Source: Eledone cirrhosa
Lineage: Eukaryota
NCBI GenBank assembly: GCA_964016885.1
Contig: OZ024741.1
Span: 160,704,001-160,768,000, forward strand
DNA: 64,000 bases
Direction of reading: 5' to 3'
Made by a program: the position numbers and the translations under genes. The notes under the pieces are model-generated. The model had not been told where the DNA came from. It did not search any database and saw only the letters and a program-made list of their open reading frames with translations. Of the stretch, positions 1-64,000 are shown one piece after another. The first letter of the stretch is position 1. The number at the start of each line of letters is the position of its first letter.

Positions 1-670
1 ATATAGCCTGATTGATGATGCGTGCAACCAGTTTAGTGCCTACGTCCCCTGATGCCTTCAGCATATCAGCAACTATCCCCGATGGTCCAGCAGCCTTACC
101 ATTTTTCATTTCCTTAATCGCCTCTTGGACCCTATATTCGTCAATCTCAATAGCTGGTCCCTCTGTCGGATCTACTGAGGGTAATTTCTCTCTCTCCCAT
201 TCGTTCTCCACATTCATCAGTCTCTCATAATGACATTTCCAGGCCTCCTTTTTCTGATCATTCATGACACTAAGTACACCGGCATCATCCCGGACACATT
301 GATCTCCAACAACATCTTGATTTGCATTGACACACTCTCTTGCAATGTGGAACATCGCACGCCTCTGATCTTCCCGTTGCAGAACATTGGCAAACCTCCT
401 ACTCTCAGCCTCCCTGCGTGCTAAGTACACCTGACGTCTAGCTTCTCTCTTAGCGGCTGTATATCCTTCCCTACTCCCACCCTTTTTCCAAGCCTTCCAT
501 GCTAGTCTTTTGTCTCTAATGGACTTATCTACTGTGCTGTTCGACCACCAGGTCACTCTCTGTGGAGCTCTGCTCCAGCTACATGTTTCATCAGTAGCCT
601 GCAGTAAGTTGTCACGTAAGAAATTCCAGTTATTATCTATGTCATACGTCTCTAAATCGTCTTCTTTTTC
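1..670 (-). mobile_element. Degenerate RTE-clade LINE fragment (pre-RT/RT N-terminal region)
   Basis: Minus-strand translation gives MKNGKAAGPSGIVADMLKASGDVG, the RTE 'K.GKAPGPD.I..E.LK' region. Confidence 0.75.
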
Positions 671-901
671 GTCATTTATATATATATACACAGTGAACCA
701 CCAACATTTGCAGCCCTGGTTATTTGCAGAAGTTTCATTAGAACCTAAATAATAAAAACCACTGCATATTCACAGAATCATAAATATTTGCCACAATTTT
801 TTTATGCCGTTGTTTTAATACCCTTGGCCGGAGATTGAAAAAAATGTTGTTATAGTGAAAAATTCATTATAATGGTATTCATTATAACCGAATTTTACCT
901 G

Positions 902-974
<73 letters not shown>

Positions 975-978
<4 letters not shown>

Positions 979-1540
979 TTTTCTTTATTAACCACAAGGG
1001 TTTACATAAAGTAGACATTAAGGACAGTACAGGACAATACAGGACGGTATAAATGGGCATTTCTGCATGTAAAAAACAAAAACAGAGGATGTAACAAAAA
1101 AAATAACAATGAAAAATTCCCCAATACGGGGGAGACTTCCGAGGGACATTCGTGGAGAAAGCCCATTAAAAAGCCACAGTGACCCTGACCACCAGGGCAA
1201 GTGCCCTCTCCCAGTTTTCCACCTTTAATTTACAGACACATACTCAGAGTAGGCCCATTCACTCGGGCCATTCTTGCCTCTCTCACCCATCTTTCAACAA
1301 AATGCTGGGAAGAGAGCACTTCCCTCTCTACCCTGATTTTCCTTTTCAAATGAAATTTGAAAAAGTTAATCAGGGCATCACCGAAGAGGTAAGTGCTCGT
1401 CTTCAGCCCTTTCAAACGTGTCCACCATACTATCTCTTTCGCCATGGCAGATAAAAACTGCCTGCCCTTCCTGGCTAAAGAAAGAGGGCGGGGCAATCCT
1501 CACGATGGACTCAGCTGATAGCTGGATCCGTCCTACACGC
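975..1540 (-). mobile_element. 3' fragment of an L1/Tx1-like LINE ending in (TTA)n
   Basis: ORF remnant ...AMAKEIVWWTR...W, then AATAAA and a (TTA)n tail at 929-976. Confidence 0.55.
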
Positions 1541-1541
1541 G

Positions 1542-1572
<31 letters not shown>

Positions 1573-1573
<1 letters not shown>

Positions 1574-4500
1574 CACCCGAAGCAGACAATGATCTGAATA
1601 CTGAGATAAATAATACCTGGAACAGAGATACGGCCACTGAGGAGATGAATGCTGACGGGCTAGGACAAGATTTGGTTGACATCCTAAATTTAGTGGTAGA
1701 TGAATTGAACAATGATAGTGGGAGACTTATGAACCTAAGATTTGTAGACAGGAAAAAGAAACAACAGCTAAGGTAAACAAAGTCATCCCATACCTTGAGG
1801 CGAGGAGCCTTCACCAGTGCAACAATATCCTCAAAGCAACAGCAAATACGGTGAGGAAACTACTTGGTATAAAAGCGAGAGGAAACAACAGACAAGAAAG
1901 AGCAGAGCCTTGGTGGAAGAAACGACTGAGTGGTCAAATCAGGGAAATGAGAAATGACATTGGAAAGCTTGAGTCACTACTGAATGGGACACTAAAAAAC
2001 ATAGACACTAAAAATAGACTGGAAATAAAGTACAAAACTAGGAGGAAAAAGCTAAATATTATCATAGAGGAACTGAAGCAACGCATTGTAGCAAAGAGTG
2101 CAAAAATCAGGCGATACGAGAACAGAATCAGTCAGTATAGACAGAACCGCATGTTCGACAACAACCAGAAGATGCTGTTTGGACAGCTTGAGGGGAAAGA
2201 AAGAGGCAATGACTTGATCCCTGAGGCGGAACAAACTAAAACATTCTGGAGAGGAATATGGGAGCAGGATGTTAGACATAATGACCAGGCAGTGTGGATT
2301 GAGACAGTACAGGAGATCGGTGAACAGGCACACCAACAAACTGATTTGAGTATCACAGTTGAAACTCTTAAGGGGCAGGCCAAAAAACTAACCAACTGGA
2401 AATCACCAGGCCCAGATGGTGTGCAGGGGTATTGGATTAAAAATATAACATCCCTCCACCCGAAACTGACAACCATGTTCAATGACTGCTTGATGTCAAG
2501 TGAGGTACCAGAGTGGTTGACAAAAGGTACCACAGTTCTGATAATGAAAGACCGAATCAAGGGTAATGATGTTACCAACTATAGACCTATCACATGTCTG
2601 TCCGTAATGTGGAAACTGTTGACGAGCATTGTGTCTGAGGAAATCTACCATCACCTCCACACAAACAACTTGTTACCGGATGAACAGAAAGGATGCCGAA
2701 AGAAGTCACGTGGTACAAAGGACCAGTTACTTATTGATAAGATGGTAATGGGGAATTGCAGGAGGAGACACACTGATCTTGCCATGAGATGGATAGAGTA
2801 CAGAAAGGCATTTGACATGGTGCCTCATTCTTGGATCACCAAAAGCCTGGAGATCTTCAAGGTGGCAGATAACATCAGACAGTTGTTGGCAAAAGTATGA
2901 GGTCCTGGGAAACAGAGTTGACATCAACTGGAGAATCCTTGGGAAGCGTGAAGATCAAGAGATGTATCTTCCAGGGAGATAGCCTGTCCCCTCTGTTGTT
3001 TGTCCTTGCCCTGATGCCCCTGACCAGTGTACTGCGAAAAGTGAGAGCAGGATACAGGTTGGGAAAGGGAGGGCTTACCATCAATCACCTCCTCTTCATG
3101 GACGATCTTAAGCTCTTCGGGAAGAGTGAGAAGGAGTTGGATGTGCTTGTTGACACTGTCCGTATTTTCAGCAGTGATATATGTATGCAGTTTGGTATTA
3201 GTAAGTGTGGAGTCATTGTGATGAGGAGGGGTAGGTTGAGCAGAAGTAATGGAATCCAGATACCAACAGGTGAGATGATAAAGGAAATTGACTCTGAGGA
3301 AGGATACAAGTATTTGGGCGTTCTGGAGGCTGATGGCATAAAGAACAAAAAAATGAAGGAATTGTTAAGAACTGAATACATTCGGAGAGTAAGGAGCGTA
3401 TTGAAGTCACATCTGAACAGCAGAAATGCCATAAGCGCAGTAAATTCCCAAGCTGTGTCTATTATTAGGTACAGTGCGGGAATTCTGAGATGGAATGTTG
3501 CTGAACAAAAATAAATGGATAGGAAGACTAGGAAGCTATTGACTATCTACAACATGTTCCACAAGAGGAGTGATGTCGATAGACTCTACCTAAGGAGATC
3601 TGAGGGTGGAAGAGGTCTTATCAGCATAGAGGACTGTGTTCAGATGGAGAAAAACAACCTACACAAATAGGTGACTGATAGTAAGGAGCCAATGCTCAGA
3701 ACTGTACTGAAGGAGGGGACAATAGGCCAGGGGATGTCCAAGGAGGAAATAACATCAAGGAGAAAGAGCAGCCTTCAGGAAAAATCCCTTCATAGTACCT
3801 TCTTTGAGAAAACTGAATTTAGAGATCCACAGACATGGAACTGGTTGAGAAGAGGAGACCTTAAAAAGGCTACAGAAGGAATGTTAATGGCTGCGCAGGA
3901 GCAGGCCCTCAAAACGAAGTGGTTAAAACACCATATTTACAAGGAGGAGGCTAGCCCACTGTGCAGGATCTGTGGAGAGAGAGAGGAGACTGTGGCTCAC
4001 ATTGTATCCGAGTGTAAACACCTAGCCCAGACCCACTATAAGGGCTGGAGACATGATGTGATGGGCAGGGTGATCCACTGGCACCTGTGCAAAGTAAACA
4101 ATTTACCACATTCTGAGAAATGGTATGAGCATAGGCCAGAGGCGGTGATGGAGAACGATCAGGTGAAGGTGCTGTGGGATTTTAGGATACAGATGGACAA
4201 GAAACTGGAACACAATAGACCTGACCTGGTGGTTGTGGACAAAGAAAAAAGATTGTGTCTGATTGTGGATGTGGCCTGCCCATTCGACACGAGAGTGCAA
4301 AAGAAGGAGAGGGAGAAAATTAACCGGTACCAGGACTTAAAGTGGGAGGTAAAAAGGATTTGGAACTGCCATGAAGTCAAAGTGATCCCGATTGTCATAG
4401 GCGCACTGGGGACTATCTCCAAAAGTTTCCAGGGATGGTTAAAGAAAATCGGCCCCTTCACGCTTTTTGGAACGCTTCAAAAGGCATGCTTGCTGGGAAC

Positions 4501-4611
4501 AGCAAGAACCCTCTGATACGTCCTGAATATCTGAGGCTGCAGGTAGTGGCTTGATATTCATTCCAACGGACTTTCCGGTTAACTAACATCAATGACTCAA
4601 GGAGTAATAAC

Positions 4612-4640
<29 letters not shown>
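1573..4640 (+). mobile_element. R4/Dong-type non-LTR retrotransposon (RT + CCHC knuckle + restriction-like endonuclease), 5'-truncated and inactivated
   Basis: RT motifs KSPGPDG, NYRPITCL, AFDMVPH, IFQGDSLSPLLF, HLLFMDDLKL, YKYLG. CRIC...H...C knuckle, RHD and RPDLVVVD..D (RLE). Frameshift near 2897 and stops at 3512, 3668 and 4514. (TAA)n on both sides. Confidence 0.92.
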
Positions 4641-4642
<2 letters not shown>

Positions 4643-4771
4643 GTGAAGACTAAAATCCAAAGAGGGCTAGATAAGAATAATATATATATAGATATATATA
4701 AAAACCGTAGAGCAAATATTTATATATATAGTAATATGATACACACTAATATACATAAATATATGCATGTA

Positions 4772-5175
4772 TGAAGTCCCGCCTTGACCAGTTTCACTCA
4801 ATGACCAAACAAATTAAAATAATCATTTAATCAGAGTTATTTATCAAATTATAAATGCAAGGAATAGACAAAGAATTACCTATTTTTTTCTTCAAAGTCC
4901 TTACTGCAGTTTCATCAACCGTTTTGCAACATCGTTGCACCAGAGAATTGCACCAACACTGTAAGGCTGTTAAATCTTCAGGAGACCTCTCATTAAGTGC
5001 AAAATGGTTGATGAAACTGCAGTAGAGACTTTGAAGAAAAAGTAGGTAATTCTTTGGTCATTTTTTCCTCGCATTTATAATTTGATAAATAGCTCTGATT
5101 AAATGATTATTTTAATTCTTCTGATTATTTTAACTCGTTCGGTCATTGAGTAAAACTGGTCAAGGCTGGACTTCA
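4772..5175. repeat. ~400-bp foldback (long inverted repeat) carrying a hammerhead; probable PLE pseudo-LTR remnant
   Basis: Arms about 4772-4928 and 4997-5175 are reverse complements with scattered mismatches. The hammerhead core spans the loop. Confidence 0.8.
4897..4986 (-). ncRNA. Type I hammerhead ribozyme motif (stem I partly decayed)
   Basis: GTCTC-CTGAAGA-[long helix II]-GAAAC-TGCA-GTA-AGGAC. The opposite arm retains the perfect partner GAGAC. A partial second copy lies at about 5790-5835 (+). Confidence 0.65.
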
Positions 5176-6279
5176 CACACGCATATATCTATGAATCTGT
5201 GTCATCATCATCACCGTATTGCGTCCATTCTTCCACACTAGCATGGGTTAGACGGGTTGTCCTGTTGTGGGCGATGTTAAGTCGGGTGACCTTGTCTTGC
5301 TCATACAGGAACTGATTTTAGCTTGATTTCTACAGCTAGATGCCCTTCCTAACAACCAATCTCATTTACAGTGAGAGCTGGGTGCTTTTTATTTGTGGCG
5401 TCTACATGACCACTTTACAATGTGAACTGGATGCTTTCTGTCGTGACACCTCCACGACCACTTTGCAGTGGAAGGGGGTGGGGGCATATTGTCTATATGC
5501 TTCAGCTTCAGCTTGTTCCTGTGGGAAGTCGGGTCTTCCGTATTACTGCGTGACGCCAGAGGTCACGGTCCTGTGTCATCGCTGTGTGTATCATATTACT
5601 TTATTGTCTCAACTCCCTCTTTGGTAGAGTTAATTTGGTGGGTACTAGCTGCTTTTTCTAGCAGATGGGGTTACTTGCTAAATGTCCAGTCTTTGCCTCC
5701 CTTCTGCGACCTATACCACATTATGAATTCTCCCTCCAGAGAAATATTCACTTTCTTAGTTTGGGTCAGGATACAGACCACATAATGAGGGGTCTCCTGA
5801 AGATTCGACAGCATTGGTGCAATTCTCTGGTGCTTTTAAAAAATTTGATATGTATATATATATATATATAGGGCGAAACTGAACGTAGGCAGGATCAAAT
5901 ATTGTGTGAAGGAGAGGGGACTGCGGTGGTATGGTCACATGATGCACATGAAGGATGACAGCTGTTTAAAGAGGTGTCAGGCTTAAAGGTTGCAGGATAC
6001 CCCAAAAGAAGGAGATCCGGGAAGACGTGGTATGAAGCAATGGGGTGGACCTGGCTCAATTGAACCTCCCAATGTGGAAGACACAGGACTGAGTCTTCTG
6101 GCGCTACAACATGACAAAAGACCCGTGTTGACAACTCAACCTCACACTCAGCTCATAACGGCACCACCCAGCTCCACACTGCAAACACAGTTGATGGCAG
6201 GCCCACCTAGTAACTTATGAATAAGGCTTCACACAGCCAACTGGCCAAACCTCCCTCATAAACTTTTTGACTCTAGGCT

Positions 6280-6978
6280 ATCATTCAGGTTTGGAATTTC
6301 TTCTCTAATTCTGCCATAGATTCAGTTACAAGGGTTAGATCATCTGCATATAGAAGTTCCCATGGACAACCAGTCTTAAATTCTGCTACAGCCAGGACTA
6401 TAATAAACAGGAGAGGGCTAAGAACAGAGCCCTGATGGACTCATACCTGCATGCTAAATTCATCACTGTAGTCATTGTTAATTCTAACTTTGCTGACTGT
6501 TCCTCTATAATCGTTTGCACTGATCTCACAAGACACTCATCTACTCCTAGTTTTCTAAGATAATGGAATGAGGGACTCCATCAAAAGCTTTTTCCAGGTC
6601 AACAAATGCCAGGTAGAGGGGTTTACTTTTAGCTAGATATTTCTCCTGCAGTTACTTTTACCTGACACAAATCCAAACTGAATCTCATCTAGGTTAACTC
6701 GGACCCTAATCAGCTGTGCTATACTTTTTTCTGTGACCTTACCTTCATGGCCTGATCCATCAACTTGATGCCTCTGTAGTTTTCTCAGTCTAGTAGATAA
6801 CGATGCTGCTGCTATGCCAGTCATTGAGTATAACACCATTTTGTTTCACATGGTTTACAATACAAGTGGTTAAGGTGTAACCCACTATCCTAGATGCTTT
6901 CAGCATCTCAGTAACTATCTGTGAATGTCCAGCTGCTTTGCTTGTCTTCATATTCTTCATTGCCTTACTTACTATACT
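6280..6978 (-). mobile_element. Degenerate RTE LINE RT fragment
   Basis: Remnants of MKTSKAAG..QIVTEMLKA, QFGFV, FVDLEKAFD, QGSVLSPLLFI, ELLYADDL. Confidence 0.8.
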
Positions 6979-6985
6979 GGTAAGT

Positions 6986-7172
6986 GGCGATGTTTGGCAG
7001 TATCGGTAGAGGGTTGGACACCAAGCTTTACAGCAAAGAGTTACGGCCCTTGTCATTCTGAGTTCAAATCCCGCCGAGGTTAACTTTGCCTTTCATCCTT
7101 ACGGGGTCGATAACATAAAGTACCAGTAATGTACTGGGATAATTGCTGGCCTTGTGCCAAAAAGTAGAAACA
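6986..7172 (+). mobile_element. tRNA-derived SINE with target-site duplication
   Basis: A box TGGCAGTATCGG, B box GAGTTCAAATCCC, body GCCTTTCATCCTTACGGGGTCGATAA. ATTGCCTTACT is duplicated on both sides. Confidence 0.85.
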
Positions 7173-7779
7173 ATTGCCTTACTATACTACTGCTCACTTG
7201 TACAGTAGTACTGCTCACTTGGTCCCTCTGTTGGGTCTACTTAAGGCAGACTATCTTTTTCCCATGCATTCTCCTCATTTAGTAGTCTTTCGTGTGGAAT
7301 TTCCATGCTACCTTCTGTTCAGCATCAGTGAATGCAAGTATGCCATCAACATCACTATTTTCCTCAGTCTTTCCAAGGACATGACAACCTCTCTAGTGTT
7401 GATGCTGTGACAAAATGCACCCAGTACACTCTGTAAAATAGTTGATGTTAGGAAGAGTATCTGGCTGTAGAAACCATGGCAAAATTTGGAACATACAAAT
7501 GCGACATAGTCTCACAATCTATCTAGAGAGCAGAAATCCTGAATAAGAATTTACTTAAACTTCTGTGATGACCCTTCCAATTCATGCTAGTATTTTAAGA
7601 GAGGTGAAGGGAGAAAGAAAGAGAACAAGAAAGTAGTGAGAAAGGGATATAGAGAGAGAATCAACTCTAGTATTGAACTTAATTTACCAGCTTTGAAAGG
7701 GTAAAAAGCAAAGTTAACCTCTGCTTGATGGCAATGATGATTAACAATAGCAACAATAGTAATAGCAGTGTTAGATGAA

Positions 7780-7785
7780 TTTATT
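7780..7785 (-). promoter_or_regulatory. Candidate polyadenylation signal AATAAA for CRYZL1
   Basis: AATAAA on the minus strand about 30 nt after the stop codon. Confidence 0.45.
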
Positions 7786-7813
7786 TACAAATCAACAATG
7801 AAAGTTTGGTCTT

Positions 7814-7910
7814 TCAGAATTGGACAATGGTCTTGCCAATAATTTGGTCAGATATAGTGAGCAAATTACTCACAGCTTCATCAATGTGGATCATTTTCGA
7901 AATACACACT
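7814..7910 (-). CDS. CRYZL1: CRYZL1 exon 11, terminal (VCISKMIHIDEAVSNLLTISDQIIGKTIVQF*)
   Basis: Strong polypyrimidine tract plus ccag, phase 2 entry. Ends K.IVQF-TGA like the CRYZL1 C-terminus. Total CDS is 1074 nt = 357 aa + stop. Confidence 0.92.
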
Positions 7911-8009
7911 CTGGAAGAAGAAAAGAAAAAAATATTATAAAAATGTATTCTTTTATTCTTACACTGGTTTCAGTCATTAGACTGTGCTCATGCTGGAGCA
8001 TCACATAAA

Positions 8010-8228
8010 CCCTTTAGCATTTACATTATTCTATACATAGTATTATATTTTCATGGTAAAGGCTTTATCTCATAATTATCTCACATAATATCAAATCTAC
8101 AAGATTTTAATGTTATTTATTTTGAGAACAATACCTTAACATCAATATGAGCAGCCAGTTACAGCCAATTTGAACAGAAAGGGGTGAGAGAATTCTGGCC
8201 ATATATGGCCGGTTTAAATGCTAAAGGG
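8010..8228. mobile_element. piggyBac-like MITE (further copies at 11107-11264 and 28179-28350)
   Basis: TIR CCCTTTAGCATTTA/TAAATGCTAAAGGG. TTAA flanks are intact on both sides of the 28179 copy. Three homologous copies in the window. Confidence 0.8.
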
Positions 8229-8689
8229 TTAAAGGAATTTAGTAGATTATAAGATTGTATCACCCCTAATACTTTGTTTTTCATGCCGAGTACTTATTTT
8301 ATCAATCTCTTTTTGGAACATAGACACACATACATATATTCATATATATAAATATATATAAATACATATGTGCAGCTGTCTTTGAACCTATAGTGACATT
8401 CTTTTATTTGGGTAGCACCTATGGCACTGTCACCAAAAGCCTTTTGAATTTTACAACTTGTTTCCACTTGAGTATCTCCAAGCTCTCAAGAAAACTTGAT
8501 GCAAGATCGTTGCTTCACAGATTCCATCATCATGGGCAAAATGAAAATGCAATAAGAACTACAGCACCTTACATGTTGGTTGCCTGCTAATGACTGACAC
8601 ATTCACCAAGCTCACCAAAAACCAATGTATATATATGAAATGTATGCAACTCCAATATGAATACTTTTGTCTTCCTTAGCATCATTACT

Positions 8690-9250
8690 TCTCATAGGAA
8701 GAAAATAGAGCTATACCAAGAAACAAGGAAAGAAGCTAGGCACCAGGTTCACCTAGCCAAAAGTGAAGCAGAAAGTAAGAAGTTTACATGGATCTTAAGA
8801 CCAAAAATGTGTCTTCTGGATTGCAAGGCAGTGTGCTATGGACAATCAAAATATTGTTGGGGAGAAGTGTATCTGTAAAGACAGTGGTACACTTGCCTTT
8901 ACCAATGCTAAAAAGAAAGAAGTGTGGAAGTGCCACTATGAGAGACAGTTGAATGAAGAGAATGCATGGGAGAAGGAGGAGCTACCGAAGAGGATCCAAC
9001 TGAAGGGCTGGCCATTCAGGTTAGCAACAGTATGGTAACTAAAGCAATCAAGGATATGAAAATGGTCAAAACATCTGGAATGGAGGGCCACATGCTTGTC
9101 ACATAGATAGTAAATCAGGTATTAAAGGATTGAGTCATACCCAATGACTGGTGTAGCAGCATCATTGTCAAGTGCTACAAGAGCAAAGGAAATGCACTGG
9201 ATAGAGAAAATTATAGGTCATGAAAGTTGCTAAAAGAGTTGTAGTAGAGC
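8690..9250 (+). mobile_element. Degenerate RTE LINE fragment
   Basis: KKEVWKCHYE..LNEENAW and IPNDWCSSIIV.CYK.KGNALDR.NYR remnants. Confidence 0.7.
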
Positions 9251-9299
9251 TGATTCTGGTCATCTGGTTCCTCCAGCCTCATGATAATGGGCCACTATA

Positions 9300-10170
9300 C
9301 TCTTCTATCTTTCTCTGTCACGGGTTGGTCCTTGGAACCAGTTTGTGCCACACATGTGCAGGTCATCTTTTAGGGTGGATCTCCAGGTCTTCTTTGACCT
9401 ACCTTTTAGTCTTTTCCCACCAGCTGTTAACCATGACATTGTAGTTCTTGCTGATATACTGACCCTCATTTGTAGGACATGCCCTGCCAGCTGCATTCTT
9501 CTGCTGTTGATGACAAGACTCAGGCATGTGGCATTGACTCTTCAAAGCATATCTTCAATTGTGATCATGTCTTGCCATCTAATGCCCAAGATCTTTCAGA
9601 CGCATCTTTATTGGAAAATATCAATCTGATTTTCAGTTCTGTCTGTACTCTTCCAAGTGTCAGCAACATAGGTTGTGGTCGAGATAACAATTGACCAGAA
9701 TAACCTCAATTTTGTTTATGATATGAGCTTCTTTGATTGCTATATTGATTGCAATACTCTGCCATAGCTTTGATTTCCATATTGATTCAAAACTTCTACC
9801 ATAGCGTGTCCACAGAAGCCACTATGAATTTTCCAAATCTTGAAAAAAACTGGCATAGGATCAAGGAACCAATTCAACATGGATTGAATATGACAGATTC
9901 AGATCAAAGAAAAAAAGACATCCGAATGCTGACTACCCAAGTTTTCTATGCCAACAAACCACAAACATCACTACCTAGAATGTCCAAACTTTATATCAAA
10001 GTGGAAAGCTGGCCAGTCATTAAAGAAATGACCAGATACAATCTGGTCATACTGGGACAATGACAATAACATGGCACAATGAGATGGACAGGAATGGCAA
10101 GTTTAACCATGAAGAACCATCCTATAGTCAGGTCATACAGAACATCGCCAATGTGGCGTCGGTATACAGA
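9300..10170 (-). mobile_element. Degenerate RTE LINE 3' fragment
   Basis: LAGHVL.M...W...GGKR.KGR.KKTWRST...DL C-terminal RTE motif. Confidence 0.6.
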
Positions 10171-10534
10171 TACCTGTCCAATGACTGCTTTACTTGAAGA
10201 AGAGGGGGGGGGACAAGGAGGGGAGGAGAAAGAAAGAAAGAAAGGAAGAAAGGAAGAAAGAAAAAGAAAGAGTGTCATAAACAACCCACATAGTGAAGAA
10301 AAGGAAAAGAGCAGATGCCAAAATTTCCAGACTTTGCTGAATTAACATATCAACAAGGTCACAGATTGAATTATCTGGAGAGGGAAACTGATAATATTAC
10401 ACTAGAACAAACAATTCAATCACTGATAGTGAGTTAGGGGGGTAAGGAGGGTCATGATGGGTCCCTGCATAGGCGGCATGTGGTGTTGTAGAACTTGTCA
10501 GTACTTGTAGTTGTGGTCTATGAAATTTGTGAAG

Positions 10535-10790
10535 ACGTGGTGGTGATGGGGATGATGGTGGTTGTGGTGATGGTGATGGTGGTGGTGGTAGTGGTGATGA
10601 TGGCAGCGATGGTGGTGGTGGTTGTGGTGTTGATGGTAGTGTTAGTGATGGTGGTGATAGTGATAGTGATAGGGTAATGACAGTGATGGTGGTGAAACTA
10701 TAATGATGGTAATGGTGGTATGGGTTTAATGACAGTGGTGGTAATACTGTAATAATAGTGGTGTTAGTGATGATGATGATAACGGTGATG
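10535..10790. repeat. Degenerate (GGT/GAT)n trinucleotide low-complexity tract
   Basis: Direct inspection. Confidence 0.85.
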
Positions 10791-12126
10791 CCCCAGCATG
10801 ATCACAGTCTAATGACAGAAACAAATGAGAGCCTAAAAAACAAATGTCGCAATTCTAATGATTCTGCCAATCCACCATGTTAGGTTTGGATAAAAATCAA
10901 TATTGCAATTTCATTATGTGTCAATTGATGTATAGAGCTGAAAATTTAGTTATTTGAGTATGTCATTGAAGCAATTTTTTTAAATTAATGATATTGATAA
11001 TAGAGCCTCTGGTGGTTTCAACAATAAACATTCAGTCATTTAATCACGTGGGTATCTGACTCAGGAATTAATATGCAAGTGTTCCTCAGACATGTGTATC
11101 CTTAAACCAATAGCATTTAAACCAGCCATATCCGGCCAGAATTCTCTCACCTCTTTCTGTTCAAACCAGCTGTAACTGGCCACTCAAAATCTGATATTAT
11201 GTGAAATAAAGTGTTCACCATGAAAATATAATAGTAAATATAAAGTAATGTAAATGCTAAAGGGTTAAAGTGATTCTTAGGCAGAATCAGCATGACACAA
11301 TACATGACAAGGCTCAATCTTTGCATTACAGGTACAATGAATCTGATGGGCTTCCACACAATGTACATCTACCTGATTTCACTCACAAAGTTTGGATCAA
11401 CTAGAGGCGATATGAAAGACATTCAAGATGCCATGCAGTGGAATTGAACTTGAGACTTCATGTTTTCAAAATGAACCACAAAACAATATTTCCATTGTTG
11501 ACATTATCAGCCGGTCACAACTCCTGGCAGAAAAAGGAACATGAAATAAAGTATTTTACTTGAGAACATAACACACCACCTGCTCCAGGTATTGAACCCA
11601 CAATCTTATGCTCCTAAATCTAACACCCTACCCCATTAGGCCATGTGCCTTCACTAAACCTTAAAGAAAAACATGTGCCAGTAGCAAAAGTAATGTTTAA
11701 ACACTTCTTTCACTCCTGAACTCGAACCATTCAACACTAGAAATAATAAGCAAACATTCAAGTTATATATGTAGTGGAGAATGTAACTCTTGGTGGAGTC
11801 ATAGGAGTACTGCAATGACATACAGTATGTCTTAGACACTTTAAAACTGGTAAAACCCAACTCCTCTCCAAGTCTGAACACAGCCAATTTCTTCGAAAGA
11901 GTGAGAGAGAATGTGTGGGAGAGATACAGAGGCGGAATTGACCCCAGCACTGGACTGCAACATTTTGCTACCTTGAAAGGTTGAAAGGCAAAGTTGACCT
12001 CAGCAAGAATTAAGTGCAGAGAGTCAGAACAAATACCACAAAGGATTATATTCAACATCCTAACAACTCCACTAATTCGCTGTCTTTGAAACATTCAATA
12101 CACTAAAGTAAAAAGAATGAACCTAC

Positions 12127-12172
12127 TTGAGTAATCCTCGATCCAGTTTGTCAACAGCATCAACTAAGATGT
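12127..12172 (-). CDS. CRYZL1: CRYZL1 exon 10 (HILVDAVDKLDRGLLK)
   Basis: Preceded by a TTCTTAAC branch-point-like sequence and an AC acceptor, with a gtaggt donor. Aligns to the CILKDVMEKLSTGVFR-type segment. Confidence 0.9.
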
Positions 12173-14661
12173 GTAAGGATTGTTAAGAAATAAACAGATA
12201 CAAAATACATCAAAAGAAGACAGATTTATCAAATTTATCGAGTTTCATGAAGACATCACCCGGATCACTGATGGCGACTCATGAGTGGATGTTGTTTACC
12301 TTGACTTTGCTAAAGCTTTTAATTCTGTGCCACACAAAAGACTTATGGTAAAACTCTCTGCAATGGGTGTGAAGGATGATCTTTTTAACTGGTTGAAGTC
12401 CTTCATTCTCAGTCGAAGAGAGGTAGTCACGGTTCTAGGACAGCATTCTTCACAGTATGAGATGTGATCTGGTGTACCGCAGGATCTGTTCTTGGTCCCC
12501 TTTTGTTTGTTGCATATATTAATGACATAGATGATAACTTAAAGAATGCCACAGTACTGAAATATGCAGATGACATCAATCTGTACTTTGAGATAAAAAG
12601 GACAGATCCTGAACACTATAGATCTTTCCTGTAATCTGACCTGGACACATTGCAACAATGGATCACAGACTCGCAACTCAAGCTGGATGTGGACAAGTGT
12701 ACCACCATGCATTTTGGGAGGAAAACCCAGCGTCCACATACTACCTCCACAACACTAATATCAAGAAGTCTTTTTGTGAACGTGGCATGGGCATTACTAT
12801 CAGCAGTGATTTGCTTTGGACAAAGCACATCTCTAAAATTGTCAAGAAGGCCGAGGGTGTCTTGGCTTCACTCAGGAAGAACTTTGTCAGCTGCTCTCCA
12901 GCTATCTATTTAAAGATGTATATAGCTATGGTGTGACCAAACTTAGAATTTGCATCACCAGTCTGGAACCCCTATCTTGCTCAGAACATTGACCCCCTGG
13001 AAACTGTTCAGAGACATGCAACCAAGCAAATACCCTCCAACAGGCATCTACCATACTCTGAATGTCTTGCTCCCCTGGGCATGGATACATTGAAGCTCCA
13101 ATGTCTGGAAACTGACTTGGTAAACACCCACAAAATTATTAACCATCTTGCCAACAACAACCCTGAGTACCTTTGTGAATTCTATGTGTCTAACACATGT
13201 GGGCATGCCTACAAAATCAGAAAACAGCACAGTTCCCATGACTTTCAGAAGCATTTTTTCACACTCAGAGTTACTGAAGCATGGGACAAACTACCTGCAT
13301 CAGATGTTAGCTGCCAAGACACTGCATCCTTTAAAACCTCCATGCTTCCTAAAATTCACCAACATTACACATGATATCCTCCCTCCATAAACATGCACCC
13401 ATGTTTATCATGACTCATACACTGTTCACTTTCCTGACATTTGTACATTATTCTATGTACTATACATGCACCTTTGATGAGTTGTAGTGCACCTGAGCAC
13501 TGTACACAACAATTTCATTATTATTATTAAATACATTATAAGGGTCAGGTTCATCATCATCATCATCACCATTTAACATCTATTTCCCATGCTTGCATGG
13601 TTTACATGAGTTGTCACGAACTGAGGCTAAACTAGTCAGGTGACCTCATCTTGCTCCTATGCACTGTTTTTAGCTTGTTTTCTGCAGCTGGATGCCCTTC
13701 CTAACACCAACCACTTTATGGCATGTATTATATTGTGAGTGGTACTATCACCTTGCAAGGTGGACTAGGTACTTTTTTTTATGGCATCAGCATGACCACC
13801 TTACAGGGTTGACTGGGCGTTTTTCTGATGTGATACCAGTACTAACACCACACAGGGTGGACAGGGTTGTCAAAAATCTTTGTAGTTGCTGTTGTTTAAC
13901 CCTTTTACTACAAAACTACCTAAAACTACCCATCATTCTATGATACAAAGTTGTTTATTTTAAAGTGTACATTATCATCATCATCAGTCGCAGCATTTAA
14001 CGTCCATTTTCTCAGCTAGCAAGGGCTGGACAGGTCGTCACAGACCAAGTCAGCACTCAAGAAGAGCTACTGACCTCTCAAACAGGCTGAGGACCTGCAT
14101 CTCACTTACATACATTCCTACCCTCTACAGGGTTTATCATGGCATTTTATCATGGCACCATTTATGTAAAATCCTTCCATTATAATTTTATGCAAGAACC
14201 TTTGTCAAGTTATGTTCCAAACACTAGCTTAATTATGACAAATTTTGTACTTTTACTAAATCCTCCAAATTTTTCATTTTTAAAAATTATTGGAAAATCT
14301 TAGTCTTTCATTAGAAATATGGCTATGAAAGGGTCAGCCTTGACCAACCATTCATGGTATTGTTATCTTGAAATAAACGATTTGTCCAGTGGCTAGATTA
14401 CAGAAGGAAAAAGTAGTAGCCATGACACATTGCAGGTTTTTTATGACTGGAGAGAGAGAGGTAAGGCGGGGGAGCTTGAGATTCAGTACAAATGTTTCTA
14501 ACAGAATCTGGTTTGTATAAGAAACAAAAGCAGCTGAGTATATTCACTACAATCACCACCACAAATACCAACACCACAAACAACAACACCCCCACTACCA
14601 CCAACAACAATAATAGCATCAACAACACCCCCAATAACTTGTTAACAGCCAAAAAGGATAT
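12173..14661 (-). other. U12-type (minor spliceosome) AT-AC intron, CRYZL1 intron 9
   Basis: 5' end ATATCCTTTT. 3' end TTTCTTAACAATCCTTAC with the branch point at 12189-12182. Splicing restores the frame (C|AC = His). Confidence 0.93.
12235..13530 (+). mobile_element. CR1/L2-group LINE 3' fragment inside the U12 intron (a second 3' end lies at 20845-20970, minus)
   Basis: DVVYLDFAKAFNSVPH, GVPQGSVLGPLLF, KYADD, LEFASPVWNP, FFTLRV..AW. (TTA)n tail. Confidence 0.85.
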
Positions 14662-14767
14662 GTTTATAACGTCCATGTTGGGAGTATGACATTGTCCAGA
14701 TAGAATCAAAAAGAAAGGAGAGACTGCCACCACGCAGGAATAATTCACGAGAATCAGGTGGATCCAG
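14662..14767 (-). CDS. CRYZL1: CRYZL1 exon 9 (LDPPDSRELFLRGGSLSFLFDSIWTMSYSQHGRYK), ends at a U12 ATATCCTTT donor
   Basis: LDPPDS..LFL.G motif and tttcag acceptor. There is no GT donor at the expected point; ATATCCTTTT follows instead. Confidence 0.95.
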
Positions 14768-15874
14768 CTGAAAAAAGATACTTATATATATATATTTTTA
14801 TTCATATATATCAGTTAATGAAAGTATATATATTATAAGCACAGAGGTGTATCTAGGGTATGGCACGTGCCATGGGTGCCACTTGAAAGAGGGTGCTAAC
14901 TGGACTAGGAGCACTTTCTATTAAAGTTAGATAAGCTATCGTCAGAGAGTGAATAAAGAAACTTCTTCAGATGTATGATCTGTCTTTGATTATAACGGGT
15001 GAGAAGAAGCACTATGGTGGTTAGATCGATGCCAATAGTGGAATGGTACTTTATTTATCGACCTTGAAAAAATAAGAGGCAAAGTTGAGCACAGTGAGTC
15101 AGAACTGTGCTCAACACAGACATTTTTAATCTGATGCCCCTAACTAATTCACTACCTTATATATATACCATAGAGAGTAGCTATTCTTTAACAGGATTTC
15201 AACTTTTACCCTATGTTTCACAGTGAATATTAAATAATTACTTGTTTGAAAAGTAAATTGGTCCTTGGAAAGAGAGGCGAAAATGACACAGCATATGAAT
15301 GGTACAAAAAAAACAAGCATATAAAAATACTATAAAAGAGGAAACATCATCATCACCATTTTATGTCTGCTTTTCCATGAGTTAGACAGGTCTTTTCCAA
15401 CACAGCATCCCTCCACTTATTGCAGTCCTTAATCATTTTGTCTGTGAGCTTCAGCAATTTGAGATTAACTTTCACTATCTCAGTCTAGGTCTTCCTTCAT
15501 CTTCTTCTATACTACCTTCCTTCCACTGGGATTTCTTGACATTTCTTTACCCAGTGATCATCCTTCATATGAATCACATGTCCATACCAACCCAGTTTTC
15601 TCTCTTGCACACTACATGATTTTTCTTTTACTAGTTTTTCTTTCAGCTCATCCATGCTTCAGTATTTATGCATTTTAACATTACACATCCATTAAAGCAT
15701 GCTCGCTTCATTTCTCTCCAGCCTTCACATAACCTCTGCATTCACTGCCTATATCTCACTGAGAGTCAGCATGACAACGTACATGACAAGGGTGGCCTTT
15801 TGAATTACAGCACCCTAACCACTAAGCTACATGCCTTCACATCGCTAAAAAGACAGTAAAGCAGATAATATTAC

Positions 15875-16008
15875 CTGTATATCAGGTTGCAAAGTAACCC
15901 AACGACCAAATGACCCAAGACAAGAAAGTAAGTCATATTTATGTGGTACTGGACGAGAAAAATTCTCCTTTGTGAAGGCAATATCATTAGTTTCTGTAAA
16001 CATTCGTA
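15875..16008 (-). CDS. CRYZL1: CRYZL1 exon 8 (VRMFTETNDIAFTKENFSRPVPHKYDLLSCLGSFGRWVTLQPDIQ)
   Basis: PHK.D....LG..G.WVT motif. tgcag acceptor and gtaat donor, phase 1->0. Confidence 0.95.
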
Positions 16009-17605
16009 CTGCAACCAGAGAAGAAAAGAAGCATTTAACTCTTTGTTAAACATGAAGCTACATTAGCAAGACATTCTTGAAAACTACAGAATAATACTAT
16101 GACTGCATACATTAAAAATTAAAGTCTTTATTCTAATACTGTAAATTTTTACAACAATCTGCCCACTAGTATTAGAAACATTTGAATTAACAATCTCATT
16201 TTCAGGCAGTTTTTTTGCTAAATCATATTAAGATTATGATTCTTTAACATGAACAAATGTTTATGATAGAGCTTCCTCTCTACCCAAATATTGTACTTTA
16301 CCAACAAAGGGCTTTGGAATATTTAAACATACAATCAATTACTTGGGTTAAAAAAGGGTTTATCCTGAGACATTTTATAGTACACACATCATCATCATCA
16401 TCATCATCGTTTAACGTCCATGTTCCACGCTTGCATGGGTTTGGACGGGAGTTTTCCCACTTGAGGCAAGAGTGGTTGTCTTGCGGGTTTCCTACAGCTG
16501 GATGCCCTTCCTAACACCAACCACATTTACAGTGTGGGACTGGGAGGTTTTTACCGTGTTGCCTACATGGCCACATTACAGCATGGACTGTGTGTTTTTT
16601 TGTCGTGACACCTACACAATCTCATTTGTTTCGGCCTGGATGTTGTGGCACCAACATAACTTTACATTGAAAGGGGCGGTGTGGATGGGGTGGGGGTGGT
16701 GGGACGGGGGTGTATTTTTTAAATTTCTGTGTCCATCTGGTTTAGAATAGGTACACTGTATATTTTATATGTTGTAAGAAGTGGCTAAAAGAATTAGTGA
16801 CAGAAAGGCATCTGGCTGCAAAACATTGCTTCAAAAGAACTCTATGAAGTGTATGAAGTCTATCATGCTTGTGGTTGTGTGCATATATTTTTGTAAACAT
16901 CCATTTTGTTTTGTTTATTAGCAGTTCAATATGGACACCACTATAGTAGCAGAAGGAGGTGCCAATTTTAATGGTGGTAGTAATGAACATACCTCCAAAA
17001 TTTTTGTAGGCACAAAGATTTGAAAAAATAATTAAAAAAATAACTGAAAACAATGACAATTAAACAGACACAGTTATAAATATAAACAGTTACAATTTGA
17101 GAAGCACAAAAGGTAAAATGTAGTCAAATTTAAAGTTTAAATAGTAGTAACAAAAGCACCACCACCAATAACAACAATAAAAACAATGGTAACTCATCTT
17201 TTGCTAGTGTTGTTAACCAAAACAAAAAAAATAATAAACATGGGTAACTCCAGCATGGAAGAAATATGCAACATAACAGAGTACCTCTTTACATCAGGAA
17301 TTTAGTCAAGAGAGGGTAAGAAAAGTAACATACCACTTTTTTTCAACAAATGGAGAGGGCTCTCAAATGCCTTCAAAAGAGGAGCTTGATAAAGCCCTAG
17401 TCAATGAATGGCCTGATGTGTACTCCATCAACCAGGCTGTATATATGAAAGTGTGTCTGATCTTTAAAACCATAGCCAAAGGGAAAAAAACAATAAGAGC
17501 TGGTACTGCATACCTTCCCTCAGAGTGCATCCACAGCTAAAACTATTAGAGCCTTTAATGCACCGGAATGAACATTGATATAACTACATTGTAATGTAAA
17601 CTTAC

Positions 17606-17704
17606 CTCCATTGTCAATAATGCAGTCAACTCCCAGACCACCAGTCTCTTCCATCACACTGCTCTGCAGCATACTGCCATGGTTTCTCACATCAATTATT
17701 TGTG
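17606..17704 (-). CDS. CRYZL1: CRYZL1 exon 7 (AQIIDVRNHGSMLQSSVMEETGGLGVDCIIDNG)
   Basis: EETGGLGVD motif. ttcag acceptor and gtaagt donor, phase 1->1. Confidence 0.97.
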
Positions 17705-18381
17705 CTGAAGGAAAGTAAATTATAAAAACACTAAATAACAACAAACATTTCAGGCCATTACCCTGCTAGTGTAGGTGCCCCCTTACAAGTTCCCCATTTT
17801 TCCCTATCATCTGCATCCCTTCCTCATCAACTCACCTTCATTTATTCCTCTATACTCTTTAGCTATGTCTTTCCCTTCCTCTACTTCTTTCTGCAGAGTC
17901 AGCGCTAGGAAGAGCATTTGGTCATAATACATTGCCACAAAAGGACCCCATGACGAGCCTAAAATCTGTTACGGCTAACCACTGCTAACGAAGAAAATGG
18001 TTCTAACACTTTCATTGTTGTATTTTCAATAAAAGACACTATGATTTTTTAAAAAAATTTGAACAGATTTAGTAATATAACTAACTTTCTCAGTGTTAAG
18101 CTGGTGTTTGGAACATAACTAAATAAAGGTCCTTACTTTTAAAATATGGTAGAACTAGGGGCAGTTTCAAGCAGTTTCATATCAGAAGGGTCAAAATACA
18201 TGTTATGTTGTTGGCGTGTTAACGGAAGTGTTCTTTCTTTTTTTTTTGTGGAGTAGTCATAATAAAATTGATATAAAAATAGAAAGAAATAGAAAGAAAA
18301 TAGAAAGAAATAGAAAAAAAATAGAAAGAAAATGAAGTCAAAATAAATAAAAAGAGAAATTAGATAATTTATGTTCTTTAC

Positions 18382-18445
18382 CTAATGAAGGTATCGAAGA
18401 TTTTAGAAAGTTCTTTTCTTCTGTGGAAGCCACTGTTGTTAAAAC
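18382..18445 (-). CDS. CRYZL1: CRYZL1 exon 6 (VLTTVASTEEKNFLKSSIPSL)
   Basis: ttgcag acceptor and gtaaag donor, phase 0->1. Confidence 0.92.
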
Positions 18446-18641
18446 CTGCAAACATTGACAAAAATAGAAAAAAAGATTAACTTCTTTAGTTTCATGAAAA
18501 ATATTAGTGTGCATTTGATGAGACTCAGTACTGACATTACCAGTCTTGGAGACTATGTAAACTATATATTTCAGTCTATTTTGTATTACACTTTCTCTCC
18601 TTGTCTCATATAATTACAGCATATTTATTTATTTATATATA

Positions 18642-18848
18642 TATACAGATATGTATTGGAATTTCGTATTTCTAAAGAAAATGATGAGAACCAGTCTACG
18701 ATTGTCCCCCTTGCTTCTGCTGGGCACGACCAGGGGGCGATAGCCTCCAGTGTTTTTGCATAGCTACGGCTTTCTAAATGTCTAAATGTTTATCTCTAAA
18801 CATACCATATTTCTTTAGAAATACGAAATTCCAATACATATCTGTATA
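18642..18848. repeat. Foldback element with perfect 39-bp terminal inverted repeats in CRYZL1 intron 5
   Basis: TATACAGATATGTATTGGAATTTCGTATTTCTAAAGAAA at 18642-18680 and its reverse complement at 18810-18848, next to (TA)n. Confidence 0.8.
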
Positions 18849-19843
18849 CAGTTATGCCCGAAGCTAAATCCTAATTATTTATATATATATATAAATGTAT
18901 GTATCATCATGATCTTTTAATGTCCATTTTCCCTGCTAGTAAAAGTTAGGGAAGAGTCTACATAGACCAAGTCAGGGTTACTGAGCTTCCAGAGAGGCCA
19001 GGGGGTCTGTATCCTGCTTACATACGGTCATATTAAGTACAAAGAACAAATTGTCATGTTTTTTTACACAAACTAAATGGTCCTCCTAACCCCTTCTTTA
19101 GCACGCTTTCTACGACTGGCAGTCCTTCCTAACACCAACCACTTTACTGCATGTACTGGGTACGTTTATCATGCATATCATCAGCACTAGACAGATTGAT
19201 GGTCATAGGCTCAACCGTAGAGCCCTCTCAGCTCTTGGGCGGGGGTGTAATGTGTGTGTATGTATATATATATATATATATAGTAATTGACATAAGAAGC
19301 ATAGGGAAATTTTCAAATTTGAAATGTCTGCATTCAAAAGCAAATGACATTAATAATAGTTGATCACTTTTTAATAGACTGTTCACTTTTATCCATCTCC
19401 AGGGGTACTTTACGCAATTTTTTCAACTATTATTTATAGTGATTGACTATTATTACTGTCATTTACGCACATTTCAAATAACAAGGACTCTTCAATCATG
19501 CTAGAGACAAGACAAGTACTCTCGTGCTGGTGTCATGATAAAATACACCAAGTACATTCTGTAAAGTGGTAGTGCTGCTGCCATAACAAAATACACTCAC
19601 TACATTCTGTAAATTAGTGCTGGTGCCATGATAAAATGCACCTTGTATACTCCGTTATGTGGTAGTCCTGGAAGTTAAAGGTATTTCAGTAAGATACAAG
19701 TATGAGAAATACAAAGTGTAAAATACTTGAACAAAAAAAAAATATGATGTAGGGAAGATAATGGAGTGAATTTAATTCTTAATCAAAGATACACGCTAAT
19801 TCAACTTGCACACACACATCATCATCACTCAACAATCATTCAC

Positions 19844-19891
<48 letters not shown>

Positions 19892-19970
19892 CATACACAC
19901 ATCACAAATGTAATAATGATCAATAAAGTAAATATTTATCTAATTGAAATTAGAAGTGAATTATTTTTAC

Positions 19971-20152
19971 CTTTGCTCCCCAATTCAGTGCTAGCTGGAT
20001 GGTAACACTGCCAAAAGTAGAAGCGCCATCCATTACAAGTATTGTATCCCCAGCACAGAGTCGACACAGGTAGTGAAGGGCCGTGTAAGCACGTATACAT
20101 TCGCCAATGCCACAAGCAGCATCTTCGAAACTCAACATCTCGGGTTTTTTTA
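19971..20152 (-). CDS. CRYZL1: CRYZL1 exon 5 (VKKPEMLSFEDAACGIGECIRAYTALHYLCRLCAGDTILVMDGASTFGSVTIQLALNWGAK)
   Basis: RAYTALHYL and MDGAS.FG...IQLA...GAK motifs are characteristic of CRYZL1. AG/GT boundaries, phase 1->0. Confidence 0.97.
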
Positions 20153-22914
20153 CTATTAAGTAAAAAAAGTAACAATTTCAAGAAAATGAGAAATGGCAAT
20201 GGAACAAAATAAGATGAACTAAAATAATATCATCATCATTTTATGTTTGTTTTGTCATACTGGCATGGGTTGGGTAGTTCGTTATTGTCTAAGACTAGAT
20301 GGGCCAGAGAACCACACCTTGCTCATATGGTCCATACTTTGGTATGGTTTGTATAGCTGGAAGCTCTTTCTAACAGCAACCACTTAGCAGAGTGTATTGG
20401 GTATATTTGATTATGGTACTAGCACTACTACTTTACAAAGTTTACTGGGTGCATTTTATTATGGCACAAACACTAGAAAGGTTGTCATGTACTCAACAAG
20501 ACTGAAGTGTCCTCTCTACACCACATTGCGTCCATTCGTTTATCAACCACTTTACAGTGAGTATTGGGTGTTGTTAATTGTAGCACCAGCACTAGAGAGG
20601 TTACCATGTCCTCAACAAGACTGAAGAGTCCTCTATACCCTATATTGAAGAGTCCTCTCTACCCTATATTGTCTCCGTTCCATCACCAACATAAAATAAA
20701 ATACCACAAAAACATAAAATCAAAGGTGAAATAATTTTAAAAAATTCAAACAAACATGTCTGCCTGCACAGTTACTGGTCTGTGGCCAGCCTTGCTCATA
20801 GCAAAAACCAGAGAGAGACAGTGATAACACAAGAGCCATAATGTAATAATAATAATAAATAATGAAATTATTGTTTACAATGCTCAGGTGCACTACAACT
20901 CATCAAAGGTGCATGTATAGTACATAGAATAATGTACAAATGTCAGGAAAGTGAACAGTGTATCAGTCATTATATGTGTAAGCTAACCTATAAATTTAGG
21001 TGTGGTCTCTTACTACACAAGGGTGTCTATCAGCCATCATAATTTAACATAATTTATTTATATAAATTATATTAATTTTATGTGAAGGCCCGTGACTTAA
21101 TAGTTTAAGATATTTGGCTCACAATCATAAGATTGTGAGTTAAATTCCCAGCAGTGTGTTGTGTCCTTGAGCAATGCATTTTATTTCACAATGCTTCAGT
21201 CCATTCAGCTGGCAAAAATGTATCTGTGATTTAAAAAACCAGTCTAATCACAGTTGTGTCACTCTGTATCTTCTTGAGAACTATATTAAGGGTACACTTG
21301 TCTGTGGAGTGCTCAGTCACTTGCACATTCATTTCATGAGCAGGCTGTTTGGTTATTTGAACACTTGTCGTTAGAACCAATGGAGGTCCAACAAGGAAAA
21401 CAGATGTTAAATAATGATTTTGTTACTGAAGAGTCATAAAAAATATAGAAGCAGCAGAGATAGCTATGGTTAAAGAGGAATGACCAACTGAAGCTTGATC
21501 AACCTAGGTTGTGTCACCTGAATGAGGGTGTATGTAAGATTCAAAACAGTGACTCCAGGATAAAACACATGTGTCCAAGGTGTTTTGTATCCGTTGATGA
21601 GTGAAGAACTTGAGGGACATATTTCTGGGGAAGTGGAGTCTGGCACAGGAGCAGGTGGAGGACCAGGTCTATGCTCCTGAAAGTTGGCTGTGGAGGGTTA
21701 ACAGGTTGTTTCTTTAATAAATCCTACGAAACTCTGGGCATTATAGGAATGAGCAGGAGGAGTGACATCAAAAATAACATAGAAGCAACAGAGAGGTTAT
21801 CTAGATGACTATGACTGTAGAGAAGTAACTGATGGCAGTCAGTAATATGTAAGTCACTTGGACACAAGCTGAGGTTTCATCAACTTCAGTTGAGTCACTT
21901 AGATGAAGGTGTATATTTTGTAAGACCTAAAACACAACAGCCAGTGACTCCAGAATACAAAAAGGTTTTGCATTTGTTCATATGTGAAGAACTTGTGCTT
22001 ATGAGAGAGTCCATCACTATCATCATTTTACATCCATTTTTCCATACTAGTAGCTTTTATTGGTTAAACACGTGATAGGTTGCTAGAAATAGCAGCCAAA
22101 TACCCTTTCTATCATAAAAATGTAAAGAAATACACTGGTGAATGTCTTCACCATCATTAATATTGAACAACTATTTTTCTATGTTGCCCTGAGTTGGACA
22201 GGTTAATATGGTCTGGATTACTGCCATCATAGACTGGTAAGAGACCATGTCTCATGCATACGTTCCATTTTTAGCATGGTTTCTACAACTGGATGCCCAT
22301 CATATATAGTCATAATCATCATCATCATTTTACACCTGTTTATGTCAGATGGGTTGCTATGGACCAGATTAGTATTTGATTAATTTTATCATGACACCAG
22401 CACTAAAGAGGTTATCTTGTCATTGATGTGACTGAAGATATATATATGTGTTTGTGTGTGTGTGTGAAGGTGTGCATGGCTTTGTGGTCAGAGGTGCTCA
22501 ACCCACAATCATAAGGTCATGGTTCAATTCCCATATCCTTGAGCAAAACACTTTATTCCATGTTGCTTCAGTCCACTCAGCTGACAAATATGAGTCATGC
22601 CTTTAATTCACAAGGTCAACCTTCTTGTTCAATATGTCATGCTGAATCACCCTGAGAACTATAGTAAGAGTACACGTCTGTTGAATGATCAGGCACTCAG
22701 ATGTTAATTTCATGAAAAATCTGTTCCATAGTCAAACAACTGGGGAACTTGTCGGAACCAACAGAGGTCCAACACACACAGACACAGACACAAACACACA
22801 AACATGCATACATATATATATAAAAGACAGTGTGGTCACTGCTGGAATGTCTTTGATCCATAGGTCTGCTGGACTTGTGCTGATGTTGTGTTCAACAATA
22901 ACAGCAACAAATCT

Positions 22915-23722
22915 TTCTTTCTTATCGTGTCCACAAGAGTGTCAGTTACAAAGCTTGGCTAGATGTGGTTCTGCCACAGCTTAACACATTGCTGTCCTTT
23001 CTCATTAAACTCTGCCAAGTCCAATGCTGTGCAGAGGTGTTCCAGCAGGGGGCATATCAAGAGGTACTGCATAGTTTGTGGTTCGATGCCGCAGTCACAC
23101 ACAACGTCCCCATCCTTTAAATATCCCCATTTTGCCAGATTGGCTTTTGAACGACCAACACCAGATCTTAGATCTTAGTCTGTTGAGGCATTTCCACACA
23201 GCATAGTTTGTATCTACTCTGGCGGGGCAGTGTCTTGCTCACCTTTAGCTCCATTGTTGTTACAGATGGGATGTTGCTAAGTTTTCCTTCCCAGCGAGTG
23301 ACTCTTTCACTACTTATGCTTGATGTTCCAAGGGGTGTGATGCTCTTTAGGAAACTTCTCCTGGATTTAAGGTGGCTTTTGGCTGGCACATGGCCGAAGA
23401 CAGGATGTTTTTGATCTGTAGTCTGTTGTTCACAATCTTTCTTGCTTGCTACACTTCATCGTATCTCTGGTGGGGCTATGCCAGCCAGGATATGCACACG
23501 GTCCGTAGGTGTAAATTTCAAACAGCCTGTGATGAGGCGGCAGCTAGCATTGAGAGCGGGATCTAGCTTCTGGACAGACAGCTCGCTCCCATACTGGGCA
23601 TGCACACTGGGCAGCTGAGTAGCTGAGTGCTAGTGCAGTTGACTTCAGAGTCTGGGTTTGCACCCCAGGTTGTGCCAGTGAGCTTGCGGATGATGTTGTT
23701 CCTTGCATTCACTTTGCACTTT
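22915..23722 (-). mobile_element. I/Nimb/Vingi-group LINE 3' fragment
   Basis: ARNNIIRKLTGTTWGA..., PVW, and a C-terminal CDCG..QTM....CP knuckle. Confidence 0.65.
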
Positions 23723-23760
23723 ACAACAAATAACAAGTAGGAACTTACTTCACTACTTAC

Positions 23761-23829
23761 CAATGTCATATTCATGAAATACACAATATTCAGCACAGCC
23801 AGAATTTGTGCTGGAAAGAGCAATGACAC
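23761..23829 (-). CDS. CRYZL1: CRYZL1 exon 4 (GVIALSSTNSGCAEYCVFHEYDI)
   Basis: ttctag acceptor and gtaagt donor, phase 1->1. Confidence 0.93.
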
Positions 23830-23986
23830 CTAGAAATAAGATACAAAAAAAATCTTTCAGTAAAGCAATTTTATAAATGTAATAGGAATCTACACCTTCA
23901 AAAATGTATCTCTGCAAAATACTTATTATTAAAAAATTTATGAAAAAACAAAAGTCAGATAGGGACACTAACAGTAGTTATGCATA

Positions 23987-24392
23987 TCTATATATATAAA
24001 ACTGAGGATGTCTGTCTGTGTGTGTGTGTCTGTGAGTTTGAATCCCTAAAACTCGAGAAGTACCCAACCAATTTTTTGATTAGGTGGAAAAACTTCATTT
24101 TTTCAGCTTTTTAGGGCTTTTTTGAGTCGTTACATCCAGCCGATTTTCCCGAAATTTCAAGGCATATTATGCACATAAAAAAAATTCATTTTCTTGATCC
24201 CCTAGGGACCGCATTAGGTGAAAACCTGCATTTTCCTGCTTCATCGAGGAAAATCTTAAAGATTATCCAGCCATCAGAGTATTCGGTTTATTTTCTTTAC
24301 ATATTGTCCAGGCATGCAGTTTTTCCACAATTAGGTTGGCGGCCCGCGTTCCAAAATACCTTATCCCGTTCAACGCCGGGTACCACTGCTAA
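23987..24392 (+). mobile_element. Non-autonomous Helitron
   Basis: 5' TCTATATATATAAAA, internal (TG)n, 3' hairpin CCCG..CAACGCCGGG followed by CTAA (CTRR). Inserted between A and T. Confidence 0.75.
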
Positions 24393-24629
24393 TATACTAT
24401 AAAACTAATATATTTCTTCATTGTTCTGTGCAGTTTGCTTTGTTATTTCTGTTTACCTTTTGCATATATATATATATATATCATCACAGTTTAACATCTA
24501 CTTTTCCACGCTGGCATGGGTTAGATGAGTTACCCTGTTGTGAGCAATGCCATGGTCAGGTGACCATGTCATGCTCAAACAGAACTGATTTAGGCTTGGC
24601 TTCTACAGCTGGATGCCCTTCCTAGCACC

Positions 24630-24930
24630 AACCTCATTTATACTGAGTACTGGGTGCTTTTTGTCGTAATGCTTACACAACCACTTTACAGTGTGGGCTG
24701 GGTCTTTTCGCCGTGACACCTACACGACCACCTTATAGGTGCTTTTTACCGTGATGCTTATACCACCACTTTACAGTGTTGACTGGTTGCTTTTTGCCAT
24801 AACACCTACAAGACCACTTTACAGTGTGGACTGGGTGCTTTTTACCATGATACTTACACCACCATTTTACAGTGTGGACTGGGTGCTTTTTGCTATGACA
24901 CCTACATAACCACTTTAGAGTGTGGGCTGG
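24630..24930. repeat. ~43-bp minisatellite (about 7 units) within an RTE 3' UTR copy
   Basis: Unit approximately ACCACTTTACAGTGTGGACTGGGTGCTTTTTRCCATGACACCTACA. Fewer units occur in homologous UTR copies at about 5355, 13710 and 26190. Confidence 0.8.
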
Positions 24931-25139
24931 AGGCTTCACTGGATATAACTTCAACTTGTCCTCATGGGAGATCTATGGGAGTGGGTGGGGGTGGTGCATA
25001 CTATATATACTTCAGATATGGCCTCTGCCCATGGGAATTCAGGTCTTCTGTATTACTGTGTAACACCAGAGATCTTGGTCCTGTGTCATCACTTTTGAGA
25101 GGTGCAATTGGGCTAGATATTTATATACATATATATATG

Positions 25140-26050
25140 CAGAATCAGTAGAGGAGCTAGTGAATAAATTCTGGCTATGGAAACAGCAGTTGGAATCAAG
25201 AGGACTGAGAGTGAGCCTAGCTAAGACTAAAGTGTTGACAAGTAGAAAAGAGGACAAAACTCTGATTCCATCAGGGAAATGGCCATGTTCAATATGTAGA
25301 AAAGGAGTTGGCATAAATTCTATAGAATGCACACAATGCAGATCTTGGGTACACAAGAGGTGTAGTGGGATAACAGGCAAACTAACAAGTAGGGAAAACT
25401 ACATATGCAGTAAATGTACAGGGAAATTTGACAGTAGAAGTCGCAGTGATAGACACATTTTTCAAACTCAGGTAGGATCTATAGAGGTGGTTGATAGCTT
25501 CCGATACCTAGGTGATATGATTAGCAAGGGAGGAGGGTGCTCCGAGGCCATTAGTATCTAGAATAAGGATGGGTTGGAAGAAGTTTAGGGAGCTGCTTCC
25601 TCTGTTGACAAAGAAGGGTTTCCCTCTACAAACTAAAGACTGGTTATATGATGCCTGTGTGAGATGCACAATGCTGCATGGTAGTGAGACACGGGCAGTA
25701 ACTGCGGATATGCAATGGCTGGAGAGAAATGAAGCAAGCATGCTCCACTGAATGTGAAATATCAATGTGCGTGAATGACCAAAATAGACGAGTTGAGAGA
25801 GAAACTGTGTATAAGAGGGATAAATTGTAGTGTACAGGAGAGAAGAATGCGTTGGTATGGACATGATGCGCATGGAGGATGACCACTGGGTAAATAAGTG
25901 CCAAGAAATCCCAGTGGAAGGAAGACCACAAAAATCATGGGCAGAGGAGATGACAAAGAATCGTGGCAAATGGAGAGATGCTGTGCTGAATAGGAGCCGT
26001 CCCACCCTTGCAAACATGGAAAAGCAGACATAAAATGATGATGATAATGA
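25140..26050 (+). mobile_element. RTE LINE 3' fragment with a PHD finger in the RT
   Basis: GLRVSLAKTK-[CSIC..CTQC..H..C..CSKC]-FRYLGD. (GAT)n tail. Confidence 0.85.
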
Positions 26051-26791
26051 TATATATATATCATCATCATCATCATTTAACGTCCATTTTCCAAGCATGG
26101 GTTAGACAGGTTGCCCTGTTGTGAGATAAACTAGGTCTGATGACAATGACTTGCTCATACGGGACTGGTTTTGGATTGGTTTCTAAGCTGGATACACATC
26201 TCCAGTGTGTGCTGGGTGTTTTTTGTCATGACACCTACACGACCACTTTACCATGTGGGCTGGGCTTTATTTGTTGTGTCACCTACATGACCACTTTACA
26301 GTGTGGGCTAGGTGCTGTGTCACCATCCTGACTACTTTATTGGGTATTGGGGAGGTAGATTTAGGAGCTTGTGTGAGGGGGCAGGTTGTTCAGGCATAGG
26401 TGGAGTTTTAGGACCTGGGAGGTGCATGAGTGGGAGGGACATGGACGAGGGAAGGTTGTTAGGGTGTGGGTGTAGTAAAAAGCATCCAGTTTATGAACAA
26501 GACACAATCACCTGATTTGACTTGTCTCACAATGCGACAACTCATCTAACCCATACAACTGTGGAAAATAGATGCTAAATGGTGATGACGATGATAATGA
26601 TGATATATTATATCTACAGCCATCTTCAGCAGTTTCCATGAAACAAATTTCACTGACAAGGCATTGGTCAACTGAAGGCTATAGTAGAAGAGATTTAGCC
26701 ATGGTGTTACACAGTGAGTGTGAACCCAAATCCATGTGGTTGTCAAGTGAACTCCTTAACCCCACAGCCATCCATATTGAAAGTTACTTAC

Positions 26792-26918
26792 CTACAACAG
26801 CATCCCCTTCTTCGAAAATCATCACACCTTCTCCTACTTCAGTGATCACCCCAGCTACATCACGGCCCACAGCATAATGTTTCTGAAGAGGATTTTTCCG
26901 GAATATTTCATCAAGAAT
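26792..26918 (-). CDS. CRYZL1: CRYZL1 exon 3 (ILDEIFRKNPLQKHYAVGRDVAGVITEVGEGVMIFEEGDAVVG)
   Basis: AG/GTAAGT boundaries, phase 0->1. Carries the GroES-like domain motif G(R)DxAGxxxxVGxxVxxFxxGDxV. Confidence 0.95.
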
Positions 26919-27569
26919 CTATCAAGTATAAATCAGTGTAAAAAGGCTAACCAACAGCCACGTTGTATGGTTTGAAAGGAGTTGTTTATTAATGTTATTA
27001 TTATTACTAGCAGAAAAACCAGCCTTCAGGTAGTTTTCTGCTAGCATGTGTAGTGTGCATATTGATATTATATGTAAATATATATGCATGTAGATATGAT
27101 ACATCAAATAAAATCGTAATTGACAATATGCACAGAAATTGAAGAGAGACTGTGTTACAGTGTCTTCTGTAATCAGTAAAGTAATCCATGATACATTTAA
27201 AAAAGACGATATTATATATAAACTGCATTACTGTGAAATTTTATGAAAACGAAAAAGGAAAAAATTAGCGACGGAAATATGAACGTTATATAATGATGCA
27301 GATATATGAACATTTATATAAGCAATATATTATAGAGTCCATTATATCATAACCGGAAGTATTGACATTTAGAAAATTTCAAAAGAAGTGAATCTTGAAA
27401 TAAGCAATAAAATTATTTATATTTAATCAAGAGTTACAAAATTTAGTACATAAATTATGTAATATTCATTCATTATTTATTCAAAGTAACACAACTTATT
27501 TTACTAACAGGATAAAAAAATATATTCAGGACACAGTCCTGCACTCCTCCCTTTATTATATTATGATTA

Positions 27570-29810
27570 TTGGCCAAATCGTTAGCGTGTTGGATGAAAT
27601 GCAATGCAAATTTTCGTTACAGCATTCTACATTCTGATTTCACATCTCACTGAGATCAACTTTGCCTTTCATACTTCCAAGGTCAATAAAATAAAGTACC
27701 AGTTAAATTCCGAGGTCAATATAATCAACTTTCCTCTTCCCCAAATTGCTGGCTTTGAGCCAATGTTAGAAAGAAAACAAAAGCAGTGGATTGACAAAAT
27801 CATTAGAGAATTGGATAAAATGCAGCATTTAGTTATAGCCCTGATGTTCTGAGTTCAAATCCTGCTGAGATCAATTTTTCCTTTCATACTTAGAAGGTCG
27901 GTCGATAAAATAAAGTAAGTAAAGGGCTGGTGTTGATATAAGCGACTCTCCTCTCCCCAACAACTGCTGGCCTTATGCCTAAATTAGAAATCCTTATTAT
28001 TAGAAATGAATATGAAGGGAGGAAAAGGAAGACCAAAAAAGACAAGGCTAACAATGATGGAGGAGAAAATAAAAGCTACTGGGTTAGTGTGAAAAGAGCA
28101 GACACTAGAGTAAAATGGAGATGCTTGTCATGAGGCCTGTATGGTTAACCCCAGCTTTAACATGGAGAATAGCCTTAACCCTTTAGCATTTACTTTATAT
28201 AAACTATTATATTTTCACGATAAAGGCTTTACCTCACATAATATCTCACATAACATTGAATCAATATGAGGAGCAGCTGATTACAGCCAGTTTGAACAGA
28301 AAGGGGTGAGAGAATTCTGGCCAGATACAGCCAGTTTAAATGCTAATGGGTTAAATGGTTGTTGTATTGTTGTATTAATGGGGTTGGTAGAATCCTTAAA
28401 GTGTTGCACAAAATGCTTCACAGCATCTGGTTATGGGTTATATTCTGGTTATATTCTGAGATCAAATCCTGCCAACATCAACTTTGCCTTTCAACTTTTT
28501 GGAGTCGATAAAATAAAGTAATCAACTTTCTCCTTCTTCCAAATTGCTGGCTTTGTACTAATATTAAAAAGAATTATCATTTAGGGCAATGAAGTAGTAG
28601 ATTAGACAAAATGTCTTGCAGCATTTAGTTATGGCCCTTTATAATCTGAGTTCAAATCTTGCCAGGGTCAAATTTGTCTTTCATCCTTCTGGGATCAATG
28701 AAATAAAATACCAATGAAGTATTGGAGTTGATATGATTGACTTTACCCTCTCCTCTACATTGCTGGCCTCGTGCCAAATTTAGAAACCATTATTGTTCAG
28801 GGCAGTAGATTGGTAGAATCATTAGTGCTGGATAAAATGCTTTGCAACATTTAGTCACATCTCTTTATGTTCTGAGTTCAAATCCTGCCAAAGTCAACTT
28901 AGCTTTTCATTTTTCTGGTATTGATAAAACAAAGTACCAGTCAAGCATGGTGGGGTGATTTAATTGACAGAATCGTCCTCCAAAATGTGTGGCATTGTAC
29001 TTATATTAGAAATTATTATTATTATTATTAGGGCGGTGGTTTGGCAGTATCAGTAGCGTGTCAGACACTATGCTTTGCAGCATAGTTATGACCCTTTACG
29101 TTCTGAGTTCAAATCCCACCAAAGTTAACTTTGCCTTTCATCCTTACGGGGTCGATAAAATAAGGTACCAGTAATGCACTGGGGTAATTGCTGGCCTTGT
29201 GCTAAAAGTAGAAACAATTATTATTATTACTACTACTATTAGGTTAACTTTGCCTTTCATCCTTACGGGGTCGATAAAATAAAGTACCAGTAATGTACTG
29301 GGTAATTGCTGGCCTTGTGCCAAAAGTAGAAACAATTATTATTATTACTACTACTATTAGGTTAACTTTACCTTTCATCCTTACGGGGTCGATAAAATAA
29401 AGTACCAGTAATGTACTGGGTAATTGCTGGCCTTGTGCCAAAAGTAGAAACAATTATTACTACTACTATGAAGGTGGTGGATTGACAGTATCATTAGAGC
29501 GTCGGACATACTTGCTTAACTTTGCCTGTCATCCTTAAGGGGTTAATAAAATAAAGCACCCATAATGCACTAGGGTCAATTTAATCGACTTTCTCCTCCC
29601 CTAAACTTGTTGGCTTTCTGGCTAAATCAGAAACAATTACTACTACTACTACTACTACTATTCCATGAGAGGGCAATGGATGGCAGAATCAGAAGAGTAG
29701 CAGACCTCAAAATTGCCTTGTAGTATTTAGTTGCATCTCTTCTCATTTTGAGATCAAATCCTGCTGAAGTTAACTATGCCGTTCACTCTCACAAGTCTTA
29801 ATAAAACAAA
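27570..29810 (+). mobile_element. Head-to-tail cluster of about 9-10 tRNA-derived SINE copies or half-copies in CRYZL1 intron 2
   Basis: Repeated GAGTTCAAATCC B boxes and GCCTTTCATCC...GATAAAATAAAGTACCAG bodies. The 3' half is triplicated with a 118-119 bp period at 29124-29460. Confidence 0.85.
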
Positions 29811-29839
29811 AATCAATGAAACAATAATGAAAGAGTTAC

Positions 29840-29917
29840 CTTCTGATTAACATGACTGAGAGCAGAGGCCTTGACTTTCACTACAACTTCGTTTTTGCCA
29901 GCTAATGGAACAGGTAC
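29840..29917 (-). CDS. CRYZL1: CRYZL1 exon 2 (VPVPLAGKNEVVVKVKASALSHVNQK)
   Basis: tttag acceptor and gtaact donor. Resembles the MDR-family 'VKLQVKACALSQINTK' segment. Confidence 0.93.
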
Positions 29918-30012
29918 CTAAATATAAAACAAACATTTAATCGTTTTATGGAGCATTGGAAAAATTTGAAAGTATGTCTGCTTTTTGTAAAGCTGCCACA
30001 ATGCAGGTTAAC

Positions 30013-30137
30013 TATAAAATAGTTGAATAAGTTAATTAAATAACCCCTGAAGACGGAAAAATTGTCCAGATGCAGGGTTTAAGTCCACTTTTTCCATCTT
30101 CAGGGATTATTTATCAAACTTATTCAACTATTTTATA
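30013..30137. repeat. Short foldback with a degenerate hammerhead core
   Basis: About 50-bp inverted arms, each containing CCCTGAAGA. AACCC/GGGTT stem I is present but the GAAA is decayed. Confidence 0.65.
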
Positions 30138-30505
30138 ATATACTACCGTTTTATATATAGAGAGATTTTTAAAAAAGGTAAACGTATAGAATAACGAACC
30201 AATGTAAGGGACGTAATTTGAAAAGAAAAGTTTTTTTTCAAATGAGTACCTCTGTTAACTATATGTGTGGTATACATATAGGTATTAATTCTATATGTGT
30301 ATATATAATAACCATATATGTGTATATATAGGTGTTAACTGTGTATATATAGATGTTAACTATATATATATATATATATATAGTTAACATCTATATATAC
30401 ACAGTTAACACCTATATATACTTGGCTTTTTGCTACAATGTTTTCTATACCTTTCATTTATATATATATATATATATTATTCAAAATATACTCATAATCA
30501 AAATA

Positions 30506-30572
30506 TATATTTTATTATACATATTTCAAAGGTACAATGGTGTTTAAGTACGTTTTCATCAGATAAAATATA
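30506..30572 (-). ncRNA. Type I hammerhead ribozyme motif, sense to CRYZL1 intron 1
   Basis: TATATTTTAT-CTGATGA-AAACGTAC..GTACCTTT-GAAA-TATGT-ATA-ATAAAATATA. Perfect 10-bp stem I and an AUA triplet. Confidence 0.75.
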
Positions 30573-30600
30573 TAAGAGATTGGATATGCGACATACCGCT

Positions 30601-32345
30601 ACATCATCATCATCATCATCATCATCGTTTAACATCCATTTTCCACGCTAGCATGGGTTTGGACGGGAATTGTCCCACTTGAGGCAAGATTGGTTGTCTT
30701 GCTCAGGACTGTCTGGCGGGTTTTCTACGGCTGGATGCTCTTCCTAACACCAACCACGTTTACAGTGGACTGGGAGGTTTTTACCATGTTACCTACACGG
30801 CCACATTACAGCGTGGACTGTGTTTTTTTTGTCGTGACACCTACACGACCTCATTTATTTCGGACTGGATGTTGTGGTACCAACATAACTTTACATCGAA
30901 AGGGGTGGTGTAGATGGCGGTGAGGGTAGGGTTAGTGGATGGGGATGTATTTTGGTTAAGAGGTGCCTACTGACTGTAGGTTTCGCTTTGTACTTAGGCA
31001 AGGCGGGTCTTTTGTATTACTGTGTAGCGCCAAAGATCTTGGTCCAGTGACATCGTCTTGGAGAGGTGTAAGTGTGTGAGGTCGGATTTTATCAAGTCGT
31101 CCCAGGTTTTTCTGGGTCTGCCTACTCCGTAGCTACTGTCTATTTTGATCGTCCTGCACTTTTTTATACAGCTGTCATCTTTCATGCACATCACATGACC
31201 ATACCAACGTAGTCTTCTCTCAAGTAAACAGTATCTGATCCCTCTTATTCCTAATTTCTCACTTAGTTCATTTATGCTTTGCCGTTCGGGCATATTACTA
31301 TTACACATCCAACGGAGCATGCAAGCTTCGTTCCTCTCCAGTCTGCGTAGATCCTCTGCACACAAGGCCCATGTCTCACTGCCATGTAACATTGCTGTTC
31401 GTATGCAGGCATCATACAGCCTGCCTTTTATTTTTAGAGAGAAACCTTTAGCGGCCAATAGTGGTATAAGCTCTCTGAACTTTTTCCATTCCATTCGGAC
31501 TCTAGCTACAGTACTTTCGGAGCACCCTCCACCACTGCTGATTTTGTCACCCAGGTAACGGAAGGTGTCCACTATTTCTATAGAACCATCTGGGCAATGG
31601 AATGAGCTAGTATTCTGTGGGCATTTGCTGCTACTTATTGCACCAGAGCACCGGCCACATATAAAATCTATATTCTTAGTTAGCTTACCTGTGATCCCAC
31701 TACATCTTTTATGCACCCATACTTTGCATTTTGGACATAAAATGGAGTTTCTGCCTACTCCTTTCCTACACACTGAGCATGGCCATTTCCCAGATGGGAC
31801 CAGTGCCCTATTCTCCTTCCTACATATTAGGACTTTAGTCTTAGACAAGTTAACTTTAAGGCCTTTTGATTCTAGGCCATGCTTCCAAGTTTGGAATTTC
31901 TTCTCTAGCTCAGCCACTGATTCGGCTATGAGCGTTAGATCATCTGCATATAGAAGTTCCCATGGGCAGCCGGTCTTGAACTCCCTCCTCCGTTATAGCT
32001 TGGAGGGCAATAATAAATAAGAGGGGGCTAAGGACGGAGCCCTAATGAACACCAACTTTTACGCTAAACTCTTCACTATATTCGTTGTTAATTCTAACCT
32101 TGCTGACTGTTTCTTTATACATGGCTTGTATAGCTCTCACAAGCCATTCATCTACACCTTAGTTTTCTAAGAGCCCACCAGATAATGGAGCGGGGGACTC
32201 TGTCAAAGGCTTTCTCCAGGTTTACAAAAGCTAAGTAGAGGGGGTGTACTTTTAGCTAGGTACTTCTCCTGTAGTTGCCGTACAATGAAAAGAGCGTCTG
32301 TGGTATTTTTACGTGACACAAACCCGAACTGCATTTCATCTAGAT
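30601..32345 (-). mobile_element. 5'-truncated RTE LINE (RT + PHD finger + 3' UTR + (GAT)n tail)
   Basis: FVNLEKAFDRVPR, GSVLSP, ELLYADDL, then ORF 30994-31917 with RRLRWYGHV and GRPRKTW. Confidence 0.9.
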
Positions 32346-32377
32346 CAACGTTTTTGATTATTCAATTCCAATACTGG

Positions 32378-33040
32378 CAGTGATTTATTTCACCAACCCT
32401 CAACGTTTTTATACCACAAATAATTGTTTCTACTTTTGGCACAAGGCCAGCAATTATCCCAGTGTATTACTGGTACTTTATTTTATAGACCCTGTAAAGA
32501 TGAAAGGGAAAGTTAACCTCGGATGAATTTGAACTCAGATCATAAAGGGAGGTAACTCTATGCTTCAAAGCATGGCGTCCGACCCTCTACCGATACTGCC
32601 AATCCACAGAGAAGAGGACATAGAGCAAGGTAGAAATATAGAAGGGGAGTTGAGATGGAAGATGCAAAGAAAAAGATGGAATATAAATAAATAAAAGAAG
32701 AAAAAGATGTAGAGAGAGAAAGGGAATAAAAACAGAATACAGCGGTTTTTTTATCCTCCCCTCTATTTTATCATTTCCTTTTCCTCTTCTTCGTTTTTCT
32801 CTATTCCCTTCTTTTTTCTCCCTGCATCTTCTTTCTTCTGTTTTTATTCCCCTTCTCTCTCTACATCTCTTTTTCTTCTTTTCTTCATTTATTTATTTAT
32901 TTATTTCCTTTCTTTTTCTTTGCATCTTCCATCTCAATTCCCCTTCTATATTTCTACCTTGCTCTATGTCCTCTTCTTCTCCAAGTTTATCATATTATTT
33001 GTGGTATAAAAACGTTGAGAGTTGGTGAAATAAATCACTG
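32378..33040. repeat. ~660-bp foldback with a SINE (32421-32607, minus) inserted in the left arm
   Basis: 32378-32424 pairs with 32994-33040 and 32608-32737 pairs with 32836-32980. Confidence 0.8.
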
Positions 33041-33099
33041 TGGTATGTCGCATATCAATATATATATATATATATTATTATTACTTTCAAAGTAATAAT

Positions 33100-33280
33100 G
33101 GTGGATTGGCAGTATCGGTGGAGGGTCGGACACCATGCTTTCCAGCATAGTTACGTCCCTTTACGATCTGAGTTCAAATCCCGCCGAGGTTGACTTTGCC
33201 TTTCATCCTTATGGGGTCGATAAAATAAAGTACCAGTAATGCACTGGGTAATTGCTGGCCTTGTGCCTAAAGTAGAAACA
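33100..33280 (+). mobile_element. tRNA-derived SINE with TSD (more copies at 34711-34880 and 34883-35060)
   Basis: A/B boxes. ATTATTACTTTCAAAGTA is duplicated on both sides. Confidence 0.85.
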
Positions 33281-34073
33281 ATTATTACTTTCAAAGTAAA
33301 AGGCGTCATGAATGATACAAAATCAAACAAATGTCTTGTCTCTAAAAACAGCTCAAGATAGAATTCAGAGAATAAAATCGAGCCTTAATCAATATAAGAA
33401 AGTGATTGAAATATATTCATAAACACGTAAGTATGCATTAAGACATATCAAAACTTACAACTAGAGACAATCTACACTGAAAGTAAGGTTACATAATTCG
33501 TTGAGTATCTTATTAAATTTAATTTAAAAATTTTTTTTTTAAATACCTGATAATGTTCAATATATTTCCCTCATATGTATTCTCCACAAAATCAGAATAC
33601 ATTTCACCAAATAACGGCGAAATTAGAAACGGATCATCGGTGAGGGAATTTTAAAATCATCTAATCTCACTCAATGCAGAGTTGAAAGTGACTAAACGCA
33701 CATGGTATCAACACATGAATTTTAGCACTCGCAACAACGTAAAGGGTTTCAAGTCCACTAGAAATAGCAGTCCAACCTCTCAACAATAAATAGCTCACCA
33801 AATAAGGAGCAGACATATTATTATTATTACTTTCAAAGTGAAGGGTGTCATGAATGATACAAAATCAAACAGATGTCTTGTCTCTAAAACAGCTCAAGAT
33901 AGAATTCAGTGAATTATATATATATATGGGATAACAAATTATTGTTATAGGTAATCCAGTTAGAGTTTGTGAGTACTCTGTACTATGGATAGTTTCAACG
34001 TACGGCGTTGTTTGACTCAACAAGAGGTTTCACAGTTAGGCAGCGAGATCGCGAGAATTCCTATGCAGATTAA

Positions 34074-34303
34074 ATAGTGAAAAATTGAAGAATAATACGG
34101 TCAGCTGTACAAAAAGGGTTTTATTTACAGTATTAACAATTGTTTCATCGATTAGGTATGTCTAAAGGCCGTAAATCACTTGAAGACACAACTTCGAGTG
34201 ATTAGCGGCCTTTAGACATACCTAATCAATGAAACAATTGTTAATATTGTAAATAAAACCCTTTTTGTACAGCTGACAATGTTATTCTTTAATTTTTCAC
34301 TAT
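34074..34303. repeat. 230-bp near-perfect palindrome containing a hammerhead 3' half (GAAAC-AATT-GTT) in each arm
   Basis: Arms of about 112 bp with a loop of about 6 nt at 34186-34191. Confidence 0.85.
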
Positions 34304-34556
34304 ATATATATAAGTATTAACTATATAGGTATGTACATATAATAACCATATATGTGTATATATAGGTGTTAACTAAATATATGGAGTAAAATATATGGAG
34401 TAGGGTTAGGCGTGTATTGTATATATATAATACACGCCTATACATACATTTATAAGGATGCATGGCATAGTTATTATATATACACACATATAGAGTTAAT
34501 ACCTATATGTATACCACATATATATAGTTATGTAATAAACAACATAAGATAATTAT

Positions 34557-34617
34557 TTCATTTACCAGTGGTTTCTTGAAAGCAGATGTTGTATCTGTTT
34601 TCGGTCGTCAGAATGAA
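34557..34617 (-). ncRNA. Type I hammerhead ribozyme motif, sense to CRYZL1 intron 1, overlapping a 100-bp palindrome (34604-34705)
   Basis: TTCATT-CTGACGA-c[cGAAAaCAGAT acaac ATCTGcTTTCa]a-GAAAC-cactg-GTA-AATGAA. Perfect 6-bp stem I and a GUA triplet. Confidence 0.75.
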
Positions 34618-36459
34618 TAAAAAATATGGTGTTTTTATTAAATATGGATTTGTTTTCAAATCCATATTTAATAAACACACTATATTTTTTATTCATTCTG
34701 ACGACATTATTGGATTGGTAGTATCGGTAGAGGGTCGGACGCCATGCTTTCAAGCATAGTTACGTCCCTTTACGATCTGAGTTCAAATCCCGCCGAGGTT
34801 GACTTTGCCTTTCATCCTTACGGGGTCGATAAAATAAAGTACCAGTAATGCACTGGGTAATTGTGCCTAAAGTAGAAACAAGTATCGGTAGAGGGTCGAA
34901 CGCCATGCTTTGCCGCATAGAGTTACGTCCCTTTGCGGTCTGAGTTCAAATCCTATCGAGGTTAACTTTGCCTTTCATCCTTACGGAGTCGATAAAATAA
35001 AGTACCAGTAATGCACTGAAATAATTGCTGGCCTTGTGCTAAAAGGTAGAAACAATTATTTGTACAATATAAGAATGATCCTATAGGCTCAAGTTGACCA
35101 ATACAGTGTGAGTGGTCGACGGAAATACCAGAAACCCGTCGTGCATGGGTGTTTATGTTTGTGTCGTAAAGTAGAGTGTTCGACAAAAAGAGATTTATAA
35201 AATAAGTACCAAATTGTAGAAGAAGAATTTGGGGTCAATATGATCGACTACATCAGGGCGACCGCAGTCAAATAAATTAAACCGGTAAAAGAATAGTGAG
35301 ATAACATCCTAAATTCGTCAACTGAGATACGCCCCCTTTTTTTGTTTTGTCTTTTTGCAGTAAACAATTATTTTCTCGTTTTATTTCAATTGTCATACAT
35401 ATTTTAAATAGTTAATAAAAGCGTAGATATCAGCAACCTATACCATTGATACCCCTAGTGATATGGACCCGGGCAGTGTCGGAGAATGCTCTCTAGTGTG
35501 CAGAACATCAGGCGCAAGCTGCTTTGTGGTCCCAGCTGACAGAATGGAGAAAGTGATACCACGGAAGTTAACGAAGGAGATACGTTGAAATAGACATTCC
35601 AACTGGGTGGGGGGCTCACCCCTGCGGGGGGCCAACTCTGTCCCGATAGTAGTGGGTAGGGAAGTTGTACGAGGACAAAGAATACAAGGAGTCTCCACCG
35701 CTACAAGTTCAAAGACAATTATTACTTATTATAGTTACATGGATCTCAGATCGTGTGATGAAACTAATCAAGGAAGTGTCGCAAATAACCCTTCCCTTTT
35801 GATACCAAATCATCCCTGGTCCTATGTTACAAAACTGTTTTAAAGTGTTTATATTTATACATAAGCCTCCTATCATAATTTTATGTAAGAAGCTTCGTTA
35901 AGTTATGTTGCAGACTAGTTTCATAATCAGACATTTATATTATTAAATCCCACCAAATTTCGTATTATTTTCGAATTAGACAATTAAAAATATAATAATG
36001 AAAGTGTTAAAACACGTATATACCGTTATATTAACTTTTATAATACATACAATACTATCTAAAATATAAGTTGTGATAGTATATATTATACAATGTCTAT
36101 CTACAACTTGACGATAAACACAAATGGCTATGAGTCTTCTTTCACAAATGGATTAAATTTACAATGTGATTGCAATGTTTCGGGTATAATTGACAATTGA
36201 TCTCGTTTGTTCCTCTCATATATATGCGTGTGTGTGTGTACATATATACACACAAATAACCAAGAAACACTCTCTTGGGATATAGTGATATATGTGTATA
36301 TGTGATGACTGAATATAATCGATATGACGCTTTGAAGAACTAACTGTTGCAATGTTTTAAATATTGATCGGAACATTGGGAACACTCCATCTCTTTGACA
36401 GAAAAAAGAAACAATAATAATTAAAATAATAATAACTGATTCCAAAGAAAATAACTCAC

Positions 36460-36531
36460 ATCGGTCTTAAGAACATACTTCGATGTTCCTTCGTCCGAAT
36501 TAACAGACAGCCGCCCAAACACAGCTTTCAT
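36460..36531 (-). CDS. CRYZL1: CRYZL1 exon 1 (MKAVFGRLSVNSDEGTSKYVLKTD), phase 0 donor
   Basis: ATG at 36531-36529 and GTGAGT donor. Joins in frame to exon 2. Length matches the N-terminus of vertebrate CRYZL1, but similarity is weak in this exon. Confidence 0.8.
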
Positions 36532-37004
36532 GTTGACCGGTGTCGAAGGAAATTGTGCATCGGTTTTAAAATAGACCGAAAACCCACCCCTGGATCCTTG
36601 GAGCTCGAACATATTCTTTAAACTCGACTCAATTTCAAATTCAGCTAGAATTCTTAACTAAATTTGTAATTGAAGCTGTTAGTGTGTTGCTGTTTAAATT
36701 TATTTGTTGTTTTTGTTTTCATAAGGTTTGATCGTTGACTGACTGATGGTGGTGGTGGCAGTTGATGTTGTTTGGCTTTTTATCATTTTGATGCTACTGT
36801 TGTTGTTGTAGATGTTGGTGTTGTTGGTTTTGATGCCGTTGTTGTTGTTGTAAATATTGGTGCTGGTGTTCGTTTTGATGTTATTTTTGTTGTTGTTGTA
36901 GATGTTAGTGTTCATTGATCGTTTTGACTGATTGGTGGTGATGGCAGTTAATGTTTGACTTTTTATTGTTTTGATGCTGCTATTGTTATAGATGTTGAGA
37001 ATCT

Positions 37005-38767
37005 TTGAAGAAAACCGTCTGTGATGTCAGTGATGGAGTTTTAGATCATACCAATAGAAAGCATAAGGACTGGTTCGATGAAAATGATGCAGAGATCCAG
37101 ACATTGCTTGAAGAGAAACAAAAAGTGCTGACATCATTTTTGTGTGAAACACGTTCTGACAAGGGTGACCAGACCTTTAAGCAGATCAAGGCACGTGTGC
37201 AACATCAATTGAGAGCCAGATACCTGGTGGAGAAAAAACGCTGATGAAATCCAGAAAGCCTCAGATAGACATAGCTCTTATACAATCTGCTCGGAGAGGT
37301 GTATGGGCCAACCGGTCCACAAATATCACCACTTCACTCCAAAGACGACAAGGAATTACTCAGAAATCCTGATCAGGTAACATGACTACTTTGATGAGCT
37401 CCTCAACAGACCATCAGAAATCGATGATGAGTTCATCCAGTCGATTCGATCCAGACCTACAAAGCTGGCAATAGCTGATCCTCCTTCATTTGATGAGGTG
37501 GCGAAGGCCATTGCCAAATTAAACAGCGACAAGTCACCTGGAATGCTGTGCTGAGGTCTTCAAGTGTGCTGGTGATAACTTTTTGAACTGCCTCACTGAT
37601 CTCTTTGTGAATGTTTGGAAAGATGCATTGATGGTGGTACTTTACAAAGAAATGGGAGCCAAAGATGATTATGGCAACTGCAGAGGTATTTCACTGCTAT
37701 CTGTGGCTGGGAAGATCTTGTGCAGGATATTGTTGGACATATTGATACAGCACATTGCTGTTGAAGTACTCTCTGATTCCCAATGTCGCTTTAGGAATGG
37801 CAGAGGCACTGTTGACATGGTCTTCTCGGCCAAAGAACTTCAAGAAATGTATTGAGCAATGCATGGACTTATACCAATTTTTGTCTATCTGACCAAGGCA
37901 TTTGACACTGTAAATCAGAGGGCTTTGTGGGTTATTTTGGAGAGATTGGGCTGTCCTGAAAAGTTTGTGAACATACTCAAGCTCTTCCTCGATGACGTGC
38001 AGGCATGGATAAACATTGGAGGTAAATTGTCTGAGCCAATCTCAGTTAAAAATGGTGTCGAGCAAGGTAATATACCTGCACCAACTTTGTTTGCTTTGTA
38101 TTTCACAACAGTGTTCTTCATGGCCTTCAAGAATTGTCAATACAGTATCTATCTGAGATATCGCACTTCCAGCAAGCTGTTCAACCTCAGGCATCTCACT
38201 GCCAACACTAAGGTATTGAGTACCATGATCAGAGAATTTCTGTATGCAGATGATTGTGATCTCTTTGCACACTCTCAGAGTGACATGCAATACCTTATGG
38301 ATTCTTTTTCCAAAGTGTGCAGTGCTTTGGGACTGACAATCAGTCTGAAGAAGACTGTTGTCATGTACCCACCTGCTCCTGATAAAGATTGTGTATTTGG
38401 AGAGTACTCTGAGTGTGACCTGCTCTCTGGATGCAGAAGTTGGTCTGCGTGTTAGTAAAGCAAGTGAGTCATTTGGAAGGCTCAGTAACCATCTTTGGTG
38501 CAGGCGAGGAATCACAATGAAGACCAAGGTGAAAATGTATGCCGCATATGTAGTGTCAGCTTTGCTGTATGTGTGTGAGATGTGGGTTGCCTACAAAGAG
38601 CATATCAAAAGACTGGAACGATTTCATCAGCAGTGTCTCAGAAAGATGCTCAGTAACAAGTGGCAGATGCATGTGAGTGATGTTGAGGTCCTTGACAGAA
38701 GTGAGTGTCAGAGCATTGAGAGTATCATCCACCAACAACGTTTGCGATGGACCGGACACCTCTGCAG
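37005..38767 (+). mobile_element. Degenerate RTE/BovB-like LINE, broken off at RWTGHLCR by the PLE complex
   Basis: DWFDEND.EI, CRGISLLSVAGKIL, LTKAFDTV, GVEQG...APTLF, FLYADD, RLRWTGH. Confidence 0.88.
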
Positions 38768-38773
38768 ATATAT

Positions 38774-41157
38774 AAGGAATGAGAAAATTTATTTTGTCCG
38801 TAGATTAAGGGAATTTTTAGATTTTAGTATAAAGAATATCTCCTCTGCGCAGAGGTCACATGTCTCAGAGGATGAATTAAAAGGAATCCCTCTTGAGACT
38901 ATATTCCAAGCCGTCGAATATCTAACGTTATCTAGCTTAAGTTGCCAGAGTACGCCTGATAGTGCCGTTGAAGATTTTTTGCTTGGATCTGTGAAAGAAT
39001 TCTTGTGGTTATTATAGCGAAGTTTAAATTCCGTCGATGTGGAACCGACGTAGTTAAAAGAATTAGAGTCAGTTTTAACATTACAATTGTATACTATATT
39101 TTTAACTAAGCAGTTGTTATTTAACGGACATTTAGATCTATCTCTACAGTTACATTTGTTAACTTGTATATTATTTATGCTATTATCACTAGGTTTTAAG
39201 TTCCTATTATTTATTCTATTAATATTTTGTGCTAAATTTTTGGTGGATGAGTAGGTTAATTTTATAGTATGTCTATTGAAAATTGAGTGATACCTATGTG
39301 TTCTAGGGAAGCGATTATCAAGAGCTTTAAAAAATAGTTTAGCGATGTGGGTTTTAATGTTTAGTGAGAAAGGGGGGGCAAACCAAATTATGTTCCTAGT
39401 TCTATTTCTTTTTTGGCCTTTGGAATTATTGTAATGCTTTCTATTATAGTTGTTAAGGTTGTTGCCGTAATTAAAATAGTTGTTATTTTGTTTAGTTTGT
39501 CTATCATTATCTATGTACATAATCTTATCAGTATATCCTGCTCTAGCTAATGCTTCATTGTAGTATTGGGCTTTTTCGTCGAAAATCTTTCTATTCGACG
39601 AGATCCTAGAGATACGTTTTTGAACAGAGTTTACTATAGTGTTTTTGACAGATCTGGGGTGGTTAGAGTTAAAGTTGACATAGTTTAAGTTTTCATTCAA
39701 CTTGTGAAAAGGATAGTGAAGACATGTGTTGAGATTTAATGTTATATCTAGGAAATTGACTATTCTATGGTTGTTCTCAATTTCTATTTTAAGATTAAAG
39801 TAATTAAAAAATTGTGTAATTTGTTTACATTTTCTATTTAGTTCAGAGTTATTATTATCAATAAGTAAAAGCATGTCATCTCTATATAAACCTCCGGTAG
39901 TACCAGGTATTTTCCTATGTAGCGAATTGATTAAAAATAAGCCCACAAGGTCAGTTACCTGAGCTGAGTCGGGTGATCCCATAGTAATGTCAAAATTGCT
40001 ATCTCTATCTGCTCTGGTCCATAGTTGGTCATTAAATTCTATCAAAGTTTTCCTAGCCGATAATATAATATGCATTTCATTGCTAGTTAGGTCAGTATGT
40101 TTGAATGCGTAATTTAGTGCCTTATTTAGTAGATTAGGGGTAATAGAAGAATAATAGTTAGCAATATCAAGTTGAATAAACTTATTATTATTGTTATATT
40201 TAATTTGCTTAAACCACTCAACAACCTCTCCAGTTCCCTTCCACAAGCTCAGGTTAGATAAACAATCCAAGTTCTTAATTTGCTGTATCACCCTGTCAAG
40301 AATGTTTTTGCTTAATTTGCCCAGGTCCGATTTTGATGGTGCGATCAATCTAACTGGCAAGTCATTTTCAAAATTCCTCTTGTGATCTTTCATATTGATC
40401 TTCGGTTTCCTGGGCACGAAAGGTTGTGTTCTGTTCTCAATTTCCAACTCGTGCATTATACAAGATGCTTCGACATTCATTTTCTCAAGCTCGGCCTTAT
40501 CTGCTACCTTGTACTTTTTCCTCAGTTCCTTCAGTATGAGGCCATTATACATGTCTTTCTGCACTCCATAGAGGTTGTTGGTCTTGTCAGATTTCACCAA
40601 GATCTTCTCAGTTTTTTCTAAGCTCTCAATATTATCCTTAATGCCTTTCAGATATTCCTGGCCTTTGAAGTTTCTCTTGAATTTGACCCCTTGTATGATA
40701 GAAATTACATCGTTTTCAAAGTCAGATAAAAGTTTGTTAGGGGGTGGATTTCTTTTAGATTTGAAAACTTTGTTTAAGTCCGAGACATTTTCATTTATAT
40801 TAGATTTATCAAAGTGGAATGCTCGCCACCTGATTCTCCTTATAAAAGAGTCAGATTTATCTATTAATTGTTTTATAAAGTCTTTGATTGTAGGTAGAGG
40901 TATGTCTTTTAAAGAGGAAGTAATCTTAAAGAATTCCATTTTTCCAGTTATAATATAAAGCGCTCAACAGTATTGGAGCAAGATACATGGAAAGTTATAT
41001 TTAAATTGTTGGGTTACAACTAGTAAATATTTATAACTGATATAAAAGCACTCGACAAGTATTTGGACAAGTATACTCCAAATACTTGTCGAGTGCTTTT
41101 ATATCAGTTATAAATATTTACTAGTTGTAACCCAACAATTTAAATATAACTTTCCAT
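38774..41157 (-). mobile_element. Penelope-like element, Naiad-type, with a perfect 81-bp inverted repeat at its 5' end
   Basis: See the ORF entry. Arms 40987-41067 and 41077-41157 are exact reverse complements with a 9-nt loop. The element abuts the (TA)n array. Confidence 0.9.
38789..40939 (-). CDS. PLE RT + GIY-YIG endonuclease polyprotein, 716 aa (Naiad-type)
   Basis: SLKDIP.P..FIRRIRWRA N-terminus. RT motifs LDIANYY, DITMGS.DSA, LYRDD, VNFLDITL. CNC-x5-CP-x4-C linker, then IVY..YVG.T...FK.RYNNH and CDLC.EE. Confidence 0.92.
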   Translation of the reverse strand: MEFFKITSSLKDIPLPTIKDFIKQLIDKSDSFIRRIRWRAFHFDKSNINENVSDLNKVFKSKRNPPPNKLLSDFENDVISIIQGVKFKRNFKGQEYLKGIKDNIESLEKTEKILVKSDKTNNLYGVQKDMYNGLILKELRKKYKVADKAELEKMNVEASCIMHELEIENRTQPFVPRKPKINMKDHKRNFENDLPVRLIAPSKSDLGKLSKNILDRVIQQIKNLDCLSNLSLWKGTGEVVEWFKQIKYNNNNKFIQLDIANYYSSITPNLLNKALNYAFKHTDLTSNEMHIILSARKTLIEFNDQLWTRADRDSNFDITMGSPDSAQVTDLVGLFLINSLHRKIPGTTGGLYRDDMLLLIDNNNSELNRKCKQITQFFNYFNLKIEIENNHRIVNFLDITLNLNTCLHYPFHKLNENLNYVNFNSNHPRSVKNTIVNSVQKRISRISSNRKIFDEKAQYYNEALARAGYTDKIMYIDNDRQTKQNNNYFNYGNNLNNYNRKHYNNSKGQKRNRTRNIIWFAPPFSLNIKTHIAKLFFKALDNRFPRTHRYHSIFNRHTIKLTYSSTKNLAQNINRINNRNLKPSDNSINNIQVNKCNCRDRSKCPLNNNCLVKNIVYNCNVKTDSNSFNYVGSTSTEFKLRYNNHKNSFTDPSKKSSTALSGVLWQLKLDNVRYSTAWNIVSRGIPFNSSSETCDLCAEEIFFILKSKNSLNLRTK

Positions 41158-43841
<2,684 letters not shown>

Positions 43842-44022
43842 ATTTTGATCATGCCTTTATTTTTAAATTTTCTCATTCCTTGTATTTTGATCATGCTTTA
43901 TTTTTATTTATTATATTTTTTGTCTTTATTTGTTAATTTTTCACTCGCACCGTTTCCTTTCGCTATATGTCTCTCCACCACTCCCCTACACACCTTTTGA
44001 ACTCTGTTCCCACACACTTCTC

Positions 44023-44054
44023 ACCTGAAGAAGGGCTTATGCCCGAAACGTCGT
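44023..44054 (+). ncRNA. Minimal PLE-type hammerhead within a solo pLTR-like segment (about 43842-44142)
   Basis: AC-CTGAAGA-a-GGGC ttat GCCC-GAAACGTC-GT. Palindromic ACGT helix III and a downstream AATAAA at about 44091. Confidence 0.8.
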
Positions 44055-44150
44055 CCCCCACCTACCTCCCACTCTCCTGAGCGTGAATTTAATAAACATT
44101 TATCGTACTGCCTTTCTGTTCTATCCCTGTTCAATTTTCATTATATATAC

Positions 44151-44233
<83 letters not shown>

Positions 44234-44234
44234 C

Positions 44235-44265
<31 letters not shown>

Positions 44266-44273
44266 CATATATT

Positions 44274-44339
<66 letters not shown>

Positions 44340-44350
44340 CATATATATAC

Positions 44351-44381
<31 letters not shown>

Positions 44382-44895
44382 CAGAGAGACCCTTTGGATA
44401 GCGTAGACGCCGGACCATACACGCAAATATATACAGACCTGTCTTGAATGTGCATGGCTGACGCAATATGGATAACACGACCAACATCTAAGCTGGAACC
44501 GACCCCTACAACAAACAAAGAGGGGACAGCCCTTCGCATTTGACCAGTCGAGTGTCGCTTGGAGTTCGTAGTATACCACCCCAGTCAAATCCACACTGGT
44601 TTTTTTTACCAATATAGCATGTGAACCAATACATCCTATGCAGCGAAACCTTGGATTTAGAACCGGCAGCGTGCAATCCCCGAAACTAAAAGGATCAAAC
44701 GGACCACATCCAGCAACTACTAGCTATTTGATCCACAGGTACATTTCCCAGAGAGTCCACGCAGCTGATAGTGAATCCCAGTTGATTCGTGAACTCTGAA
44801 CTTTTAAACAAGACCAAATGTGCCTGGAGCTATGCAGATGACTACATACGCATAATGGATATCGCGCCCACAAGGTCACCTGTATTGTTTATCCT

Positions 44896-45143
44896 GCTGT
44901 ATGTGTGTAAAGTATCCGTGCGTGGGATATCCCTGAGTACATTTTCTTGACTATCAATTGTTAATTGATTGTTTGTTAATTACGCAGGAGTATACCATTA
45001 TGTCTTTGTTAATCATATGTGATGCTGTATGTGTGTAAAGTATCCGAGAGCGCGATATCCCTGAGCTAATTTTGCTTGACTGTTAATTGTTTATTGATTT
45101 TTTGTTAATTAGGCAAGAATATATTATTATGTCTTTGTTAATC
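44896..45143. repeat. Diverged ~128-bp tandem duplication
   Basis: GCTGTATGTGTGTAAAGTATCCG...TATGTCTTTGTTAATC occurs twice. Confidence 0.75.
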
Positions 45144-46602
45144 CTGTATCAATAATTTTATAGTAATTTTTTAATCCTGTATCAATAGTTTTATGATAAT
45201 TTTGTAATAATTTTATAATAATTTTATAATCATTTTGTGATAATTTTATAATAATTTTTGATAGTAAATTATTAGATTACTGAAGCTACCTTATACATTT
45301 TATAATTATTGTTTTTTAAAAATACATTTTATAATTATTGTCTTTTTGCTTATGTATTTTCTTACTTATAATTTTCTTTAATCTTGCCCAACTTGATAAG
45401 CTCTTTGAATTGCTCCCTAATTAAATTACTTAAATTACTTAAATTATTTTATCTATTATACCTCAGTTGTATCTGTTGAAGCAGCCCTTTGAAAATTCCT
45501 CGGATATCCCAAATACCGTAATTTTTAACTTTTAATTTATAATTTTCCTCAATTTGTTTATATATATCCTTAAAGGCTCTCTAAAATTTTAATTCTTCGA
45601 AGGGTTTCTCGGAGGAGGTTCCTATTAAAAATATTAAAGGGGCCTTTTCTGAGGGGTTTATTGAAGGCTTTTTTAATTAACCTTTAATTGATTAGTTTCT
45701 TTCAACTTAGTAGAGATTATCAAAACTTCGTAAATTTTCTGAAATTTTTTAACGATCTCTGGGGAAGGTTTTTTTCTTTCGAAAGAAATTTTTTTCTCCC
45801 GAGGGAACTTCTTGGGAAACTTTATATTTTTTTTAGGGAAACTTTATATCTTTATTTATTTTTTTTTTTTTGTTTATTTATTTATTTTTTTTTTTTTTTT
45901 TTTTATTTTATTTTATTAGTCTCTTAATCTCTTCTAGTTTGTTAAGTTTATTGGGGCTTGTAAGCTTTATGCACTTATTGGGGGATTTTTTAAGGTGCTT
46001 CTACGAGATCCCAAGTCTTTTACTTGTAATGCGTAAATTATAAATTATCTAATTTTTAACCTTCAATCCCTGACTCTTAGGCCATTTTCAAATTCTCTTA
46101 ACTCCCCATAACCCATCCCTTTTACAATTCCGACAACTAATATAAAAGAGCCCCCTTAGAATATAGACCCCAAATATACAAGCGGAGCTGCTGATGTATA
46201 CCACAATTTCAAACTGCTAATCTTGAGTGAAACGTTGATGTAAATAATGAACTTACAATCACATGTTATATGCCTTGAAAAGTCCCACCATATGGTCGGA
46301 CGAAACGGCTGTCGGCAATAAACTTGTTGTAATGTCATAATAGTTCCTTTGTTCTTTTTCATTAATATGTGTGCTCTGCTTATACGCATAGAGCTTAACT
46401 AACTACCGTCGCATATTTGGTAGGTCAGACGTGATCATCGCGATTCACATACGACCTACCATACATCTTGCTTATATATATACATATGACGACTGTTATT
46501 TCTAGCAGTACGGTTATGAGACTAGCCTGAATCTGTGAACCCATGTGCGTCACACAGTCTTTTAAATTATTTAGAAGTGAAGCTTATCAATTGTCTCTGG
46601 AT

Positions 46603-46673
46603 GTTTACTGAGGAGAGCAGTGGCAAGATATTCCTACACTTATACACGTATCCATCTCGAAACATGTTTGGAT
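46603..46673 (+). ncRNA. Probable hammerhead motif (wobble-rich stem I)
   Basis: GTTTA-CTGAGGA-GAG..CTC-GAAAC-AT-GTT-TGGAT. Palindromic AACATGTT helix III. Confidence 0.5.
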
Positions 46674-46917
46674 TTTGAGGTTTAAACTTATCTACTGAAC
46701 AGGTTTGACTTTGAAATTTAAATATGTATAAACATCATAGCCATTTGGCGGCACAGCTAGTTTTTGTCGATTTATTATTATTATTATTTTAAATCGATGT
46801 GGACGAACTGTGGTAAAATAATTAATATTCTTCAGTCTGGCTAACTTTCTTTTGCAATATAAATACAGATATGTTGGTATCTGTTTCATCATATATATTA
46901 CTCATATATATTACTTT

Positions 46918-46993
<76 letters not shown>

Positions 46994-47002
46994 CATATAT
47001 AC

Positions 47003-47057
<55 letters not shown>

Positions 47058-47066
47058 TATACACAC

Positions 47067-47097
<31 letters not shown>

Positions 47098-47100
47098 CAT

Positions 47101-48428
47101 ATACGATATTAATAAATGGAAACTATATTTATAAAACCATATTTATTTCATTATACATATTTCAGGGATACCAAATTAAATTATGGTATGCCTTCATCAG
47201 ACAAAATACAATATATAACAGTTTTACAAATAAGCTTTGACGTACCCTTTTAAAATGCAACCATTATTTTTGGAAGCCATCTGGATAACAATTGAAGACG
47301 CACGCAAATATTTATTCATACATATGTATGTGTATATATATATATGTATATGTATGTGTGTGGGTGAGAGTTATGTGTGTGCATGCCTACCCACGAAGTT
47401 TTGATTGCAGATATGCATAATTTTAACAGAATGTTAAATGCATGAATGGTAATCGTATATATGAAGGCATGAATGTTAATCGTATATATTTATGTATATA
47501 TACTGTGAACTTTTTATAACGCAAGGAATGTATAGCAGTGATTAAGAGAAATCATTTGCGTTTTGTATGTCTATATTGTAGACCTGAGTAGATATAATTT
47601 CTATTTTCAGGACGTGTGTATATATATATATATATATATATTTGTCTATCTTTGCCGTAAGATAGTGGTTTCTCAAATTTTAGTATATTGATCTCAAGTT
47701 TTAAACTAAACATATAATCATTATTAAACAATGTTTAATTTCTGATATTATATATTTATGTCCCATTCATGAATATTAATATTTATATTTTTATTATTCA
47801 TTTCATATAAATTGTTAACTCAACTTAATATGACATGACGTAAAGTTTTCATTATCTCCCCCTCTCTCTATATATTATTTCTCTCTCTTGAGTTTTTCTA
47901 TCTGTCTGATGACTTGATATCTCTCTGTTGCTTTCCTCTGTTTTTCTTATTACTTCCTTTTTTCTTTTTCTTTTTTCTTTCTTTCCTCCTGTCTTTATTT
48001 ATCTCTCTCTTTTTTCTCCATGCATTTCTCTCTCTCCGATATTTCTCCACGTTTTTTTTCTTTTTCTTTTTTCTCTCTGTCTTTTTTCTTTCTCTCCATC
48101 TTTTTTCTAATTGTCCTTAACACTAAGACTTATTAAAATAATATAAACAATTCACTATCCAGATGGCTTCCAAAAATAATGGTTGCATTTTAAAAGGGTA
48201 CGTCAAAGCTTATTTGTAAAACTGTTATATATTGTATTTTGTCTGATGAAGGCATACCATATTTTAATTTGGTATCCCTGAAATATGTATAATGAAATAA
48301 ATATGGTTTTATAAATATAGTTTCCATTTATTAATATCGTATATCTACTCCAAATACTTGTCGAGTGCTTTATATCAGTTATAAAAATATTTACTTGTAT
48401 CCCAACAATTTTAAATAGAACTTTTGCA
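47101..48428 (+). mobile_element. Non-coding PLE derivative: 187-bp inverted repeats carrying hammerheads, followed by a copy of the Naiad 5' leader
   Basis: 47101-47287 is the near-exact reverse complement of 48156-48342. 48346-48428 matches 41074-41157. Confidence 0.8.
48235..48299 (+). ncRNA. Type I hammerhead motif (inverted copy at 47144-47208, minus)
   Basis: TATTTTGT-CTGATGA-AGGcATACCA..TGGTATcCCT-GAAA-TATGT-ATA-ATGAAATA. Same architecture as 30506-30572. Confidence 0.78.
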
Positions 48429-48429
48429 T

Positions 48430-49446
<1,017 letters not shown>

Positions 49447-50188
49447 TATTAATAAGAGGAATTCCAACTTTGTCTGATTTACTCGTTTTATTTACAATCT
49501 TTTAAAATATATAATGGTATTATAATGAAATAGTATGATAGAATATTAAATTCTAAGTGTTAATTGAACAAGTACTTTCATGCTTTCGCAATCTTCAGGT
49601 TCATAATACGTGGTGACAGTCGAGTTTGCAATTTTCAATTGTAATGAGATGGGTAAATTTCCTACCTTTTATACATTTTATACAGAGAAAAGTGGCTCCA
49701 GAATGCTAAGCCCTGTAAACTGTATTTCGACCAATCAGTGTGTAGTTTCACTGAATTACTACAGCTGATTGGTTTAAGCGTCACGGCTGGTTGAGCATGC
49801 TAACGACCAATAATCATATCCAAAGCATCAATTGTTTTGCTATTTTTAGAAATGATGAAAATAGCATTTTCTATTAATCATCACCATCAACATCACTTTT
49901 ATTATTATTGTTGTTGTTGTTGTTGTTGTTAGTGGTCGTGGTCATAGTGATAGTAGAAGTAATACCCCTAAGCGTTATTATTGTTCATTTAGCTTGGGTT
50001 TGAATTTATCAATAAAATTCTTTTCTTTGATTTTTCTCTTGATTTCACTTGGGCTGTGTAATTTGTATTAATATAATCTTCTATACACAATCATTGTATT
50101 AATATAATCTTCTATACACAATCATACACACCCGTGTATATTTACCTATCTATATCTATATGTATATTCCTATTGTGTATATGCCAAC

Positions 50189-51454
50189 ATGTCTGGAAAG
50201 CAACAAATGAAACCAACAGAATCAGAAAGAATTCTAAAGGAGATATCATCGAAATTATCAACACTTATCACGATGATGGACACACAATCGTCTATTTTAA
50301 AGGAAATAGAAAAACAATCTACAGACGGAAAACTTATAACTGAACATATAAACTCTGAAATTAAGAATTTAGCTGAAATTATACCAACAGTTATCAAAGA
50401 TACAAGAGAAAGCCTACCACAACCCCCTTGGATGTCAGAAATAAACGAAAGAAATTTGGAAAACAAAACACATCGAATAAGAAAAGAAATGTGGAAGACA
50501 TGGAAAAAATTCCTTACCATTAGAAAACAAAATTTCTGGAAAGCATACAGATGCGAAAAATATGTCGAAACACATTCGAAATGGCTCTCTAACGGCACCC
50601 ATACTCCCTCGTAAATACCTAATTACAGAAATTGCAGGAGAACCAGAAGAAGAAACAAAACTCCGATGGGAACTTACATTGACAAAATTCAGGACCGACA
50701 TCTCCATTTCTGAATGTAAACAATCCCGCTACAAAGCCAAATATGAAGCTATTGATGACCAAATTGAAGTTGAAATGTATGGCAGCAGAAACAATTATTT
50801 CTCGATGAATATGCTGCAAATTACGGTAAAGACTCTGGAACCCTGAGAAAAAGCATTAAAAGTGGACAATCTCATCAACACATCATACACCAGAACACGT
50901 GCCAACACAAACACTCACCTTACCTTGAATCAAAGAAGAACTACGGTAATAACCCTTCGCTTTGTCTACAAAAACACCCTATCGCACACAACATGAACAA
51001 AAAGCACAAACACGATAGATATTCCTTTGACCAGACCATGAGAAGTAGTAAAACCAGGAGATCATTCTCAAGATCTCAACAGAGACTACCAACAAGGAAT
51101 GTGGAAACAAAACGTAGAATAACCAGATCACTCTCAAGATCTCAACAGAGATTGCCCACAAGAAACTGGACGAAAAAACGATCCAAACCTGAAAGCAAAC
51201 CTAGGTCATTTTCCCAGATTGTTAAAAATAAAAATAATGCTAACAGGAAGAAAAATAATATACAGAATACCAAAAATAGGACAAAATACATAACGAAACC
51301 AAATATAATATCACGACCAAAAGTTCATCAAGCGAACACCAACAAGAATATAAATCCTGAACAGAGAAAAATCCATTTTTTAACGTCAGGACAACAAAAA
51401 CCGGAAAAAGAAAAACTCCAGGAGGAAACATACCCAAAACAGCTGTACACGTAG
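50189..51454 (+). pseudogene. PLE upstream ORF1 (helical/coiled-coil N-half, basic R/S/K-rich C-half), broken by two frameshifts
   Basis: Coding-like pieces at 50189-~50598, ~50598-50777 (PILPRKY..EIAGE) and 50774-51454. Contains a duplicated RS.SRSQQRLPTRN. Confidence 0.7.
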
Positions 51455-53688
51455 ATCCTAAAATAATTAATTTATCTAAAAGAGATCTTGACAATGATGA
51501 AATGCAAATTCTGTCAAAAGGACTGAAATTCACACCGACTCCAACAGTCAACCACCAAGAACTGAAGGAGGATACCCAAGAATTCTGTCGAAAATTACGT
51601 CTTGTAGAATTCTTCGCTGATAAAAATAATGAGAGTGATGAATCACTAGTAAAGAATAAATCAAATTTCACTCCGCCAAAAGGAAGAAATATCTATCTCG
51701 ACCAACACATTGACATCCTGTCTAAATTTCCTCTTAGACATAATACTAATGTTAGGCCAAACATTAACAAATCAGAAATGTCTGCACTTAAACGTATACA
51801 AAATGATAAAACAATAATAATTAAACAAGCAGATAAAGGGGGTGCAGTTGTTATAATGGATACTGAATACTACAAGGATTTGGTTGAGGAACAACTGAAA
51901 GACACAACATTCTATCATGAAATACCGTCAAATATAGACCACAACATCATGAAGAAGATCAACAACCTGGCTTCAAAATACCACAACTCATTTACTGATA
52001 AGGAAAGAGACTACATCACCAATTTTGAGCCGAAACCCAGCAACCTGTATGGCCTACCGAAAGTTCATAAGTCAAAAGAAATACAACTGGCAGTAAGAGA
52101 ACAAAACAGTGAGTACATTAAATTATTACACCCAAAAGACTTAAAACTTAGACCCATTATAGCTGGTCCAACATGCCCCACCCACCGTCTAAGCAATTTT
52201 GTTGACATTATTTTGAAACCACTATGTATTCACATACCCAGTTTCATCCGGGATGATATCAACTTCCTGTCCCATCTTCCCAAAACCACGGAAACGAATT
52301 CACTTCTACTCAGTTTTGATGTGGTAAGCCTTTACACCAACATTACACATGATTTAGGAATAAAGGCGGTTAAATACTGGGTGGAAAAACATAGAGAAGT
52401 GATTCCCATTAGATTCACAGCACCATTTATATTAGACGCAGTTAAACTTATTCTGGAAAACAACACTTTCTTCTTCAATGGAAAGAATTACATCCAAATT
52501 AGAGGCACAGCGATGGGAACGAAGTTTGCTCCCGTTTACGCGAACTCTGTAATGGGATACTTAGAACAACAACTCTACCAAGAAATAGAGGAAAAATATA
52601 GTACTGACTTTAGAAAGTACATTGAAAAATCTTGGAAGAGATACCTTGACGACTGTTTCATCATCTGGACAGAATCTCTAGATACTCTGGATGAGTTCAA
52701 TATCCTCCTGAATAACCTACACCCATCTCTCCAATTCACAAAAGAGATGAGTAGGACCAAATTACCATTCCTAGATATAATGATAATCAAAAACGACACC
52801 ACCATTACCACGGATATATATTATAAACACACAGACACCCATCAATATCTGAATTTTAAGTCGTGCCATCCACCTCATACAAAACGCAACATCCCATACT
52901 GCCTAGCCAGAAGAATTTGTACCATTGTAGAAGATACGAATACCAGGTACAAACGCCTAACAGAACTAAGAGAATTTTTGCTCAAGCAAAAATACCCATC
53001 TCTACTTATAGAAAATGGCATACAGCGGGCTATAAAAATACCTATACAACAACTTAGAACAACCCAAGGAAGAAGAAACCAAGAACTGGTCATACCATTT
53101 ATAATGACACACAACCCATGTCACCAGAATATCTTCAACACTGCCAAAGTAAACCTACCGATCATTGCTCAAAGTAATGAATTAAAAGGCTTAATCACAG
53201 ATCGATCTTTGACTCTTAGTAAAAGACAGCCAAAAAATTTGAAACAATTACTAACAAAAGCAAAATTTGACCTTAACAACAAAGACCAATCATTCACTGT
53301 ATCTAAATGCAATGATAGTCGATGCGGCACATGTCAATCCATACACGCCGGTCAATATATGAAAACAAAAACTGGAAAAATATTCCCAAATGCAAATATG
53401 AACTGCAAAAGCAGAAATCTAATTTACTGCATTAAATGCCCGAATTGTGAAGAACTATATGTCGGTCAAACTGGAAATGCACTATCGGAACGTGCACGGG
53501 TACACCGTCAACAAATCAGAGACCCAAATGTCCGTCAGATACCCCTAAGCAACCACCTAGCAACATGTGGTCAGGGAATATTTATAATATTCCCATTCTA
53601 CAAATTACACAGCCCAAGTGAAATCAAGAGAAAAATCAAAGAAAAGAATTTTATTGATAAATTCAAACCCAAGCTAAATGAACAATAA
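51361..53688 (+). CDS. PLE RT + GIY-YIG ORF (open from 51361, first ATG at 51502)
   Basis: IINLS..L...E..ILSKGLKFTPTP, IIKQADKGGAVV, YGLPKVHK, RPII, FDVVSLYTNI, GTAMGTKFAP.YAN, RYLDD, PFLD. C-x4-C-x2-C linker, then LIY.IKC..C...YVGQT...R...H. Confidence 0.95.
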   Translation, partial: TEKNPFFNVRTTKTGKRKTPGGNIPKTAVHVDPKIINLSKRDLDNDEMQILSKGLKFTPTPTVNHQELKEDTQEFCRKLRLVEFFADKNNESDESLVKNKSNFTPPKGRNIYLDQHIDILSKFPLRHNTNVRPNINKSEMSALKRIQNDKTIIIKQADKGGAVVIMDTEYYKDLVEEQLKDTTFYHEIPSNIDHNIMKKINNLASKYHNSFTDKERDYITNFEPKPSNLYGLPKVHKSKEIQLAVREQNSEYIKLLHPKDLKLRPIIAGPTCPTHRLSNFVDIILKPLCIHIPSFIRDDINFLSHLPKTTETNSLLLSFDVVSLYTNITHDLGIKAVKYWVEKHREVIPIRFTAPFILDAVKLILENNTFFFNGKNYIQIRGTAMGTKFAPVYANSVMGYLEQQLYQEIEEKYSTDFRKYIEKSWKRYLDDCFIIWTESLDTLDEFNILLNNLHPSLQFTKEMSRTKLPFLDIMIIKNDTTITTDIYYKHTDTHQYLNFKSCHPPHTKRNIPYCLARRICTIVEDTNTRYKRLTELREFLLKQKYPSLLIENGIQRAIKIPIQQLRTTQGRRNQELVIPFIMTHNPCHQNIFNTAKVNLPIIAQSNELKGLITDRSLTLSKRQPKNLKQLLTKAKFDLNNKDQSFTVSKCNDSRCGTCQSIHAGQYMKTKTGKIFPNANMNCKSRNLIYCIKCPNCEELYVGQTGNALSERARVHRQQIRDPNVRQIPLSNHLATCGQGIFIIFPFYKLHSPSEIKRKIKEKNFIDKFKPKLNEQ

Positions 53689-54069
53689 TAACGCTTAGGG
53701 GTATTACTTCTACTACCACTATGACCACGACCACTAACAACAACAACAACAATAATAATAATAATAATAATAAAAGTGATCTTGATGGTGATGATTAATA
53801 GAAAATGCTATTTTCATCATTTCTAAAAATAGCAAAACAATTGATGCTTTGGATATGATTATTGGTCGTTAGCATGCTCAACCAGCCGTGACGCTTAAAC
53901 TAATCAGCTTTAGTATATTCAGTGAAACTACACACTGATTGGTCGAAATAGAGTTTACAGGGCTTAGCATTCTGGAGCCACTTTTCTCTGTATAAAATGT
54001 ATAAAAGGTAGGAAATTTACCCATCTCATTACAATTAAAAATTGCAAACTCGACTGTCACCACGTATTA

Positions 54070-54108
54070 TGAACCTGAAGATTGCGAAAGCATGAAAGTA
54101 CTTGTTCA
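54070..54108 (+). ncRNA. Minimal hammerhead in the Neptune-type pLTR (inverted copy at 49565-49603, minus)
   Basis: TGAAC-CTGAAGA-t-TGC gaaa GCA-t-GAAAGTACTT-GTTCA. Palindromic AGTACT helix III. Confidence 0.82.
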
Positions 54109-54283
54109 ATTAACACTTAGAATTAAGTATTCTATCATACTATTTCATTATAATACCATTATATATTTTAAAGGATTGTAAATAAAACGAGTAAATCAGA
54201 CAAAGTTGGAATTCCTCTTATTAATATAATCTTCTATACACAATCAGACACACCCGTGTATATTTACCTATCTATATCTATAT

Positions 54284-57913
<3,630 letters not shown>

Positions 57914-58823
57914 TAATTATGTGTGGTTGATGGTATATTTGATTGGATTTTGCATGCTGCCGAAATGTTTGATAAATAGTGGAACGGAGCTGCCGCGAAG
58001 AGGCTACGATCAATTGTTTGTCAGAGATTTCCTCGTAAGAAAATTTATTCTTAAAGCTTGCTAAATTTTGTATATGGTTAATTATGCTAATTAGAAGAAG
58101 AAATAGTATATATTTTAATATCTGATTGATTCTATAGACATGATTTATGATATAACGCTCTGATTTTTTGATTTTAATTTATTAATTCTTCATTGAGCTT
58201 AAAAGTGAACAGTTGCAACATATATATATCTTTAATTTAATTTTATGTATGTGATAACCTTTATATTTAATAATCTCCCAATTGGTTGAGATTAAATTTG
58301 GCGATATTTGGCTGCGCTTTCTAGCAGCAAGCCTACCCGCCGTAAGCAACCAATTCACACGCTTTCTCTCTGGCTGGTAAACAGCTACATAGCGATTTTA
58401 GCCATTTTGGGATCTAAATTTGGCGCGGTCGGTTTGAGAAACTTAAATGTCTGATTTTGAGTTTATCTCCTGATGATCCTAACTCAGGATAATTCATATT
58501 ATTTGGATGTCCTAAATAAGGAAGAAACCATGGTAGAGATATAATTACGGTATGTGCGCATTTCTTCTAAGTTTAATTTTACTACTAATTATGTGTGGTT
58601 GATGGTATATTTGATTGGATTCTGCATGCTGCCGAAATGTTTGATAAATAGTGGAACGGAGCTGCCGCGAAGAGGCTACGATCAATTGTTCGTCAGAGAT
58701 TTCCCCGTAAGAAAATTTATTCTTAAAGCTTGCTAAATTTGATTTTGTATATGGTTAATTATGCTAATTAGAAGAAATAGTATTTATTTTAATATCTGAT
58801 TAATTCTATAGACATGATTTATG
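57914..58823 (+). mobile_element. Non-autonomous hammerhead element: 1.35 copies of a 672-bp unit
   Basis: Direct repeats at 57914-58149 and 58586-58823, with a hammerhead between them. (TA)n on both sides. Confidence 0.82.
58464..58541 (+). ncRNA. Type I hammerhead ribozyme motif with a long helix II
   Basis: TATCTC-CTGATGA-TCCT..AGGA-a-GAAAC-CATG-GTA-GAGATA. Perfect 6-bp stem I, palindromic ACCATGGT and a GUA triplet. Confidence 0.85.
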
Positions 58824-59760
<937 letters not shown>

Positions 59761-60528
59761 ATATAATATAATAAATAAATAACAAAGAACAAATAATATA
59801 ATAAATATATATATAATATAATAAATAAATAACAAAGAACACGTGCTGAACATATTGATGTGTACAATCTTGTGATGTCCCAATGCGGTGACTTAATGGC
59901 TCTTGAAGCTATTTTTTAATATATATCTTCTGTCTTTTTATATATATTTTGTATGCGCTACAACTGTATCTGCTTGCTTTAACCTCACGCTTGCTAATGC
60001 ATGTGAATTCTTCTACCTCCTTTGATGCACCTCTCTGACCATTTGACTCCTGCCCGTGTGTGAACCGGTTTGTGATTACCCCACCGCTCGAGTGATACTG
60101 GTGACTGTGACACTTAGTGCCTTCGTGGGCCCCTGATGTTTTCAAGAAATATATTTTAAAAAATTGGTGTGTGAACCGGTTTGTGATTACCCCACCGCTC
60201 AACTGTGTGAATGCACACCCATGACTTTCGAGTGAACTTTCGAGACTGCCCAACCTGGGACGCCTCCATTGCCTTGCAATGGTCAAGTGATACTGGTGAC
60301 TGTGACACTTAGTGCCTTCGTGGGCCCCTGATGTTTTCAAGAAATATATTTTGAAAAATTGGTCAAGTGATACACATAACTGTGACATTTAGTGCCTTCG
60401 TGGGCCCCTGATATATTCAAGAGATATATTCTAAAAAAATATATATCTTATCTCAATTTACTTTATTTCATTTTATTTTATTTCATTTCATGTTATCTAA
60501 TTTTATTTATTTACTTACTTGACTCCAT

Positions 60529-60563
<35 letters not shown>

Positions 60564-60632
60564 TATTTAAATTTAGATTTTAATTTTAAAATTTTAAAAT
60601 TTAAATTTTAATTTTATTTATTTATTTAATTT

Positions 60633-60676
<44 letters not shown>

Positions 60677-60991
60677 TTACATTTAATTACATTTAATTAT
60701 ACATATAATTATAATTATACATTTGATTTTAATTTTAATTTAGTCTATGTTATTTGATTTTAGTTTACCTTATTTTATCTTATTTTACGATTATACTATA
60801 TTATGTTCTATGTATATAATTTTTAATTTTTAATTTTATATTATTTTATCTCATTCCTTACCCTATATTTTATATTTTATATGTAAGTTTGTTATGTATT
60901 TCTTTGTATTTCTTTTTATATATATTATAAGTCTGTTTTTTTACCTATTTTTTACCTACTCTTACCTAATCCCATTATCTTATCTACTCTT

Positions 60992-61176
60992 GGGGCGGTG
61001 GATTGGCAGTATCGGTAGAGGGTCGGACGCCATGCTTTCCAGCATAGTTACGTCCCTTTACCATCTGAGTTCAAATCCCGCCGAGGTTGACTTTGCCTTT
61101 CATCCTTACGGGGTCGATAAAATAAAGTACCAGTAATGCACTGGTAATTGCTGGCCTTGTGTCTAAAGTAGAAACA
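60992..61176 (+). mobile_element. Full-length tRNA-derived SINE with an exact 18-bp TSD
   Basis: ATTATCTTATCTACTCTT at 60974-60991 and 61177-61194. A and B boxes present. Confidence 0.9.
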
Positions 61177-61473
61177 ATTATCTTATCTACTCTTGTCTCT
61201 TCTCTTATCCATGTGTCTACTCTTGTCTGTTCTCTTATCCATGTGTATGCTTGTATGTAACTATATGTTGACAGCACACCGCCCAACTGTGACTGATAGC
61301 ACCCCTTATTTTTTATTTTATTTTTATTTTTTATTTTTATTTTTATTTTTATTTTTATTTTTATTTTTACTTTTATTTTTATTTTTATTCTTATCCTCTA
61401 TCGTCTATTATTACCTTTCATTCTTCAATGTCTTGGATTTGTTATTGCTTGTATGGTATGTAATTAACCTTTA

Positions 61474-61519
61474 TGCTCTGATGAGTCCCACTTATAGTGT
61501 GGATGAAACAATGTTAGCA
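61474..61519 (+). ncRNA. Hammerhead motif in a solo pLTR-like segment
   Basis: TGCT-CTGATGA-GTCCcAC..GTgtGGAT-GAAAC-aat-GTT-AGCA. Confidence 0.72.
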
Positions 61520-61681
61520 AGTAAAGATATGCATATGCTATAAGCGTTCTTTGTTATTTATTTATTATATTACGGCTCTGTCCTCAGACATTGAGCTAAC
61601 CTCATACTGCCTGCTGGATAAGTGGAGTGTTATACACCCCTGATCCTTTCCCTAGCATACTATATATATACATACATATAC

Positions 61682-61714
<33 letters not shown>

Positions 61715-61799
61715 CATATCCATATATATATACATATCCATATATATATACATATATATATATATACATATCCATATATATATATACATATATATATAT

Positions 61800-62825
61800 T
61801 GTTATACTTTGGGAGGGTCATGTTGCCAATAAGAAACACACGCACCAGTTGCTTTCACTTCAATTTATTATATATTTATAAATTTATAAATTTACAAATC
61901 TACAAACTTATAAATTTCTGGTTGGTTGGTTGGTTGGTTCCACAACCAGATAGTTGTTTATATATAGTCATAGTCCTTTCGTCACACACTCTGTGACCTC
62001 TTCAGTCACTGGGGATTCCTTTCTTTGTTTCTGTGCCTTTCCTTTCTTCTGTCCTACGCCATTTTGTTTCTGTGTGTGTGTTGTGTGCTCAGTTTGCGCA
62101 TGCGCCACATCCGGGTGTCTGTGTGTGTTTGTGTTCATTTATCTATTTGTTTATTTATTTACATGTTGTTGGTTGGTTGTTTGTTCTATGTGTGTGTGTG
62201 TTTTCATTTTGTCCTTAATTGTAAGTTGTGATGTTGCTGTTCCACTCATATTTTCTATTTAATTTTGGTTGTAATTCTTTTATGCTTACTGCCTCTGTAA
62301 TTTGCCTAAACATTGCATCTTTTCTGTGTGTGGATTCTATTTTTATTTCTATGTTCTCTAATTTACCCTTGTGTTCTATCTTAGCATGTTGGTAGAGTAC
62401 AGATGATTCTTTATTATCTTGAAGGTCTCGCCAGTGTTCATTTATCCGTTCCCCTATACTACGAGCTGTCTCACCTATGTACACTATATTTTTGTTTCTA
62501 CATTGTCCTTCAGTACATCTTATGCTATACACTACATTTCTAGTTTTACAGTTAATATGGGGGCTTATTTTACAGGTTATACATTTCTTATCTATACATG
62601 GGGGTCTTTGGAACGGGTATGTCTTGCTAATAAGTGTTTTTACGGAGGTACCTGGTCTTTCTACTATCTTAATATTGAGTTTATGTTTCTTTAGGGCCCT
62701 TCTAAATTTGTAGGCTAGTTCACCTCTAGGGGTTGTATTGATGAACATTACAGTCTGGTATTTATTGCTATCATACCATGAGTTTATTCTATTGGCCTTG
62801 TTCCTAGTTCTTTCTATTCTTTCTA
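61800..62825 (-). mobile_element. Third Penelope-like element, 3' fragment (GIY-YIG domain + 3' UTR)
   Basis: ORF 62215-62748: C-x4-C-x2-C, NVVYSIRC..C..YIGETARS..ER..EH, RQITEAV.I....P.LNRKYEW. Hammerhead in the 3' UTR. Confidence 0.88.
61966..62010 (-). ncRNA. Minimal hammerhead in the 3' UTR of the third PLE
   Basis: AGTGA-CTGAAGA-g-GTCACA gagtg TGTGAC-GAAA-GGAC-TA-TGACT, with one stem I mismatch. Confidence 0.7.
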
Positions 62826-62834
62826 TTCTATTCC

Positions 62835-63382
62835 AATAGAAGCTTGAGGCAATCCAGCGAAGCTACACCAAGAGGATTGCCAAGATGAGGGAGACAAGCT
62901 ACTGGGAGAGGCTGAAGGAACTGAACCTCTACTCCTTGGAGCAAAGACGGGAGAGATACGCAGTGATCTACATGTGGAAAATCCTCGAGGGACTAGCACC
63001 AAACTTTGGCATTGGGAGCTGGACCAACCGTCGAACAGGACGTCACTGTGTGGTGCCAAAGGTCCCGTCTTCCACATCTAGAATAAGGAGCAGGTATTGC
63101 GATAGCCTGGGATTCAAGGGCCCTCAACTCTTCAACAGGTTGCCGAGGCATCTGAGAGACTTGCATGACGTGGAGGTGGATGTCTTTAAGAAACATCTCG
63201 ACACCTTGTTATCCAGGATCCCGGATGAGCCCACAGCAAGACACGAGGGAAACCTAAGGGCAGCAGCAACAAACTCCCTCTTACACCAGTGGCCAACCTA
63301 TACAGGCTGGAGATAAAATGTGTAGCAACAATAGCGGCGCCCCAGCATGCCCTCAGCCGGATGGCTGAAACAGGTGAAAGAA
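62835..63382 (+). mobile_element. CR1/L2-group LINE 3' fragment
   Basis: SYWERLKELNLYSLEQRRERY..IY.WKIL.GL, GPQLFNRLP, FKKHLD..L..IPDEP. Confidence 0.8.
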
Positions 63383-63395
63383 TATATATATATAC

Positions 63396-63485
<90 letters not shown>

Positions 63486-63540
63486 CATATATTTTATATA
63501 TATATATATACATACATATATATATATATACATACATATA

Positions 63541-63576
<36 letters not shown>

Positions 63577-63582
63577 CAGATA

Positions 63583-63654
<72 letters not shown>

Positions 63655-63679
63655 TATATACATATATATATGGTGGCTG

Positions 63680-63830
63680 CCAACTCGTTTTCGAGTACGG
63701 CCACTACTTTATATCCATGTAGGAGAACCCCTACCGATGCGCTGAACGAATGTGACTTTTAGTCCAGCCAGCGACTTGAAAACTCTGGTACAAAGACTAC
63801 ACTTGTGACCATTATTGACACATAGTGCAG
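63680..63830 (-). mobile_element. RTE LINE extreme 3' end (C2H2-like finger)
   Basis: [17 protein letters not shown](SH) with a frameshift. Confidence 0.5.
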
Positions 63831-64000
63831 GGCCATGGTACCATGTGATGACAAGTGCAGAGAGATCTCCAGATATAAAGCAATGCCTGTGCTGTGAAGC
63901 TTTTATAGTGAGCAAAGGCACTGCACAAAGCCAGTCCCACTCTCTTAACCAAGATGATATTTACCAAAAGAAGAACAAGTCAACATCATTGGATACCATC

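Follow-up and report, generated by a model that had tools for sequence, protein, structure and literature searches.

A conserved slippery heptamer probably couples ORF1 to the reverse transcriptase of a Neptune-like Penelope element in Eledone cirrhosa by −1 frameshifting

Canonical endonuclease-bearing (EN+) Penelope-like elements (PLEs) are single-ORF elements according to the abstract of Craig et al. 2021 (PMC8557442). Esterases have been reported for Neptune-like elements (PMC5408684), and an esterase ORF1 was described in PLEs in a paper whose main text does not mention a frameshift (PMC3905857). A PLE ORF1 can be separated from the reverse transcriptase (RT) by a frameshift with a pseudoknot, as stated in the legend of Fig. 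1 of PMC8557442 (bioRxiv 10.1101/2021.04.23.441226). Within the literature covered, including passages of PMC3846280, PMC6431247, PMC5718144, PMC6515669 and PMC13159263, this legend was the only place where an ORF1/RT frameshift of PLEs was found in print. The original prediction for the locus presented here had taken EN+ PLEs to be single-ORF elements, in agreement with that abstract, but the novelty it implied is reduced by the legend. With the Neptune-clade EN+ PLEs of PMC8557442 our element shares the RT with C-terminal GIY-YIG domain, the CCHH finger, the CX4CxxC linker, pseudo-LTRs with an inverted copy and a (TA)n insertion site. It differs from the single-ORF organization of the abstract by a separate ORF1 of 449 aa, from the PLEs described in that paper also by an ORF1 with neither a Pfam match nor an esterase and by an RT frame without ATG.

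The element lies in a window of 64,000 nucleotides, the whole stretch of DNA analysed. The RT-GIY-YIG frame has 775 codons (51361-53688, + strand), with the landmarks ADKG at 51829, YLDD at 52642, CNDSRCGTC at 53308 and LIYCIKCPNCEELYVG at 53419. Pfam matched RVT_1 with 27.9 bits (E 2.4e-6), below the cut-off of 29.6, and GIY-YIG at residues 687-773 with 27.7 bits (E 3.4e-6), above the cut-off of 22.6; the GIY-YIG domain is C-terminal to the RT, as in C-terminal EN+ PLEs. The CCHH finger has two cysteines between GIY and YIG (LIYCIKCPNCEELYVG, HRQQ, NHL), and CNDSRCGTC fits the CX2-5CxxC linker between RT and EN that characterizes Neptune and is shared with Nematis. Pseudo-LTRs, another trait of C-terminal EN+ PLEs, are present: an inverted copy of the 3′ end (49445-50067, − strand) is 92-98 % complementary to the 3′ pseudo-LTR region (53599-54228, + strand), and a short direct repeat of the 3′ tail ahead of ORF1 (50063-50167, + strand) holds D2/D3 repeats matching 54216-54289. 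A (TA)n microsatellite follows the element at 54270-57900 (limits approximate), a similar tract is located at about 48400-49445. By eye, a minimal hammerhead-ribozyme-like motif was seen at 54070-54108 (+ strand; CUGAAGA and GAAA cores, stems I and II); both stems appear in the fold, which was no better than those of shuffled sequences, and Rfam gave no hammerhead match. Rfam returned chance matches only, mostly to the TA tracts. Judged by sequence, positions 50189-53688 are a Neptune-like, endonuclease-bearing Penelope element with a separate ORF1, Neptune-like because of the CNDSRCGTC linker and the CCHH finger; the RT tree holds fetched loci and proteins and no named Neptune references. All five families seen in the E. 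cirrhosa genome have a separate ORF1 and depart from the single-ORF description. Elsewhere in the window, a 724-codon frame (38789-40963, − strand) resembles, on inspection by eye, a further Penelope-type RT with C-terminal GIY-YIG, and frames at 1719-4516 (+), 30994-31992 (−) and 38349-39017 (−) were judged by eye, from their translations, to be broken RT frames of non-LTR retrotransposons.

ORF1 (50189-51454, + strand) codes in intact copies for 449 aa, with long helices at residues 11-241 (high-confidence prediction) followed by a basic, disordered tail. The window copy is broken: compared with four intact copies, 2 bases are missing after 50584 and 88 after 50776. Because ORF1 is interrupted upstream of the junction, this copy is itself unable to make the fusion when translation begins at the ORF1 start (50189). 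In the ORF1 tail, 66 nt are duplicated in tandem (51048-51179), with RSxSRSQQRLPTRN present twice. Profile searches with 50 % clustering yielded 568 homologues at E ≤ 0.001, and the final search added only 4 new proteins. Pfam had no family for the query, and no family was matched by more than one of 90 members. Foldseek found no structure at E ≤ 0.001, Atlas matches were all under 0.9, the best VIA match had a Z of 9.1, within the generic range of helical bundles, and no relatives were found among viral contigs. We infer a structural, RNA-binding role for ORF1. Its C-terminus at 51422-51454 consists of EETYPK and four further residues and would be missing from the predicted fusion. A similar motif, [DE][ET]Tx[PVL]K, was observed 2-4 residues from the stop in about 14 relatives, which have 22-40 codons between heptamer and stop.

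At the junction, ORF1 reads H-F-L, with CAT at 51374-51376 and the heptamer T TTT TTA at 51376-51382 (+ strand) in the X_XXY_YYZ register for a −1 shift. The RT is in the −1 frame, which is open from 51361 after a TGA and overlaps ORF1 up to the end of the ORF1 stop at 51454. A heptamer of this type in register within an open overlap is the layout of a programmed −1 frameshift. The conserved RT motif IINLS (51463) precedes the first in-frame ATG (51502), and none of the near-cognate starts CUG, GUG, UUG and ACG occurs in the RT-frame leader. Register, frame and missing ATG had all been part of the original prediction, and a check against the sequence found every coordinate correct. Among 16 canonical heptamers in 50189-53688 it is the sole one with TTTTTT. 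A second canonical heptamer in −1 register within the overlap, C_CCA_AAA at 51433-51439, is lost in several copies. U_UUU_UUA is also the slippery heptamer of HIV-1 gag-pol. ORF1 and RT-EN are very probably joined by a programmed −1 frameshift at U_UUU_UUA. A slip at this site would yield an ORF1-RT-EN fusion with a predicted length of about 1,190 aa, and most ribosomes would stop 23 codons past the site and free the ORF1 protein alone, in gag-pol fashion. For such gag-pol-like expression, as originally proposed, layout, register and conservation are observed, whereas the slip itself and the fusion protein would follow from them. ATG-based annotations would cut off the RT N-terminus of such PLEs.

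A junction search in the 3.0-Gb genome gave 1570 first-look candidates, of which 40 were scored. Over all searches, 93 loci of the window family (family A) were obtained, 80 of them distinct; four were truncated below the junction, and the 76 remaining copies are the best-scoring ones and no random sample. The heptamer was present in −1 register in 73 of these 76, one copy had a substitution in the heptamer, and two kept the six T and had gained a base downstream. The longest open RT frame had 870 aa among 150 listed copies, the longest ORF1 frame 565 among 104 copies. The offset between ORF1 and RT is a true feature of the family and not an indel, and the single-frame consensus that would have contradicted the original prediction was found neither among family copies nor among ORF1 homologues. 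A copy-specific indel or an assembly error in the homopolymer, in a family with one long ORF, might be suspected from the other indels of the window copy and from the frame fusions of a minority of copies in family B and, at the junction, of 2 of the 76 family A copies. The copy counts refute this reading, since a run of five or seven T occurred in 0 of the 76 copies; no indel was listed at the T-run in four public runs (at most two samples of one study, possibly including the source of the assembly), and the best 150 of the 568 ORF1 matches included no long fusion, none of these proteins exceeding 706 aa. Such an artefact has hardly any probability left. The same holds for slippage of the RNA polymerase, which would leave some transcripts with an extra base. 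The site does consist of a run of six T, but six bases are short for polymerase slippage; the G_GGU_UUY of relatives has only 3-4 T and suits re-pairing of tRNAs, and the spacing of pause signals in codons described below points to ribosomes.

The slippery site was also found outside family A. Families B-E of the same genome, with RTs about 45-50 % identical to the window RT, share this site: TTTTTT[AG] stood in register at 27 of 32 loci, two had no RT match and three lacked it, and a separate look at family B copies also showed the site; related elements are included in these family counts as in the cluster counts below, so they are not independent samples. Family B has the junction UUUUUUAGGG (L130, L231), which resembles the HIV-1 slippery site, and in its commonest form an in-frame ATG seven codons ahead of IINLS. 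In a minority of the copies of this family, the frames are shifted or fused by a poly-C tract whose length varies. Open frames of more than 1,100 aa numbered five among the 150 matches listed, mostly of family B; of two fused copies inspected, one arose from a deletion and one from the variable poly-C tract. Outside loci numbered 89, of which 58 reach the RT N-terminus. Families A and B were added and seven loci without motif or with an open 5′ end were dropped, giving 53 loci in 46 clusters. The 14 clusters without an ATG before the RT motif had canonical heptamers in the right register in 12 cases and in the wrong registers in 3 and 2, with 4.7 expected; for the 32 clusters with ATG the counts were 17 right against 11 and 15 wrong, with 17.0 expected. 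For the class (UUU|GGG)UUUN, chosen after the data were seen, the clusters without ATG had 10 right against 0 and 0 wrong (0.5 expected) and those with ATG 8 right against 0 and 1 wrong. A site of this U/G type was absent in 4 of the 14 clusters without ATG. In the RT tree, made by a quick method and with several long branches, all seven DNA-backed members of the window clade carry U_UUU_UU[AG], while L095 and the G_GGU_UUY group fall outside this clade. The latter group (L075-L103, 14 loci of one assembly) is a separate PLE clade with G_GGU_UUU/C and an ORF1 stop 0-2 codons on. Three PLEs of animal type listed under bacterial assemblies or the names of symbionts (L104, P0010, P0051) are most likely host contamination.

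Homologous ORF1 proteins mostly have a Phe-Leu near the C-terminus. We analysed 150 proteins (147 new matches and P0001, P0002, P0004; the gene models P0003 and P0055 were excluded), 87 of which were full-length with 340-540 aa. Phe-Leu occurred within the last 50 aa in 75 of the 87 and was missing there in 12; the two bins before this had 6 and 9, and Leu-Phe occurred in 6. The residue ahead of Phe-Leu always was one with a U-ending codon: His in 25 of the 75, Ser, Pro, Arg and Asn in 10 each, Tyr in 5. Lys, Gln, Glu, Met and Trp were found in 0 of 75, though they make up 19 % of nearby residues. Ala, Thr, Val and Ile never stand there despite their U-ending codons, possibly an effect of the E-site tRNA. 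The terminal Phe-Leu may be read as the amino-acid trace of N NU UUU UUR, the heptamers being deduced from residues. In the mussel gene model P0055, ORF1 is joined to the RT with IINLS skipped. Clusters, other families, Phe-Leu proteins and the preceding residue together point to a conservation of the heptamer beyond chance. Almost every copy and many distant relatives keep T TTT TTA, which makes a one-base backward slip of ribosomes likely here; a programmed −1 frameshift of the window element is very likely, conserved and partly anticipated in print.

The T-run may alternatively be the pyrimidine tract of a 3′ splice site, with a spliced mRNA joining ORF1 codons to the RT frame. Splicing is the serious rival because TTTTTTAG resembles an acceptor; a G-starting codon, i.e. 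TTTTTTAG, follows Phe-Leu in 54 of the 75 homologues, a CAG of matching phase lies six bases on in the window (51387-51389), and PLEs are known to carry introns (PMC8557442). However, a consensus scan placed the donor-like sites in ORF1 of families A-D all in phase 1, whereas the acceptor needs phase 2, and found none in ORF1 of L031. Three of 21 tails without the G lack a possible same-phase AG before the stop, the GGGUUUU group has no fixed AG, and Phe-Ser, which TTTTTCAG acceptors should produce, shows no enrichment (4, 9, 8). An acceptor also needs no fixed open ORF1 frame up to the T-run, yet this frame is kept across proteins of 20-45 % identity. An intron between ORF1 and RT, named beforehand as a contrary outcome, is not supported by donor phase and tails, and we consider it improbable. 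A further alternative to frameshifting is a separate start of the RT. In a set of related PLEs (L046, L047, L053-L055, L057, L059, L063), the long upstream ORF belongs to another family, frame offsets vary, the RT has an in-frame ATG and there is no slippery site; by its sequences, this set apparently has a second way of expressing two ORFs. For the window element, reinitiation or internal initiation at the ATG at 51502 or a near-cognate codon, with Phe-Leu kept for the function of the ORF1 protein, has parallels in these relatives, in the ATG before IINLS of family B and in a fish Neptune element described with two non-overlapping ORFs (PMC12602865). But a start at 51502 would lose the conserved N-terminal motif, and a protein motif needs neither a U-ending preceding codon nor six T in the DNA of 12 families. 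Independent initiation thus fits the L046-L063 group, perhaps family B, but not the window family, where it has a very small probability and frameshifting at the heptamer is preferred.

A classical stimulator, a hairpin or pseudoknot 5-9 nt downstream, was not found locally. The window sequence downstream of the heptamer folds with −3.4 kcal/mol, no better than shuffles (z +0.7 to +0.9), which bears out the earlier failure to see a convincing hairpin, and a simple enumerator of our own detected no H-type pseudoknot. The stimulator of the window family is no local RNA fold; long-range or protein-bound structures are possible. The G_GGU_UUY group shares a bulged hairpin, conserved and with covariation, that lies 7-9 nt downstream: 78 % of the cells were paired and 3 of 8 pairs had two-sided changes, against 11-38 % in slid controls, in a test on 11 related sequences from which the structure itself was drawn. 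Five DNA-backed families with exactly 10 codons to the ORF1 stop (C, E, L037, L051, L095) have weak folds of 0 to −6.0 kcal/mol over 60 nt, family C with −0.8 kcal/mol, compared to −8.5 to −17.4 in six other U-type families, window excluded; the comparison includes related families (C and E; B and D).

The distance from the Leu codon to the ORF1 stop was never below 9 codons in the 75 tails and exactly 10 in 22 of them; at the stop density of the window in the same frame, 0.07 per codon, about half are expected to stop within 9 codons. The median identity among these 22 is 28 %. On the ORF1 tree, the 9-11-codon class requires 11 changes, of which well-supported branches enforce at least 8, and it is still clustered by descent. 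Twenty of the 50 tails with at least 12 codons contain R-x-K, P-[PGD] or G-G ending at codon 10-12, against 5.8 expected from residue shuffles (0 of 5000 shuffles reached 20); R-x-K and G-G-G were noticed in the tails before the motif list was fixed, and each motif derives mainly from one or two clades. A stop or motif was present at codons 10-12 in 45 of the 75 tails, at 4-6 in 11 and at 7-9 in 6, and at codons 10-12 past other Phe-Leu pairs of the same proteins in 5 of 94; 30 tails have neither at codons 10-12. The window family stops 23 codons past the heptamer and has K-E-K at codons 9-11 (51407-51415, + strand), a candidate pause site; R-x-K is at this position in five of the eight nearest relatives and in P0055. 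A strict multi-ribosome period of 10, 20 and 30 codons was not supported, with 21 of the 75 tails at 12-17 codons. For L037, L051, L095 and family C, with sites 84, 198, 168 and 75 nt away, the RT N-terminal motif was rejected as cause of the 10-codon peak; it appears to set the ORF1 stop in families A, B and D.

R-x-K and Pro-Pro/Gly/Asp were reportedly described as collision motifs by Han et al. in 2020. Disomes leave footprints of 59-60 and 62-63 nt, which correspond to two ways of stacking that differ by one codon, and pause sites are enriched in Gly and Asp dipeptides (PMC7397865); ribosome queues form behind ribosomes arrested at stops (PMC7544508). With this disome spacing and the A site of the leader at codon 11, the follower would therefore have UUA in its A or P site. 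The best candidate for a stimulator is a leading ribosome paused 10-11 codons on, behind which the next would wait on the slippery codons. In a large PLE clade, a ribosome paused by a stop, R-x-K, P-[PGD] or G-G at 10-11 codons past UUA may thus stimulate the −1 slip without RNA structure; the RT output would rise with ribosome loading, and K-E-K of the window would be a weakened form. To this model we assign somewhat less than an even chance; for the window family itself it is doubtful. The roadblock pattern speaks clearly across the clade and faintly, through K-E-K, in the window family. Neither a ribosome roadblock as stimulator of frameshifting nor the spacing rule was found in the collision literature and papers covered, which are a thin sample.

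For a widespread EN+ PLE group the single-ORF picture is corrected, the RT being probably part of a gag-pol-like fusion. If the paused-ribosome model is true, it adds a class of −1 frameshift signals in which a collided ribosome pair, usually regarded as a trigger of quality control, serves programmed recoding. Of these findings, the spacing pattern most deserves a test, for which short natural cassettes exist, e.g., of family C. In cardioviruses and arteriviruses, a protein roadblock downstream replaces the RNA fold; in the PLE proposal, the obstacle would be another ribosome, halted about 30 nt on by a stop or pause codon. The frameshift in the legend of Craig et al. also lies between ORF1 and RT, but it is coupled with a pseudoknot, and none was found in the window. 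HIV-1 gag-pol as described in PMC13712778 likewise slips at Leu UUA in a U-rich site, and its structural protein exceeds the enzyme fusion, but it has an adjacent RNA structure, and none is predicted for the window family and the five families with the stop at codon 11. In SARS-CoV-2, the place where the 0-frame stop lies and trailing ribosomes also affect −1 frameshifting (Bhatt et al. 2021, PMC8168617). That stop, at a distance of five codons, aids refolding of the pseudoknot, and a wider spacing of ribosomes favours shifting; the roadblock model involves no structure, and the dependence on ribosome loading that it predicts is the opposite one.
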